Numbered from the stretch's first letter, positions 1 through 64,000 are shown. The stretch is DNA of 64,000 bases from Mobula hypostoma (GCF_963921235.1 NC_086107.1:99264001-99328000); one strand, 5' to 3'. Numbers and translations are program-made. Notes: a model not told the origin generated them from the letters alone.

Positions 1-2464
1 AAAATCGTCTGAGAAAACCAAAAAAAGGTAGTTGGAGCATTAAGCTCTTTCCAATGTTGTAAAATACATCTTTTCGCCATTAAAGTAAGAAATGCAATCA
101 TTCTACGGGCTGAAGGGGAAAGATTACTAGAAATTTTAGGTAGTCCAAAGATAGCAGTAATAGGGTGAGGAGAGATATCTATATTTAATACCTTAGAAAT
201 AATATTGAAAATATCTCTCCAAAAAGTTTCCAAAGTAGGGCAAGACCAAAACATATGAGTTAAAGAGGCTATCTGCCCCGAACATCTATCACAGAAAGGA
301 TTAATATGCGAATAAAAACGCGCTAACTTATCTTTGGACATATGTGCTCTATGAACCACTTTAAATTGAATTAGGGAATGTTTAGCACAAATAGAGGAAG
401 TATTAACTAATTGTAAAATCTGCCCCCAATCATCCACAGAAATGGTAAGCCCCAATTCCTGTTCCCAATCTACCCTAATCTTATCAAATGGAGCTTTCCT
501 AAGTTTCATAATAATATTATAAATCATAGCCGATGCACCTTTCTGACATGGATTAAGGTTAATTATCGAATCTAAAATATATATAGGAGGAAGCATTGGA
601 AAGGAAGAAAGTATAGTACTTAGGAAATTTCTAACTTGTAAATATCTAAAAAAATGTATTCTTGATAAGTTATATTTATTAGATAATTGTTCAAAAGACA
701 TAAGGGAACCATCTAAAAATAAATCCAAAAACCGTAAAATACCCTTAGTCTTCCAAGTTTGAAAAGCGCGATCCGTAAAAGAGGGAGGAAAAAATATGTT
801 ACCTAAAATAGGAATCGCTAACCCGAATTGATTAAGATCAAAAAATTTTCTGAATTGAAACCAAATGCGCAAAGCATATTTAACTATCGGGTTAGAGACC
901 TGCTTAAGACGTTTCGAATCAAAAGGAAGAGAGGAACCTAAAATAGAACCAAGTGTATAACCCTGAACAGATTGTAATTCCAATGCTACCCATTTAGGAA
1001 TAGATAGTATGTCCCGGTCAAGTAACCAAAATTTCATATGTCGAATATTAATAGCCCAATAATAAAATCTAAAGTTAGGTAATGCTAAACCTCCATCTCT
1101 CTTAGCTTTCTGTAAATGTATTTTACCCAGTCTCGGATTCTTATTCTGCCAAATAAATGAAGAAATTTTAGAGTCAACTTTATCAAAAAAAGATTTAGGA
1201 ACGAAAATTGGTAATGCCTGAAACACATATAAAAATTTTGGCAAAAAAAACATCTTAACTGCATTAATACGACCAATCAAAGTTAAATATAAGGGAAACC
1301 ATTTAGATGAAAGTTGAGTAATATGGTCTATTAATGGTAAAAAGTTAGTCTTAAATAAATCTTTATGTTTACAAGTAATTTTAATCCCAAGATATGAAAA
1401 GTAATTATTAATCAATTTAAATGGAAATTTATAATATAAGGGAAGATGTTTATTAATCGGAAAAAGTTCACTCTTACTAAGATTTAATTTATAACCTGAG
1501 AAAAGACCAAATTGCGCTAATAACTCTAAAACAGCAGGAATGGATCTCTCAGGATTAGAAATATATAAAAGTAAATCATCAGCATAGAGTGATAATTTAT
1601 GGGACTTTAATCCCCGAGTTATCCCAGTAATATTTGAAGATTCTCGAATAGCAATCGCAAGAGGTTCTAATGCAATATCAAATAATAGGGGACTAAGAGG
1701 ACAGCCTTGTCGAGTACCACGAAAGAGAGGAAAAAAAGGTGAGTTTAAGGAGTTAGTACGAACCGAGGCTACAGGGGAGTGATATAACAGTTTAATCCAG
1801 GATATAAATTTCAAGCTAAAATTAAACATTTCAAGCACCTTAAATAAATAAGGCCATTCTACTCTATCAAAAGCTTTCTCGGCATCTAAAGAAATAACAC
1901 ACTCAGGAACATTTTGTGAGGGAGTATAAACGATATTTAACAATGTACGAATATTATAAAAAGAGTAACGACCTTTAATAAAACCCGTTTGGTCTTCCGA
2001 AATAATAGAAGGAAGTACTTTTTCTAGTCTATTTGCTAATAACTTAGAAAAAACTTTAGAATCAACATTTAATAAAGATATTGGTCTATAAGATGCACAT
2101 TGAGCAGGGTCTTTATCCTTCTTTAGTATTAAAGAAATTGATGCTCTATTAAAAGATTCCGGAAGTTTACCAAGTTTCAAAGAAGCCTCAAAAACCTTAT
2201 AGAGCCAAGGAATCAATAAAGAAGCAAAACATTTATAAAATTCAACGGTAAACCCATCAGGGCCAGGAGCTTTCCCCAGATTCATAGAAAAAATAACATT
2301 CTTAATCTCATCCATTGTAATGGAAGTATCTAATAAAGAAGACATATCCTGTGAAATCTGAGGGAAGTCTAACTTATCTAAAAAATCATTCATATATTTA
2401 GAATCTCGAGGAGACTCTGATTGATATAAAGAAGAATAAAAATCACAAAAGGTTTGATTAATCC
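1..2464 (-). mobile_element. 5'-truncated L1-clade LINE, ORF2 (RT plus C-terminal CCHC), running off the left edge
   Basis: One minus frame gives INQTFCDFYSSLY, KAPGPDGFTVEFYK, YRPISLLNVDSK, SLDAEKAFDRVEW, RGTRQGCPLSPLLF, KLSLYADD, GRINAVKM and CDRCSGQIASLTHMFWSCP. Frame checked at 2273, 1583, 1274 and 5. Confidence 0.93.
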
Positions 2465-2629
2465 TGAATTTATCAATTTCAGATTATCTACCTGCTGGTA
2501 AATTTACACCTCTTGGCCATCTATTTCTTCATTTAATTGACCCTTTCTCACTTAATGTCTCTCTTTCTAACCTCAACCTGGACCTTCCCTTTCATTCCTT
2601 TCTCTCTTCAACATCCATTTTTGCCCACT

Positions 2630-3465
2630 ACTTTGATCAGTTAAAAAGATGGACTGAGTAACGGCAAATGGATTTCAACTTGGATAAGTGTGAGATAATG
2701 ATTTTTGGACTTTCAAACCAAGGTAGGACCTGTACAGTAAATGCGAGGCACTGATGAGTGTTGTCGAACAGAGGGATCAGCGCACAGTTCATCAGAAGTC
2801 CAATTGCACTTTCCCAAGGAGGTACTCCCACAATTTCCAAGGTGGTAAAGAAAGCATTTAGCATGCTCACCTTCGTCAGTCAGAGCATTGAATTTAGGAG
2901 TAGGCGTATTAAGTTGCTGTTATACAAGTCAATGGTGGGAATGCTTTTGTAGTATTGTATACAGTTTAGGTCACCCTGTTATGGGAAAGACATTGTCAAG
3001 CTGGAGAGGGTGCAGAAGAAACTTATGAGGATATTGCCTAAAGTAGAAGGCCTGAGTGATAGGGAGAGGTTGTCCATACGGAATCTTTAGTCCCTGGTGC
3101 AGGAGAGTGAGAAGTGACAGTCTAAAAGTTTATAAATCATGAGGGGTATGGATAAAGTGAGTAGGCATAGTTTTTTCTCCCTGAGGGTTGGGGTCCAAAA
3201 TTAGGGTAAGAGAGAAAAGATCCAAGAGACCTGAGAGGGAGCAACTTTACACAGTTGGTAGTAAGTACCTTAAGTAGATGGGTACAATTGCAGCATTTAA
3301 CAGGCATTTGGATAAAAATGTGGAGGGGAAGGGCTTGGAGGATTATGAGCCAAACGCAGGCAGTTGAGGCTAGCAGGAAGGATGTGGGTTGGCATGGACC
3401 AGTTGGATTGAGGGACCAGTTGGGTTGAGGGGCCTGTTTTCATGCTGGATTACTCTAATGATTCC
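2630..3465 (+). mobile_element. Degraded CR1-clade LINE 3' fragment
   Basis: QMDFNLDKCEIMIFG, KVVKKAFSML..SQSIEFRS and LERVQKKLMRILP motifs with stops, followed by a CR1-type 3' end. Confidence 0.8.
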
Positions 3466-4294
3466 CCAAGTTTCTTTGCATCCTAAAGACTTAGAGGATC
3501 TAACATTTTCCCATTCTGATTACCTGAAAAGTTGCTTTTATTCTCTCAGAAGTGATCTGCTCTGCTAACTATTTCCAGCATTTCCACTTTGTTTGGGATT
3601 TCTGTACTTGCAGTATTTTGTAACAAAGAATAAAATGATGTGCTGTAGGATGGAAGGGGGGAGGAATAACAGACAAAAACATATTTGGCTGAGTGGTTCA
3701 CTAACACAGGTACCAGAGGCTGCTAAGAAGCCCCTTGACAATTTTCACTGCATTAAACCCACAATTCAAATACCAATTATTGTTACAAACATAGGCTCTG
3801 GTGCTGTGTTAATTATCTATTCTGCTCCCAGCCTTTGTAGATTTTGAGCTATTCGTTGTTTGTCTCTGCAGCTCCAGAATATTTCCAGATGTGCAAGCAA
3901 GTGTTCCTAGGAAGAGACGCGAAAACTTGTATTCTAGCTGGTAAAGTTCTAGACCATCAGACAGACAGTCCTATTACAATGGGTGCCTCGTGGCAAATCT
4001 GAAGATACAAGAGTGAAGGAATGGAATTGAATGGTGAGTGCTGATTTCTCATAAGGCATACGTAAATGGCGAAGACAGGAGAATGGGTTTAAGAGGGATA
4101 GTAAATCAGCTTTGATGGAATGGTGGAGCAGACTCATTGGGCCAAATGGCTTAATTCTTCTCCTATGTTTTGTGGTCTAACCTATTTAGCTTGGTAGAAG
4201 GTTCCTGTGTAAACCAGGGTTTGACTCTCTGTGAACTTGGGTTTCTTGTTTCTGGGGGAGGTTAAACTAGATTTTCAAGTTGTCAATAAATTTG

Positions 4295-4466
4295 CAACAC
4301 ACAACACGCTGGAGGAACTCAGCAGGTCGGGCAGCATCCGTAGTCCTGACGAAGGGTTCCGGCCCGAAATGTTGACTGATCCTTTCCACGGATGCTGCCC
4401 AACCTGCTGATTCCTCCAGCGTGTTGTGAGTGTTGCTTTGACCCCAGCATCTGCAGATTATTTTGT
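4295..4466. mobile_element. Penelope-derived palindromic element with hammerhead-like core
   Basis: Inverted arms at 4294-4341 and 4388-4436. Flanked by the 16-bp direct repeat GTTGTCAATAAATTTG (4279-4294, 4467-4482). The same arm sequence caps the GIY-YIG fragment at 18446-18964. Confidence 0.8.
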
Positions 4467-4621
4467 GTTGTCAATAAATTTGATAGGGTAAATTACAAAC
4501 AAAAGGCATTTGGGGAGGGAGAGGAAAAAAACTTTCAGTAGCATCTAGAGAATTGACATTTTAGGTCGATGACCTATGTTTTGATGAAGGGTAATTGTCT
4601 GGAAATGTTAACTCTTTATTA

Positions 4622-4701
4622 GAGGGGTCCCCAACCTTGGGTCCATGGACACCTTGCTTAATGGTTTTGGTCCATGGAATAAAAAATGTTAGGACCCCCT
4701 G
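4622..4701. mobile_element. Small hAT-type MITE
   Basis: Ends GAGGGGTCCCCAACC and TGTTAGGACCCCCTG. Flanking 8-mers CTTTATTA and CTTTAGTG match at 6 of 8 positions. Confidence 0.55.
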
Positions 4702-5304
4702 CTTTAGTGAATGCCATCTTTCCTGCTGAGTATTTTCTGTTGTTTTTTTTCTCAGAATTTCAAAATCTGCAGTATTTTGCTCCTGGGCTCCCTTTTTAAG
4801 GAGCTTCCTGAGAAAGGAAGATAAAGTATAACCCACAGCTAGAGCAGAATAGCGCAGAGTGACACAGGAGTCTGGGTTGAGGTCAGTGCAGTCATGCTAC
4901 ATTCCCAAGGGGAAGATTAGTCGATCCTCACTAATTACAAAAAGCTGACACTGGATATCTGGAGGGAATGCTGGGAATAGCATTATGTGAAGGGATTGTT
5001 TTATTTTCTTTGTAGAAAGGAGTGTGGTGAGATTTGAGGTTAAAGGGTATTGATAAAGTATTTAGGGAAATACTGGTTCCATTACCAGGTGAGCCAGTTA
5101 CCATGGGAACCAGATTTAAGATATTTGATAACAGAACCTGAAAGTGAAATGTAGAATGTTGAGTACTGAGTTGTGCTCAGGTGCGTTCTACCTGAAAAGC
5201 AGATTCAATAGTGAGACCAAGCGTTTAGCACCATAACAGGGCTGGCACAGTCACAGTGGACAATATGGCCTTCCATGCCACACAGTTTTGTTACTAAATT
5301 GTTC

Positions 5305-6030
5305 AGAATCAGGTTTAATATCGCTAACACGTGTCATGGAATTTGTTGCCTTTGTGGCAGCAAACAATACAATACATAATAGGAAAAGACACCTCTGAAT
5401 TACAGTAGGTATATATATTAAATATTTAAATTAATTAAGTGCAAAAATAGAAATAAAAAAAAGTAGTGACGTAATGTTTGTGGGTTGGATGTCCATTCAG
5501 AAATCAGACGGCAGAGTGGAAGAAGCTGTTCCTGAATTGTTGAATATAAGCCTTCAGGCTTCTGTACCTACTGTCTGATGGTAGCAATGAGAACAAGGCA
5601 TGACCTGGGCAATGAGGGTCCTAAATGATGGACACTGCCTTTTTGAGGCACTGTTCCTTAAAGATGTCTTGGATACTACAGAGGCTAGTAGCCATGATAG
5701 AGGTGACTAAGTTTACAACTCTCAGCAGCTTATTTCGGTCCCGTGCAGTACCCACCCCCCATATCAGATGGTGATGCGGCCAGTTAGAATGTTCTCCACG
5801 GTACATCAGTAGAAATTTGCGAGTGTCTTAGGTGACATACTAAACCTCAAACTCCTAATGAAATATAGCCACTGTTGTGCCTTCTTTGAGGCTGCATCGA
5901 TATGTTGGGTCCTGGTCAGATCCTCAGAGGTGTTGACACCCAGGAACTTGAAATTTCTCACTCTTTCCACTTTGGATCCCTCTGGGAGGATTGGTGCATG
6001 TTCCCTCATCTTACCCTTTCTGAACTCCTA
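5305..6030 (-). mobile_element. Rex1/Babar-type LINE 3' fragment
   Basis: ORFs 5806-6009 (VERVRNFKFLGVNTSEDLT..KKAQQWLYF) and 5621-5806 (ARDRNKLLRVV..CLKKAVSII). Confidence 0.8.
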
Positions 6031-7994
6031 AAGTTCTGAAGTTATTGAAGGTTCCATGGGAAGCAGCCATTTTGGGAGATGTTGTCATGGATGCAGAGCG
6101 AGAATCATGTTTATTATTAATGAACAAGAAAATTTGCAGAGGCTAGAAATCAAAGTAACACACACAAAATGCTGGAGGAACTCAGCAAGCCAGGCAGCAT
6201 CTACGGGAAAGAGTCACCATTATTATTACTGGAATATGTTGTCAAGATGTGTCATACAGTGTGGGAATCATGGGTGGCAGGGGTTTTACTAGAATAGAGT
6301 ACAGTTCCAAGGCACAATGCAGTTCAGACATGAATTTATTTTAAAAAACTTCCTCGACAAACACGTCCATAACGGAAAACAGCAAACCTCAAGAGTGTGA
6401 GATCACTGTGCTTTGGCCAAACCAAAAAATTCCAAACAATATAAAGACAACTGCTATGAGCCCGCATTTTGGTATTGAAGAGGTTGCTATTATTAAATAA
6501 CAGAATGTGATTCTGTCCTCCATGACTCTAGTAGTCAACTGAACAGTTGATATTAACGTGGGTAATATTTTTAGGTTGGGCATGAAGGAATATACAGCCG
6601 AGGCAGGCAAGTGGTGTTAAGTAGAAACCAGCTAATGGCATGATGGTACATCCTGGTGGTATAATGTGAAATCTGAAAGATTTCAGAATCAGTGGAGCAT
6701 AAACACCTGGAGAAACCCAACAAAATGAAGGTTGAGGAGATGAACTTTTGTAAACTGTCGAAGCATTGGCAGATTGGGTGCTGAGATATGTCACAAGCTT
6801 GGATGCTAGAGGGAAGTTGGTAGGGAAATGGAACTGATGCGTTGGAAGGTCAGAAGCTATTTCATAAGAAAATAACACATGACGGGTTACAAGCTGAGAA
6901 TTAAAATATGTCTGCAGGGAATTTCCTGAGTGAGACAGAGCAGCATATGAATAAATTGGCAGGAATGATGAAAAGTATGTAACGAATGTTGGGAGTGGAG
7001 TGGGGTGGGGGGAGCATTAGTGTCAGGGTGAGTGCCTTTTCCTGTATGAATGGGCTTTGGATTGGGGAGGATTGGACGGGAGGGTAAAGCAGAAAGCATC
7101 TGTTGAAGAATACAAATACTGTTCCTCCAGTCAGCAAGTGGTTCAAGCTCGATGTGTTCTGGCAAGTGTGAATATACTGTACATTCTTCCTGTCCCAGAA
7201 TATGTAGTGCACAGCCTTTGAGTGTAACTTCTGACATGTTTGAGTTTATCTACTATCCGAGCAAAAGTTGCAAGTCTGTGGAAAATCTCTCTCAGCCTTG
7301 TGCTTCTCCTCTGTTCTCTACCTGTCCCCATGAATCCCACCTCTCTGTTTGGATACCTCTGTTCTTGAGCAGGGACTTTGAGTGTTGGGAGACAACATTA
7401 GCTGGATCTGACTTGGCTTCTATGTTGACCCACTCAGATCGCGCTCAATTGTAGGAGTCCCTATAATGTTGAGCTCCTATTCCCTGATTGCCTTCTGGAC
7501 ATAAGCACCATTTCAGCCTTTTTTATTCCAAAATTGTGCTTTGTCTGTAGTTTATGCAGTAAAAGCAATTGAGATGTGTTTTTCTGTGTGATTATGGTAT
7601 CATCAATTCAATACTTCCTCTAAAAAGAACATTTGAGCTGTAGTTTATTTCAGGGTGGTATGGGGCAGGGATGAGGATATTAGAAAAAGAAGCAGGAATA
7701 CACATGCATCTGCTCCACCTTTCATTAAGGTTATGGCTAATCTTTTACTATTGTACAATTTCCCCACACTAATTCATAAACCTTGATAATTTTAATATGT
7801 ATATATCTATTAATCTGACCAGAACGCGCTCATGGTTCCACAGCCCTCTAGGTCGACCCTTGCAAAAGTCTTGTCCTGTATCTGTCCTGAATGCCCAGCC
7901 TCTTACTTTGAGGATCTTCTCTAGTTTTTGACACCAGCCTAGAGAAATTTCACTGCTCCCTGCATCTCCCTTGGTCTCTTTAAGAATTTTCGAA

Positions 7995-8530
7995 CATAGA
8001 AAAGTACAGCACAGGAACAGGCCATTCACCCACTGTGTTGTCCCATACCAGCTAAAAAGCAAATCAAAAACATCCAACACTAATCCCTCCTACCCTCACA
8101 ATGTCCATATCCCTCCACCGTCCTTACGTCCATGTGCCTATCCAAACATCTCTTTATAACCTCTGATGTACTTGTCTCTACCATGGTACCAGGCAGCGCG
8201 GTCCAGGCATCCACAACTCTCAAAGTAAAAAAATTTAACCTGCCACATCTCCCTTGAACCTACCCCTTCTTACCTTCATTGTGTGCCCTCTAGTATTAGG
8301 CTTTTCAGCCTTGGGAAACAGACACACCCCATTTACTCTATGCCTCTCATAATATTATAAACCTCTATCAGATCTCCCCTCAGCCTCCGACACTCCAGAG
8401 AAAACAGCCCAAGTTTATCCAGCCTCTCATGATGGCACATGCCCTCTAAGCCAGACAGCATCCTCTTCTGCACCCTCTCCAAAGCGTCAAGTTGCAACAA
8501 AACCTCTTGACTTTTGAACTCATTGCCTCG
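7995..8530 (-). mobile_element. CR1 LINE 3' fragment
   Basis: GAACATAGAAAAGTACAGCACAGGAACAGGCC tail, followed by CR1 C-terminal coding sequence on the minus strand. Confidence 0.7.
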
Positions 8531-9573
8531 ACATTTGTATGTCTTAATGAACTCAATCTTATTCCATAAATCTTTCTAGGGTATAGATCTAGTTCCTTTT
8601 AATCTCTTGCTGTACAATAAACTGCCCATTTCAGGAATCAGTCTGGTGAAACTTTGTTCCACTCTTATCATAAGCATATCCTTACCCTGAGTAAGGAGAG
8701 CAGACTGATACACAGTTTGCTAGAGGATTTTGGTAGAATGCACTGTTTACCTTCTAATTACTTGTTGTGTCTGTGTGTTAAACAAGGACTTTCACACATG
8801 TCCCTCTGCATGCTTATTTTTTTCAGTCTCTCACCATTCAAATGCTCTGATTTTCTATTATTTTTCTCCAAGGATAGAATAGAATAAGGAAAAATGTGAG
8901 GTCACATGTTTTAATAGAAACAAAGAAAAGAATCTAGCATTTCAATGAGAGATTGAAATGTGTTGGTGAAACTCAAGTGTGTTAGAGAACAAATCATTTT
9001 TAAATTATCATGCTTGTGCAGTAAGCAATACCTTTTGCTAATTTTTTCCATTTTGTTTATCTATAGAAACTTCCATAGTCTGTTATTTTTCTGTTTCTCA
9101 CTAGATCATTCGTATTCTTTTCCCCTTATCAGTGTCTTGGTGTTCTTTGCTGATTTTGCTTCCGGACTATGAGCAAATTGTTCAGGAGCCAAGAATTGGC
9201 CTTCACTCTGACCATGAGTGCTCAGTCTGTTTCTAACCTTCAACACAGTTTTATTTTGAAAACGTGAGCTTATTTGTAAAATTGGACAATTATGAATGGA
9301 CCTGAATATAATGCTAGGATTTTTATTAATTTCTCAATCAGCATTCAATAAATGTTATTAATTGTAGCTTGCAATAAATACTGTAAGTCACCCTATGGAG
9401 TTAATGATTACCCCTTGCACTGAATACACTGTGCAGGTGTGCCAACTGACCCTTGCTTTGAGTAAATAGCCGATCTTTACCGATGCATAGTGAGCAAGTC
9501 TGCTGAATGAAGTTACTGGGGCATGCCCCCTGAATAAACAGTGCCTGTGTAAAATCAAGGTATGTCAACCTTA

Positions 9574-9730
9574 GACACAAGAAATTTTGCAGATGCTGGA
9601 AATCCTGAGCAACGCACACAAAATGCTAGAGGAACTCAGCAGGTCAGGCAGCATCTATGGAAAAGAATGAATGAATAATCTGGTTCCATAGATGCTGCCT
9701 GACCTGCTGAGTTCCTCCAGCAGTTTGTTT
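9574..9730. mobile_element. Penelope-derived palindromic element
   Basis: Inverted arms GAGGAACTCAGCAGGTCAGGCAGCATCTATGG and CCATAGATGCTGCCTGACCTGCTGAGTTCCTC. The ribozyme-like centre is absent. Confidence 0.75.
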
Positions 9731-10384
9731 GGTAAATTTGCCTACTCTCATCTTTTGCAAAGCTAACCTAAGTTACAGAAAACCCATGTAAGAGAGTTGT
9801 GCCTTTTTAATGTATTTATATGTTGTCTGTGTGTGACACTGGCTGGGCAGAATTCATTGTCCTTCCCTCTACAATGAGTTGTATTTCAGAGGGAATTACA
9901 TCTGGTGCCACAAAAGGAAAAGATTCCTACTTCGAATCACTTTGAATCAGAGGAGCCTTAATGTTAATTATGTTCACTATTGCTGAAACTTTTTTGATGC
10001 AGGTATATTTAATTAAATTTAGATTCCATCACTGTTGTGGGATGGACCTCATTTCTGATCAATTTTACAGGACTCTAGATTCTATACCATACAGTCATAC
10101 TTGATGTTTTGTTTTCCTGCTTGCTTCATCCATTTGACTTATTTGCCAGCGCCTACTCCTCAGCAAATTTTGAATCTTGGTCCCAATTATCCACTCCCAT
10201 TATCTCAGATTTCTACCCTCTCCCCATTTTCTATTACCCTCCCTACCCTTGCCCTGGTTTAGGAGTTAGTGACCATGAATTTTAAGAGCATAAGTCACAG
10301 GGGCAGGGAAATACCATTCGTCCCCTTGATACTGCTCTACCATTCAAGGTAATGGTTGAATTCCTACTTTAAAACCATTTCCTG

Positions 10385-10955
10385 TCCTTGCAAGGAATGT
10401 AGAGCACAAGAATAGGAAAGTTTTGAAGCAACTTGCTGCAGTTGAGACAGAAGACAGACTTGGTCTCCATATTTAAGGAAGGATACACTGGCGATGGAGA
10501 GCAGGTTCACTGCTACTTGCTGAGTAAAAGGGTTGGCATATGAAGTGTGACCAACTTGAATCTGTAGTCATTTGTATTTGGAAGAATGAAGGGTGACCTT
10601 ATTGAAGTACCAGATTTTGATGGGGGGAGGGGGGATTAAGAGTAGATGAAGGGACTGGCGGAGGATGCTTCCCCCAGCGGCATACCTAGAATGGAATAAC
10701 TTATTTTCAGAATAAGGAATCGCCCATTTAACAGAGATATGGAGAAATTTCTTCTGCGGGTTGTGACTCAGAACTGTGGAGACAGAATCATTGAATATGT
10801 TCAAAGTGGAGGGACTGGTGTATTTGATCTACAAGGGAGCTGGGGCATATGGAAAAAGCTGGAGGTAGTGTTAAGGCCAGAATACATTGGCCTTGATTTC
10901 ATTGAATACTGGAGCAGGCTGAGCAACTGATTGATCTACACCTGTTTCTTATGCA
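10385..10955 (+). mobile_element. Degraded CR1 LINE 3' fragment
   Basis: Degenerate WSPYLRKDTLAME and RMKGDLIEV motifs and a CR1-type 3' end. Confidence 0.65.
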
Positions 10956-11689
10956 TTAAATCTGGGAGCCAAATATTCAACGTTTAGGAAGGGTGTAAAA
11001 TGGAAAAGGGGGTTGATAAGGGATGGCATCGATAGATTAGTTGAAAGGGAACTTGGCGTGGTAGATGATAGCTAGAGTTAGAATCAGTTTAGGTGGAGCT
11101 ATGATTCGGCAGGGGACAGAAATCGTTGGTGGAAATTGCTTGTGGCCTCCAGTTAGTGGTTGTGTTGCAGGGCACAGTATAAAAATATCATTCTGCAGAG
11201 GGATCCCTCAAAGTATCCTCATAATATGATAGAGTTTGCATGTAGTGCAAAAGTGGTTTTCGCCTGGGCTTTCTGTCTCAGCCAGCAAAGATTTGAGGGG
11301 CTCGCTGGCTGTCTTGGAATAGAAACCCACATTAAAGTATATGTTATTGAACAGCCATAGCAGATGTTTTTTCTTAAAATACAATTGAACGAATGTGCAT
11401 TCCTTTAACTCACAAAGACACAACATTGGTTCAACCATGGGCTGTAGAGAAAATTAAATCTAAGGAAAAAGTATTGCAGAGCTACCGGAATAAACAGTAA
11501 GCCTGAAAATTGGCAGGATTTTGGAATTCTGCAAAAGAGGAACAAGAAATTATAAAGAAAGGGAAAATAGAATGAGAATAAATTGAAAAACTTCAGTTCT
11601 TGGACTCGCCACTTTTAGAATCATAGCGTCGCACAGCTCAGAAACAGGCCCTGTGACCCAACATCAACCACCCATTTTCACTAAATCCA

Positions 11690-11945
11690 CAGTAGTGTAG
11701 TGGTTAGCACAACTCTTTACAGTACCAACGATCCGGGTTCATTTCCTGACGCTGTCTGTAAGGGAGTTTGTATGTTCTCCCTGTGACCGCGTGGTTTCAC
11801 TCTGGGTGCTCAAGTTTCTTCTCACAGTCTAAAGATGCATCGGTTATAAGGTTAATTGTAAATTGGGCTGGGGTTAAATTGGGGGTTGCTGGGCAGCACG
11901 GCTGGAAGGGTCTATTCCACGCTGTATCTCAGTAAATAAATAAGT
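11690..11945 (+). mobile_element. tRNA-derived V-SINE
   Basis: A box GTGTAGTGGTTAG, B box GGGTTCATTTCC, V-domain GAGTTTGTATGTTCTCCCTGTGACCGCGTGG..CAGTCTAAAGA and a (TAAA)n tail. Confidence 0.8.
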
Positions 11946-13028
11946 AAACAGGCTTTCCCATCAACACCCCCAGACTCTACCACTCACTTCACTCTAAACC
12001 AAGATACAGCAGTCAGCTAACATGCCGAGCTGCAGTTCTAGGGAACGTGGGAAGAAATTAAAACATGGGTCACGGAGAGAACGTGCACGCTCCACACAGG
12101 CAGAATCTGAGGTGTGATTGAACCTCAGATGAGTTGTTTCTGTAACTGATCTATTGTACTGCCTGCTGGCAACTTCATAAACCTTTCCCTTGGATTTGAT
12201 AATATTTTACTTGTGAATGCATACATCAGCTCTTTTTACTATTTATTTTTTGTACCCAAGGGAAAGTATATTTGGTGCAATTATGCATTATTTCTCTAAA
12301 TGCCAGCCATTACCCATTAATGTTGTTCTCCCAATTTACCTTAACCAACCTGGCCTTAACACTTGGAAAATTAAAAAAAAAACAAGTACAGATGCTGGAA
12401 AGCTGAACTCAACAGAAGTTGCTGGGATACTCAATAAGTCAAGCAGTATCTGTGGAGACAGAGAAACAATTTGCATTCCAAGACATTGATGCTTATCACA
12501 ACAGTCTGCTAGCTATTTCAAGCACTTTTTGTTCATTCTTTTGTTTCTTAGTTTCACATTGAACTGCACCATGTACAGACAAGGTTAAATTTTCTTTTAC
12601 TATGGTTAATCTTTCCTAGTGGCTGCTTTATAAATGACTTTTAATTAATTGTACAGGGACAAGATCTAAAATGGCCAGTTTCCTAGTTGGTTCTTCAAAC
12701 TAAAACCCATCTCTTATTACAATGCAGGAGTTTATCTACTTTCTTAGTAATAGTTTGATTTTCTCCGTATGTAAGTTGAGTCTCCTATGATTACTGGGGC
12801 CCCAGTTAGTTCCCTGACTTCTATCCTGCATTACAATAACTATTTAGAGGGCTACAAACAGCCTACACTCTGCTGCTTAGCTGTGATTATCCCTGCCCTA
12901 GGGAAATGATTCTTGCTCCATGTCTCTGGGTACTCTGGATATTGCCGATACTTATTTTTGTTTAACAATCTCGACTCTGCTTGATTTCTGCAGAACCTGC
13001 TGGGGTACGAACCGTGCAACACCGCAGC

Positions 13029-16000
13029 ATGCAGTCCTACCGAGAGCAGAGCAGCTACCACGGGAGCCAGAGGCTGCTGCACCAAGAGGCCCAGGAGTCT
13101 GCCCGCCTGAGCGACTATAACCAGCACCACCAGGGCCCAATTTACAGCGGCTACAGCAACCGACCAGTCAGCGAGGGCTGTGACCAACAGCTGTACCCGC
13201 CCTTCCGCAGGGAGCCCGCTGATTACTATTACTCAAGGGGGAAGGAACTGACCAGCACCCAGGTTCAGCGCAGGTTGGGTGGGGGGCTGCAGAGTGGCTA
13301 TGGCACGCAGCAGGCTGGCAGCTACTCCGTGCAGTACTTGAGCGAGGGCCAGTGGCGACCTCCACCCACCTCCATGCCAGGCTATGGACACTTTGAACAG
13401 GACGTATACACCAGTCAGTTTTCTCCAGGTACCTCTCAGCAACAGCTGCGACACCAGTCCTTCCAAGCGACTGCCAGCAGCCAAGGACTGGCCCAAGCCC
13501 CTTCCTCCACCGCTCACCTTTCCCAGCTTCTCCACCAGGCTGGTTCGGGCCTGCAGGCCAAGTACCAGCACCGAGCAGCCCAGTACAACCCCCAGCAGTT
13601 TCAGCCCTCCTCCACCACCTCTACCACCACAACCACCACCTCCACCTCCTCCTCCTCCTCCTCCTACCTGTCTCCTCAAGGCTACAGCCAGCCCCCTGGT
13701 CAGGCATTTGATGGCTACCATGCCAGTGCCAGCAGCCAGTGCGATGGCTACACAGTCAATGCTGCAGTTGCCCCCGGTTACGGTACCCAGGCTGGCTACA
13801 GCTACCAGCCACCTGTAGCCAAACCCTGCTTCGAACAGGCAAAACCACCGTCAGGCCAGCAGCATACCCAACGAAACCTGCAGTACCCCGCCACCGCCAA
13901 GATGGCCCTGCTCAACCAGCAGTTTGGTTCTTATTGCACAGCCGACATTCCTGCCAAATCGCCCATGCCATTCCACCAGAACTTTAGCCCCGGTTCCAAC
14001 CCCTCACCAGCCACCCCTGTGGCCCAGTCCCCCTCCTGCAGCTCCACCCCGTCCCCCCTGCTGGTCGGCGGCGACGGCCTTCAGTGCAGTGCCGGGTCCA
14101 TTGGCATCGGGGCAAGGGGCCGCCTCCTGCAGCAGATGCCCCATCCCAGCCCCACCCCAGCGGGGCTGATGTCCAGCCCCAGCTCCCAGTCTGCCACCTA
14201 CGAAGGCTTTGGCCTGGAGGGCGGAGGGGAGAAGAGAGCGCCGGACCTGGGCCTCAGCAGCCTTACTGCTCTGAGCTCGCAGGTGGCCAACATCCCCAAC
14301 ACAGTGCAGCACCTGCTCCTCTCTGACTCGCTGGCCCTGCAGCGCAGGCAGGCCCGCCGTTCCGCCAAGAGAGCGGGAGCCCCAGGGGAGCTGCCAGGCC
14401 TGGAGGAACAGCTGAAGTCGCCCCGGGCAGACTCCCTGGATGGAGGCTGCTCCAGCTCCTCGGAGGACCACGCGGAGCGGGTCCGCCAGCTCAGCGGGCA
14501 GAGCGGCTGCTCGGAGCGGGCCCTGAAGCCACGCCACCCCGAGGCTGCCAATGCTACCTGCTCGCCGGCCGGCTCCCATGGCGACGGACGGCCGCTCTCC
14601 AAGGAGGAGCTGATGGCCCAGATGTGTCAGGAGGGCAAAGGCAGCGCCGTGGCGACGCTGGCGGAGCCAGGACCCCAGCGAGGCGAGAAGCCGGTGGGTG
14701 TCATTGTGTCAAGGGAAACTATGGCTGGGAGGGCAGAAGCAATGGGCATTGCTGGGCAAGAAGATGAGCACGCCTACACTGTCAGTAGCGAGAAGGTGCC
14801 TGGCCGTGGCCAGCAGCCCAACAGTAGCCGCAGCACCACGGCAAGATCAGCAGCCCAGAATGGCAACGGCCTGGGGCACCAAGGTCATCCGGCGCCTGGT
14901 GACCCCATGGCTACTAGGTTGGACTCCTCCAAGTCCCCCAGCTGCTTAGCTTACGGTTTCCGGGACATGCCCAGAAATGAAGGGGGGTACCATCAAATGC
15001 AGTACCCCAGCACCCCTTACGGCCAGCTGGAGACTGAGCAGTTCACTTCTGGGGACAGGAAGGTCATCCCAAATAAGGCTGAGAAGAGCCACAGTTTGCT
15101 TCAGGAAGCCCTGCAAGCCAACTATCCTGCAAGGAAGTTCCATCCAAACTATGTCCCTGACCTGCAATTTTCGGGATTCATGGATCCCTTGCTGCAGCCT
15201 GGCTACCCCATGCGACAGATGTCTGAGGTGACGAGAAAAGACGTCCCAAGTCATGCCACAGCTTTGCCCTCTGGTTGGGTAGATGGGAGAGCACAAGTTC
15301 CTGGCTTTGGCACCGAGCAGGGCAGGGCTGACCTGGAGACCCAGCTTGAAGGTGGGATGTCAGAGAGGAAGTCCGTCATCTGCGACTTCTCCCCATCAAG
15401 GCAGTTTGGCCGTAGCTCTACACCTTTAACCTGTGGGCAGTCTCATGATCAAGAGTTTTTCCGGAACGTGAAGGGTGACAAGTTTTGCAAAGCAGGACAG
15501 TCGGTTATCCAGACAGGTCTTCCTGTAATGTCAGAAACACGAATAAAAGGTGAGATGGGCCAAGGTCTAGGTCAGCAAAGGGCTATTGGACATCACGATG
15601 ACAGAGACCCAAGGACACTCTCACCCCCCTGGAAGTACGATACTTCACAATTGGTCAGGGGTTCCACAATGATTTCTACTCCGATGCCCATGGGACCTGT
15701 CAGTAACTTTCCCCATCAGCCTCTGAACAACCGATCCACCAGGGCAAGGCGTCCCTATGGCAGGGGGGCAGGCAGAGGCGGGGTGAGGAGGAGAGGTTCA
15801 GCAAGGGCAGATGGCAATGCTTTCCTGACAAGGGCACCACTTATCAAACAGGAAGGTATGCTGGAAGTTGGCAGAGCCGGGCACCTTGGCCAATCTCGTG
15901 AACACCTGCCAGCATTATTGGACAAGATCGCCATGTACCCTACAAACTCAGATACGCTTTCCTCCCTGTTAGCCAAGCAAGTGAATGCTTGTTCCTCGGG

Positions 16001-18023
16001 TATGGAGTCGGAAGGCACGGTCAGGTATCCAATTCATCCACCGAAGCAGATGTACAATCTTAAAGGGGTGGGTGATTGGACTAACACAAATGACGTGAAA
16101 ATGCCTGCTGCAGAGATGTGCAGGAGCAGGATTCAGAAAGAGCCAAGACTCCCTGATGCCACGCAGCAGGAAGCAGGTAGCCACCCCTCGCTCCAAATGT
16201 ATTTGCCTCAGAGTCATGAGGCCCAAAGCCCACAGCTGGATGATCAGTCAGCGTCCATGGGCAAGCATTTGCCTAAAAAGCAAAACAATACGAGTCAGGA
16301 GGACTCATCGGTTCAGTCCTCTATTTTGTCAAGGAGAAGGATAAGATCTTTTATATCACCGATTCCAGCCAAGAGATTTTGCCAAGAGCCAAAAGCCAAG
16401 GACCCCCTACACCAGCGTGACCCTGCCGACTCTCCGTGCAGCGCCAGCCTAACCCCCGTACAAAAGCCTGAGGCTGCCGATGAGTGCCAGCAGGTGAACG
16501 ATGAGAAGGGCAGCCCCGGTGGGAGCCTTTCTCCAGCTGCTTCCCTCGCCAGTCCCGGTAAAACTAAGACACTGCCACCGCGGAAGGGCCGAGGCCTAAA
16601 GCTGGAAGCAATTGTGCAGAAGATCACGTCACCCAATGGGAGGAAGTTTCCGCCAACTGGGATGCTGGATGGGGCCTCAGACGGTCTGACACTAGAAGAC
16701 ATCCTGTCCGTCAAAGAGGCTGGTTGGGAGAGAGGCAGCGGGGCAATGGTGCAGGCTGGGTACAAGATGGATGGAGATCCCAAGGAAGGGGCTGAGGAAC
16801 AGGCTCGGGGCCCTGGGGCTACCTGTCAGGAGCGACATTCCAACTGCTCCCAGCTCTGTGGAGCCTCCTCACCATCTGCTCGGGCTCCGCATCATCCTGA
16901 GTCCAATCAGTGCGGTGCCGTATGCCCTCTGCCCTGCCCCCTGGCGCACCAGGCCGGCGAGGGGACCACTGGTGTCACCCCTAAGGCGGAAGTTGTGGTT
17001 GCAAAGGGATACTTCCCGTCTGGCAAAAAGCGAGGGAGACCGCTGGGGAGTATCAACAAGCAGAAACGCCTCCGGCAGGAGTGCTCAGGCCCCCGGGCTC
17101 GGGATGAGGCAGAGGAGGAGAAGGCCAAGGCTAAGGTGAGGCCCGAGAGGAAGAAACCAGTCTCCCACCCGAGGAGGCGCCGCAAGCGGCTCGACGGCCC
17201 CGTCGTGCTGCCCCAGGAGCCAGAAATCAAACTGAAACACACTGCTCGAGTGACGCGCAGGAGGCGGGGGGAGTCCCAGGATAAGGGCTTCTCTCCCTAC
17301 GTGTTGCTGGAGAGGAATCGTGAGGTGGCGCTCTGCACTATAATCAACACCCAGGATGATCAGAACAGTATCCAGAAAGGAGTTAAGGGTCACCAGGGGC
17401 CAACCTCCACCCCACCACCCAGTTGTGCTGGCAAAGCCTTACCAACATCCTCACACATGGTGCAAGGGCCACTGGTGACTGACTCCCCCACCCTTGGCAT
17501 CTTGGTCTGCTGCTTGTGTGGCAAATGTGCCAATCACAGGGACCTGGGCGACCTCTTTGGACCCTACTACCCTCACCAGTATGCTGGCACCCTGCCCAAG
17601 AACCCACCCCCGAAGAAGATAGCACCGGTGCAGAGCCGGGTGGTGAGGCACAGGAGCATGCCCGACCTGCTAAAGACTGGCCAGTCGGGAGACGAGAGCA
17701 AGGAGTTTGGGACTGTCCTGGGGCACCCCAGGTTCAAAAGGCGTCACTACAGCGAAGATTGCACCCCTTCCTGGGCCAGTCCCAGGAGCAGCAAAGGGCA
17801 CCGCCGCTGCTACTGCTGCATAAAGACTTCCTCTGTCGACTTACGGACTCAGAGATTTAAAAGTGAGCTCGGCCCGCAGGTGGAGCTACAGCTCCCTCAA
17901 CTACCTCTAGACCCCAATGAACTGTGGATCCACGAGTCCTGTGTGCTCTGGGCCAGTGGGGTCTACCTGATCTCTGGGAGACTCTATGGACTGCAAGAAG
18001 CTGTAGAAATGGCTAGAGAGACG
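13029..18023 (+). CDS. TCF20: Transcription factor 20 (TCF20/SPBP), giant first coding exon, 1665 codons
   Basis: Starts MQSYREQSSYHG. Contains LTALSSQVANIPNTVQHLLLSD, KTLPPRKGRGLKLEAIVQKITSPN, the AT-hook KKRGRP (17025-17042), PQEPEIKLK, and the ePHD start CCLCGK..DLGDLFGPYYP..ELWIHESCVLWASGVYL..GRLYGLQEA. Acceptor TTTCTGCAG|12994; donor ACG|GTAAGG at 18023, phase 0. Confidence 0.95.
13608..13664 (+). repeat. Coding (ACC)/(TCC) trinucleotide tract, poly-Thr/Ser
   Basis: Encodes SSTTSTTTTTTSTSSSSSS within TCF20. Confidence 0.9.
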
Positions 18024-18445
18024 GTAAGGATTGCTGCTGTGTTTTGTGAGGGTGTTGCCGGTGGTTGGGTGGGGATAGAGTGCGAGTATGTGGCTATGCT
18101 TTGAGAGGGCCTAAAGCTTCCTATTCCTTATGAATTATCCTCCCACCCCTTCTCCACGAAGAACTAGTCTGTCTCTTCACTTTTATATAAGGACTGCTTG
18201 TTGCAGTCTGCTGGATTTTTTTTTGTCCGTGGACCCCAAAGCTTTGTCCATTAGAGAGCACTTCCAGTAAGGATTGAGTGTTCCTATCTCCAGATCCCAT
18301 GCCCTCTGCCAGCCCATTGCATACATGTTCAGGATTTCTCCTTAACTCTTTTCACCTCTCTACTACCCTTCAAACCTAATTCTTCACCCAAGCTTTTCCT
18401 CACCTCTCCTAATATCTCCTTCCGTAGACCATGTTAATTATTTTT

Positions 18446-18964
18446 CAAGCAACGCACACAAAATGCTGGAGGAACTCAGCAGGCCAGGCAGCATCTATGG
18501 AAAAGAGTACAGTCGACGTTTTGGCCTGAGACCCTTTGGCAGGACTGGGGCGAAAAAAAGCTGAGTAGATTTACAAGTTGGGAGGGGAGAGAAATACAAG
18601 GTGATAGGTGAAACCTGGAGGGGGAGGGATGAAGCAAAGAGCTGGGAAGTTGATTGGTGACAGAGACAGAAGGCCATGGAAGAAAGAGAAAGGGGCAGAA
18701 ACACCAGAGGGAGGCAATGGCAAGGAGATACTGTGAGAGAGGGAAAAGGGTAATGGAAGTGGTGAAGAGAGGGGGGTCATTACCAGAAGTTCAAGGAATC
18801 AATGTGCGTGTCATTAGGTTGGAGACTACCCAGGTGGAATATAAGGTGTTGTTCCTTCAACCTAAGTGTGGCCTCATCACAACAGTGGAGGAGGCCATGG
18901 GTAGACATATCTGAATAGGAATGGGAAGGGGAATTAAAATGGGTGGCCACTGAGAGATCCCGTT
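18446..18964 (-). mobile_element. Penelope-like element 3' fragment (GIY-YIG C-terminus plus pLTR)
   Basis: Minus frame DLSVATHFNSPSHSYSDMSTHGLLHCCDEATLRLKEQHLIFHLGSLQP. TSD TTAATTATTTTT at 18434-18445 and 18965-18976. Confidence 0.85.
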
Positions 18965-19818
18965 TTAATTATTTTTTGTTATCTCCTGTGAAGCATTTTG
19001 GTTTGTTATCCTTCACTGATAATGTATTTCTGAATCCTGTTTTAAACTAACTGCCTGTTCACAACAACCCTCACAATATTTGTTACAGTCATACCTGGGA
19101 TTAGGCGTTGGATTCTACAGAGCTACCTTGTAGGAGAGATGGGCCAGAACTGAGAACTATTTTCGATTATTTCTCTCACTTTCAAAATTTCTATGCTCTG
19201 CCCGTTTCCCCCATTCAGTACTGTGGTATTGTATGTGGTAAAATTTTTCTCTGAACTGTACCTGTGTTTTTCAATGTCATTTGTCATTGGTGCTGTTATA
19301 CTAAGTATTATTTTGTTAGTCCTGCATCTTGATTGTTACTGTGTTACATGGTGTCAGATCTAGTTTACCCTGCACCCAGTACTGGACTCCATTGTTATAC
19401 ACTGACAGATCGATGCCTCCTGTTTATTTAGTATGTCAGTATCACCGATGACAGATATCAGTACTGTAGCTCTTGTATGGTGACACACTCACGTCCATGT
19501 ACCTCTCTTGCCTCAGTGGAAGACCTTAGTGGTGGATCTGAACCTTCAGAGCCATATCAATAGTGTTGTACCTGTGTTCCCACTGCTGTGCCTCTTGGAT
19601 AGTGACATACCTCTGTGGTACCTCCATGCTCTGCAGTGACAAACCTGTGTTCCCAATATTGTGCCTTGTTCAACAACAATGGATATTTGCCCATGTTCTA
19701 CCATGTCAAATGTATTCCTGGTGGGTGTATAGCTGTATATTTTTGTAGAGTGGCCGATCTGTATCTCACTGTGCAGTGAGGAATCTGAGCTCTCCTTGTT
19801 GAGCGGTGATTGTTTGTA

Positions 19819-20049
19819 ACAGGAGATAACAAAAATAATTAAAACTGGATCTCTCAGTGGCCACCCATTTTAATTCACTTTCCCATTCCTATTCAGATAT
19901 GTCTGTCCATGGCCTCCTCCACCGTTGTGATGAGGCCACACTTAGGTTGAAGGAACAACATCTTATATTCCACCTAGGTAGTCTCCAACCTGATGGCATG
20001 CACATTGATTTCTTGAACTTCTGGTAATCCGCCCCCCTCACCCGTCACC
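19819..20049 (+). repeat. Inverted copy of about 18760-18989 (Penelope fragment plus its host flank)
   Basis: Reverse-complement match that includes ACAGGAGATAACAAAAATAATTAAAAC. Flanked by ATTGTTTGTA at 19809-19818 and 20050-20059. Confidence 0.9.
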
Positions 20050-20147
20050 ATTGTTTGTACCACAGTACTGTGTGTCATATAATCTGAGATCTGTGTGTTG
20101 TATCTATCAGTGATAAATCTGATCCCTGTATTGTACCTCTGTCCATG

Positions 20148-20705
20148 AGACCATAAGAAATTGGAGCAAAATTAAGTCATTTGGCTCATTGAGTCTTCTC
20201 CACCATTTCATCATGGCTGATCCATTTCCCTCTCAATCCCAATCTCCTGCCTTCTCTCTCTATTCCTTCATGCCCTGATTAATCAAGAATCTATCAACCT
20301 CTGCTTTAAATATACCCAATGACTTGGCGTCCATAGCCAAGTCCCTCTATTAAGTGGACATCCTTCTTTTCTGAGACCGTGTCATCTGGTCTTAGACTCT
20401 CCCACCATTGGAAACATCCGCTCCATGTCCACTCTATTGAGGCCTTTCAACATTCAGTAGATTTTAATGAGACTTCCCCTCCTGCTCTGATACTTCTAAA
20501 TTCCTATAAGTACAGGCCCAGAGTCATCCAATACTTCTCATATGATAAGCCTTTCATTCCTGGAATCATTTTCATGAACCTCCTTTGAACCTTCTCCAAT
20601 GCCAGCACATCCTTTCTTAGATAAGTGGCCCAAAACTGCCCTCAGTACTCCAAGTGAAGCTTATAAAGCATCAGCATTACATCTTGCTTTTACATCTAGT
20701 CCTCT
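20148..20705 (-). mobile_element. CR1 LINE 3' fragment
   Basis: AGACCATAAGAAATTGGAGCA tail and CATTCCTGGAATCATTTTCATGAACCTCCTTTGAACC (reverse of VQRRFMKMIPGM). Confidence 0.75.
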
Positions 20706-22055
20706 GAGCAAATCTATTGTACAATACTATTTTGTTGTGCGTGATCTGTGACCATGCTGTTATACCACTATTATGTAGTGACAAAGCTATCCCCAATGCT
20801 GTACCTATAATGTAAATGAAGTACCTATTACCCTCTTGTTGTCAGGGTTCTGATGGATTTGATTCTACCTTTGCCCTCTTGAAAGATTTGATTCCTAAAA
20901 CTGTAGCTCAAAGCTGTATAGTACTGGGTCTGCATACCCCATGTTGTGCTTAATCAGATCTGTGCCCATAAATGGACCTCAGAAAGGCATGAAGTACTCG
21001 GTGGGTCAGGTGACACCCATGGAGAGAGTCACTCGTTGTGTATCTTAGTATTGTACAGTGACTGATCTGTGTCCCTTAGTGTTATACCTCTGCTGCATAG
21101 TGACATGGCTGTGCCATCGTTGTTGGCTATCAGTTTGTGTCATGGCATAATCTGTGCCCCAGTACTCTGTCTCTCTGTATAGTGATAATCAGATCTTTAG
21201 TACTGTACCTCAAAGCTGTATGAGAACTTGTATAGTTGTACCCCCATAACTCTCTATTTATCAAGGCATAACTGTGCCCTCAGTACAACTGTTTCTGAAT
21301 GTGAAGGTCCAGTAATGCACTTCAGTATTGCCCAGTGTCTGATCTATATCTCCAGTGTTGTGCCTTGATTGTATTGTTACTCTCTTCTGTGGAAACCCCT
21401 CAAGATCAGTGACACGTTTTCACTCTAGTTCTAATGACACCAATGAGGGTATCACAGACTCTGCCACAAATAAAACAAGGTTCTTGACAGGTCAGGGAGA
21501 TGTTTCCCAACAAAGGGACTCAAGGTTCTTGATGCCCTCTCAAATTCCGTTGTTTCAGTGACCATGGCTAAGGAAATCCAACAAGGCAGGAATACTATTT
21601 TTTAAGAAGACGTTGCAAGTATCCTTAAATCATTTCCTCTGACCCTACAGAGAAGTATTCTCTTGCCATGATAGAGTTCCTTGGTCATTTCTGGTGTCTG
21701 TTATTGTGTGTGGCTTGCCCATTGGAGTGACTGTTGTGGGATCAGTGCTGGGTGGGGTTGATGTAGGTTCAACTGCCAGTAGATCTGGAGGATTTTGCTG
21801 GTACCTCTATAAATGTCTAAGGTGTCTAGAACAACAATGTCATGTATAATAGTTAGTACTGCATTTCTCCTGGAGATCATGCCCAGTGTGGTTCTCTGGG
21901 CAGATTCTGCACTGCGGTTTGCGATGCAGCTCTCTTGCTGCTGGGAGGAAGCAGTTGAAGAAGACCCTGACTACTCCTCTGTGATCACAGCCGTAAACAG
22001 ATTTATTTCTTTTCTTGAAGATCTTCAATATTACAGCATCTCTGAGGTCCCTTAG

Positions 22056-22888
22056 GATATAGATAGCTAGATAGATATACTTTATTAATCCCGAGGGAAA
22101 TTTGGTTTCGCTACAGCCGCACCAACCAAGAATAGAGCGTAAATATAGCAATACAAGAAACCCCAACAATCAAACACCAAAATGCAAACTGTGCCAGATG
22201 GAAAATAAGTCCAGGACCAGTCTATTGGCTCAGGATGTCTGACCCTCCATGGGAGAAGCTGCACGTTCGATGGCCACAGGCAGGAATGACCTCCCGTACC
22301 GCCAAGTGTTGTATCATGCTGGAATGTGGCCGAAGTCGAACAGTAAAAAGTTCAATATCCAGTCTGCAAACACGTTCCTCGATCGTAACATACCCCGGAT
22401 TGCACCATCCGTTGTTAGCCAGAACAGTAAGCACCGAACTCCTTTATGCTTACCACTCTCAGTGCACTTCCGGTCAGTCGGAACGGTATTACCCACTGAA
22501 CTCCTCTTCTCCAAAAGTCTCTGTTGTCTCGACTCAGTCCTCTTTCCTCGGCTTTGTGATCCCCCTCTGTGTGTTTTCCTCCGGATTTCAACAGGGGTGT
22601 CCACCGCTCCGTTCGCTAAGCCAGCCGGTCTTTGCTGGTCTGTGAAATACACAATGCGACCTTGCTTCTGTCCCGTGTGTCGGGGTGTAACCATTTCCAG
22701 CGCTAAAGAAAACCCAAATAAAACTCTCTCTACCAGCATGTTAGAGAGGGTGCAGCTTCAACGTGTTACCGTGAGGAAAAAAATACAAAAAATACAAAAA
22801 ATAACGTAAATTAAAAAGTAAGAAGAAGAAAGTAAGAATAGATCGGAACGGCTGTACCAGGCTGCATGCACGACTGGCGCATGCACAC
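22056..22888 (-). mobile_element. Internally deleted, non-autonomous Rex1/Babar-type element
   Basis: From 5' to 3': GTGCATGCGCCAG end; IVYFTDQ..RRKTHRGG; DRKCTESGKHKG; NNGWCNPGYVTIEERVCRLDIELFTVRLRP (endonuclease-like); RYGRSFLPVAI (C-terminal); GGATTAATAAAGTA plus (TCTA)n tail. Confidence 0.7.
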
Positions 22889-24057
22889 TCAGTGCCCAAT
22901 TGCTTGTGGAGTGCAAGTGAAGCTGCACTAGGTAGTTTGACCTGGAATGGAGTCAAAACTTACTGTCTCAAGGTCAGATTCACAGTCCGGGAGTTCTTCC
23001 TCTTCCATTGGGCTGTGCACCTTTGTCCTTGATAAGTTCTCCTCTGTACTCGGCTCTCAGTGGGGCAAACCTTTGGTGTCTGGACTCTTAAGTCATCTTA
23101 TCAGGTTGTGGGAAGGTGGGAATGTTCTGGTGAGGGGAAATTTAAGAAGTTAGAACATGGGCAAAAGTATTAGTGCAGCGATGTGAAATGGGTAATGATA
23201 ACCATTGTGAGTCAGGACATCGCCAGTTGGAATCAGCAAGGAAATATAGAACATAATACGGGCACAGGAGCAGGCCCTTTGGCTCACAGTGTTGTATTGC
23301 ACCAATTAAATTAGTAATCAAATGGCCAACTAAATTCATCCCAAAAATAGCGAAAAGTCAAAATAAAGACTGTCTGAATGCATATTTGTACAAGGATGAG
23401 AGAATTAATGGTAAATAAATGGTCACAATGTGATAGCTAATACAGATCCACACTTCTGAAGTGACCAAGGTTAGGAAATGAATATTCCAAGGTCTTTTTC
23501 TTTTATAAGAGAGGTAGAATAGAAAAAGAAGATGGTCCCTATATCAAAGAACAAGATAAAGGCAGTAGAGTGAAATTACTTTTGATCAGAAAATTGAAAG
23601 GTTCTCTAGTACAATGTAGGACAATTTAAGCTAGTAAGTCAGGGGTCTGGGGTCCAGAATGACATTGCAGAAGGTGGAGAGTCTAAATCATTCATTTTTT
23701 AAATTTAATAAAACAGGCAAGTCCAATTGGCAGACTGGACCATACTACAAGTGTGACCTAAACAAAATTTTATACAGTTGCACGGTGACTTCCAATATTG
23801 TACCAAGTGCCTTGACCTCTAAAGACAAACCTGCCATGTGAAGCCTTTACCACCCTGTCCACCTGTACTACTGCTTTCAGGGAGCTGGAGACTTGCACCC
23901 CAAGATCCCTCTGTATATCAATGCTCCTAAGGGCCCTGCCATTCACTTTATATCGACAGAGGGGTGGGGAAGCAAGCAAGAGTAGGTAGATTTAACTGCA
24001 TTTACTTTAATGCAAGGAACCTCATAGCTAAGATGGATCAGCACGTGGAATTATGAT

Positions 24058-24555
24058 TATGAAATAAGGTTGAAAGAGTGCAGAGAAGGTTTACAAGGAT
24101 GTTGCCAGGACTTGAGAAACTCAGTTACAGAGAAAGGTTGAATAGGTTAGGACTTTATTCCCTGGAGCGTAGAAGAATGAGGGGAGATTTGATAGAGGTA
24201 TATAAAATTATGATGGGTATAGATAGAGTGAATGCAAGCAGGCTTTTTCCACTGAGGCAAGGGGAGAAAAAAACCAGAGGACATGGGTTAAGGGTGAGGG
24301 GGGGAAAGTTTAAAGGGAACATTAGTGGGGGCTTCTTCACACAGAGAGTGGTGGGAGTATGGAATGAGCTGCCAGATGAGGTGGTAAATGCAGGTTCTTT
24401 TTTAACATTTAAGAATAAATTGGACAGGTACATGGGTGGGAGGTGTATGGAGGGATATGGTCCGTGTGCGGGTCAGTGGGACTAGGCAGAAAATAGTTCG
24501 GCACAGCCAAGAAGGGCCAAAAGCCCTGTTTCTGTGCTGTAGTTTCTATGGTTTC
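24058..24555 (+). mobile_element. Young CR1 3' fragment nested in an older CR1 endonuclease remnant
   Basis: Uninterrupted ORF 24078-24485 (QRRFTRMLPGL..RGDLIEVYKI..FFTQRVVGVWNELP), GTTTCTAT tail, and TATGAT on both sides. The host reads LNCIYFNAR..TWNYD|IAV across the insertion. Confidence 0.85.
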
Positions 24556-25234
24556 TATGATATTGCTGTACTCATGGAAAGATGGTTCAGTGAAGAGCAG
24601 GAGTGGCAGCTCAGTGTTCCAAGGCATACAAGTTTTATCTACGGCACAGGGGTTGCAAAAGGGGAGGTGTGTAGTACTACTGGTCAGGGAAAGCATTACA
24701 GCAGTGCTTAGGGAGGATACATTGGAGACATTAGCCAATGAGGCTGTAAACATAGAATTTGGAAATAAGAAAAGGGCCATTGTTTTTAACTATACGTTTC
24801 CCAATGGTCAGCAGGACCCATAATACCATATATGTAAGTAAATCACAGTAAAGTGTGAAAATGATAAGGTCATGATAGTGGAGAGTTTTAACTTTCCCAA
24901 TATTGACTAGGATTGCCTTAGTATAAGAGGCTTAGATAAGGTAGAATTCTTGAAAGTTCAGTCAAGAGGGGTTTTAAAAATAGTATGTTGAGAGTCCTAA
25001 TAGGGAAGAAGCTATTCTTGACCTTCATGGTGGACATGGCTGTATGTCAAAGTAGTCAGTGAAAGAGATAAAGTTGGTAGTGGAGTTCAGGTCTTAAATT
25101 GAAGGAGGGCAGTTTTCAGTAGTATAAGGCAAAGTCTGGTGTGAGTCTGAAACGATCGTGATGCCAATCTAAGCTAATCACTTCTGCATACACGTGGTCC
25201 ACATCCCTTTGTTCCCTATCTGTTCGTGTCTGAA

Positions 25235-26545
25235 TCAGTCTGGTTTACTATCACTGACATATACTGTGTCATGAAATTTGTTTTCCAATAGCAGTACAGT
25301 GCAAGACAAAAATACACCATGAATTACAATAAGAAATATATTTTTAAAAATTAAGTAGTGCAGAAATAGTGAGGTAGTATTCATGAGTTCATTGTCTGTT
25401 CAGAAGTCTAATGATGGAGCGGAAGAAACCGTTCTTAAAACATTGAACGTCTGTGCGTTCAGGCTCTTGTGCCTCCTCTCTGGTAGTAATGAGAAGAAGG
25501 CATGTCCTGAGTGGTGGGAGCCCTTAATGATGAATGTTGTCTTTTTGAAGATGTCCTTGATGGTGTAAAGACTAATGCCCACGGTGGAGCTGGCTGAGTT
25601 TACAACCCTCTACAGCATTTTCCAATCCTGTACAGTGGGCCCCTCCATACCAGACAGTGATGCAGCCAGTTAGAATGCTTTCCATGGTACACCTGTAGAT
25701 ATGGAGTCTTTGATGACATACCAGATCTCCTCAAACTCCTAATGAAATATAGCCTTTTGCATGTCTTCTTCATAATTGCATAATATGCTGGGCCCAGGGT
25801 TGATCTTCAGAAATGTTGACACCCAAGAACTTGAATTTGCTCACCTGAGGACTGCTGTGTATTCCCTCGACTTCCTCAAGTCCACAGTCAATTCCATGGT
25901 CTCATTAACGTTGAGTGCAGTGTTGTTGTTGCAACACCAGTCAACCATCTGGCATATCTCACTTCTGTACACATGCCCTTCACCTGCTGAGATTATGCCA
26001 GCATTGATGAATTTATCAATGGCATTTACAATGTGCCTAGCCACACACTCATGTGTAGAGAGAGGCTAAGCGTGCATCCTTGAGGGGCTCCGGTGTTGAT
26101 TGTCAGTGAGGAGATGTTATTTCTGATCCACACTGACTGTGGTCTCCTGATGAAGTCAAGAATTCAGTTGCAGTAGGAGGTATAGAGACCCAGATTTTGA
26201 AGCTTATTGATTAGTACTGAGAGGATGATGGTGTTGAACACTAAGCTGAAATAAATAAATAAATATACAGCAATGTGATGTTGGTATTGCTCTTGTCCAG
26301 GAGGTATAAGGCTGAGTAGAGAATCAGTAAGATTGCAACTGCTGTAGATCTATCATGGCAATAGGCAAATTGCAGCTTGCTTAGGCAGGAATTAATTTAG
26401 CCATGACCAACCTCTTAAAGTACTTTATCACAGTAGATGTGAGTGCTACTGGGCAATATTCACTGAGGCAGCTCACTCTGCTTTTCTTGGGCACCAGTAC
26501 AATTGATGACCTCTTGAAGCTGGTGGGAACTTCCAACTGCAACAT
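25235..26545 (-). mobile_element. Rex1/Babar-type LINE RT and 3' region, degraded
   Basis: [76 protein letters not shown]. Confidence 0.8.
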
Positions 26546-26705
26546 CTCCTTTAAACTCACCGTAAGCCTATGCCTTTTTGTTTCCATGTTGGGAAGAAGA
26601 CTGAGAGGGACAGAGAGTGGTCAGCACTGAAATGGGCCCTTCCATACTGACCTTTTTGCCCATCTGCACAAATCCCAATTGGCTGCATTAGGACTGTATC
26701 CTTCT

Positions 26706-27014
26706 TATAGGCATCCGTTAGTCTCATGAGACCATGGATTTGCGCCTTGGAAGGTTTCCAGGGTGCAGGCCTGGGCAAGGTTGTATGGAAGACCGGCAGT
26801 TGCCCATGCTGCAAGTCTCCCCTCTCTACACCACCAATGTTGTCCAAGGGAAGGGCATTAGGACCCATACAGCTTGGCACCGGTGTCGTCGCAGAGCAAT
26901 GTGTGGTTAAGTGCCTTGCTCAAGGACACAACATGCTGCCTCGGCCAAGGCTCAAACTAGCGACCTCCAAGTCACTAGACGAACGTCTTAACCACTTGAC
27001 CACACACCAACATA
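26706..27014 (-). mobile_element. tRNA-head, CORE-like SINE (tail type A)
   Basis: TGGTCAAGTGGTTAAG A box, GTTTGAGCC B box, GTGTCCTTGAGCAAGGCACTTAACC. TSD GTATCCTTCT at 26696-26705 and 27015-27024. Confidence 0.8.
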
Positions 27015-27516
27015 GTATCCTTCTATGCCTTGCATATATAACTACCAGTCTAGATCTCTCTTAAGCATAGTGATTTTACCAGATTCCACGACTTCCTCTG
27101 GATATCAACCCATCAGATCCACTTTAAAAGCTGCTTCCTCTCACCATGCATCTATATCCTCTTGTTTTTGATGCCCTTAATATGGGGACAAGATTTTGAC
27201 AGTGTACCCTATCCAGGCCTCTCTCAATCTTAATATACTTCGTTCAAGTCAACCCTTAGTCTCCAACATTCCAAACAAGGCAATCCAAGTTTGTCCAACC
27301 TAATACACTCCAATCCAGGCAACATCCTGGTGAACCTCTTCCACACTGTTTCCATTCTTCCTTTAGTGTGGTGTCCAGAGCTGCACACAGTACTACAAAC
27401 ATGACCTAACTAAAGTTTTATGCAGTTGCAACGTGACTTCTAATATTATACTGAGGTCCCTGACTGATTAAGGCAGGCATACCGAATGCTGCCTTTGCCA
27501 CCCTATCCACCTGTGT

Positions 27517-27732
27517 CAAACAAGAGAAAATCTGCAAATGCTGGAAATCCAAGCAACACACACAAAATTCTGGAGGAACTCAGCAGGCCAGGCAGCATCT
27601 ATGGAAAAGAGTAAATGTTTCGAGCCGAGACCCTTCATCAGGACTGTTGAAGGGTCTCAGCCTGAAAATGTTTTCTCTTTCCCATAGATGCTGCCTGGTC
27701 TGCTGAGGTCCTCCAGAATTTTGTGTGTGCTA
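27517..27732. mobile_element. Penelope-derived palindromic element inserted in CR1
   Basis: Inverted arms. Near-TSD CTATCCACCTGTGT / CTATCCCCTGTGT. Minus-strand CAGTCCTGATGAAGGGTCTCGGCTCGAAAC. Confidence 0.8.
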
Positions 27733-27820
27733 CTATCCCCTGTGTTGCCACTTTCAGGATGCAATGGACTTGCACCCCAAGCTCCCTTTGTGCATCAATA
27801 GTGCTGCGATTCACTATATA

Positions 27821-28079
27821 CAGATGATCCCTGCATTATGGGAGTGTGATTGAGTTAATAGAAGATGGAGTGTTTTGATTTTTCCATAACACAAACAATG
27901 CTGTTTGTGCATCCATATTGAATTGTGAGTTGATTAAAAAAATTGTTTCACTTGATTTATTTACTTTTCACAAACTCCAGAGATGAATTTTATTCTGGAT
28001 CTCAATTATATGGGTGATTTGTGAATTCTATAAGGGTAGATTTCCATAATCTGAATGGTTTTAATACAGCTATTACCTG
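27821..28079. mobile_element. Probable Tigger/pogo-type MITE
   Basis: TA|CAGATGATCCCTGCATTA ... TAATACAGCTATTACCTG|TA: degenerate TIRs that interrupt CR1 sequence. Confidence 0.45.
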
Positions 28080-30480
28080 TACATCCCTTCTGCATTTGAC
28101 CTCTCAGAATGCATCACTTCACATTTGTCTAGATTAAACCCTTATCTGCCATTCCTCCTCACAAGTTTCCATTGGTCTTTGACAGCCTTCCTCATAATTT
28201 CACAAATCTTTCACTAATTCCACTAATTTTCATGCTTTCGGACTACCTATATTTTTGCCCAAGTCATCAATAGACGTTAGATGTTACAAACAACTGAGAT
28301 CCCAGCATTGATCATTGCAGGGTACCAGTGGTCAAAGGCCTCCAGTCAGAAAAACGGCCCTCTTATTTGTGATCAAACTAGTTTGGATCAAGTTTACCAG
28401 CTCACCATGGATCCCATGTGACTTAATCTTCTGGATCAGCACTGACTACTCACCAGGCTTCTGGAACCTTGCCAATGGAAGGGTCCCAGCCATCTCCTCC
28501 CGTGCTTTCCTCAGTATACTGTGGTAGATCTCATCTGGGAACTTATCCACATTAACTGATTTTCAAGACATCCAACACAAGCACCAGGATATTTGCATAC
28601 CACTCCCAAATTTGACCATTCTGCACATCCTTGGTGTCTACTGATGTGAAATGCTTATTGAGGTCCTGACCCACTTCTCTGGCTTTGAGTCGTAGATTCT
28701 TTCCTATGTCCTTCAGTAGACCTACCTTTTCCATAGCTACCCTCATGATTCTAGTATACGTATAAAATGCTTCCGGATTCTCCTTAATCTTACTTGTCAA
28801 GGATATTTCATGGCTTCTTTTAGTTCTCAAAATTTTTTGTCTTTTTCTGCTTCCTTTACATTCCTCAAGGGCCTTGTCCAATATCAGCTTCCTAAACTTT
28901 ACATATGCTTCCATTTTCTTTTTAACTAAACTTGTCATTGTCGGCTTTCATCCTGACAGGAGCAGGTTGGTCTTAAACTCTTATCATCTCGCCTTCAAAA
29001 GACATTTAATGTGGATTTTCCCAATAATGCCATTTCCAATCTTTTTTCAGTTCCTGTCTAATAATGTTATAATTAGCCTTTCCCCAATCTAGCACTTTCA
29101 CCTGAGGACAAATCTTATCCATGTCTCTAAAGATCTTAAAACTTGCACAATTATGGGCACCGTTCCCAACATGCTCTGCAGCTCAGACTTTGATCTCTTG
29201 GGTAGGCCCATTCCCCAATAGATGCTGTAGTACGACACCATCCCTAGTAGAGCTATCTGTACATTAGAACATAGAACAGTATTGCACAGTACGAGCCATT
29301 TTGGCCTATGACATTGTGCAGACCTCTTTAAAAACCTACTCCATGATTAATCTAGCCCTTGACCAGATTTTTCTTACATCCATGTGCCTACCTAAAGTGT
29401 CTCTTAGATGGTTCTATTCTACCAGCCTCTACCACCACTCCCAGCAGAACATTTCAGACACCTATCACTGTATGTGTTTTTTTAAAAAATTATCCCCGAC
29501 ATCCTCTTAAACTTTCCCCCACTTACCTTAAATAGATGTCCTCTGGTATTGGCCATTTCCACACTGGGAAAAAGGTGGTGACTGTCCACTATGTCTATGC
29601 CTCTCATGATCTATACACCTCTATCAAGTTGTTTCTTATCCTCCTCTCTCACTCTACCTCTAAACCAGGCAGCATCTTTGTAAATCCTTGCACCCTCTAA
29701 AGTTTTCACATCATTCCTATAATGCTGCAATCAGAACTGGACACAATATTCCAAATGTGGTCTAAACTCATAGCTTATGCACTTAATTTCCCAACTAATG
29801 AAGGCCAACACACCATATGCCACTTCAATCACAATATCGATCTGCATGGCAACTTTGACGGATTCATGGACTAGGACCCCGAGAGCCCTCTGTTCCTCCG
29901 CACTCCATCCTGCCATTAACCTTGTACTCTGCCTTCAAATTTGACCTTCCAGAGTGTATCGCTTCACGCTTTTCCAGATTGAATTCCATATGCCAATTCT
30001 TTGCCCAGCTTCGCATCTTGTATATGTGTTGTAGCCCATGACAACCTACACTATCCGCAATATCAGCAACCTTCATGTCATCTGCTAACTTACTAACACC
30101 CTTCCACTTCCTCATCCAAGTCATTTGTTAAATCACATAGAGAAGAAGTCCCAGAACAGATCCCTGTGGCACACGTCACAGACCTTCAGGCAGAATATAT
30201 CCACTACCACCCTTTGTCTTCTGTGGGCACGCTAGTTTTAAATCCACAGAGCCAAGTTTCCATTGATCCCATGCCTGGTGACTTTCTGGATGAGCCTACC
30301 AAAGCGAGCCTGGTCAAATGCCTCACTGAAATCCATGTACACCACATTCACCAATCCACCTTCCTCAATTTGTTTTGCCACTTCCTCAAAACACTCAGCT
30401 GACTATCCCTAATGAGACTTTGCTTCTGCAAATGCTCATAAGTCCCGTCCTTAATAATTCTCCCCATTAGTTTGCAAATT
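28080..30480 (-). mobile_element. Mosaic of CR1 LINE fragments
   Basis: KIKENPEAFYTY (28552-28938), SKLADDMKV..WAKNWHMEFNLEK (29864-30124) and RPHLEYCVQF (29731-29916). Confidence 0.75.
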
Positions 30481-31064
30481 GGTTTTCAAAACTTTCCTGA
30501 ATGCACTGATGAATTCTGCTTCATCTAAGCAGAGTAAGGGTGTCCCAGTCAATATTGGGGAAGTTGATATTCGTCATAACCATAACTTTTGTTTTTAACA
30601 TCTGCCTACATAGTACAACTCCATTATAGAGATTGCAGCTGAGTTGTATCTGTGTTATCTTGCTGAATGAGCCCTCCAAGTGATGACATTAATGCAACCC
30701 TCTGTCACATCTGAAACATACATGCCCTAAAATGCTGGACTGACTGGTCCTGCCTTTCTCTCAATCTTTTTTTTATTGGCTACAATTTCATAGCTTGAGG
30801 TCTAATTAGGCTCAAAGCTAGTCTGCTTTACCCATTGTACTGCATGTATTAAAATAAATAGAAGGGACAGGTATCTTAGATGCAGTATTGTGCCATGAGA
30901 AAGGATTTATTGGTGATCTTGTAGTTAAAGGATCAAAATATTAGAGTTTTATTCAAATATAGTATGAGAAAGCATGAGGCGCGAGTTCATGCTCATCAAT
31001 TGGAAAGCTACATTAAATATGTCAGTTAACTAGCCATGGCTAATGTTTTCTTAAAAAATATTTA

Positions 31065-31530
31065 CAGTTTACAAGTGTGATGGAATACTTTCCACTCGTC
31101 TGGGTGAGTGCAGCTTTAGCAATACTCTAGAAGTTTGACGCCCTACAGAACGTAGCAGCCTGCTTGATAGGCATCTCATCCTCAAGCATTCACCGCCAAT
31201 GCATGGTAGCAGCTGTTTGTACCATCTACAGGGCGCACTGCAGCAACTCCCCAAAACTCCTTAGACAACATCTTCAAAACCTCTACCAGTTGGGGCAGGG
31301 CCCGAAGAAACAACACCGCACGGAAGCTGCCACCCAAGCCGCACACCATTCTGACTTGGAAATGTGTTGTCATATCTTCACCACTGGGTCAAAATCTTGG
31401 AGCTCCATCCCTAACAACGTTATGGGTACATCCATACCTAGAGCATGGCATGGTTCAGGAAGGCAGCTCAGCACCAGCTTCTCAAGGACAATTCGGGATT
31501 GGTAATTAAATTGCTTACAAAGCCCACATC
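31065..31530 (+). mobile_element. LINE ORF2 C-terminal fragment of a distinct CR1/L2-group family
   Basis: SVMEYFPLVW..KFDALQNVAACLI..IHRQCMVAAVCTIYRAHCSNSPKLLRQHL. Confidence 0.6.
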
Positions 31531-32774
31531 CATAAGGCCATAATACATAGGAGCAGAATTAGGCTATTCAATCCATGGAGTCTTTTCCGCCATTCCATCA
31601 TGGCTGATCCCGCATCCATACTTGAATGGATATATATATTTTTTTAAAGAGGATAGAAGAACAGATGCCTCAAGAATGCCAGTCAGAAGAAGCTGTAGGT
31701 AGATTTGGCTCAAAGTAGAAAACGTAATTACCCTAAAGCCTGAGGTTTGAGAAAATTTCAGTTTATCAAGGCATTACTTGAGTAAGCAAACAGACTGAGT
31801 TTGTATAGATAGAGGAAAAGATTAATGTGCATCCACTAGACTGAAACAAAGTATTAAATTGGTCAAGTAGGGGTTTGCTTTGAGAGGAGCTGGCAGAGAA
31901 ATCTTGTTGCATCTTCATGGACAAAGACAGGGCAACCCACCTGGAGATAATGAAGATCAATAGCTCTAAACTAAATGAAGCATACAAATAAATCAGTCTT
32001 CATTTGGAGAAATTGATGGGAATGAAAGATGATAAATCCCTGGGATCTGGTGACCTTCAGACAAGTGGATGCATTAATTGTCATCTTCTGAAATTCTGTC
32101 GATTCTTGTGTAGTTCCTGCAAATTGGAAGGTAGCAAAGATAACCTTTAAAGAGAAAGTTAAGAATTTTTAGACCAGTTAGTGTAGCATCATCATGGTAG
32201 GGAACATGTTAGAATCTACCATGTAAAGTGGTATTGATAACAAGACCCTCAAATAATGGGAACAATTGGGGAATAGACAGGACCTTATGAATTGGAAATC
32301 ATGTTTGACAGCATGTTAGCTTCTTAAGGAGGTAACTAGATAGCCAGTAAATCTTGTGTTTTTAAATGGTGTGAAAATGGATGGGCTTGTCTCAGAGGGA
32401 CCCTTGTGTCCTTGTTCAAAAATCACACAGTTAATTAGCAAGTAGTTAGGAGAGACAATAAAGCGAGAAATTACTGGAAACCACAGCAGGTCAGGCAGTA
32501 TTATTTGGAGAGAAACAGTTGATGTTTCAGGTTGATGATGAAGGGTAATTGACGTGAAATATGTAACTCTGCTTTTCTGTCTGTAGATGCTTCCTGACAC
32601 ACATATTTCCAGCATTCCCCATTTCATTTCTCATTTCCATCTCCTGATTTCCATTTATCATTGATCTTTATTGCAAGATAATTTGAATATAAAAGTAAGC
32701 ATTTTTGCTCCAATTATATAGAGCTGTAGTGAGATTACAGCTGTAACATTATGTTAAGGTCTGGCCTAACTAAA

Positions 32775-33004
32775 GTTGGACATGTGGCCAAGTGGTTAAG
32801 GCGTTCGTCTAGTTATCTCAAGGTCGCTAGTTCGAGCCTCAGCTATGGCAACGTGTTTGTGCCCTTGAGCAAGGCACTTAATCACACATTGCTCTCGTCT
32901 GTGCGAGGAGTGGTGTCCCACACAGACTTCCAGTCTGCGCCTTGTAAGGCATGAAAATGCCCGACACAGGCCTCTCATGGTCTGAGTCGACGTCCCCTCC
33001 CTCC
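32775..33004 (+). mobile_element. tRNA-head, CORE-like SINE (tail type B)
   Basis: TGGCCAAGTGGTTAAGG A box, GTTCGAGCC B box, GTGCCCTTGAGCAAGGCACTTAATC. TSD CCTAACT at 32765-32771 and 33005-33011. Confidence 0.8.
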
Positions 33005-34104
33005 CCTAACTTAATGAAGGATATATTTACAATGGAGGGGATTCCATGAAGGTTTACCAAATTAATTCCTGTAAGTGGCATTCGTGAAATGAGAAATTAA
33101 TCACATTGGTCCTGCACTGTAGTATTTAGAAGATCAAAGTGTAACCTTGTTGAAATCTGGAAAATTCTTAAGGGAATACCTTAAAACCCTGCAAGTGCTG
33201 AAATCTGAAATGAAAACAAAAATTGCTGGTCAGGCAACATCTGTGGTTTAAAGTTTCAGTTTAAAATTCTTTCAACAACACATATATGGAGGGTCTGCAA
33301 CATGAAACGTTAGGTCTTTGTTTCTCCACGGATGCCCACATGAGTGTTACTAGCATTTTGTTTTTGAATTCTTGAGGGGCTTGGCAGCGTAGAATTGGAG
33401 TTGATGTTTCCCCTTGCTAAGGTGTCTAGAACCAGGCGTCACAGACTGGGGGAAAATGGGGTTGGCATTTAGAAAAGAGAGAGTAATAAATCTTTAGGAT
33501 TCTCTCGCCAAGGTGGACATGGAGGCTGAATATATTCACAGCAGATCAATAGTTCTTTAAATTTAAAGATCATAGGGTTAATGATTATCCATGATCTTAA
33601 TAAATGGAAGAGCAGACACGTGCTTCTCCGTGCTATAGTCGTAGGTTTTTGTGTTGATGGCACAGAAGAATCTGTGCCTGTTCTGGGTACTTTGTGAGTT
33701 GTTGACCCTCCTGTGGTATTTCTACCCACCACCTGTTCCTTTGGTCACAGGTTTTTTGGCCTTAAGGAGCTTGTAGAGCTGTTTTCTTCTTGAGAAAATG
33801 CTGGAATTTCCAATCCAAGCACACCTCACACCTCTGGATAATTACCCTGCAATTTGATCATTCAGCAGTCAAAAATCTCTTCATAGGTGTTGGTCGTCAG
33901 AACCAGAATCAGGCTTAATGTCGTGAAGTGTGTTGTTTGCAGCAGCAGTACAGTGCAATAGATTAAAAACTGTAAATTACAATACTGTACATATTAAATT
34001 AAATAGGTAGTGCAAAAAGAGAGCAAAAATAGTGATGTGATTAGTGCTCATGGGTCGGTTCATTGTTCACTTAGAGATCTAGTGGCAGAGGGGGAAAAGA
34101 AATG

Positions 34105-36135
34105 TAAGACGTAGGAGCAGAATAAGGCCACTCAACCCAATGAGTCCACTCCACCATTCCATCATGGCCGATTTTTTTAATCCCGCTCCACCCAATTCTC
34201 CTGCCTTCTCCTTGTAACCTGTGACACCTGACTAATCAAGAACATTTCAATCTCCACTTTAAATATACTCAATGACTTGGCCTCCACAGCCATCTGTGGC
34301 AATAAATTCCACAGATTCACCAGCCTCTGGCTAAAGAAATTCCTCCTCATCTCTGATCTGAATGGATGTCCTTCTATTTTGAGACTGAGCCCTCTGGTCC
34401 GAGCCTAGACTGACCCACTGCACATTCATTCTATCTAGGCCTTTCAGTATTGAATAGGTTTCATTGATATTCCACCCCCGCCCCTTCTTCTTAACCCTAA
34501 CAAGTACAGGCCCAGAGCCATCAACCCTCCTTATACACTAACCTTTTCATTCCAGGAATCATTCTTGTGAACCTCCTCTGGACCCTCTCCAATGCCAGTA
34601 CATCTTTTAGATAAGGGGCCCAAAACTGCTCACAGTACTCCAAGTGCAGTCTGACCAAAGTCTTCTAAATCCTTACCATCACATCCTTGCTCTTATGTTC
34701 TACTCTTGAAATGAATGCCAACACTGCAATTACCTTCCTTGACACTGACTGAACTTGTAGGGAATCCTGCACAAGGACTCCCAATACACTATGTTCCATA
34801 GGCCACTTCTTTACCCATTCTCCCAATTTATTCAAGTCATTCTGCAGACTCCCTGCTTTCTCAACACCAGCTGCTGCTCCACCCGTCTCTGTATCATCTG
34901 CAAATTTTCAATGGTTCCATTTAATATCAGAGGATATATACAATATACAGCCTGAAATTCTCTCTCTCCACAGGCATCCTCAAAACAAAAGAAATGCCCC
35001 AAAGAATGATTGACAGGAGAAAAAAAATGCAAGAATCCCAAAGCCCCTACCCTCTCCCATGCACGGGCAGCATCAATTCTTCCCCCTCCCCACACTTATT
35101 CTAGTTTAAAGCGACAGCATTCCCACCACCCACCATACGAGCAACAGCAAAGCCCCCAAAGGGAGACCATGGCCAACAAAAAAATCTGTTCGTTCCAACA
35201 TTTCAACATCTCTCAGGCTGGCTCTGTCTCTCTGACAAGGGAGACACAGAGGGGAGACAAACAGTCACTGTTTTGATGTTACAGTCAATCTGAAGTGTTT
35301 TTTTTAATTTCGAGTTCCCCAACTCTAGAATCAGCAACAAACTCTCACCCACCATTGAGAGAGAGAAAGTGATCGATCACTGAGTGCACTGCAGAGGCCC
35401 CCAACAGCTGCTCTCTCTATCTTCGATCTTCCGGCTCCCGCTGCACTTCAATTCACAGCACTGGCGAGAATTCACGTCCAAGGGCTGCACTAAACTGTGC
35501 CTGGACATGTTGAAAGCGCGGCCGATCAGAGAGCTCCAAGAATGCCGACATGCTGCAATGCCAAATCGCAGTTTGAGAGCCACTGTGGATCAAAGACCCT
35601 GACATGGTCTCAGCTACCCAGAAAAGGAAAATAGAGACATTAGAAGAGGAAGAAACCATTAATTTTGTCATCCAAATTGTTCACATATAAAGAAGTGGCC
35701 CCAATACAGACCCTTGCGGAACACCACTAGTCACTGGCCCCCAACCAGAATAGTCCTCCTTTATTCTCAATCTTTGTCTCCAGCCAGTCAGCCAATGCTC
35801 TATCCATGTTAGAATCTTTCCTGTAATATTATGGGACCTTATCTTGTTGAGCAGCTAACAATTTTCTTAAGGAAACCGTGCTGACTTTGACCCACTTTAT
35901 CCTGCGCTTCCAAGTACTGCAAAACGCCCTTAATAATGGACTAGGACATCTTCCGAACCACTGAAGTCAGACTAACTGGCCTATAATTTCCCTTTTTCTT
36001 CCTCCCTCCCTTCTTAGAGTGGAGTGACATTTTCAATTTTGCAGTCCTCCAGATCCATTCCAGAATCAAATTATTCTTAAAATATTATTACTAATGCCTT
36101 CACAATCTCTTCAACTACTGCTTTCACAACCCTGT
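34105..36135 (-). mobile_element. CR1 LINE fragment interrupted by an insertion at about 34908-35650
   Basis: CR1 tail GTAAGACGTAGGAGCAGAA and TCATCTGCAAATTT (reverse of KFADD). CR1 sequence resumes after about 35655. Confidence 0.7.
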
Positions 36136-37206
36136 AGAGTAGACCATGAAAAAGTTCTAGAAGCTGTTTATAAAATATTGAGTGTGTGTCTTCCAGGCTC
36201 TTGTACCCCATCTCTGATGATAGTAATACGAAGAAAGCATGTGCTGAGTGATGGGGATCCTTAGTGATGAATGTCCTCAATGTTGGACACCTTCAAAAGG
36301 CGATGTTTACAATGGAGCTCATTGAATTTGCAACCTGTGCAGCTTTTTCTGATCCTGTGTAGTGGCCCCTCCGTGCTGGACAGACACCGTGATTTGTGGG
36401 GCAGTACAGATGCTATGGGCAGTGCGGTTCCTGTTGGTGAGGTTACTTGTGAGATGCTTTCTGAAAAGACATACCTGTTCTGGGTCTTTGAGATTTTTCT
36501 GTAGCTGCCTGTGTTTTAGCACTGGGCTGATGGTGATAAGTGGATTAGATGGTGGTCATTAATATCTGTCATGGCACAGGAAAAGCGTACATCACTTGGA
36601 TGATATAATTGAGGACTTTGGTAGCTGGCAGACAGCAACATCATGTGCAGGAACCCTCACACTCATTAGGAGCACTCTACTGTTTAACAATCTGGAAAGA
36701 GTGCCAGGACTCCTCCACTCCTGTGTTGGTCTGTGCAGCATCTGTTCACTTGTCACTGGGCCTGCACAGATAGAATTGACTGGCCATTGCAGAGCATTAC
36801 GTGTGATCCTCTGTATAAATAACACTTCTCCATTTGAGTTCAAAGTAAGTATAATGTCAAAGTACATATATGTCACCATATGCTACCCTGAGATTAATTT
36901 TCTTGCTTGCATTTACAATAGAACAAAGAAATACAATAGAATCAAAGGAAAACTAGACACACACACACACACGAAGACAGTGTGCAAATATATAAAAAAG
37001 ACAAATAATAACAACAATAAATAAATACTGAGAACATGAGCTGAAGAGTCCTTGAAATTGATTCCATACGTTGTGGAATCAGTTCAGAATCCAAATCAGG
37101 TTTAATATCATCGGCATGTGTCATGAAATTTATTAACTTAGCAGCTGCAATGCAATACATGATAAATATGGAAGAAAATAAAGCAATTACAGTAAGTATC
37201 TATGCT

Positions 37207-38047
37207 CAGACCCTGCTTAACGCTGCGGATGCATTCCTCAGAGGTGAAGTGCTATGTAAATCAGTGTTGTGCCGGGTCATTGTAATATTACGTAAGTGAA
37301 CAAACATGCCTTTTTTTTTTAAAAACAAACCTGAGATGTATGATATATTATGTATACCCAGTAACAAGCATGCAAGTAGACCTAAGCTGTACATAAGTGG
37401 AGCAGCAACACATCGCAGCAGCAGTGGAGGGAATCGGTTGGTGGTTACATCTTAGAGGAGGGACCATTCTGTGGGTCCTCCTCCAACCTTGGTTTCTTCT
37501 TCAAGTAGGTGTCGAGATTTCACTGCCTCTTCTTTAGTTTCCTCTCATGAAGCGATTCTCGGGAGCAGGAAGTCATGTCGAAAACACCTCTCTTTGCCTT
37601 ATTGCTTCGGTCCCAGTCAGGGTCATTATCAATGATCACTGCAAATTTCAAAGAGGTGCCAGCATTAACCTGACGCTCACCGGCATCCAAATGCCGTACC
37701 ACTTGTAGTTTCACACCCATGCTAATGCTTTTCCTAGACGTCTTAGATGTACTACTGGAAGTTGCTGGCCATTTTCCAGATGTTATGGGTGAAAGAAATG
37801 GAATAAATTGGTGAGGGAGCAAAAGCGTTTACATACGCGGGAGAGGCAGAGCATAAACGAATGCGTGATTGGGTGTGGGTGCCTTAGAGCATATGTAAAG
37901 TGCTCTCATTGGCTGATTGAATGTTATTGTAATAGTGGTTCCTCCTGAGAAGTTTTAAGTGTTTAGAATGAAATTTTGTCATTTTTAAAAAATTCAATAA
38001 AGAATTGATTAACCATGTTGTAACAAATCAGTGCTATGCAGGGTCTG
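37207..38047 (-). mobile_element. Internally deleted Tigger/pogo DNA transposon
   Basis: TIRs CAGACCCTGC and GCAGGGTCTG|TA. ORF 37520-37822 joins a CENP-B-type HTH start (RKSISMGVKLQVVRHLDAGE) to a Tigger-like C-terminus (DNDPDWDRS..SCSRESLHERK). Confidence 0.8.
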
Positions 38048-39150
38048 TATGTGTATGTGTGTGTATATTATATATTTAAAATTTTAAATAGTGCAAAAAC
38101 AGAGAAAAGAAGGTTCAGCATTGAAGTGAGTGAAGTTATCCACACTGGTCCAGGAGCTTGATGGTTGAAGGGTGATAACTGTTCCTGAACCTGCTGGTGT
38201 AGGGCCTAAGGCTCATGTACCACCTTCCCAATGGCAGCAGTGAGAAAAAAGCGTGCCCTGGATGGTGGGAGTCCTTGATGATGGGAGCTGCTTTCTTCTG
38301 ACAGCGTTCCTTGTAGTGGTGAGGAGTAAGAGTGAATTCATCTATAAGTAGTCAGGTTATTAAATGTGGCAATCAGAAACCTCTGCAAATCATAGGGGAA
38401 ATTAGTACTTAGACCACTGGTATAAATTCTTTTGATTGCTTACATTTATGTCAGTACTGTTGCATTGTCCTGTAAAACTAGCATTCATCTGGAAGTTTCC
38501 CTCCTGACTTGGAAATATATCACCATTTGTTCACTGTCAAATTCTTGCAACTCTCCTGAATAGCATTACAGGTACATCCACACCTCAAAGACTACAGCTG
38601 TTCAAGGCAGCTCACACCACCTTTTCCAGCAGTTAAATTTTGGCTCAGCCTGCAAAATCCAATTCTTTTGCATGAATAAAGAAAAATTGTCCCAGTTTTC
38701 ACATTCTACATACCGTTCCTTTCTCTCTGCATTCGTTTGTTCTTTTGTAAGATTCTGCTCACTTGCATCTCCTGTCAGTTGGTCCACTGGGTCTCCCAAT
38801 CTGCCTGCCTCTTTTCTCCTCGTACCCTTTTCCCTAATCTAGCCTCCTTGACCTTTATGCTATCCTGTTTCTTTCCAGCTTACCCACCGCTGGGAATTAA
38901 ACATCAAGCTTGTACCTAGGAGGTATCACTTCCTCTCTTTGTATATTGAAAGTAACCTTCCCCAGTAAGAGGTTGTGCCACTGAAATTTACCAAGTTCCG
39001 TGATATAAACATAGGTAACACCTGTGCCGTGGTGCTGGCTGAAGAAAGGTTTCTAAAGGGCCACTGCTTGCTGATGTGCCGCAATCACGCTGTTTATCCA
39101 CCGCTCTGATACTTGAACTCTCCCTCACTTCTGTCTCTATCTTCCCCCAG

Positions 39151-39244
39151 AAATGCTCACACTGCCAGGAGCCTGGCGCTACCCTGGGCTGCTACTGCAA
39201 GGGATGCCCACTCAACTATCACTACATCTGTGCTCTGGAAGCAG
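39151..39244 (+). CDS. TCF20: TCF20 ePHD exon, 94 nt
   Basis: CTTCCCCCAG| acceptor, then [31 protein letters not shown], then G|GTAATT donor. Confidence 0.96.
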
Positions 39245-41019
39245 GTAATTATGGTGAGGACTGGGTGGGTGATGGTCTTGATCACAGGTTGGGAAGTTGG
39301 TCTGTCGGCTAGGAAAGGCACATTCACGGTGCAGCTAGAGCAGCCCTAGATGCTGCTAAAAAGCCTGTGGAACCGATCTAAATTAATTGAGTCCCACACT
39401 GCTCCTACACAGCTTAGTACAGGCCTTGTCATATGGTACATCTATTCATGAACTATTGGCTCCTGTTGCACAGATGGCCATAAAGTACCATTCAGCCAGT
39501 CTTTATCAAATTAGCTTAGAGCTATTGTACTTAATCTGATATCCATAACCTTGCACGTTCCTCATCCTCCTGTACTACAGAAAAGACTCCAGCTGGGCCA
39601 GTGGGATCAGAAATCTAGTGGCAAAGGTAAATTGAGTGCCTCTCTGTTAAACCGGTGAGAAGAGATTCTGGTGATAATGTTATGAATCTGAAGGCAGTGG
39701 CATTGGGAGTTGAGTATAAAATTAGGAAAACATGGTTTAAAGAAAAAAGGAAATTGTAAAAGAACTGTAGCATTAAAAAAAACTATTGTAGGTGTATGCC
39801 AAGTACCTGGATAATGATGCTAAAAATGGATAGAATAATATTTTGGAATCATTTAAAACAATGATGAAGAGAATCCAGGAAAAGAGTATCTCACTAAAAC
39901 AAGATTCTCCTACCTATAACAGCGTTAATGAATGAAGGACTAAAATAGGAAGAAAAATCAAACTAGGGAGACAAAGTATAGAATTAAATTATTGAAGGAT
40001 ACAAAGTTCTCTATAAATGTTACAGGTCAAATGAAAAATAAGGATAACTTACAAGAATGACTTTGAAATGGTAGTAATATTAATGAGTTACTGGTAATAG
40101 GAAGGATAGACAGATGTGTTGTTAGTACCACATATGAAAGAGATAGTAGTTTTATCCAGGGTAGACAACACAATGGATGTGGTGTTGGAACAACACCCAA
40201 AGGATATTTAAGCATTTAAATTAAGAAGTGGAGAAATAATTGATAAAAGTTAACCAGACTCATTCAGGTCTACTACATTTGTGCATATTGAAAGAAGGTG
40301 GGACATAGTTGCTGCCCATATCCTATAAATATTAAAGCAGTCATGTCTGAGGAATGATGAACAACTGATGTGATTGCCATAGTTAAAATGGGAAATAGAA
40401 CCAACAAACACTTAAAACCTGTTAGATTAAAACTGATGACAGGAAAAATAACCAAAATGTGTATGAATGAAAGTCTAGTTCCTGGAGAGAGGACTGAAGA
40501 GTAAAGAAGTAATGTTAAACATAAAAATCCTTTAGTGATCATTTACTGTCCTCTGAATAGCTCTGGTTTTTGTATTTAAACCTGTTTGGAGACAAAAGGG
40601 AAGATGTTTTAAGTAAAAAATTCACATGGTGCTAGAGCAAGCAGAGTGAGACTTTTCTGGAGTAAGGACACAATGAAGAATTAACTAACAGAGGTCTTTA
40701 AGATTATGGCAAACAATAGCATAGGTATAGAGAAGGAGTTTTGTTTTTTGTGTAAAGATCATACATTGGGAGAGAATTTAGAACAAGGTTCTTCACCGGA
40801 TTGCTGAGGGGTCTGGAAGTTGCTCCTGTAGGAGTGTCCAAATAAAAAGTAAACTAGATGAACGTACGGTTGGAAGGTATGTTGTCTTATATGGAACATA
40901 AATGCCTGCTGTAGAACATTTGGCCAAAAACACTCCCAACTCCAAATATTTAGTGTGAAATTCCTTCAGTTTTTGTACTCTCCCAGCTTCTAACTTTAGT
41001 TTGTTTAAATTTAGGAACC

Positions 41020-41285
41020 CACAGCAGTTTAGCGGTTAGTACAACACCCTTCGGGCTCAGGGCATCAGAACTCATAGTTCAGTTCCTGCGCCGTTTCTAT
41101 GTCCTTTCCATGAGCCCATGGGTTTCTTCCAAGTGCCCCAGTTTTCTCCTAAAGACATACTGGTTAATGAGTTAATTGGTCCTTGTAAATTGTCCTGTGA
41201 TTAGGCTAGGGTTAAGTAGGTGGGTTGCTGGGCAGGGCAGCTCATTGGGCTGGAAGGGCCTATTTCATTCTGTATCATTAAAAAA
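41020..41285 (+). mobile_element. Degraded V-SINE
   Basis: TTTAGCGGTTAG and AGTTCAGTTCC boxes, with a 3' part similar to the SINE at 11690. Confidence 0.65.
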
Positions 41286-41371
41286 GTAGTTAGAAAGCTA
41301 GAAAGAATGAACTCTTCCTCGGGATTCAGAATTCACTTACACCATCTCATCTCAATATTTTTCTCCTTCAG

Positions 41372-41421
41372 ATTGCTTTCTGAATGAAGAGAATTTCTCC
41401 ATGAAATGCCCCAAACACAAG
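41372..41421 (+). CDS. TCF20: TCF20 exon, 50 nt, end of PHD
   Basis: TTCTCCTTCAG| acceptor, (D)CFLNEENFSMKCPKHK, |GTAAGT donor. Phase is compatible with the previous exon. Confidence 0.96.
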
Positions 41422-43526
41422 GTAAGTAATTTCGACCTGGTAGTCTTTATTCCTGAATGGGAGACAGCTGGAGGCTGAAGCCCTGTGTTCCTTCCCCACC
41501 TTTCCCACCACTTCAGCCCAGGGCAGATCCATCATGGCTTGGATACGGAGGTGAAAGACAAGTGTCTCAACGCTGTACCGTCTTCCTGTCCTGTGTGAAT
41601 AAGTTATCTCTGCCACCCCATCAGTATGCTTCCTAGTTTGTGCAATGCTCTGAGTCTTGGGATTGATTCCTCCTTGTTTCGGATGTTGGGGGAGGGTGTT
41701 TTGTCAAGAGCACCTACCCAGGAGGTGTACCTGCTTCTAGGAATATCTTTGTGCTTGCTCTTCCAAAGAGCTGTAAGTAGTTCTTTCCAGTGCTTTTATC
41801 CGAAGTTTTCTCTCAGTTCTCAGCAGTTCTCACCTGATTGTAATTGTTCATTGCATCAGATATTCCCCTGCACCCCTACTGCTCTCAAGTCACTCTTTGG
41901 CACATTAAACACAAAGGCACAGGAGGATCTCAAAAGGAGGGATAGAAGGGTCAGACAGCACCTATGAAGGGAAATAGACAGTCAACCTGGAACATAATTT
42001 ATCCATTTTCCTTCATTGATTCTGTCTGATCCACTGCATCCCTCCAGTGTCTTTGTGTGTTGCTGCAGATTTCCAGCACCTTCAGCCTCTCGTATCTCCT
42101 CTTGCCATATGAAATTTATTTCATTCAGCCTTTTGAAATTATCCCTCATTGTTTCAACTTCTCAAATAAAGACCTCCATCAAGTCTCCTCAAAGCTACTT
42201 GTAGCCTTTGTAGTAAATCTGTGTTGTGTCTTCTGCCAAGCCTGTGTAGCCATAAAACTGATACTATGAATTGGCCACAACACTGTAGCTCGAGCCATGC
42301 TGGTGGATTATTTTCCTTTCATTATACTTCCTGGTTTTCGACTCCACATTCGGCCCAACGAGTGCTCTGTCGTTCGATCATGGCTAACTTATTTTCAACC
42401 CCATTCTCAACTTCTCCCTGTAAAACATTGATCATTGCAGGGTACCACTGGTCAAAGGCCTCTAATCAGAGAAACAGCCCTCTACCTCTACCCTCTGTCA
42501 TCTATAATCAAGCTAGTTTTGGATCCAGTTTACCAGCTCACCATGGATCCCATGTGACTTAATCTTCTGGACCAGCACTGCCTATTCACCAGGCTTCTGC
42601 ATCTCACCTGTGACTAAAAAGGATACAAGGATCTCTGTCAATGTCCCAGCCATCTCCTCCCTTGGTTTCCTCAGTATACTGGGGTAGATCTCATCTGGGA
42701 AATTAGCCACGTTACTGTTTTTTAAGACATCCAACACAAACGCCACCTTAATATTAATACAGCCTAGAATATTTGCATACTACTCCCAAGTCTGACCATC
42801 AGCCACGTCCTTGGTGAGTACCAAGATCAGACCACTTTTTGTGAGTACTTAATGCAGAAAACCAGGTAATTACAAAGAGTTCACAAACTTTTTCTTGCAC
42901 TATGCATAATGTCACCATATACAATTCTGAGATTCGTTTTCTTGTGGGCATTCACAATAAATCTAAATCCAGTAACCACAATAGAATCAATGAAAGACTG
43001 AGCGGACAACCAGTGGGTAAAGACAGCAAACTGTGCAAAGACAAAAGAAATTATATTCATAAATAAATATGGAGAACATGAGATGAAGAGTGCTTGAAAA
43101 TGAGTCCATCACTTTCAAGTGTGTGCCTTCAGGCTGTTGTACCACGTCTCTGATGATAGCAATGAGAAAAGGGTATGTCCCGGGTGAGGGGGGTCCTTAG
43201 TGATAGACGCCGCCTTTTCGAGGCATCGCTCCTTGAAGATGCCCTGGACGCTGGGGAGGCTGGAACTGGCTGAGTTTACAGCTTTTTCCAATCCTTTTAA
43301 CGATTGCATTCTTTCAAATTTACACCATGTTCTGCATTCCATTATTGCTCTCCCCTTGTGCTATCTCAACGCACTGTGTTACGAAATGATCTGTATGGAT
43401 GACTTTGAAAACAGTTTTCAGTGAACTCAGTACACTTGACAATGCCAAACTAATTGTTCCCCCACCCCTGCGTCAAGTGCTACAAAGGAAGGAATGATTT
43501 AAATTGCAGGCTTTTTTTCTCTCCAG

Positions 43527-43574
43527 CACAGGGCTACAAAAGGTAGCAGTACAGAGCAGTCGGAGCGAGGCTGA
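43527..43574 (+). CDS. TCF20: TCF20 last coding exon (exon continues to the donor at 43613)
   Basis: TTTTCTCTCCAG| acceptor, then HRATKGSSTEQSERG*, matching the recalled TCF20 C-terminus STEQSERG. Donor CAG|GTGAGC. Confidence 0.92.
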   Translation, partial: HRATKGSSTEQSERG

Positions 43575-43948
43575 GCAGAGGCCTCCAGTTCTCCACGGAC
43601 ACAGCACAAGCAGGTGAGCAGGCCACGAATAACTCGTGAAGAAGGGGAAAGCACTAAGTTAATTTGGGAGAGGAATGGGGAAACAGATAAATTTTGGCAG
43701 ATGATTTTAGGGGGCAGTTTGTGGGTGTGCAGTTTGCTGGGTGTAGAGCGAGAGGCGTCAGAGTACAGAAGCTGTGTCACCAGGTGTGAGTTTGGAGATT
43801 GAGTGGATGTGGTGTTATAAGATACAGGCAGTGATGTTAGGACGAGATGAAGAGCAGGGGTCGATCAGTGGGAGGGGGCACCCGTGCAGGGTTATGAGGT
43901 CACAGCAGTCATCTGATTCTTATTTTTTTTCTGGCTTATTCCCTGCAG

Positions 43949-44560
43949 GTCCTCCTGTTGAAAGACAGTGAATCCGACATGATTCTGGTATCGGACAGGG
44001 TGACTCCATGGGTGTGTCTTCAACCCTGAGCGCCCACTGTTTACTGCAACCACAAAGAATTGCCGGTTAAAGGACTTGGAGCAAAAATAACCCTGGACCT
44101 GTGCGCTTGCAGCCCCGATATCTTGAAACCACAGGGCAGTGAACAAAACAACAAGAAGACATCCTGACTGGAAAGGGTGGGGTATCCAGGGTGGGGATAG
44201 GGGGGATTCCACTGAAACCACCCCCTTCCCCCTAACCTTGCAGAGACCCAGAGCTGAGACCTCGTACCCTGGATTGTCCTTGGCTCAATCTTCTAATGTA
44301 AATGGCTTCAGTCTGAGAGGATGGACTGCCTAGATTCTATATTTTATTTTTTATTTTAAATATATCAGTGACTCTTGGTTTTCAAATACCTTTTTTTCCT
44401 GTTTCTCTGTCCCTTCCTCCTCCATTGGCTGACCATGGCAGGACAGTATAGTGGTGAGAGCTCGCCCATGTATGTTCAGTGTTATTTTGGGTGTTTTATT
44501 CAATATATATATATTATATTATATTATATATAGTTATTAAATTGTTTACAACAGTAATGG
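43949..44560 (+). other. TCF20: TCF20 terminal 3'UTR exon (3' end approximate)
   Basis: Acceptor TTTTTTTTCTGGCTTATTCCCTGCAG|. Repeat-free with U/AU-rich stretches. Candidate polyA signal ATTAAA at 44536-44541. Confidence 0.7.
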
Positions 44561-44719
44561 AATTTGCCGATGATTGTGCATTAGTCCCTGTTGGATGCGG
44601 TCAATAAGACCCAAGGTCCAGATTTTGCTACCTATCCCTGACTCCACATGTCTTGGCCATAGATGTGTATTTCTGATGTGACAAAGCAAAGTTGTACTTT
44701 CTGTCATCATTTCCAGACA

Positions 44720-45185
44720 TTGAGGGGGCTGAGTCTGCAAAATTATGTTCAATTTTGGTCAATCTGCTCTAGGAAAGGTGCAGAGGAGATTTGCAGGGAT
44801 GTTGCCAGAACTCGAAGGACCAGGTTATGGAGGAGGTTGAGCTGTTGGATCATAGGAGAACAAGGAGTCATCTTTTAGAGGTGAATAAAATCATGAGGGT
44901 CATAGATAGTGGGAATACACACAATCTTTTTCTTAGGGTTGGATACTCAAGCACTAGAGCTCATAGGTTTAAGGTGAGAGGGGAAAGATGATAAGAACCA
45001 GAGGGGCAACCTTTTCACCCAGGGGTGTTCAGTCTATGGAATGAGCTGCAGAATTGGTTAAGGCAGCTACATTACCAACCTCAAACAAGTACTTAGATAG
45101 GTGCATGGAGAGAAAAGGTTTAGAGGGATATGGGTTTGGTCAGCATGGACCAGTAGGGCTGAAGAGACCATTTCTGCACCGTATA
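44720..45185 (+). mobile_element. Degraded CR1 3' fragment
   Basis: NYVQFWS; LLEVNKIMRVID..STRAHRFKVRGER. Confidence 0.7.
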
Positions 45186-46804
45186 ATATTTTTATAGTAC
45201 AAGACCAGCAGTGATTTAACAATGAGACCGATTGCTCAAACAGTTGCTGTAGGGCCAGGTGTTTTACAACTGGTTAAATACAGTGAGGCAGGAATAATTA
45301 GTATGAGATCCTTTTGAGGAAGTCTGATCAGAATATGATTAAAATTTTACATTTAGTCAGAGCGTGAAGGCCATATCTTGCAGACAGTGGAATGGGTGTG
45401 AATGGGGTGGAGGAAATAGTGGATGGAAATTAGATTAAAAGTCAAAGTGAGAGATAAGCAGTACTCGTAATGAATGAAATATTACATTATTCTCATCAAA
45501 ATATGGAAAAAGGAAAAGCTAGGCTAAATTAAATATTTATAATGATAAGAATAGGGGTTGTGAGAATTTTAGAAAACAACAGTGACTAAGAGAACAAACA
45601 GACTGCTGGAGGAACTCAGTGGGTTGAGCAGCTTCTGTAGGAGGAAAGGAATTGTTGACATTTCAGGTCAAAACCCTGCATCAGGGCTTCAGATTTCAGC
45701 ATCTGCTGTCTCCAGCATTATCTAAAACTTTGGTAATTGGGGAAGAGAGTAAGCTACCAAGAAATATAATGGTCTGAGTAAAGGAAGGGAATGGCAAAAG
45801 TAAGTGCTGGTCCTCCAGAAGTAGAAGTGGGAATTAATGGAGAATAAGGAAATGTTAAATAATTTGTATTTGTCTTCACACAACCTCCAGCTTATCATGG
45901 ATATTCGCTTCTGATGAAAGGTCAACAGCTTGAATTATTAACCCTTTCTCACTACAAGATGCTGCCCATCCTGAGGATATCCAGATATTTCTGTTTTTAT
46001 TCTTGTTTTGAGGTACCTGCTGCTTTTTGAACCCAACATTGGTCCTGGGGTCCATCATAAAGAAATAGTAACAAGGTGCATAGAAAATGATGTTGCTGTT
46101 AGAGTCAACGTGGACTTATGAAAGAGAAATAGTATTTTTATAATAGTATTGATTTCACTCAAATTGTAACCACAGAGCGGATAAAGTCAGTGTGGTCATC
46201 TAGATTTCCTATATCAATCAAGAAAATCCCACAAGAAGATTTGGCCATGAGATCACTTTAAGGGAATATCAAAGACTAGCAATCTTACAAAACCATAGGG
46301 ATGAACAAGTCACTTCTAGATTGCTGTTCCTGATCAATGGTGGTAAGTTGCTAGGAGGATACAGAGTGCTGAACACAGCGCTGATCTTCTTTAGCTTCAC
46401 TTGATGAATTCCTGTTTTAATTATGGCAGTGGTCCTATGTGTCTGGAGTTAAAAATGCCAGTTGATGTTCCTAAAGCAAAGTTCTGGGGGTGGGGGAGGG
46501 ATTGTTCACTGGATGGATGTTGTGAGGTTGTTTCCACCAGCAAAGAATCTAAAATCAGAGTATATAGTCTCAGGATCGGAGGACCACCATGCAAGATGGA
46601 TGAGGAGGATCTTCTCAGGTTTCTGAATCATTGTAATTCTTCATCTTACCACTGTGGATGTGGATTCCCAAGGACAGATTAGAGAATATCATAAAATGCA
46701 TTTTGGACACATTCCCCAAAATGGGCATCAGGGAGGAAATCTGGAATTGCTCTGCACAGATATCTGTAAGAGCAGTCTTGATCAATGGATGGGAAATGGC
46801 CAGA

Positions 46805-47390
46805 GAAAAGCAAGAGATTGTGAACTTCAGGAAGGGGAAGTCAGGAGAACACACATTAGTTCCCATTGAGGGGTCAGTGGTAGAAAGGGTGAGCAGCTTC
46901 AAGTTCCTGAGCATCAAGATCTTGAAAGATGTATCCTGGGTTCAACACATTGATGCAACCACAAAGAACACATACTTGCAGCTCTACTTAGGAGTGAGGA
47001 GATTCTGTTTGTCACTGAAGACTCCAACAAATTTTTATACATGTTCAGCAGAGAGGAATTTGACGGTTTGCATTACAACCAGCTCCATCACAGGTACAAC
47101 CCTTCTCACCATCGAGGACATTTTCAAAAGATGGTACTTCAAGAAGGCAGCATCCATCAGTAAGAACTCTTACCATCCAGGAGATGCCACCTCCTCATTG
47201 CTACCATCAGGAAGGAGGTACAGGAGCCTAAAGACCTACACTGAACAATTCAGGAACAGCTTCTTCACCTCTGCCATCAGATTCCTGAACCATCCACGAA
47301 CACTATCTTCTTTTGTAACTTACAGACTTCTTGTATCTTTGCTGCTGCTGCAAACCAAATTTCATACCATATAAGTCAGTGATGATTGAG
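46805..47390 (+). mobile_element. Rex1/Babar-type LINE 3' fragment
   Basis: EIVNFRKG..VERVSSFKFL..HPGDATSSLLPSGRRYRSLKT..FRNSFFTSAIRFLN. Confidence 0.85.
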
Positions 47391-48689
47391 CAGCTGTGAT
47401 CTGTGCCTGCTGCTCCTGTTCCTATTTCTAATTTCCATTTTCCTGCCAATCTGAAGTTCATCCTCTCAGTCAGGCTTTGCCTCCCTGTTCCTCAGTCTGT
47501 AAGGTCAGACTATGATGAGCTGGTTGATTTTTCCTTTAGGATGACAACTTTGAAGATGGCTGCAGCTTTCAACAAGTAAAAGCCAGAGTAGGACAGGCCA
47601 ACTCCAGGAAAGAATGCAGAGTCTTCCCTTTCTGTGCTTGATGGGTTAAATGAGAAGAACCCAAGAGGGAAAAGTCGGCAAAACTCACTTACTTCTGAGT
47701 CCTCTGAGGTCGGCTTCTGATCTAGAGTCTGGTCTGTGATCAGCAGCCCCACAGAGCAACAGATGTGTACAACACTAAGCTCCTAACTGGCAGCCATAGG
47801 GAAGGGCACTATCACATTTGCTGATCAAATTTACAAACTGAAGGGGGTGAATGATGATCAGCAATTAGTGACCCATCACACCGTTGGATGTGCCTCTACT
47901 GTACCCTGAAGGAAATCCTCTGGTCTTGCACTGCTAATGGGTATCATCACTTTGTGTGGGATGGGAGTGGACACTCAAGTTCACAGATGGGAAAGATTCA
48001 GAGGGATCTAGGCAAATGGAACTAACTGGGGTCCTATCCTTCAGCACTGATGAGTTGGTCTGAAAGGCCTTTTTCCATGTTTTACTAATCTTATGATTGC
48101 TGCCTGATCATCTTGAACCAGAAGACTGTCTGACAGAATACCACATACATATATGATGGACATGCTCTGGGCTTTGAGGAGGGAATCAAAGAATTGTGTC
48201 TACCTGTTCTACGCAGATATCCAGAGTACAGTTCAAATTAATGGGTGGGAAACAAAGCTTCCCCACCAACTCTGGTCAGACGGTTATCCACTCTCCCAGC
48301 TTGTTTATGTTGAGCATAAAACCCTTTGACAAATCCAGTGGGAAGTACGTGCAGAAGAGAGGTGACATCACAGTCAGAGGAGGCACCCGGATTAAAATCT
48401 CCCTGTAAGTGGATGTCATCACTATATTCTGTTTGTAACCATGGCCTGCAGATTAATGGCATCTGCATCCAGTTGGAAGCGGTCTAACCTAATATCTTTT
48501 GATCTTTTGAAATGTATTCCTCTCCAGCTTGAATATATTGTGACTGAGCCTCCACTTTTGTCTTGGGCAGAGAATTCCAAAGAGGCACTACCCTCTAGGT
48601 GAAAATATTTCCCTCATCTCTGCCATGAATGGATGCTTCTTTGAGTCTGTGAACCTTGGTTCCAGATACCTCGGTCAAAAGGGAACACT

Positions 48690-51600
48690 GTAAGACCATA
48701 GGTCATAGGAGCAAAATTTAGCCCATCGAGCTGCTCTGCCATTCCATCGTGGCTAATTTATTATCCCTCTCAACCCCATTCTCCTGCCTTCTCCCAGTAA
48801 CCTTTGATGCCCTGTTTAATCATGAACATATCAACTATACTGAACATATAAATATGCTCAATGACTTGGCCTCCACAGCTGCCTGTGGCAGTGAATTCCA
48901 CAGATTCACCACCCTGTGGCTAAAGAAATTCCTTCTCATGCCTTTTCTAAATAAATGTTCCTCTATTGAGGCCGTGCCCTCTGACTCACCCACTACAGGA
49001 AACATCCTCTCCACATCCACTCTGTCTAGACCTTCCAATATTCAATGAGATACTCCCTCAGAGCCATCAAATACTCCTCATACATTAACCTTTTCATTCC
49101 TGGAATATTTTCGTGAACTTCCTTGGGCTCGCTCCAACGCCAGCACACCTTTGCCTAGAAAAGGAGCTCTAAACTGTTCACAGTACTCCCAAGTGGGGTC
49201 TAACCAAAGCCTTATAAAGCCTCAGCATCACATTCTTGCTCATATTCTAATGCTCTGGAAAATAATGCTAACATTGCATTTGCCTTCCTTACCATCAGCT
49301 CAACCTGCAAGTTTACCATTAGGGAATCCTGCACAAGAATGCCAAAGTCCCTTTGCAGTTCTGATTTTTGAATTTTCTTCCCATTTAGAAAATAGTCTAT
49401 GCCTTCTACCAAGGTGCATGACCATGCACTTCTGGACACTATTCCATCTGCCACTTCTTTGCCCATTCTCCCAATCTGTCCAAGTCCTTCTGCAGACTCC
49501 CTGCTTCCTCAACACTACCTACCCCCCACCTGTCTTTGTATCATCTGCAAACTAGGCCACAAAAGTGTCAATTCTGTCATCCAAATTATTAACATATAAT
49601 GTGAAAAGAAGTCATAATACCAACCCCTGCAGAGCACCACTTGTTACAGGCAGCCAACCAGAATAGACCCCTTTATTCTGAGTCTGCCTCCTGCCAATTA
49701 GCCTATCTATCCATGCTAGTATGTTTCAATTAATACCATGTGCTCTTGTCAAGCCACCTCATGTGGGACCTAGTCAAAAGCCAGGAAATCCAAGTACACA
49801 ACATCCACTGACTCCTTTGTCTATCCTACCTGTTATTTCCTCAAAAGAATTCCAACAGATTTGCCAGACAAGATTTCCCCTTAAAAAACCATGCTGACAA
49901 CTATTTTGTCATGCGCCACCAAGAACCCTGAAACCTCATCCTCAACAATGGATTCCAACACTGTCCCAATCACTGTAGTCGGGCTAATTGGCGTATAATT
50001 TCCTTTCTTCTGCCTCCCTTCCTTAAAGAGTGGAGTGACATTTGCAATTTTCCAGTCCTGTACCATTCCAGAATCTAGTGATTATTGAAAGAACAATACT
50101 AATGCATCCTCAATGTCATTGGCTACCCGTTTCAGAACCCTGGAGTGCCAAGCATCTAGTCCAGGTGGCTTGCCTACCTTCAGATATTTCAGCTTCCCAA
50201 ACACCTCATTAGTAATAGAAACTACACTCACACCTGCCCCTTGACACTCTAATTTCTGGCATACTGCTTGTGTCCTCCACAGTGAAGGCTGACGCAAAAT
50301 ACCTATTAAGGTTGTCCGCTATTTCTTTGTCCCATTGTTTCCGATGTTGGGGAAGTCCAGAACGAGGGGTCACAGTTTGAGGATAAAGGGGAAGCCTTTT
50401 AGGACCGAGATAAGGAAAAACTTCTTCACACAGAGAGTGGTGAATCTGTGGAATTCTCTGCCACAGGAAACAGTGGAGGCCAGTTCATTGGCTATATTTA
50501 AGAGGGAGTTAGATATGGCCCTTGTGGCTAAAGGGATAAGGGGGTATGGAGGGAAGGCAGGTACAGGGTTCTGAGTTGGATGATCAGCCATGATCGTAGT
50601 GAATGGCGGTGCAGGCTCGAAGGGCCAAATGGCCTACTCCTGCACCTATTTTCTATATTTCTATGTCCCCATTGCTACCTCTTCAGTTTTTTTTTAGGCA
50701 GTCCAATATCCACTCTCACCCCTCTTTTACTCTTCATTCCGTGCAGAAGTCGGGCTCAGGTATATAGCGAGGGTGCCTAAGACTTTTGCACTAATGCATT
50801 TGTCATTGCAGAGTGGAGAGCAAGTTTGTAAATCTGACGGGACAAAGGATTTTGGAAATAGTGAGGGTGGACCACTACGAGAGGGTTGTGGGACAGGTGG
50901 TAGAGAAGGAATGCCAGGGTGCAGACATACCCATCCCTAAGACATCAGGCAAGGTCATATGGTTCTAAGCAATTGGTTATTGATCATTACAGAATGTCTC
51001 TGGTGCTTCCCCTTTTCTCAACCATGATTCCTCTCTCCCTGCCCCCTTCCCCACTTTCAGTTCACAATAGAGACCCATATAAGAATCAGATTTATCATCA
51101 CTCACATGTCATGATTTTTTTTTTGTGCCAGCAGTACAGAAGTCTTAGGCACCCTATATATATGTGCCTAAGACATTTACACAGTACTCTATATCGGGGG
51201 GGCGGGGGGACTGATATTTTAGGCTAGTTTGCCTTCATTTTCTTCTTTTCTGTCCTTATGGGTTTTTTGCTTCCTTCTGGTGGTTTTTTTTTTAAAAAAA
51301 CTTCCTAATTCTCTAACTTCCCAGTAATTTCCCACTAATTTTTGTGATATTATGTGCCTTCTCATTTGCTTTTATGCTGTTTTTGACTTTCCTCGCCAGC
51401 CATGGTTGGTTTGGTACTCCTTTAGAATACTTCACCTTTGAGATGTATCTTTCGAATTGCCGCCAGAAGCTCCTGCCATCATCACTGCTAGTGACCCCTT
51501 CCAATCAACTTTGGCCGGCTCTGTAATCCCCTTTACTCCACAGTAATACTAATACATCTGACTTTACCTTCTCCCTCTCAATGAATACTATCATACAGAA

Positions 51601-52680
51601 TATGATCACTGCCTCCCAAGGGTTCCTTTACCTTCAGCTTCCTAATCAGATCTGGTTCATTGCACAAACCCAATCCAGAATTACTTTTCCCTTAATCTGA
51701 ACCACAGGCTACTCTGAAAAGCCATCTCACAGGCATTCTACAAATTCCCTCTCTTGGGATCTAGCACCAATCTGATTATCCCAATCCATCTGCATATTGA
51801 AATTTGCAGATTATTGTAACATTACCCTTTTCACCAGTTCCTGCTGAAATTTATATCCCATATCCTGGCAAATGCTCAGGTCCTGTATATAACTCCCTTC
51901 TTTTTGCCCTTGTAGTTTCTTAAATCTGCCCACAAGGATTCTACATCTGATTCTATGTGACTTCTTTCCAGGGATTTGATTTCATTTTTTTACCAACAGA
52001 GCCACCCCACCCCCACTGCCTACCTGCCTTACCTTTCGATACAAGGTGGATCCTTGGGTGTAAAGCTCCCAACTACGATCTTCTTTCATCCATATTTCAG
52101 TGATGCCCACAACATCGTACCTGCCAATCTCTCAACTGCGCTACAAGAATTGTCTACTTTATTCCGTATACTGCGTGCATTCACTATAATACCTCAGTCC
52201 TGTATTCATCACCCTTTAAGATTTTGCCCCTATGTTACATTTCACCTCATCCCACTGACTGCAATTTTGCCCTATCATCCGCCCGTCCACCCTCACAGTC
52301 TCACTACACACTGCACCTACTTGTATACCAACTGCCCCATCCTCAGCCCTATCACTCTGGTTTCCATCCCCCTGCCAAATTAGTTTAAACCCTCCCAACC
52401 GCTCTAGCAAACTTACTCACAAGGATATTGGTCCCCCTCGGGTTCAGATGTAACCCATACTTTTTGTACAGGTCATATCTTCCCCAAAAGAGATCTCAAT
52501 GATCCAGAAATCTGGAACTCTGCCCCCCGCACCACTTCCTCAGCCACTCATTCACCTGTTGCATAATCCTATTCTTGCCCTGGCTGGCAAGGGCATAACA
52601 CTGGGAGTATTCCAGAGATTACACTACCTTGGACGCCCTGTTCTTCAGCCTTTTTTTTTCTAGGTCTCTAAATGCACTGT
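48690..52680 (-). mobile_element. Long, internally deleted CR1 LINE (ORF1 end to 3' tail) with nested insertions
   Basis: Colinear pieces: WLRKWCG..LFWGRYDLYKKYGLHLNPRGTNIL (SGNH-type ORF1, about 52400-52550), FKLIWQGDG, LKVGKPPGLD, DWKIANVTPLFK, RNFFSHRVVNLWNSLP and the tail. Confidence 0.75.
50338..50663 (+). mobile_element. Young CR1 3' fragment inserted in opposite orientation
   Basis: SRTRGHSLRIKGKPFRTEIRKNFFTQRVVNLWNSLP and a TTTCTAT tail. Near-TSD TGTCCCATTG / TGTCCCCATTG. Confidence 0.85.
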
Positions 52681-53904
52681 GCAGGATCTCTTCCTCCTTT
52701 CTACCAATGTATCCCAATATCTACCTTGTCACTCACCTCAAGAATTTGGTAGGTTCCGATGAGATTACCTCTCATTCTTCTAAACTCTCTAACCTCTGTC
52801 TCAATCACAGCGCGCAGATTCCTCAGAAAATTCCTTTTAGATACTCCCTTCCACACCATCTGTACCCCTCCGCCTCCACCACTATGATGAAGTATGTGCA
52901 CAGCTCTGACTGCAACAGCCCTTCCTGTATGCTTCAAGGCCTTGCAGGAGGAGGAGACGGATTCTGTGCGATGGCTCGCTGAGCAGCTTGGCAGATTGCC
53001 TCACTGCCAAAACTCACTGACCGGTGGTGAAAGGAGCCCTCCCCATCGTCTCCTTTCTGTACAGTCAGGGCCTCGGTCTCACTGCAGGCTGCCCTCGAGA
53101 TGGTTATCCCTCTGCTTTGGGGACTGTGTGTTTGCCAGGAATGGCTGGCAATGAATGTAGTGTAGCTTGGTTCAGATTCATCCTAAGCAGCAGAAGTAAC
53201 TTGCGGAGTTGACCAGTAGACGTTACACTCCACCCAAGTACATCACGGGCATTGAAACAAACACCAGGTGCTGTTGACAGATGCTGTCTGGCGTGGCTGA
53301 ACTTGCCGGTCCTCCAGTAGAAGGAGAAGTCTGTCCACAGCCAAGTGGCAGACACTGGGCCCGGGAGCATGAGCTGAGGGATGCGCTGAAGCTGGGTTCA
53401 GCCACTCCAAAGCTTCTACAGGGGATGGTTTGGTGCCCTCCCTCCCTCGGTGTAATTAGGGGCTGGAACCTGTGTGGGGAAAACTCTTGGGCTTCAGTAA
53501 AGTGGAACCGTGTTGCCGTCCAATGTATATAAATGAGGTGTACTTTTGGAAAGCAAACTGGTCTTGGTGTAGGTAAGCAGGGGGAAGTCAACTTGATTTA
53601 ATTTTGATCAGGAAGTTAAATATTAAATGTGAGTTCCTTGTACTTTAATCCCCTGTTACATTTCAACCACTCTGTTGGGGTCAATGGCGGGGAGTGGAGT
53701 ATGCTGGAAATGGTCATTAGGCCAAGCGCCATCCAATAGATGAAAAAACAGGCATTTCAGGCAAGAGCCCTTCATCTAACCTTACTTTCCTCTGTTCTTA
53801 GTCTTATCTTCCAACAATGTACCAACTCTGCACCAGGAACAGCACCTCTTTTTCCAATTAAGTACATTCTAATCTTCCAGACAAAATATTGAAAGTCAAC
53901 AGTT

Positions 53905-54870
53905 TTATAAGACCACAAGATATAGGAGCAGAATTAGGCCATTTGGCCCATCAAGTCTGCTCTGCCATTCCATCATGGCTGATGCAGTTTTCCTCTCAGC
54001 CTCAATCTCCTGCCTTCTCCCCGTATCCCTTCATGCCCTGATCAATCATGAATCTATCAACCTCTTCCTTAAATATATATTAAAAAATCGGCCTCCACGG
54101 CTGCCTGTTGCAAAGAATTCCACAGATTCACCATTCTCTAGCTAAAGAAATTCCTCCTCATCTCTGTTCCAAAAGGATGTCCCTCTATTCTGAGGCTGTG
54201 TCCTCTGGTCTTAGATTTTCTACATAGGCCTTTCACTATTTGATAAGTTTCAATGAGGTCACCCCTCATTTTTCTCAATTCCAGTGAATACAGACCCAGA
54301 GCCATCAAATGCATTTCATATCGCAAGCCATTCAATCCTGGAATCCTTTTCATGAACCTCCTTTGAACCCTCTCCAGTTTCAGCACATCCTCTCTAAAAT
54401 AAGGAGCCCAAAACCACATGATTCTGCAAGTGCAGCCTCACCAGTGCTTTATAAAGTCTCAACATTACATCTTTGCTTTTCTATTCTAGTCCTCTTGAAT
54501 AAATGTTAACATCGCATTTGCCTTCCTTACCACAGACTCAATCTGCAAATTAACCTTTCAGGAATCATGCACAAGTACTCCCAAGTCCCTTTGTGCCTCA
54601 GTTTTTTTTTTATTTTCTCTCCATTTAAGAAATAGTCTACCCTTTCATTTATTTGACCAAAGTGCATAACCATACACTGTATTCCATCTGCCACCACTTT
54701 GCCCATTCTCCTAAGGTGTCTAAGTCCTTCTGTAGCCTCCTCTCTACTTAAAACTATCTTCATATTGTCTGCAAACTTTGCAACAAAGCCATCAATTCCA
54801 TCATCCAAATCATTGACATTAAAAAAAAAATCAGTCCCAACACAGGCTTCTGGTGAAACATCACTAGTAC
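53905..54870 (-). mobile_element. CR1 LINE 3' fragment
   Basis: NDLDDGIDGFVAKFADN; FWAPYFREDVLKLERVQRRFMK. Confidence 0.8.
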
Positions 54871-56105
54871 TGGACCCCGCCTCCACCCCTTCCTCTTTTA
54901 TTCTGCCATGTAAGGACCTGTAGCAGATGCATTCAATACATTAAGCTCTTTACTTCCATAGGACATGCTGTAGCACATAGTCAGCAGTGGCCCACACGAA
55001 CCCAATTCATTCAATGCCTACGCCGTTGCCTGCAGGCTGCTGGAAGCCATGCCTATTGTTGGTCTTCAGGCTGAACTGTTTAGAACTCTGCTGATTCAGC
55101 AGAAATGGACAATAGAAGAGGGAAAAAAAAGTTTAGTTTAGACAAATGCAAGTCCTTTACAGATAGAAATGTATTATTATTTATAAGGTTAAACAAGTTC
55201 AAAGGAAAATGTATATGTTCCCATACACTATTGAGATTAATTTTGTTTATTTTATGTATTTAGAGATGCAGCAATCGATAAGCCCTTCCAGCTTAATGAG
55301 CCGTGCCACCCAGCACCCCACCTATTTTAACACCAGCCTAATAACAGGACTATTTACTGTTTAATAACCAATTCGCCTACTAACCGGTATGTGTTTGGAC
55401 TCTGTGTTACATATGTGTCACACAAATGATCTTCGTGGAAATGCTCGGGAATTAAGAATCTGGAAAGGAAGAACTAAAGGGAAGCAGTATCAGGAGATGA
55501 GAAGTGATATATTGCCAGGGCCTGATAATCTGCATCCCAGGATACTAAAATTGTCAGCTGGTTGCATAACCAGTCTTTTTTAAAACTTCTGACAATTCAT
55601 TTGCTTTTATATCTACTAACAAAGTCAGGCATCCATGTATCCTTAAATGATCTTATTATTGCACGTAGGGTTTGCAGGTAGTCACTCCAGGTTTTCCCCA
55701 CTGCCAGCTTAGGAGACGGACATTAATTTCTATGGCCTCTCTTCATCCTATCAAAATCAGCCACTGTGTTTACAGAGAATTACGTTTTTCTGGTGCCCAT
55801 CCACTTTATCAATCTGCCAAAATCCACCCACCCTGTTCTCCTCTGTGTTTACAGAGAGTGAGTCTTGTGCTTTCTGCAAATTTTTAAATTGCCCTAGATC
55901 TGAGAAATTACGTCTATCAAGGAAAGCTGTGTTCCTAATTTTATTCCACAGGGAGTATCCTTAAAATCGAGTAAAGTACCAGTCCACCCCCTGTTCACAC
56001 TCACACTCGCTCATTGCTGGCTTGCTTTGTTTTTCCAAGTTTAAAAAATTGTCGCAATTTAATTAATCAAGGTGTTCCTACCACAAAGGCTGATGGGCTT
56101 CCACT

Positions 56106-57646
56106 GTATAACCATATAACAATATAACAATTACAGCACAGAAACAGGCCATCTTGGCCCTTCTAGTCTGTGCCGAACTCTTACCCTATCCTAGTCCCAC
56201 CAACCTGCACTCAGCCCATAACCCTCCATTCCTTTCCTGTCCATATATCTATCCAATTTAACTTTAAATGACAACATCGAACCTGCCTCAACCACTTCTG
56301 CTGGAAGCTCGTTCCACACAGCTACCACTCTCTGAGTAAAGAAGTTCCCCCTCATGTTACCCCTAAACTTTTGTCCTTTAACTCTCAACTTATGTCCTCT
56401 TGTTTGAATCTTCCCCACTCTCAATGGAAAAAGCCTATCTACATCAACTCTATCAATCCCCCTCATAATTTTAAACACCTCTATCAAGTCCCCCCTCAAC
56501 CTTCTATGCTCCAAAGAATGAAGACCTAACTTGTTCAACCTTTCTCTGTAACTTAAGAGATGAAACCCAGGCAACATTTTAGTAAATCTCCTCTGTACTC
56601 TCTCAATTTTATTGACATCTTTCCTATAATTCGGTGACCAGAACTGTACACAATATTCCAGATTTGGCCTTACCAATGCCTTATACAAATTCAACATTAC
56701 ATCCCAACTCCTATACTCAATGCTCTGATTAATAAAGGCCAGCAAACCAAAAGCTTTCTTCACCACCCTATCTACATGAGATTCCATCTTCAGGGAACTA
56801 TGCACCATTATTCCTAGATCCCTCTGTTCTAAAGCATTCTTTAATGCCCTACCATTTACCATGTATGTCCTATTTTGATTAGTTCTACCAAAATGCAGCA
56901 CCTCACATTTTTCAGCATTAAACTCCATCTGCCATCTTTCAGCCCACTCTTCTAACTGGCCTAAATCTCTCTGCAAGTTTTGAAAACCTACCTGATCATC
57001 CACAACACCACCTATTTTAGTATCATCTGCACACTTACTAATCCAATTTACCACCCCATCATCTAGATCATTAATATATATTACAAACAACATTGGACCC
57101 AGTACAAATCCCTGAGGCGCACTGCCACACACCGTCCTCCAATCTGACACAGTTATCCACCACTACTCTGTGGCGTTTCCCATCTAGCCACTGCTGAATC
57201 CATTTTACTACTTCCATATTAATGCCTAACGATTGAACCTTCCTAACTAACCTTCCATGTGGAACCTTGTCAAAGGCCTTACTGAAGTCCATATAGACAA
57301 CATCCACCGTTTTTACCCTTGTCAACTTTCTTAGTAACCTCTTCAAAATATTCAATAAGATTTGTCAAACATGACCTTCCACGCACAAATCCATGTTGAC
57401 TCTTCCTAATCAGACCCTGTCTATCCAGCAAATTATATATACCATCTCTAAGAATACTTTCCATCAATTTACCCACCACTGACGTCAAACTCACAGGCTG
57501 ATAATTGCCAGGTTTACTCTTAGAACCCTTTTTAAACAATGGAACCACATGAGCAATATGCCAATCCTCCGGCACCATCCCCGTTTCTAATGACATTTGA
57601 AATATTTCTGTCAGAGCCCTTGTTATTTCCACACTAACTTCCCTCT
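56106..57646 (-). mobile_element. 5'-truncated CR1 LINE, RT to 3' tail, frameshifted
   Basis: Overlapping ORFs 57279-57632, 57071-57355 and 56191-57150: VPEDW..YQPVSLTS, VYMDFSKAFDKVPH, PQGFVLGP..ADDTK. Short tandem tail. Confidence 0.92.
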
Positions 57647-60262
57647 TAAGTTAGTCAAGGGCTCACTGAGGATTTGTGCATCTCTTTAATCACACCCTTG
57701 TGCAGAGCCAGAGTCTCACCAAGTTTAAGTTCAGGTAATAAACTCCAATTATATTATTTTACTATGAACAGTGCTCAGTGCAGAGTGCACCTTAGCTGGG
57801 ATGTGAAGAATATCCACAGGGCCATCGACTGATCACTCAATAACTCCACTGCGTCCTGGAAAAAGGTCTCTGTACAGTCACTGTAACCATGGACCACCGC
57901 CTTCTCCAGAGCCTCCCATGGAATTACCCCGCTGCAAGAAGAGCTCTGGCTGGAGTCTCAGCCATATTCTCCTATTCTTTCTCCATCTTCAACACCTGTT
58001 CACCGACTGAACCAGCACTCTTTCAGGCCGTGAGTTCTAGGTTGTAACTACAAGCATTTGGATGGGTGCATAGACGGGAGGGACTTACAGAATACAGGCA
58101 ACTGGGTCAAGCAGGGAGGATGCTGTGACCTGACAGACCAGTTGGTCTGAAGGGCCTGTATTGGAATCTGGAAAAACACAGTGAGGAAACAAGTCCTTCA
58201 GCCCCACTTGTCAAGGTACCCATCTAAGCTAATCCCACATTAGGCCCATATTCCTGTAAACCTATCCTATGCATGTACGTATCCAAAAGTCTCTTGAATG
58301 TTGTTATTGCATCTGCCCCTGCCACTCCCTTTATAAAGGACCACCATCTGTGAGCAGAAGTCGCTCCTCAGGGCCTGTTTAAATCTTTCCTCTCTTACCC
58401 TAAAGCTATGGCCTCTATTTTTTAATTCCATTTGCCTGGAGAATATATATATATATATACACACACATACAGTATATATATTCTCTGTATAAAATGTTTC
58501 TCTGCACAACCCTCAGGTCTTTTAGCCAGATGTTAAACTTTGTCCTTGATCCAACTGCCAATGGAGCCGTCAAAATACACTTATTAGCAAAGAACATATT
58601 TGTCACCATATGCTACCTTGAGATTCATTTTTCTTGCAGGTGTTTACGATAAAATAAAGAAATATAATTTATGAAAACTGTACATAAAGAACAACAAGTA
58701 ACAAATGTGCAAAAGAAAACATGGTTCAAATAAAAATAAAATTGAGAACAGGAGTTGTCAAGTCCATGAGACTTTCTCTTAAGTGCCCCTTTCCAAACTT
58801 TGGTACTTCTCCAGCGTATCTCTGCATCTGAAGTTGAAATTCTTCATCTGGGAACCATTCCAGGAAACCTTTCCTGTAACCCCTCCCGGACCCCGGCCTC
58901 TTGACCATCATTTGGCTGTTCTGCACCTCCTCTCCTTTGTGTGCAGTTCTGTGGCCTGTTGCCTCGTGGAGCAGAACTCTCCAGTGTGGGCAAACTCTTC
59001 TTCAGTCACTGTGTCTGGAGCAGCAGATGACCTACTGAGAAAGTCAATGGGCTGTGTGCCATCTGTGGAGTGGAAAGGCAACAGCATGTAGAGACTTTGA
59101 GATAAGCTAGTCAAGGCCTTCCATCCGGACTGAGAATGCAGGAGTGAGGAGAAGGGTAGAGAGGTCAAAAGAGAAGTTGTTTCAGGGCAAGGACGAGCTC
59201 TGCTTGGGCAGGGGTGTGAGCGTTGTGGAGGGAACTGAGTGCTCTTTTGTTGTAGGAAGAAGCAAAGGACTTTAAGAGCTCCCTAATGGATCAGGTCTGT
59301 GTAAAGACCAGACATCCATGGTGAGGATAAGGTGGTTGGGGCTGGGGAATCAGAAGCTGACAAAATGGTGGCCATGGGAGGTGTCCCAGATGTAGATGGA
59401 AGGGGACTAGACCAGGGAAAACAGGATGGAGTTGAGGTAATGAAGAGTTAAGTTCAGTGGGACAAGAGCAGGCAGAAACAATGGCCCTACCAGCACAGTC
59501 TAATACTCTGACTGCTGTCTGCACGTGGGGCACGTGTCCTGGAGTGAAGGGGTTTCCTTGTCCTCGGTTCCCTCTAGAGGTAGAGTTGCCCGATGTTTAC
59601 CAGTAGGACAGCCACTTTTGTACAATCTGCCCTCTTTAAGTCAGGGATTCCAATTCCCAAAGCGCATGTTGGGATTAAATTTCTTCCACTTAACGTTCCA
59701 TTTGATTTATATCTGTCTTCCTCACCATCCACAACACCGCCAGTGCTCGTGTCACCTTAAATCGTATCTCCATTTCTTTCTCTTTATGCTGTTGACTCTA
59801 CCTTGCTGCGAGTACTGTGCATTTTTCGTGGCCTTTGGTTTTAACCCCATGATCTCTGACGTACTCTGACTCTGCTGACGCGCTCCCTGTGTCAATTCCA
59901 TCAACTGCACTCTTGCGTTCAGAGAGGCTGTGGTGCAGAAAGAAATTTCCAGCCGTGGACCCCCTACCATTAACTGAGGGGTCCGTGGACCCCAGATTGG
60001 GACCACCGTTCTAAAGTGAAGAGGCAGAGTTTAGAGTGTAACAGCACCACCTGGAAGCGAGGATAAGTTCAGAAGTCTGTATCAGTGCAGAAGATGCTGA
60101 TCCTGAGTCTCCAGGTTTTCAAGCTCCTGTATCTTCTCCCAGAGGGTAGAAACAGAAAAGGGGAATGGCCAGGCATCCCTGACCATACCTCAGCTTTCCT
60201 GAACCAACGGGATGTTTGATTTCTTAACACAAAAGGCATAAAGAACAAGCAACAAGAGTGGT

Positions 60263-60682
60263 GATCCTGCGGTTAAATTTGAAGAAACTTGGAAACCTTT
60301 TATGCAACATTTTCATATGATGTAATCTGACCTTTCCAAATCTTTTTTCTAAACTTAAATTATATGAGGAGAGGAGCGGAGTTAACGACATTATTGAACA
60401 TGTCCGATATAAGCTGTTGGTCTAGCCCTGTTTTGTTCTTTTTCTTGGGTTTTTTTTTTTCTTTTTTTTTCTTTTGGGGTTTTTTTTTGTTTATATTTTT
60501 TTTCTTTTTATTTCTTTTTTAATGTTTAATCTCATTATGAGTTTGGAAGTCTTTTATATCTATGTTACTTAAAATTCATTTTATATATATTGATGAACAT
60601 TTTTCCAATCTCTGTGTACCAACTTCGTTATTGAGTTTGTAATTTTGAAAAATTAATAAAAAGATTTAAAAAGAAAAAAAAG
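60263..60682 (+). mobile_element. Short L1 3' end
   Basis: KFEETWKPFMQHFHMM* ORF2 end, T-rich UTR, AATAAA and A tail. TSD AGAGTGGT at 60255-60262 and 60683-60690. Confidence 0.8.
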
Positions 60683-61155
60683 AGAGTGGTAAGAAGCCAT
60701 TGTGATGTGACCACACTGAACGACAGAGCAAACACAAGGAGCTGAATGGCTCCTGTTTCCGGTATCCAGAGCCACGGCTCTCCAGGTCACAATGAAGGCT
60801 CAGCCACTGCAGCTGTTCAAGGAGATCAAGCGGTTCCACTTAAACTTCATCTGCCCTACCCATCCCTGACCAGTGCACAGATAACGCGAGGGCTGGGTAG
60901 AGAAGGCACTGTCTCTCACCCCAGAGCTGGCCCCTGGGCTACAGGAGGAACTGAAGGCCTGGCTGGTGGAAGCTGAGGTGGCCAGGGGGGGAATAGAACC
61001 AAGTTCTCTGCACCATCACATGATGAGAAGGGGATGTTGCTCAATTTCAGTTTGAATTATGACTAAATCCAAACCACAAGAGGAACTCAACCAAACAGCA
61101 GGCTTCCTGCTTTGCACTCCCAGCAAAGTGAGCAGCGAAAGGCAGGAGAATGTCC

Positions 61156-61374
61156 CTATCCGGGAGAATCCTCATCAGTCTCCTGCTTTACTTGCCGCAA
61201 GGTAGGAATCAGCATTCGGGCCAGAGCGTCTTTTGGCGGGGGACGTTCCTGGGAAATCCGGATTTTTGGCGCCCTCGGGAGAGGAAAGGTTGAACTGTCT
61301 GCTGGGCACTTCCACGGGTGGGTGAACAAATTGTGTGTGACATTGGGGGCGGGGGGCACAGAGACACAGGACAG
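61156..61374 (-). CDS. Candidate terminal coding exon of a convergent gene
   Basis: CpG-rich, non-repeat sequence. Possible acceptor TCTTTGCTCAG|. The open frame ends LRQVKQETDEDSPG*. Confidence 0.3.
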   Translation of the reverse strand: MSCVSVPPAPNVTHNLFTHPWKCPADSSTFPLPRAPKIRISQERPPPKDALARMLIPTLRQVKQETDEDSPG

Positions 61375-62434
61375 CTGAGCAAAGACTTAGATTCCAAGGT
61401 GGCCAGAGAGAGAGGGATGAAGATGTAAGGAGAGGGAGGTCCAGACGTTGGGAGGAAGTGGGGGGAGGTCTCTCAGCAGCTAAGGGCAGGCACACTGCCA
61501 GTGGTGAAGGAATGGGACAATCCCGCCATCTCAGAGTTACAGAGAAAGGAGGAGAATGGGAACATTGTCATTTGAGGGGTTACCTAACTGAGAGCTGGGG
61601 CAGGGCAATGGTGAGAGAGGGGTCCTCAGTGGAGGTTGGGTTGGTGTTTACACAGAAAAGCTGGAAAGCCTTGAAGTTCCAGCAGATACAGGAGCGAAAT
61701 TAGGCTGTTCGGCCCATCGAGTCTGCTCTGCCATTCAATTATAACTGATTTTATTAATAATTCATTATCTTCCCTCCTCCCTATAACTCTAATCCCTCTT
61801 ACCGATCAAGAACCTATCAATTTCTGCCTCAAATACACCAAATGATTTGGCCTCCACGGCACTCTGTGGCAATTAATTCCTCAGGTTCCCCACGCTCCAG
61901 CTGGAAGAATTCCTCCTTCATCTTGGTTTTAAAAGGACATCCCTTTATTCTGAGGCTGTACCCTCCGATCCTAGTAACATCCTCTCCACGTCCAATCTAT
62001 CCAGATCTTTCGGTGTCCAGTAGATACCCCTCTCCTTCGTCCTTCTGAACTCCATCAGGTACTGACCCAGGGGTATCAAGTTCGCGGTTAATATCACTGA
62101 CAAATGTAACGAAATCTGTTGGAGTTTTGCACCAGCAGTCCATTGTAATACATAATTTTAAAATATCAATTACAATAGAAATATGTTTTTAAAAAATTAA
62201 GTACGTAGTGCAAAAAGAGAGCTTAGAAAGTATTCAGGCAGTGCACACGAGTTCATTGTCCATTTAGAGATCTGATGGGAGCGGAGAAGAAAAGTTCAAG
62301 GTACACGTATGTTACCATGTACAACCCTGAGATTCGTTTTATTGCATACACAGTAAATCCAAGAAACACAATCAAATCACTTAAAGACTGCACCAATAAG
62401 ATGGCAAACAGTTAATATGCAGAATGTACAAAAA

Positions 62435-63740
62435 AGAAAATAATAACAAATAAGCAGTAAGTATCGAGAATATATTGAGAAGCTGTTCCTAAAACATTGA
62501 GTACATGTCTTCGGGCTCCAATACCTCCTCCTTGATGACAACGACAAGAGAGCATGTCCTGGGGGCCGGGGGTCCTTAATGACGGATGCCATCTTTTTTA
62601 AGGCATCACTTTTTTGAAGATGTCCTCGATGCTGGGGAGGCCGGTGCCCATGGTGGGGCTGGCTGAGTTCGCAACTTCCTGCAGCTTTTTCTGATGCTGC
62701 GCAGTCACACCTCCAGTTAGAATGCTCCGCCTGTCACATCTGTAGAGATGTCCAAGTCTTCGGTGTCATAGAAAGTCCCCTCAGACTCCCGATGAGATCG
62801 AGGCACTGTCGTGCTTTCTTTGTAACTGCGTCAATACTTTGGGCCTAAGATGGAACTTGGGAGATGTTGACACCCAGGAACTTGAAACTGGCCACCCTTT
62901 CCACATCTGATCCCTCGAACAGGACTAGTGTGGTCTTGATCTCGGCTTTATTGACATCGAGGGCAAGACTGTTGCTGTGGACCCGCTCAATCAGCTGATC
63001 GACTTCACCCCTGTACGCTTTCTCATCACCATCTGAAATTCTGCCAACAATTAGAAAATTTATAAATGGCCTTTGAGCTGTGCCAAACCACACAGTTGTG
63101 GCTATAGAGAGATTAGAGAAGTGGGTTGACTATGCATCCTTGAGGTGCACTGGTGTTGACGGCCAGTGAGAAGGGGATGTTATTTACGATCTGCCCAGAC
63201 TGTGGTCTCCCAATGAAGAAGGCAAGAGGGAGGTACAGAGGTCTAGGTTTTGGAGCTTTTTGATTAGAACCGAGGGTACGATGGTGTTGAACGCTGAGCT
63301 GTAGTCAACAACAGCAGCCCGACATAAGGATTGCTGTTGTCCAGGTGATCGAAGGCAGAGTGAGGAGCTGGTGAGACTGCATCCGCTGTAGACCTATTAT
63401 AGTGATAGGCAAATTGCAGTGGGTCCAGGTTCTTGCTTAGGCAGGAGTTGAATCTGATGATGACCCACCTCTCAATGCACTTCAGGGTGATGGGCATTGT
63501 GGCATCTCACCCTGCTCTTCTTGGGCGCTGGTATGATTGTTGCACTTTTGAAGCAAGTGGGAACCTCTGGCTGCAGCAGTGAGAGACTGAAGATGTCCTT
63601 GAACACTCCTGCACGTCGGTTGGCACAGGTTTTCAGTCCCCTACCAGATACCTGGCCAGGACCAGACCCCTTGCACAGGTTCACCCCCTCAAAAGATGTT
63701 CTTACGTTGGCCTCTGAGACCGCGATCACAGGGTCAGCAT
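62435..63740 (-). mobile_element. Rex1/Babar-type LINE RT and 3' region, degraded
   Basis: VSEANVRTSF..VFKDIFSLSL..VPTCFKSATIIPAPKK; LDPLQFAYHYNRSTADA; VERVASFKFLGVNIS. Confidence 0.85.
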
Positions 63741-64000
63741 AAAGCTCTCATCAGCTGTTAAGCCTCTCACTCCAGGAATCATTTGTCCTCTGGACCCTCT
63801 CTGGAGCCAGCACATCTTTCCTGAGATATGGGGGCTCAGGTACCACACTTCTAGAAACTGCCGAATCTGGTGCAGAGGTGGACTGCGGTAGAATGCAAAA
63901 ATCTCAGACACACGTAAAAAAAATCTCCAAGATGAAGATGTTTTCAAAAATAATACAAAAGTTTCTAAGTATTAAAAAATTACCATAAAGAGCAGTAAAC

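Follow-up and report, generated by a model that had tools for sequence, protein, structure and literature searches.

Penelope-like elements (PLEs) that bear an endonuclease are defined by a coding layout in which a reverse transcriptase (RT) is followed by a C-terminal GIY-YIG domain, according to Cervera & de la Pena (2014, PMC4209133) and to the available part of Craig (2021, PMC8557442). In that part of the latter account, the canonical PLE unit consists of a pseudo-LTR, an adjacent inverted and 5′-truncated copy, and, at one end, a tail of 30-40 bp. As a published rule, a hammerhead motif is found in both flanking repeats of a PLE, and dual minimal hammerheads have been noted at spacings of 100-700 bp, one on each strand (Cervera & de la Pena 2014, PMC4209133). 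Cleavage of minimal PLE hammerheads as single motifs was not seen in the same study (PMC4209133), and published work indicates that cutting by the minimal motif requires pairing with another copy and is poor in the absence of the element's protein. The purified PLE protein of an anole cuts and extends both target strands, and reverse transcription starts at two adjacent internal RNA sites whose spacing corresponds to the 'tail' and which lie 85-92 nt downstream of where the hammerhead cuts (Frangieh 2024, PMC11167929). In that system hammerhead cutting requires the protein, hammerhead mutants do not impair insertion, the two start sites show no strand preference in vitro, and the anole data lack an accumulation of RNA ends at position 17/1.1 (Frangieh 2024, PMC11167929).

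We analysed a 172-nt, hairpin-shaped insert at positions 4295-4466 of a 64,000-nt stretch of Mobula hypostoma DNA (GCF_963921235.1 NC_086107.1:99264001-99328000), hereafter the window; the source assembly comprises 3.48 Gb in 200 contigs. An earlier note on this DNA had described a minimal hammerhead core inside a Penelope-derived hairpin and had proposed that units of ~170 bp form a mobile family. Our main reading, to which we assign a probability of roughly 0.88, is that 4295-4466 is a dead-on-arrival, extremely 5′-truncated insertion of an endonuclease-bearing PLE and that its hairpin is an integration scar made by dual-strand priming. The features of the insert and its flanks are listed below.

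4279-4294, no strand: left copy of the target-site duplication, GTTGTCAATAAATTTG, a 16/16 direct repeat with 4467-4482
4295-4341, minus strand: inverted arm, which repeats in reverse complement the portion of the PLE 3′ module at 4388-4436, from inverted-repeat pairs
4342-4466, plus strand: forward copy, comprising the final 125 nt of the 3′ module of the PLE up to the 'long' terminus, ...ATTATTTTGT; 97-98% identity to the 3′ ends of L019, L020 and L026-L030
4342-4377, plus strand: minimal type-I hammerhead motif, from the sequence, a 46-copy alignment and the feature list of Cervera & de la Pena 2014
4342-4345 with 4374-4377, plus strand: helix I, 4/4 pairs
4346-4352, plus strand: C3-A9, the CUGACGA box, read from the sequence
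4353, plus strand: unpaired A between positions 9 and 10.1, read from the sequence
4354-4357 with 4362-4365, plus strand: helix II (GGGU/GCCC, one U-G pair), 4/4 pairs
4358-4361, plus strand: helix II loop UCCG, read from the sequence
4366-4369, plus strand: G12-A15.1, the GAAA box, read from the sequence
4370-4372, plus strand: U15.2, G16.2 and U16.1, read from the sequence
4373, plus strand: position U17, read from the sequence; not G
4373-4374, plus strand: predicted scissile bond, 3′ of position 17, from hammerhead numbering only
4437-4466, plus strand: 'tail', the ~30-nt extension between the short and the long terminus; forward copy only, missing from the inverted arm
4467-4482, no strand: right copy of the target-site duplication, a perfect match to 4279-4294

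Inspection of 4342-4377 on the plus strand gave AGTC CTGACGA A GGGT TCCG GCCC GAAA TGTT GACT. The string is present as the earlier note had claimed, and its predicted cleavage site 3′ of 4373 is correct for hammerhead numbering. A pattern derived from the motif, CTGANGAAGGG..GAAANGTT, matched once in the window, compared with a mean of 0.00 over 100 dinucleotide-preserving shuffles. Stem II is present as well, but it had been drawn incorrectly as GGG/CCC with a 6-nt loop rather than as four base pairs, GGGU/GCCC, with a UCCG loop. Apart from a weakened palindrome, described below, the motif has the full set of sequence features given for PLE-type minimal type-I hammerheads by Cervera & de la Pena (2014, PMC4209133), as proposed, among them the type-I topology, G10.1-C11.1 and a base that separates position 9 from position 10.1. 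Helix I has 4 bp here and 4-5 bp in the published motifs, whereas helix II has 4 bp and a tetraloop compared with 7-8 bp in the Schistosoma families (PMC4209133). Published motifs of this kind have no helix III, only a palindrome at 15.2-16.2; the family motif here has a self-complementary A-C-G-U in the 15.1-16.1 region, and its 15.2-16.2 positions (described as CG in most copies; 21 of 47 by count) are weakened as a palindrome in the window copy. Its word is A-U-G-U rather than A-C-G-U, with TG at 15.2-16.2, so that helix III of a window-copy dimer would consist of A-U, U-G, G-U and U-A, including two G-U pairs.

In a covariance-model search of the kind that the earlier note had suggested, Rfam returned no match at the gathering score across the whole window. 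At E ≤ 10, the eight Rfam matches within 4200-4700 included no hammerhead family and were sub-threshold microRNA-like hairpins only. The missing helix III may account for the absent hammerhead match. None of the microRNA precursor models reached its gathering score in 4200-4700, the best match being mir-1791 with 37.4 bits compared with a gathering score of 75.

The loop that houses the hammerhead motif is enclosed by a ~48-bp inverted repeat (4294-4341 paired with 4388-4436). Complementarity is 96% between 4319-4341 and 4388-4410 and 95% between 4297-4317 and 4411-4431, 4294-4303 and 4427-4436 pair too, and the two arms are 92% identical over 50 nt. The predicted fold of the 172-nt RNA has an energy of −94.6 kcal/mol (z = −9.6), which was equalled by none of 200 shuffles. 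Both the inverted repeat and the perfect 16-bp direct repeat were found as the earlier note had reported them. However, the right duplication is preceded by GTT or GTTT absent from the left flank in three other copies (L002, L003 and L004), and for this reason the first three bases of the duplication, GTT, may be the 3′ end of the element. The true target-site duplication is thus 13-16 bp, with GTT possibly element-derived on the right side. The outer end of the inverted arm at 4295 is a 'short' terminus without the ~30-nt tail, and the same outer end recurs in 23 further hairpin copies. Distances from the predicted cut site downstream to the two termini are 93 nt (long) and ~63 nt (short); the RT start sites of the anole Poseidon element PAc are 85-92 nt from its cut site (PMC11167929). 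The 5′ truncation, inverted upstream copy, ~30-nt tail at one end and variable AT-rich duplications resemble the canonical PLE unit as far as it is set out in the available part of Craig (2021, PMC8557442), and in this 172-bp miniature the whole unit is visible with both junctions at once.

The source assembly was searched with the 172 nt, giving 3,039 first-look candidates, of which 40 were scored. Among these 40, seven loci (L019, L020 and L026-L030) matched 4342-4466 only, at 97-98% identity, and 23 further loci were hairpins like the window copy, at 86-91% identity. Because L029 and L030 are one duplicated locus, the seven nearest relatives represent six independent loci. All seven run upstream into CT-rich sequence that corresponds to a PLE 3′ UTR, and L026 is 5′-truncated and flanked by a target-site duplication of its own. 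In L028 and L029, the sequence upstream of the tail of 125 nt includes open frames that encode a YIDD-type polymerase motif together with a GIY-YIG-like domain, and this RT plus GIY-YIG reading frame stops ~290 nt before the hammerhead. The order from RT through endonuclease to tail is the same in L028, L029 and L046. Pfam RVT_1 scored 31.8 bits in the 796-aa open frame of L045 (cut-off 29.6). The Pfam GIY-YIG scores of 21, 19.6, 20.4 and 14.6 bits were all below the cut-off of 22.6, and the alignments covered profile positions 2-68 in 4/4 endonuclease-region translations. A PDB sequence search with the endonuclease region gave no matches at E ≤ 1, and a genome-wide search with an RT piece gave 52,274 first-look candidates.

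Because the 125-nt tail also follows RVT_1 and GIY-YIG reading frames in longer elements, the PLE origin of 4342-4466, as the earlier note had suspected, is confirmed. The elements differ from described PLEs in the placement of the motif. Hammerheads upstream of the ORF were not found in the two long-ORF copies examined, L045 and L046, such that the motif was seen only downstream of the ORF in these copies rather than in both flanking repeats as in published PLEs. Likewise, the PAc ORF starts inside the hammerhead (PMC11167929), whereas the ORF here ends before it. As a separate observation, which we treat as a lead only, the nearest named ESM Atlas clusters were RVT_1, HTH_animal and DUF8422, with GIY-YIG in 26-27% of the members of some.

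Motif conservation was examined in 47 motif-covering copies obtained from 212,338 bases, 46 of which were aligned after the duplicate L030 was dropped. In the 46 copies, conservation reaches 90% or more for CUGAYGA, the additional A, GGGU/GCCC, the A13-A15.1 portion of GAAA and three helix I pairs out of four. Both G12 and the pair C2.1-G1.1 are more variable, at CpG sites, and the changes at N7 and G12 are mainly CpG-decay products. The family accordingly conserves CUGAYGA, GAAA and helix I, the features on whose conservation the earlier note had staked its proposal. The covariation analysis that it had suggested was run on these copies. In all, 92.1% of helix cells were paired in the 46 copies (helix I, 86.6%; helix II, 97.6%), compared with 1.5-49% when the partner column was slid. 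Covariation was weak, with double changes in three pairs only and with 7-27 of 500 shuffles matching the observed values. Support for the helices is conservation, not compensation. Among 41 distinct rows, the 10.1-11.1 pair was GC 31 times, GU nine times and AU once.

Most of the variation within the motif falls at the CpG sites N7-G8, C11.1-G12, C15.2-G16.2 and C17-G1.1 and takes the form TG/CA. Positions 15.2-16.2 were CG in 21, TG in 16, CA in 8 and otherwise in 2 of the 47 copies, position 17 was C in 26 and T in 21, and every motif feature was intact in 20. The earlier proposal that the window copy carries a CpG-decayed word was right in that most copies read GAAACGTCGAC, but two CpGs are involved and the original word is not GAAACGTT. 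Moreover, T at 4370 is common to all seven nearest relatives (six independent loci), which indicates that it was inherited from the source lineage rather than having arisen in place; the same position is C in 82% of genomic contig depth.

When four subfamilies are compared, the 36-nt motif hardly varies, yet no alignment is possible over the 60 nt upstream of it. The commonest subfamily has U at 11.1, which gives a G-U pair at 10.1-11.1, unlike the G10.1-C11.1 pair of published minimal hammerheads, and the youngest carries U15.2. The near-invariance of the motif amid diverged flanks argues for selection in replicating elements, although the youngest subfamily nonetheless tolerates a weakened helix III word. 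Between the motif and the 3′ end, the conserved blocks are GATGCTGCC, CCTGCTG.GTTC, GTGTTGCTT and CAGCATCTGCAGA. When folded, the consensus of the 3′ module forms a predicted long-range stem that is invariant and hence uninformative either way. A degenerate motif pattern that tolerates CpG decay matched 49,447 times on the forward and 49,572 times on the reverse strand of the genome (99,019 in total), whereas the reversed pattern, used as a control, gave 0 and 0. Solitary copies by the thousand are typical of PLE minimal hammerheads, and the total here exceeds the 4,000-9,000 given for coelacanth and Xenopus (Cervera & de la Pena 2014, PMC4209133).

The window copy itself is probably inert as a ribozyme, self-cleavage being unlikely, because it is a lone motif with an AUGU helix III word and U17 and because the other PLE tails in the window are antisense. 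These tails (6124-6221, 9577-9721, 18447-18546, 27529-27645 and 45605-45688) are all on the minus strand, and the 64-kb window contained no sense-strand partner motif. U at position 17 is permitted by the NUH rule. In energy models, the best fold of the monomer pairs the GACG of the core with the segment spanning positions 15.2-17. The thermodynamic model favored this fold by −8.6 compared with −7.9 kcal/mol in the window copy, and by −10.1 compared with −7.9 kcal/mol in a copy with an intact motif.

To describe the junctions, we compared 24 hairpin copies that had been picked by similarity to the window hairpin and that form a sample biased either way. Their outer ends are common whereas the turn differs, and at least 14 junction combinations were counted. 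The first base of the forward part varies between 24 nt ahead of the motif and ~17 nt inside it, and the inverted arm ends ~15 to 62 nt into the module. Diagnostic variants agree between the arms of one copy and differ among copies, so that arms match by subfamily; both diagnostic variants are also present in ORF-linked tails. The agreement within copies suggests that the arms of each event were made from the same or sister RNA. The window contains two more minus-strand mini-hairpins with other junctions:

~9577-9722, minus strand: mini-hairpin without any hammerhead, in the window
~27517-27730, minus strand: mini-hairpin whose inverted arm runs into the motif, in the window

The inverted layout was also found in copies chosen in other ways. 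The first 30 pattern matches along contig C1, a positionally unbiased sample, correspond to 29 insertions, six of which have an inverted copy of the same family within 1.5 kb upstream. Judged by eye, the ends in this sample were 15 long, 14 short (~30-35 nt shorter) and 1 interrupted. All five assessable inverted pairs consisted of one long and one short end, with duplications of 10-14 bp. In a further sample of 11 loci found via the RT protein, five have an inverted tail of the same subfamily 1.9-2.7 kb upstream, again with one long and one short end each; in L038 and L040 the long end sits on the inverted copy. Taken together, exactly one long and one short terminus were present in 13/13 assessable inverted pairs (5 unbiased, 5 RT-anchored and 3 from the window), with the assignments made by eye and with all samples amounting to tens of copies out of about 10^5. 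Target-site duplications ranged from 10 to 16 bp across copies. Among the first 100 matches on C1, ten motif pairs were less than 1 kb apart, nine of them −/+, one +/+ and none +/−. A turn at or near stem II was seen in 9-10 of the 24 similarity-selected hairpins; stem II was considered as a hot spot for turning and dropped, since 0/7 turns fell there in copies that had not been selected by similarity.

Because the junctions vary and the inverted layout recurs at the kilobase scale, we take the hairpin to be a by-product scar of PLE integration, neither a designed structure nor a hairpin-copied lineage. In the integration pathway that we propose, the PLE enzyme would nick both target strands 13-16 bp apart, and each 3′ end would prime reverse transcription of PLE RNA. 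One strand would prime at the outer 'long' internal start site, yielding 125 nt of cDNA, and the other at the inner 'short' site ~30 nt upstream, yielding 47 nt. The two cDNAs would then be joined, each templating completion of the opposite strand, and the position of the hairpin around the ribozyme would reflect where synthesis stopped by chance. For the window copy in particular, the dual-strand priming and joining are what we infer.

The pairs of termini raise the further possibility, which we put forward tentatively and would not yet back, that each nicked strand primes at a different start site and never at the same one, implying an asymmetric, two-headed integration complex. Under independent draws from a 15:14 split, the chance of one long and one short end in 13/13 pairs is ~1 in 8,000 by our own arithmetic. 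The one-of-each pattern in these genomic pairs differs from the lack of strand preference shown by the start sites of PAc in vitro. If the proposal is true, mini-hairpins would be complete natural records of coordinated two-strand integration. A related process is known for mammalian L1, in which 5′ inversions reportedly arise by twin priming (a proposal said to go back to Ostertag and Kazazian in 2001), with the second strand priming on the element RNA. The inverted piece of L1 comes from another region of the element, further upstream, and its priming relies on chance microhomology. In contrast, both arms here copy the same region, each from a fixed site.

Dual-strand priming has to be weighed against ways of making a hairpin from one cDNA or from a hairpin template. 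In a snap-back origin, one cDNA primed at the long terminus would bend round and serve as its own template, making a further priming event unnecessary; stem II GGGTTCCGGCCC, ACGT and GTCGAC are self-complementary, so that a nascent cDNA could fold back there, and several copies do turn at or near stem II. However, such a snap-back should reach the 5′ end of the cDNA and duplicate the tail, whereas the second arm stops ~30 nt short at a fixed site in every assessable pair. In addition, the turn of the window copy is a 46-nt loop without fold-back homology at the junction, and the ability of purified PLE protein to cut and extend both strands (Frangieh 2024, PMC11167929) points away from a one-strand origin, leaving the snap-back unlikely. 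The diversity of junctions, with at least 14 types in 24 copies, speaks against a separate non-autonomous family of ~170-bp hairpins, in which PLE enzymes would copy a hairpin master RNA that carries the ribozyme. Trans-mobilization of this kind is conceivable in that every hairpin retains the 3′ ~100 nt where reverse transcription starts, and non-autonomous PLE derivatives are reported in the available parts of Craig (2021, PMC8557442) and of a preprint (Li et al. 2026). The shared turn at or near stem II could likewise mean a small hairpin-copied lineage, but these copies come from two parental haplotypes, GACTGATCGTTTCC and GACCGATCTTTTCC, and since the arms match within each copy they had at least two origins. 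Moreover, the forward part of the window copy is 97-98% identical to ORF-linked tails compared with only 86-91% to other hairpins, and the inverted layout also exists at the 1-2.7 kb scale. We therefore regard a hairpin family as quite improbable, and the mobile, non-coding family of ~170 bp proposed in the earlier note is not supported, given the variety of junctions, the kilobase-scale inverted layouts and the differing mini-hairpins of the window, one of which lacks a hammerhead altogether.

Two other readings concern what the insert does or what kind of element it is. Its sense orientation in a probable 5′ intron and its very stable hairpin would suit a host takeover, either as an intronic self-cleaving switch on a TCF20-like pre-mRNA or as a hairpin that feeds small-RNA pathways, and the similarity to the mir-1791 model, weak and sub-threshold as it is, would fit the latter. 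Nevertheless, microRNA scores at half of their thresholds would be given by any long hairpin, the insert is one of ~10^5 like motifs and has no sense partner in the window, and the perfect 16-bp duplication together with 97-98% identity to young copies indicates a recent, unselected insertion; we consider a takeover very improbable. Least credible of all is a miniature inverted-repeat DNA transposon (MITE) with chance hammerhead-like words. A MITE would account for a flanking direct repeat and for inverted repeats that look terminal, but the inverted repeat is not in fact terminal, as a 30-nt unpaired tail is present on one side only. Furthermore, the length of the duplication is not fixed, varying from 10 to 16 bp between copies, and the arms copy the 3′ end of an RT-encoding element. 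A non-LTR retrozyme was also considered and rejected, as the locus has a single plus-strand motif and no tandem, and +/+ is the arrangement in only 1/10 close pairs. In the available parts of the accounts of non-LTR retrozymes (de la Pena 2020, PMC7229834; Li, Clavereau & Pollet 2026 preprint), these elements resemble the insert in being non-coding, hammerhead-bearing and PLE-linked. As described there, however, they comprise head-to-tail tandems, canonical hammerheads and circular RNAs, unlike the one motif, inverted arm and single-integration duplication found here.

The preferred reading, a truncated PLE insertion with a scar from dual-strand priming, thus concerns an element of a kind that has already been described: a minimal PLE hammerhead in a standard truncated, inverted PLE insertion. 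What is new is a PLE family whose motif copies in this genome number about 10^5. The significance of the locus itself is small, as one of ~100,000 motifs that is most likely inert and should not be taken for a regulator of the TCF20-like gene. Its value is illustrative, since the 172-bp insertion shows both junctions, both termini and the duplication together. More generally, such copies offer a cheap genomic read-out of PLE integration, with two start sites ~30 nt apart, one per end. Annotators could mistake the hairpins for MITEs, microRNA precursors or new ribozyme elements; masking them as PLE fragments is advisable.

The position of the insert relative to the neighboring gene was judged from contigs and splice signals. 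Contigs of two putative-RNA runs, from separate studies and organisms, match 3900-4033 with 0 differences and go no further than 4033, whereas DNA contigs continue past this point. The contig stop coincides with a candidate donor site:

4034-12992, plus strand: inferred host intron, with the insert lying inside it in sense; donor G/GTGAGT at 4034, acceptor ...ctgcag ending at 12992

A 1,712-aa open frame follows at 12966-18104 on the plus strand, starting MQSYREQSSYHG at 13029, which may be of the TCF20/RAI1 type and closer to TCF20. The sense orientation and 5′-intron position suggested in the earlier note are plausible in light of the contig stop, the splice signals and the downstream ORF. 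The insert probably lies 260 nt into this ~9-kb 5′ intron in sense orientation, a placement that the signals favor with weak to moderate force. Among the sequencing runs listed, none recorded as RNA contains the insert region, and the contigs pool sequence from all genomic copies. In contigs of a relative (organism B), 4206-4273 and 4512-4545 have no cover, and none of the listed joints bridges the insertion. Beyond the insert, a second hammerhead-like word, TGATGAAGGGT...GAAATGTTAACT, occurs at 4582-4613; a genome search with 4540-4700 gave matches only over query positions 66-161, which belong to a different repeat.

The 172-nt hairpin that carries the hammerhead motif, a truncated copy of a Penelope-like element (PLE), is not the only insertion of its type in the window. 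Two further mini-hairpins were found, both on the minus strand:

9577-9722, minus, second mini-hairpin PLE insertion, consisting of a hairpin with a one-sided tail
27517-27730, minus, third mini-hairpin, belonging to a different subfamily

The ribozyme motif is absent from the second mini-hairpin because its forward part begins 3′ of the hammerhead. The forward copy of the third contains a complete hammerhead motif with the core CTGATGA...GAAACATT, and its inverted arm extends into that motif. This mini-hairpin is flanked by a duplication of approximately ACACAGG(G/T)GGATAG.

Inspection of the PLE 3′ module, which runs from the hammerhead motif to the 3′ end of the element, revealed two pairs of complementary words, GATGCTG with CAGCATC and CTGCTG with CAGC, that do not vary in four subfamilies (for example, 4390-4397 with 4445-4452 in the window). 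Fold prediction suggested that these words would form a long-range stem enclosing the short start site, one of two internal reverse transcriptase (RT) start sites. It is possible that this predicted stem is a fold recognized by the RT.

The most abundant PLE subfamily reads GGGTCTCGGCCT, which places a U at position 11.1 (loci L051/L052, L053, L057, L064, L074 and L075, together with many genome pattern matches). Whereas hammerheads generally keep a G-C at the pair involving 11.1, this subfamily has G-U. Since its remaining CpGs are intact, the U looks inherited rather than the product of decay.

Two arrangements of PLE copies were observed elsewhere in the assembly. Locus L046 (G000:C1:184676500-184686000) contains a partial tandem at oriented positions ~1790-2860, in which the upstream copy lacks a hammerhead, ends ...cacctggaacctacca, ~200 nt before the 3′ end seen in other copies, and is directly adjoined by the 5′ end of a long copy. 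The other is a single PLE copy that is present twice with identical flanks, ~100 kb apart:

G000:C12, ~197.07 Mb, L029
G000:C12, ~196.97 Mb, L030, in the orientation opposite to L029

This pair reflects either an inverted duplication of the segment or a duplication introduced during assembly.

Contig depth indicated that two other very high-copy repeats lie on either side of the insert:

4070-4205, repeat, contig depth up to 909,240 in run X1
4614-4715, repeat, contig depth up to 99,428 in run X1

A genome search gave 1,093 first-look candidates for the latter. A degenerate hammerhead-like word, TGATGAAGGGT...GAAATGTTAACT, occupies 4582-4613, 236 nt 3′ of the finding. Its helix I would covary (AGTT/AACT) and its stem II is broken; the genome search did not recover this word as part of a repeat.

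A 5′ exon likely ends at 4033. Contigs covering 3900-4033, from two organisms and from runs that we guess to be RNA, end at this position, and GTGAGT follows directly (from 4034). A putative acceptor, ctgcag, with its last base at 12992, precedes the long open frame.

Other open frames in the window were:

46637-47374, plus, 245 aa
56191-57162, minus, 323 aa

Judging by its motifs, the 323-aa frame is a putative piece of the RT of a different retroelement, one of the LINE type.
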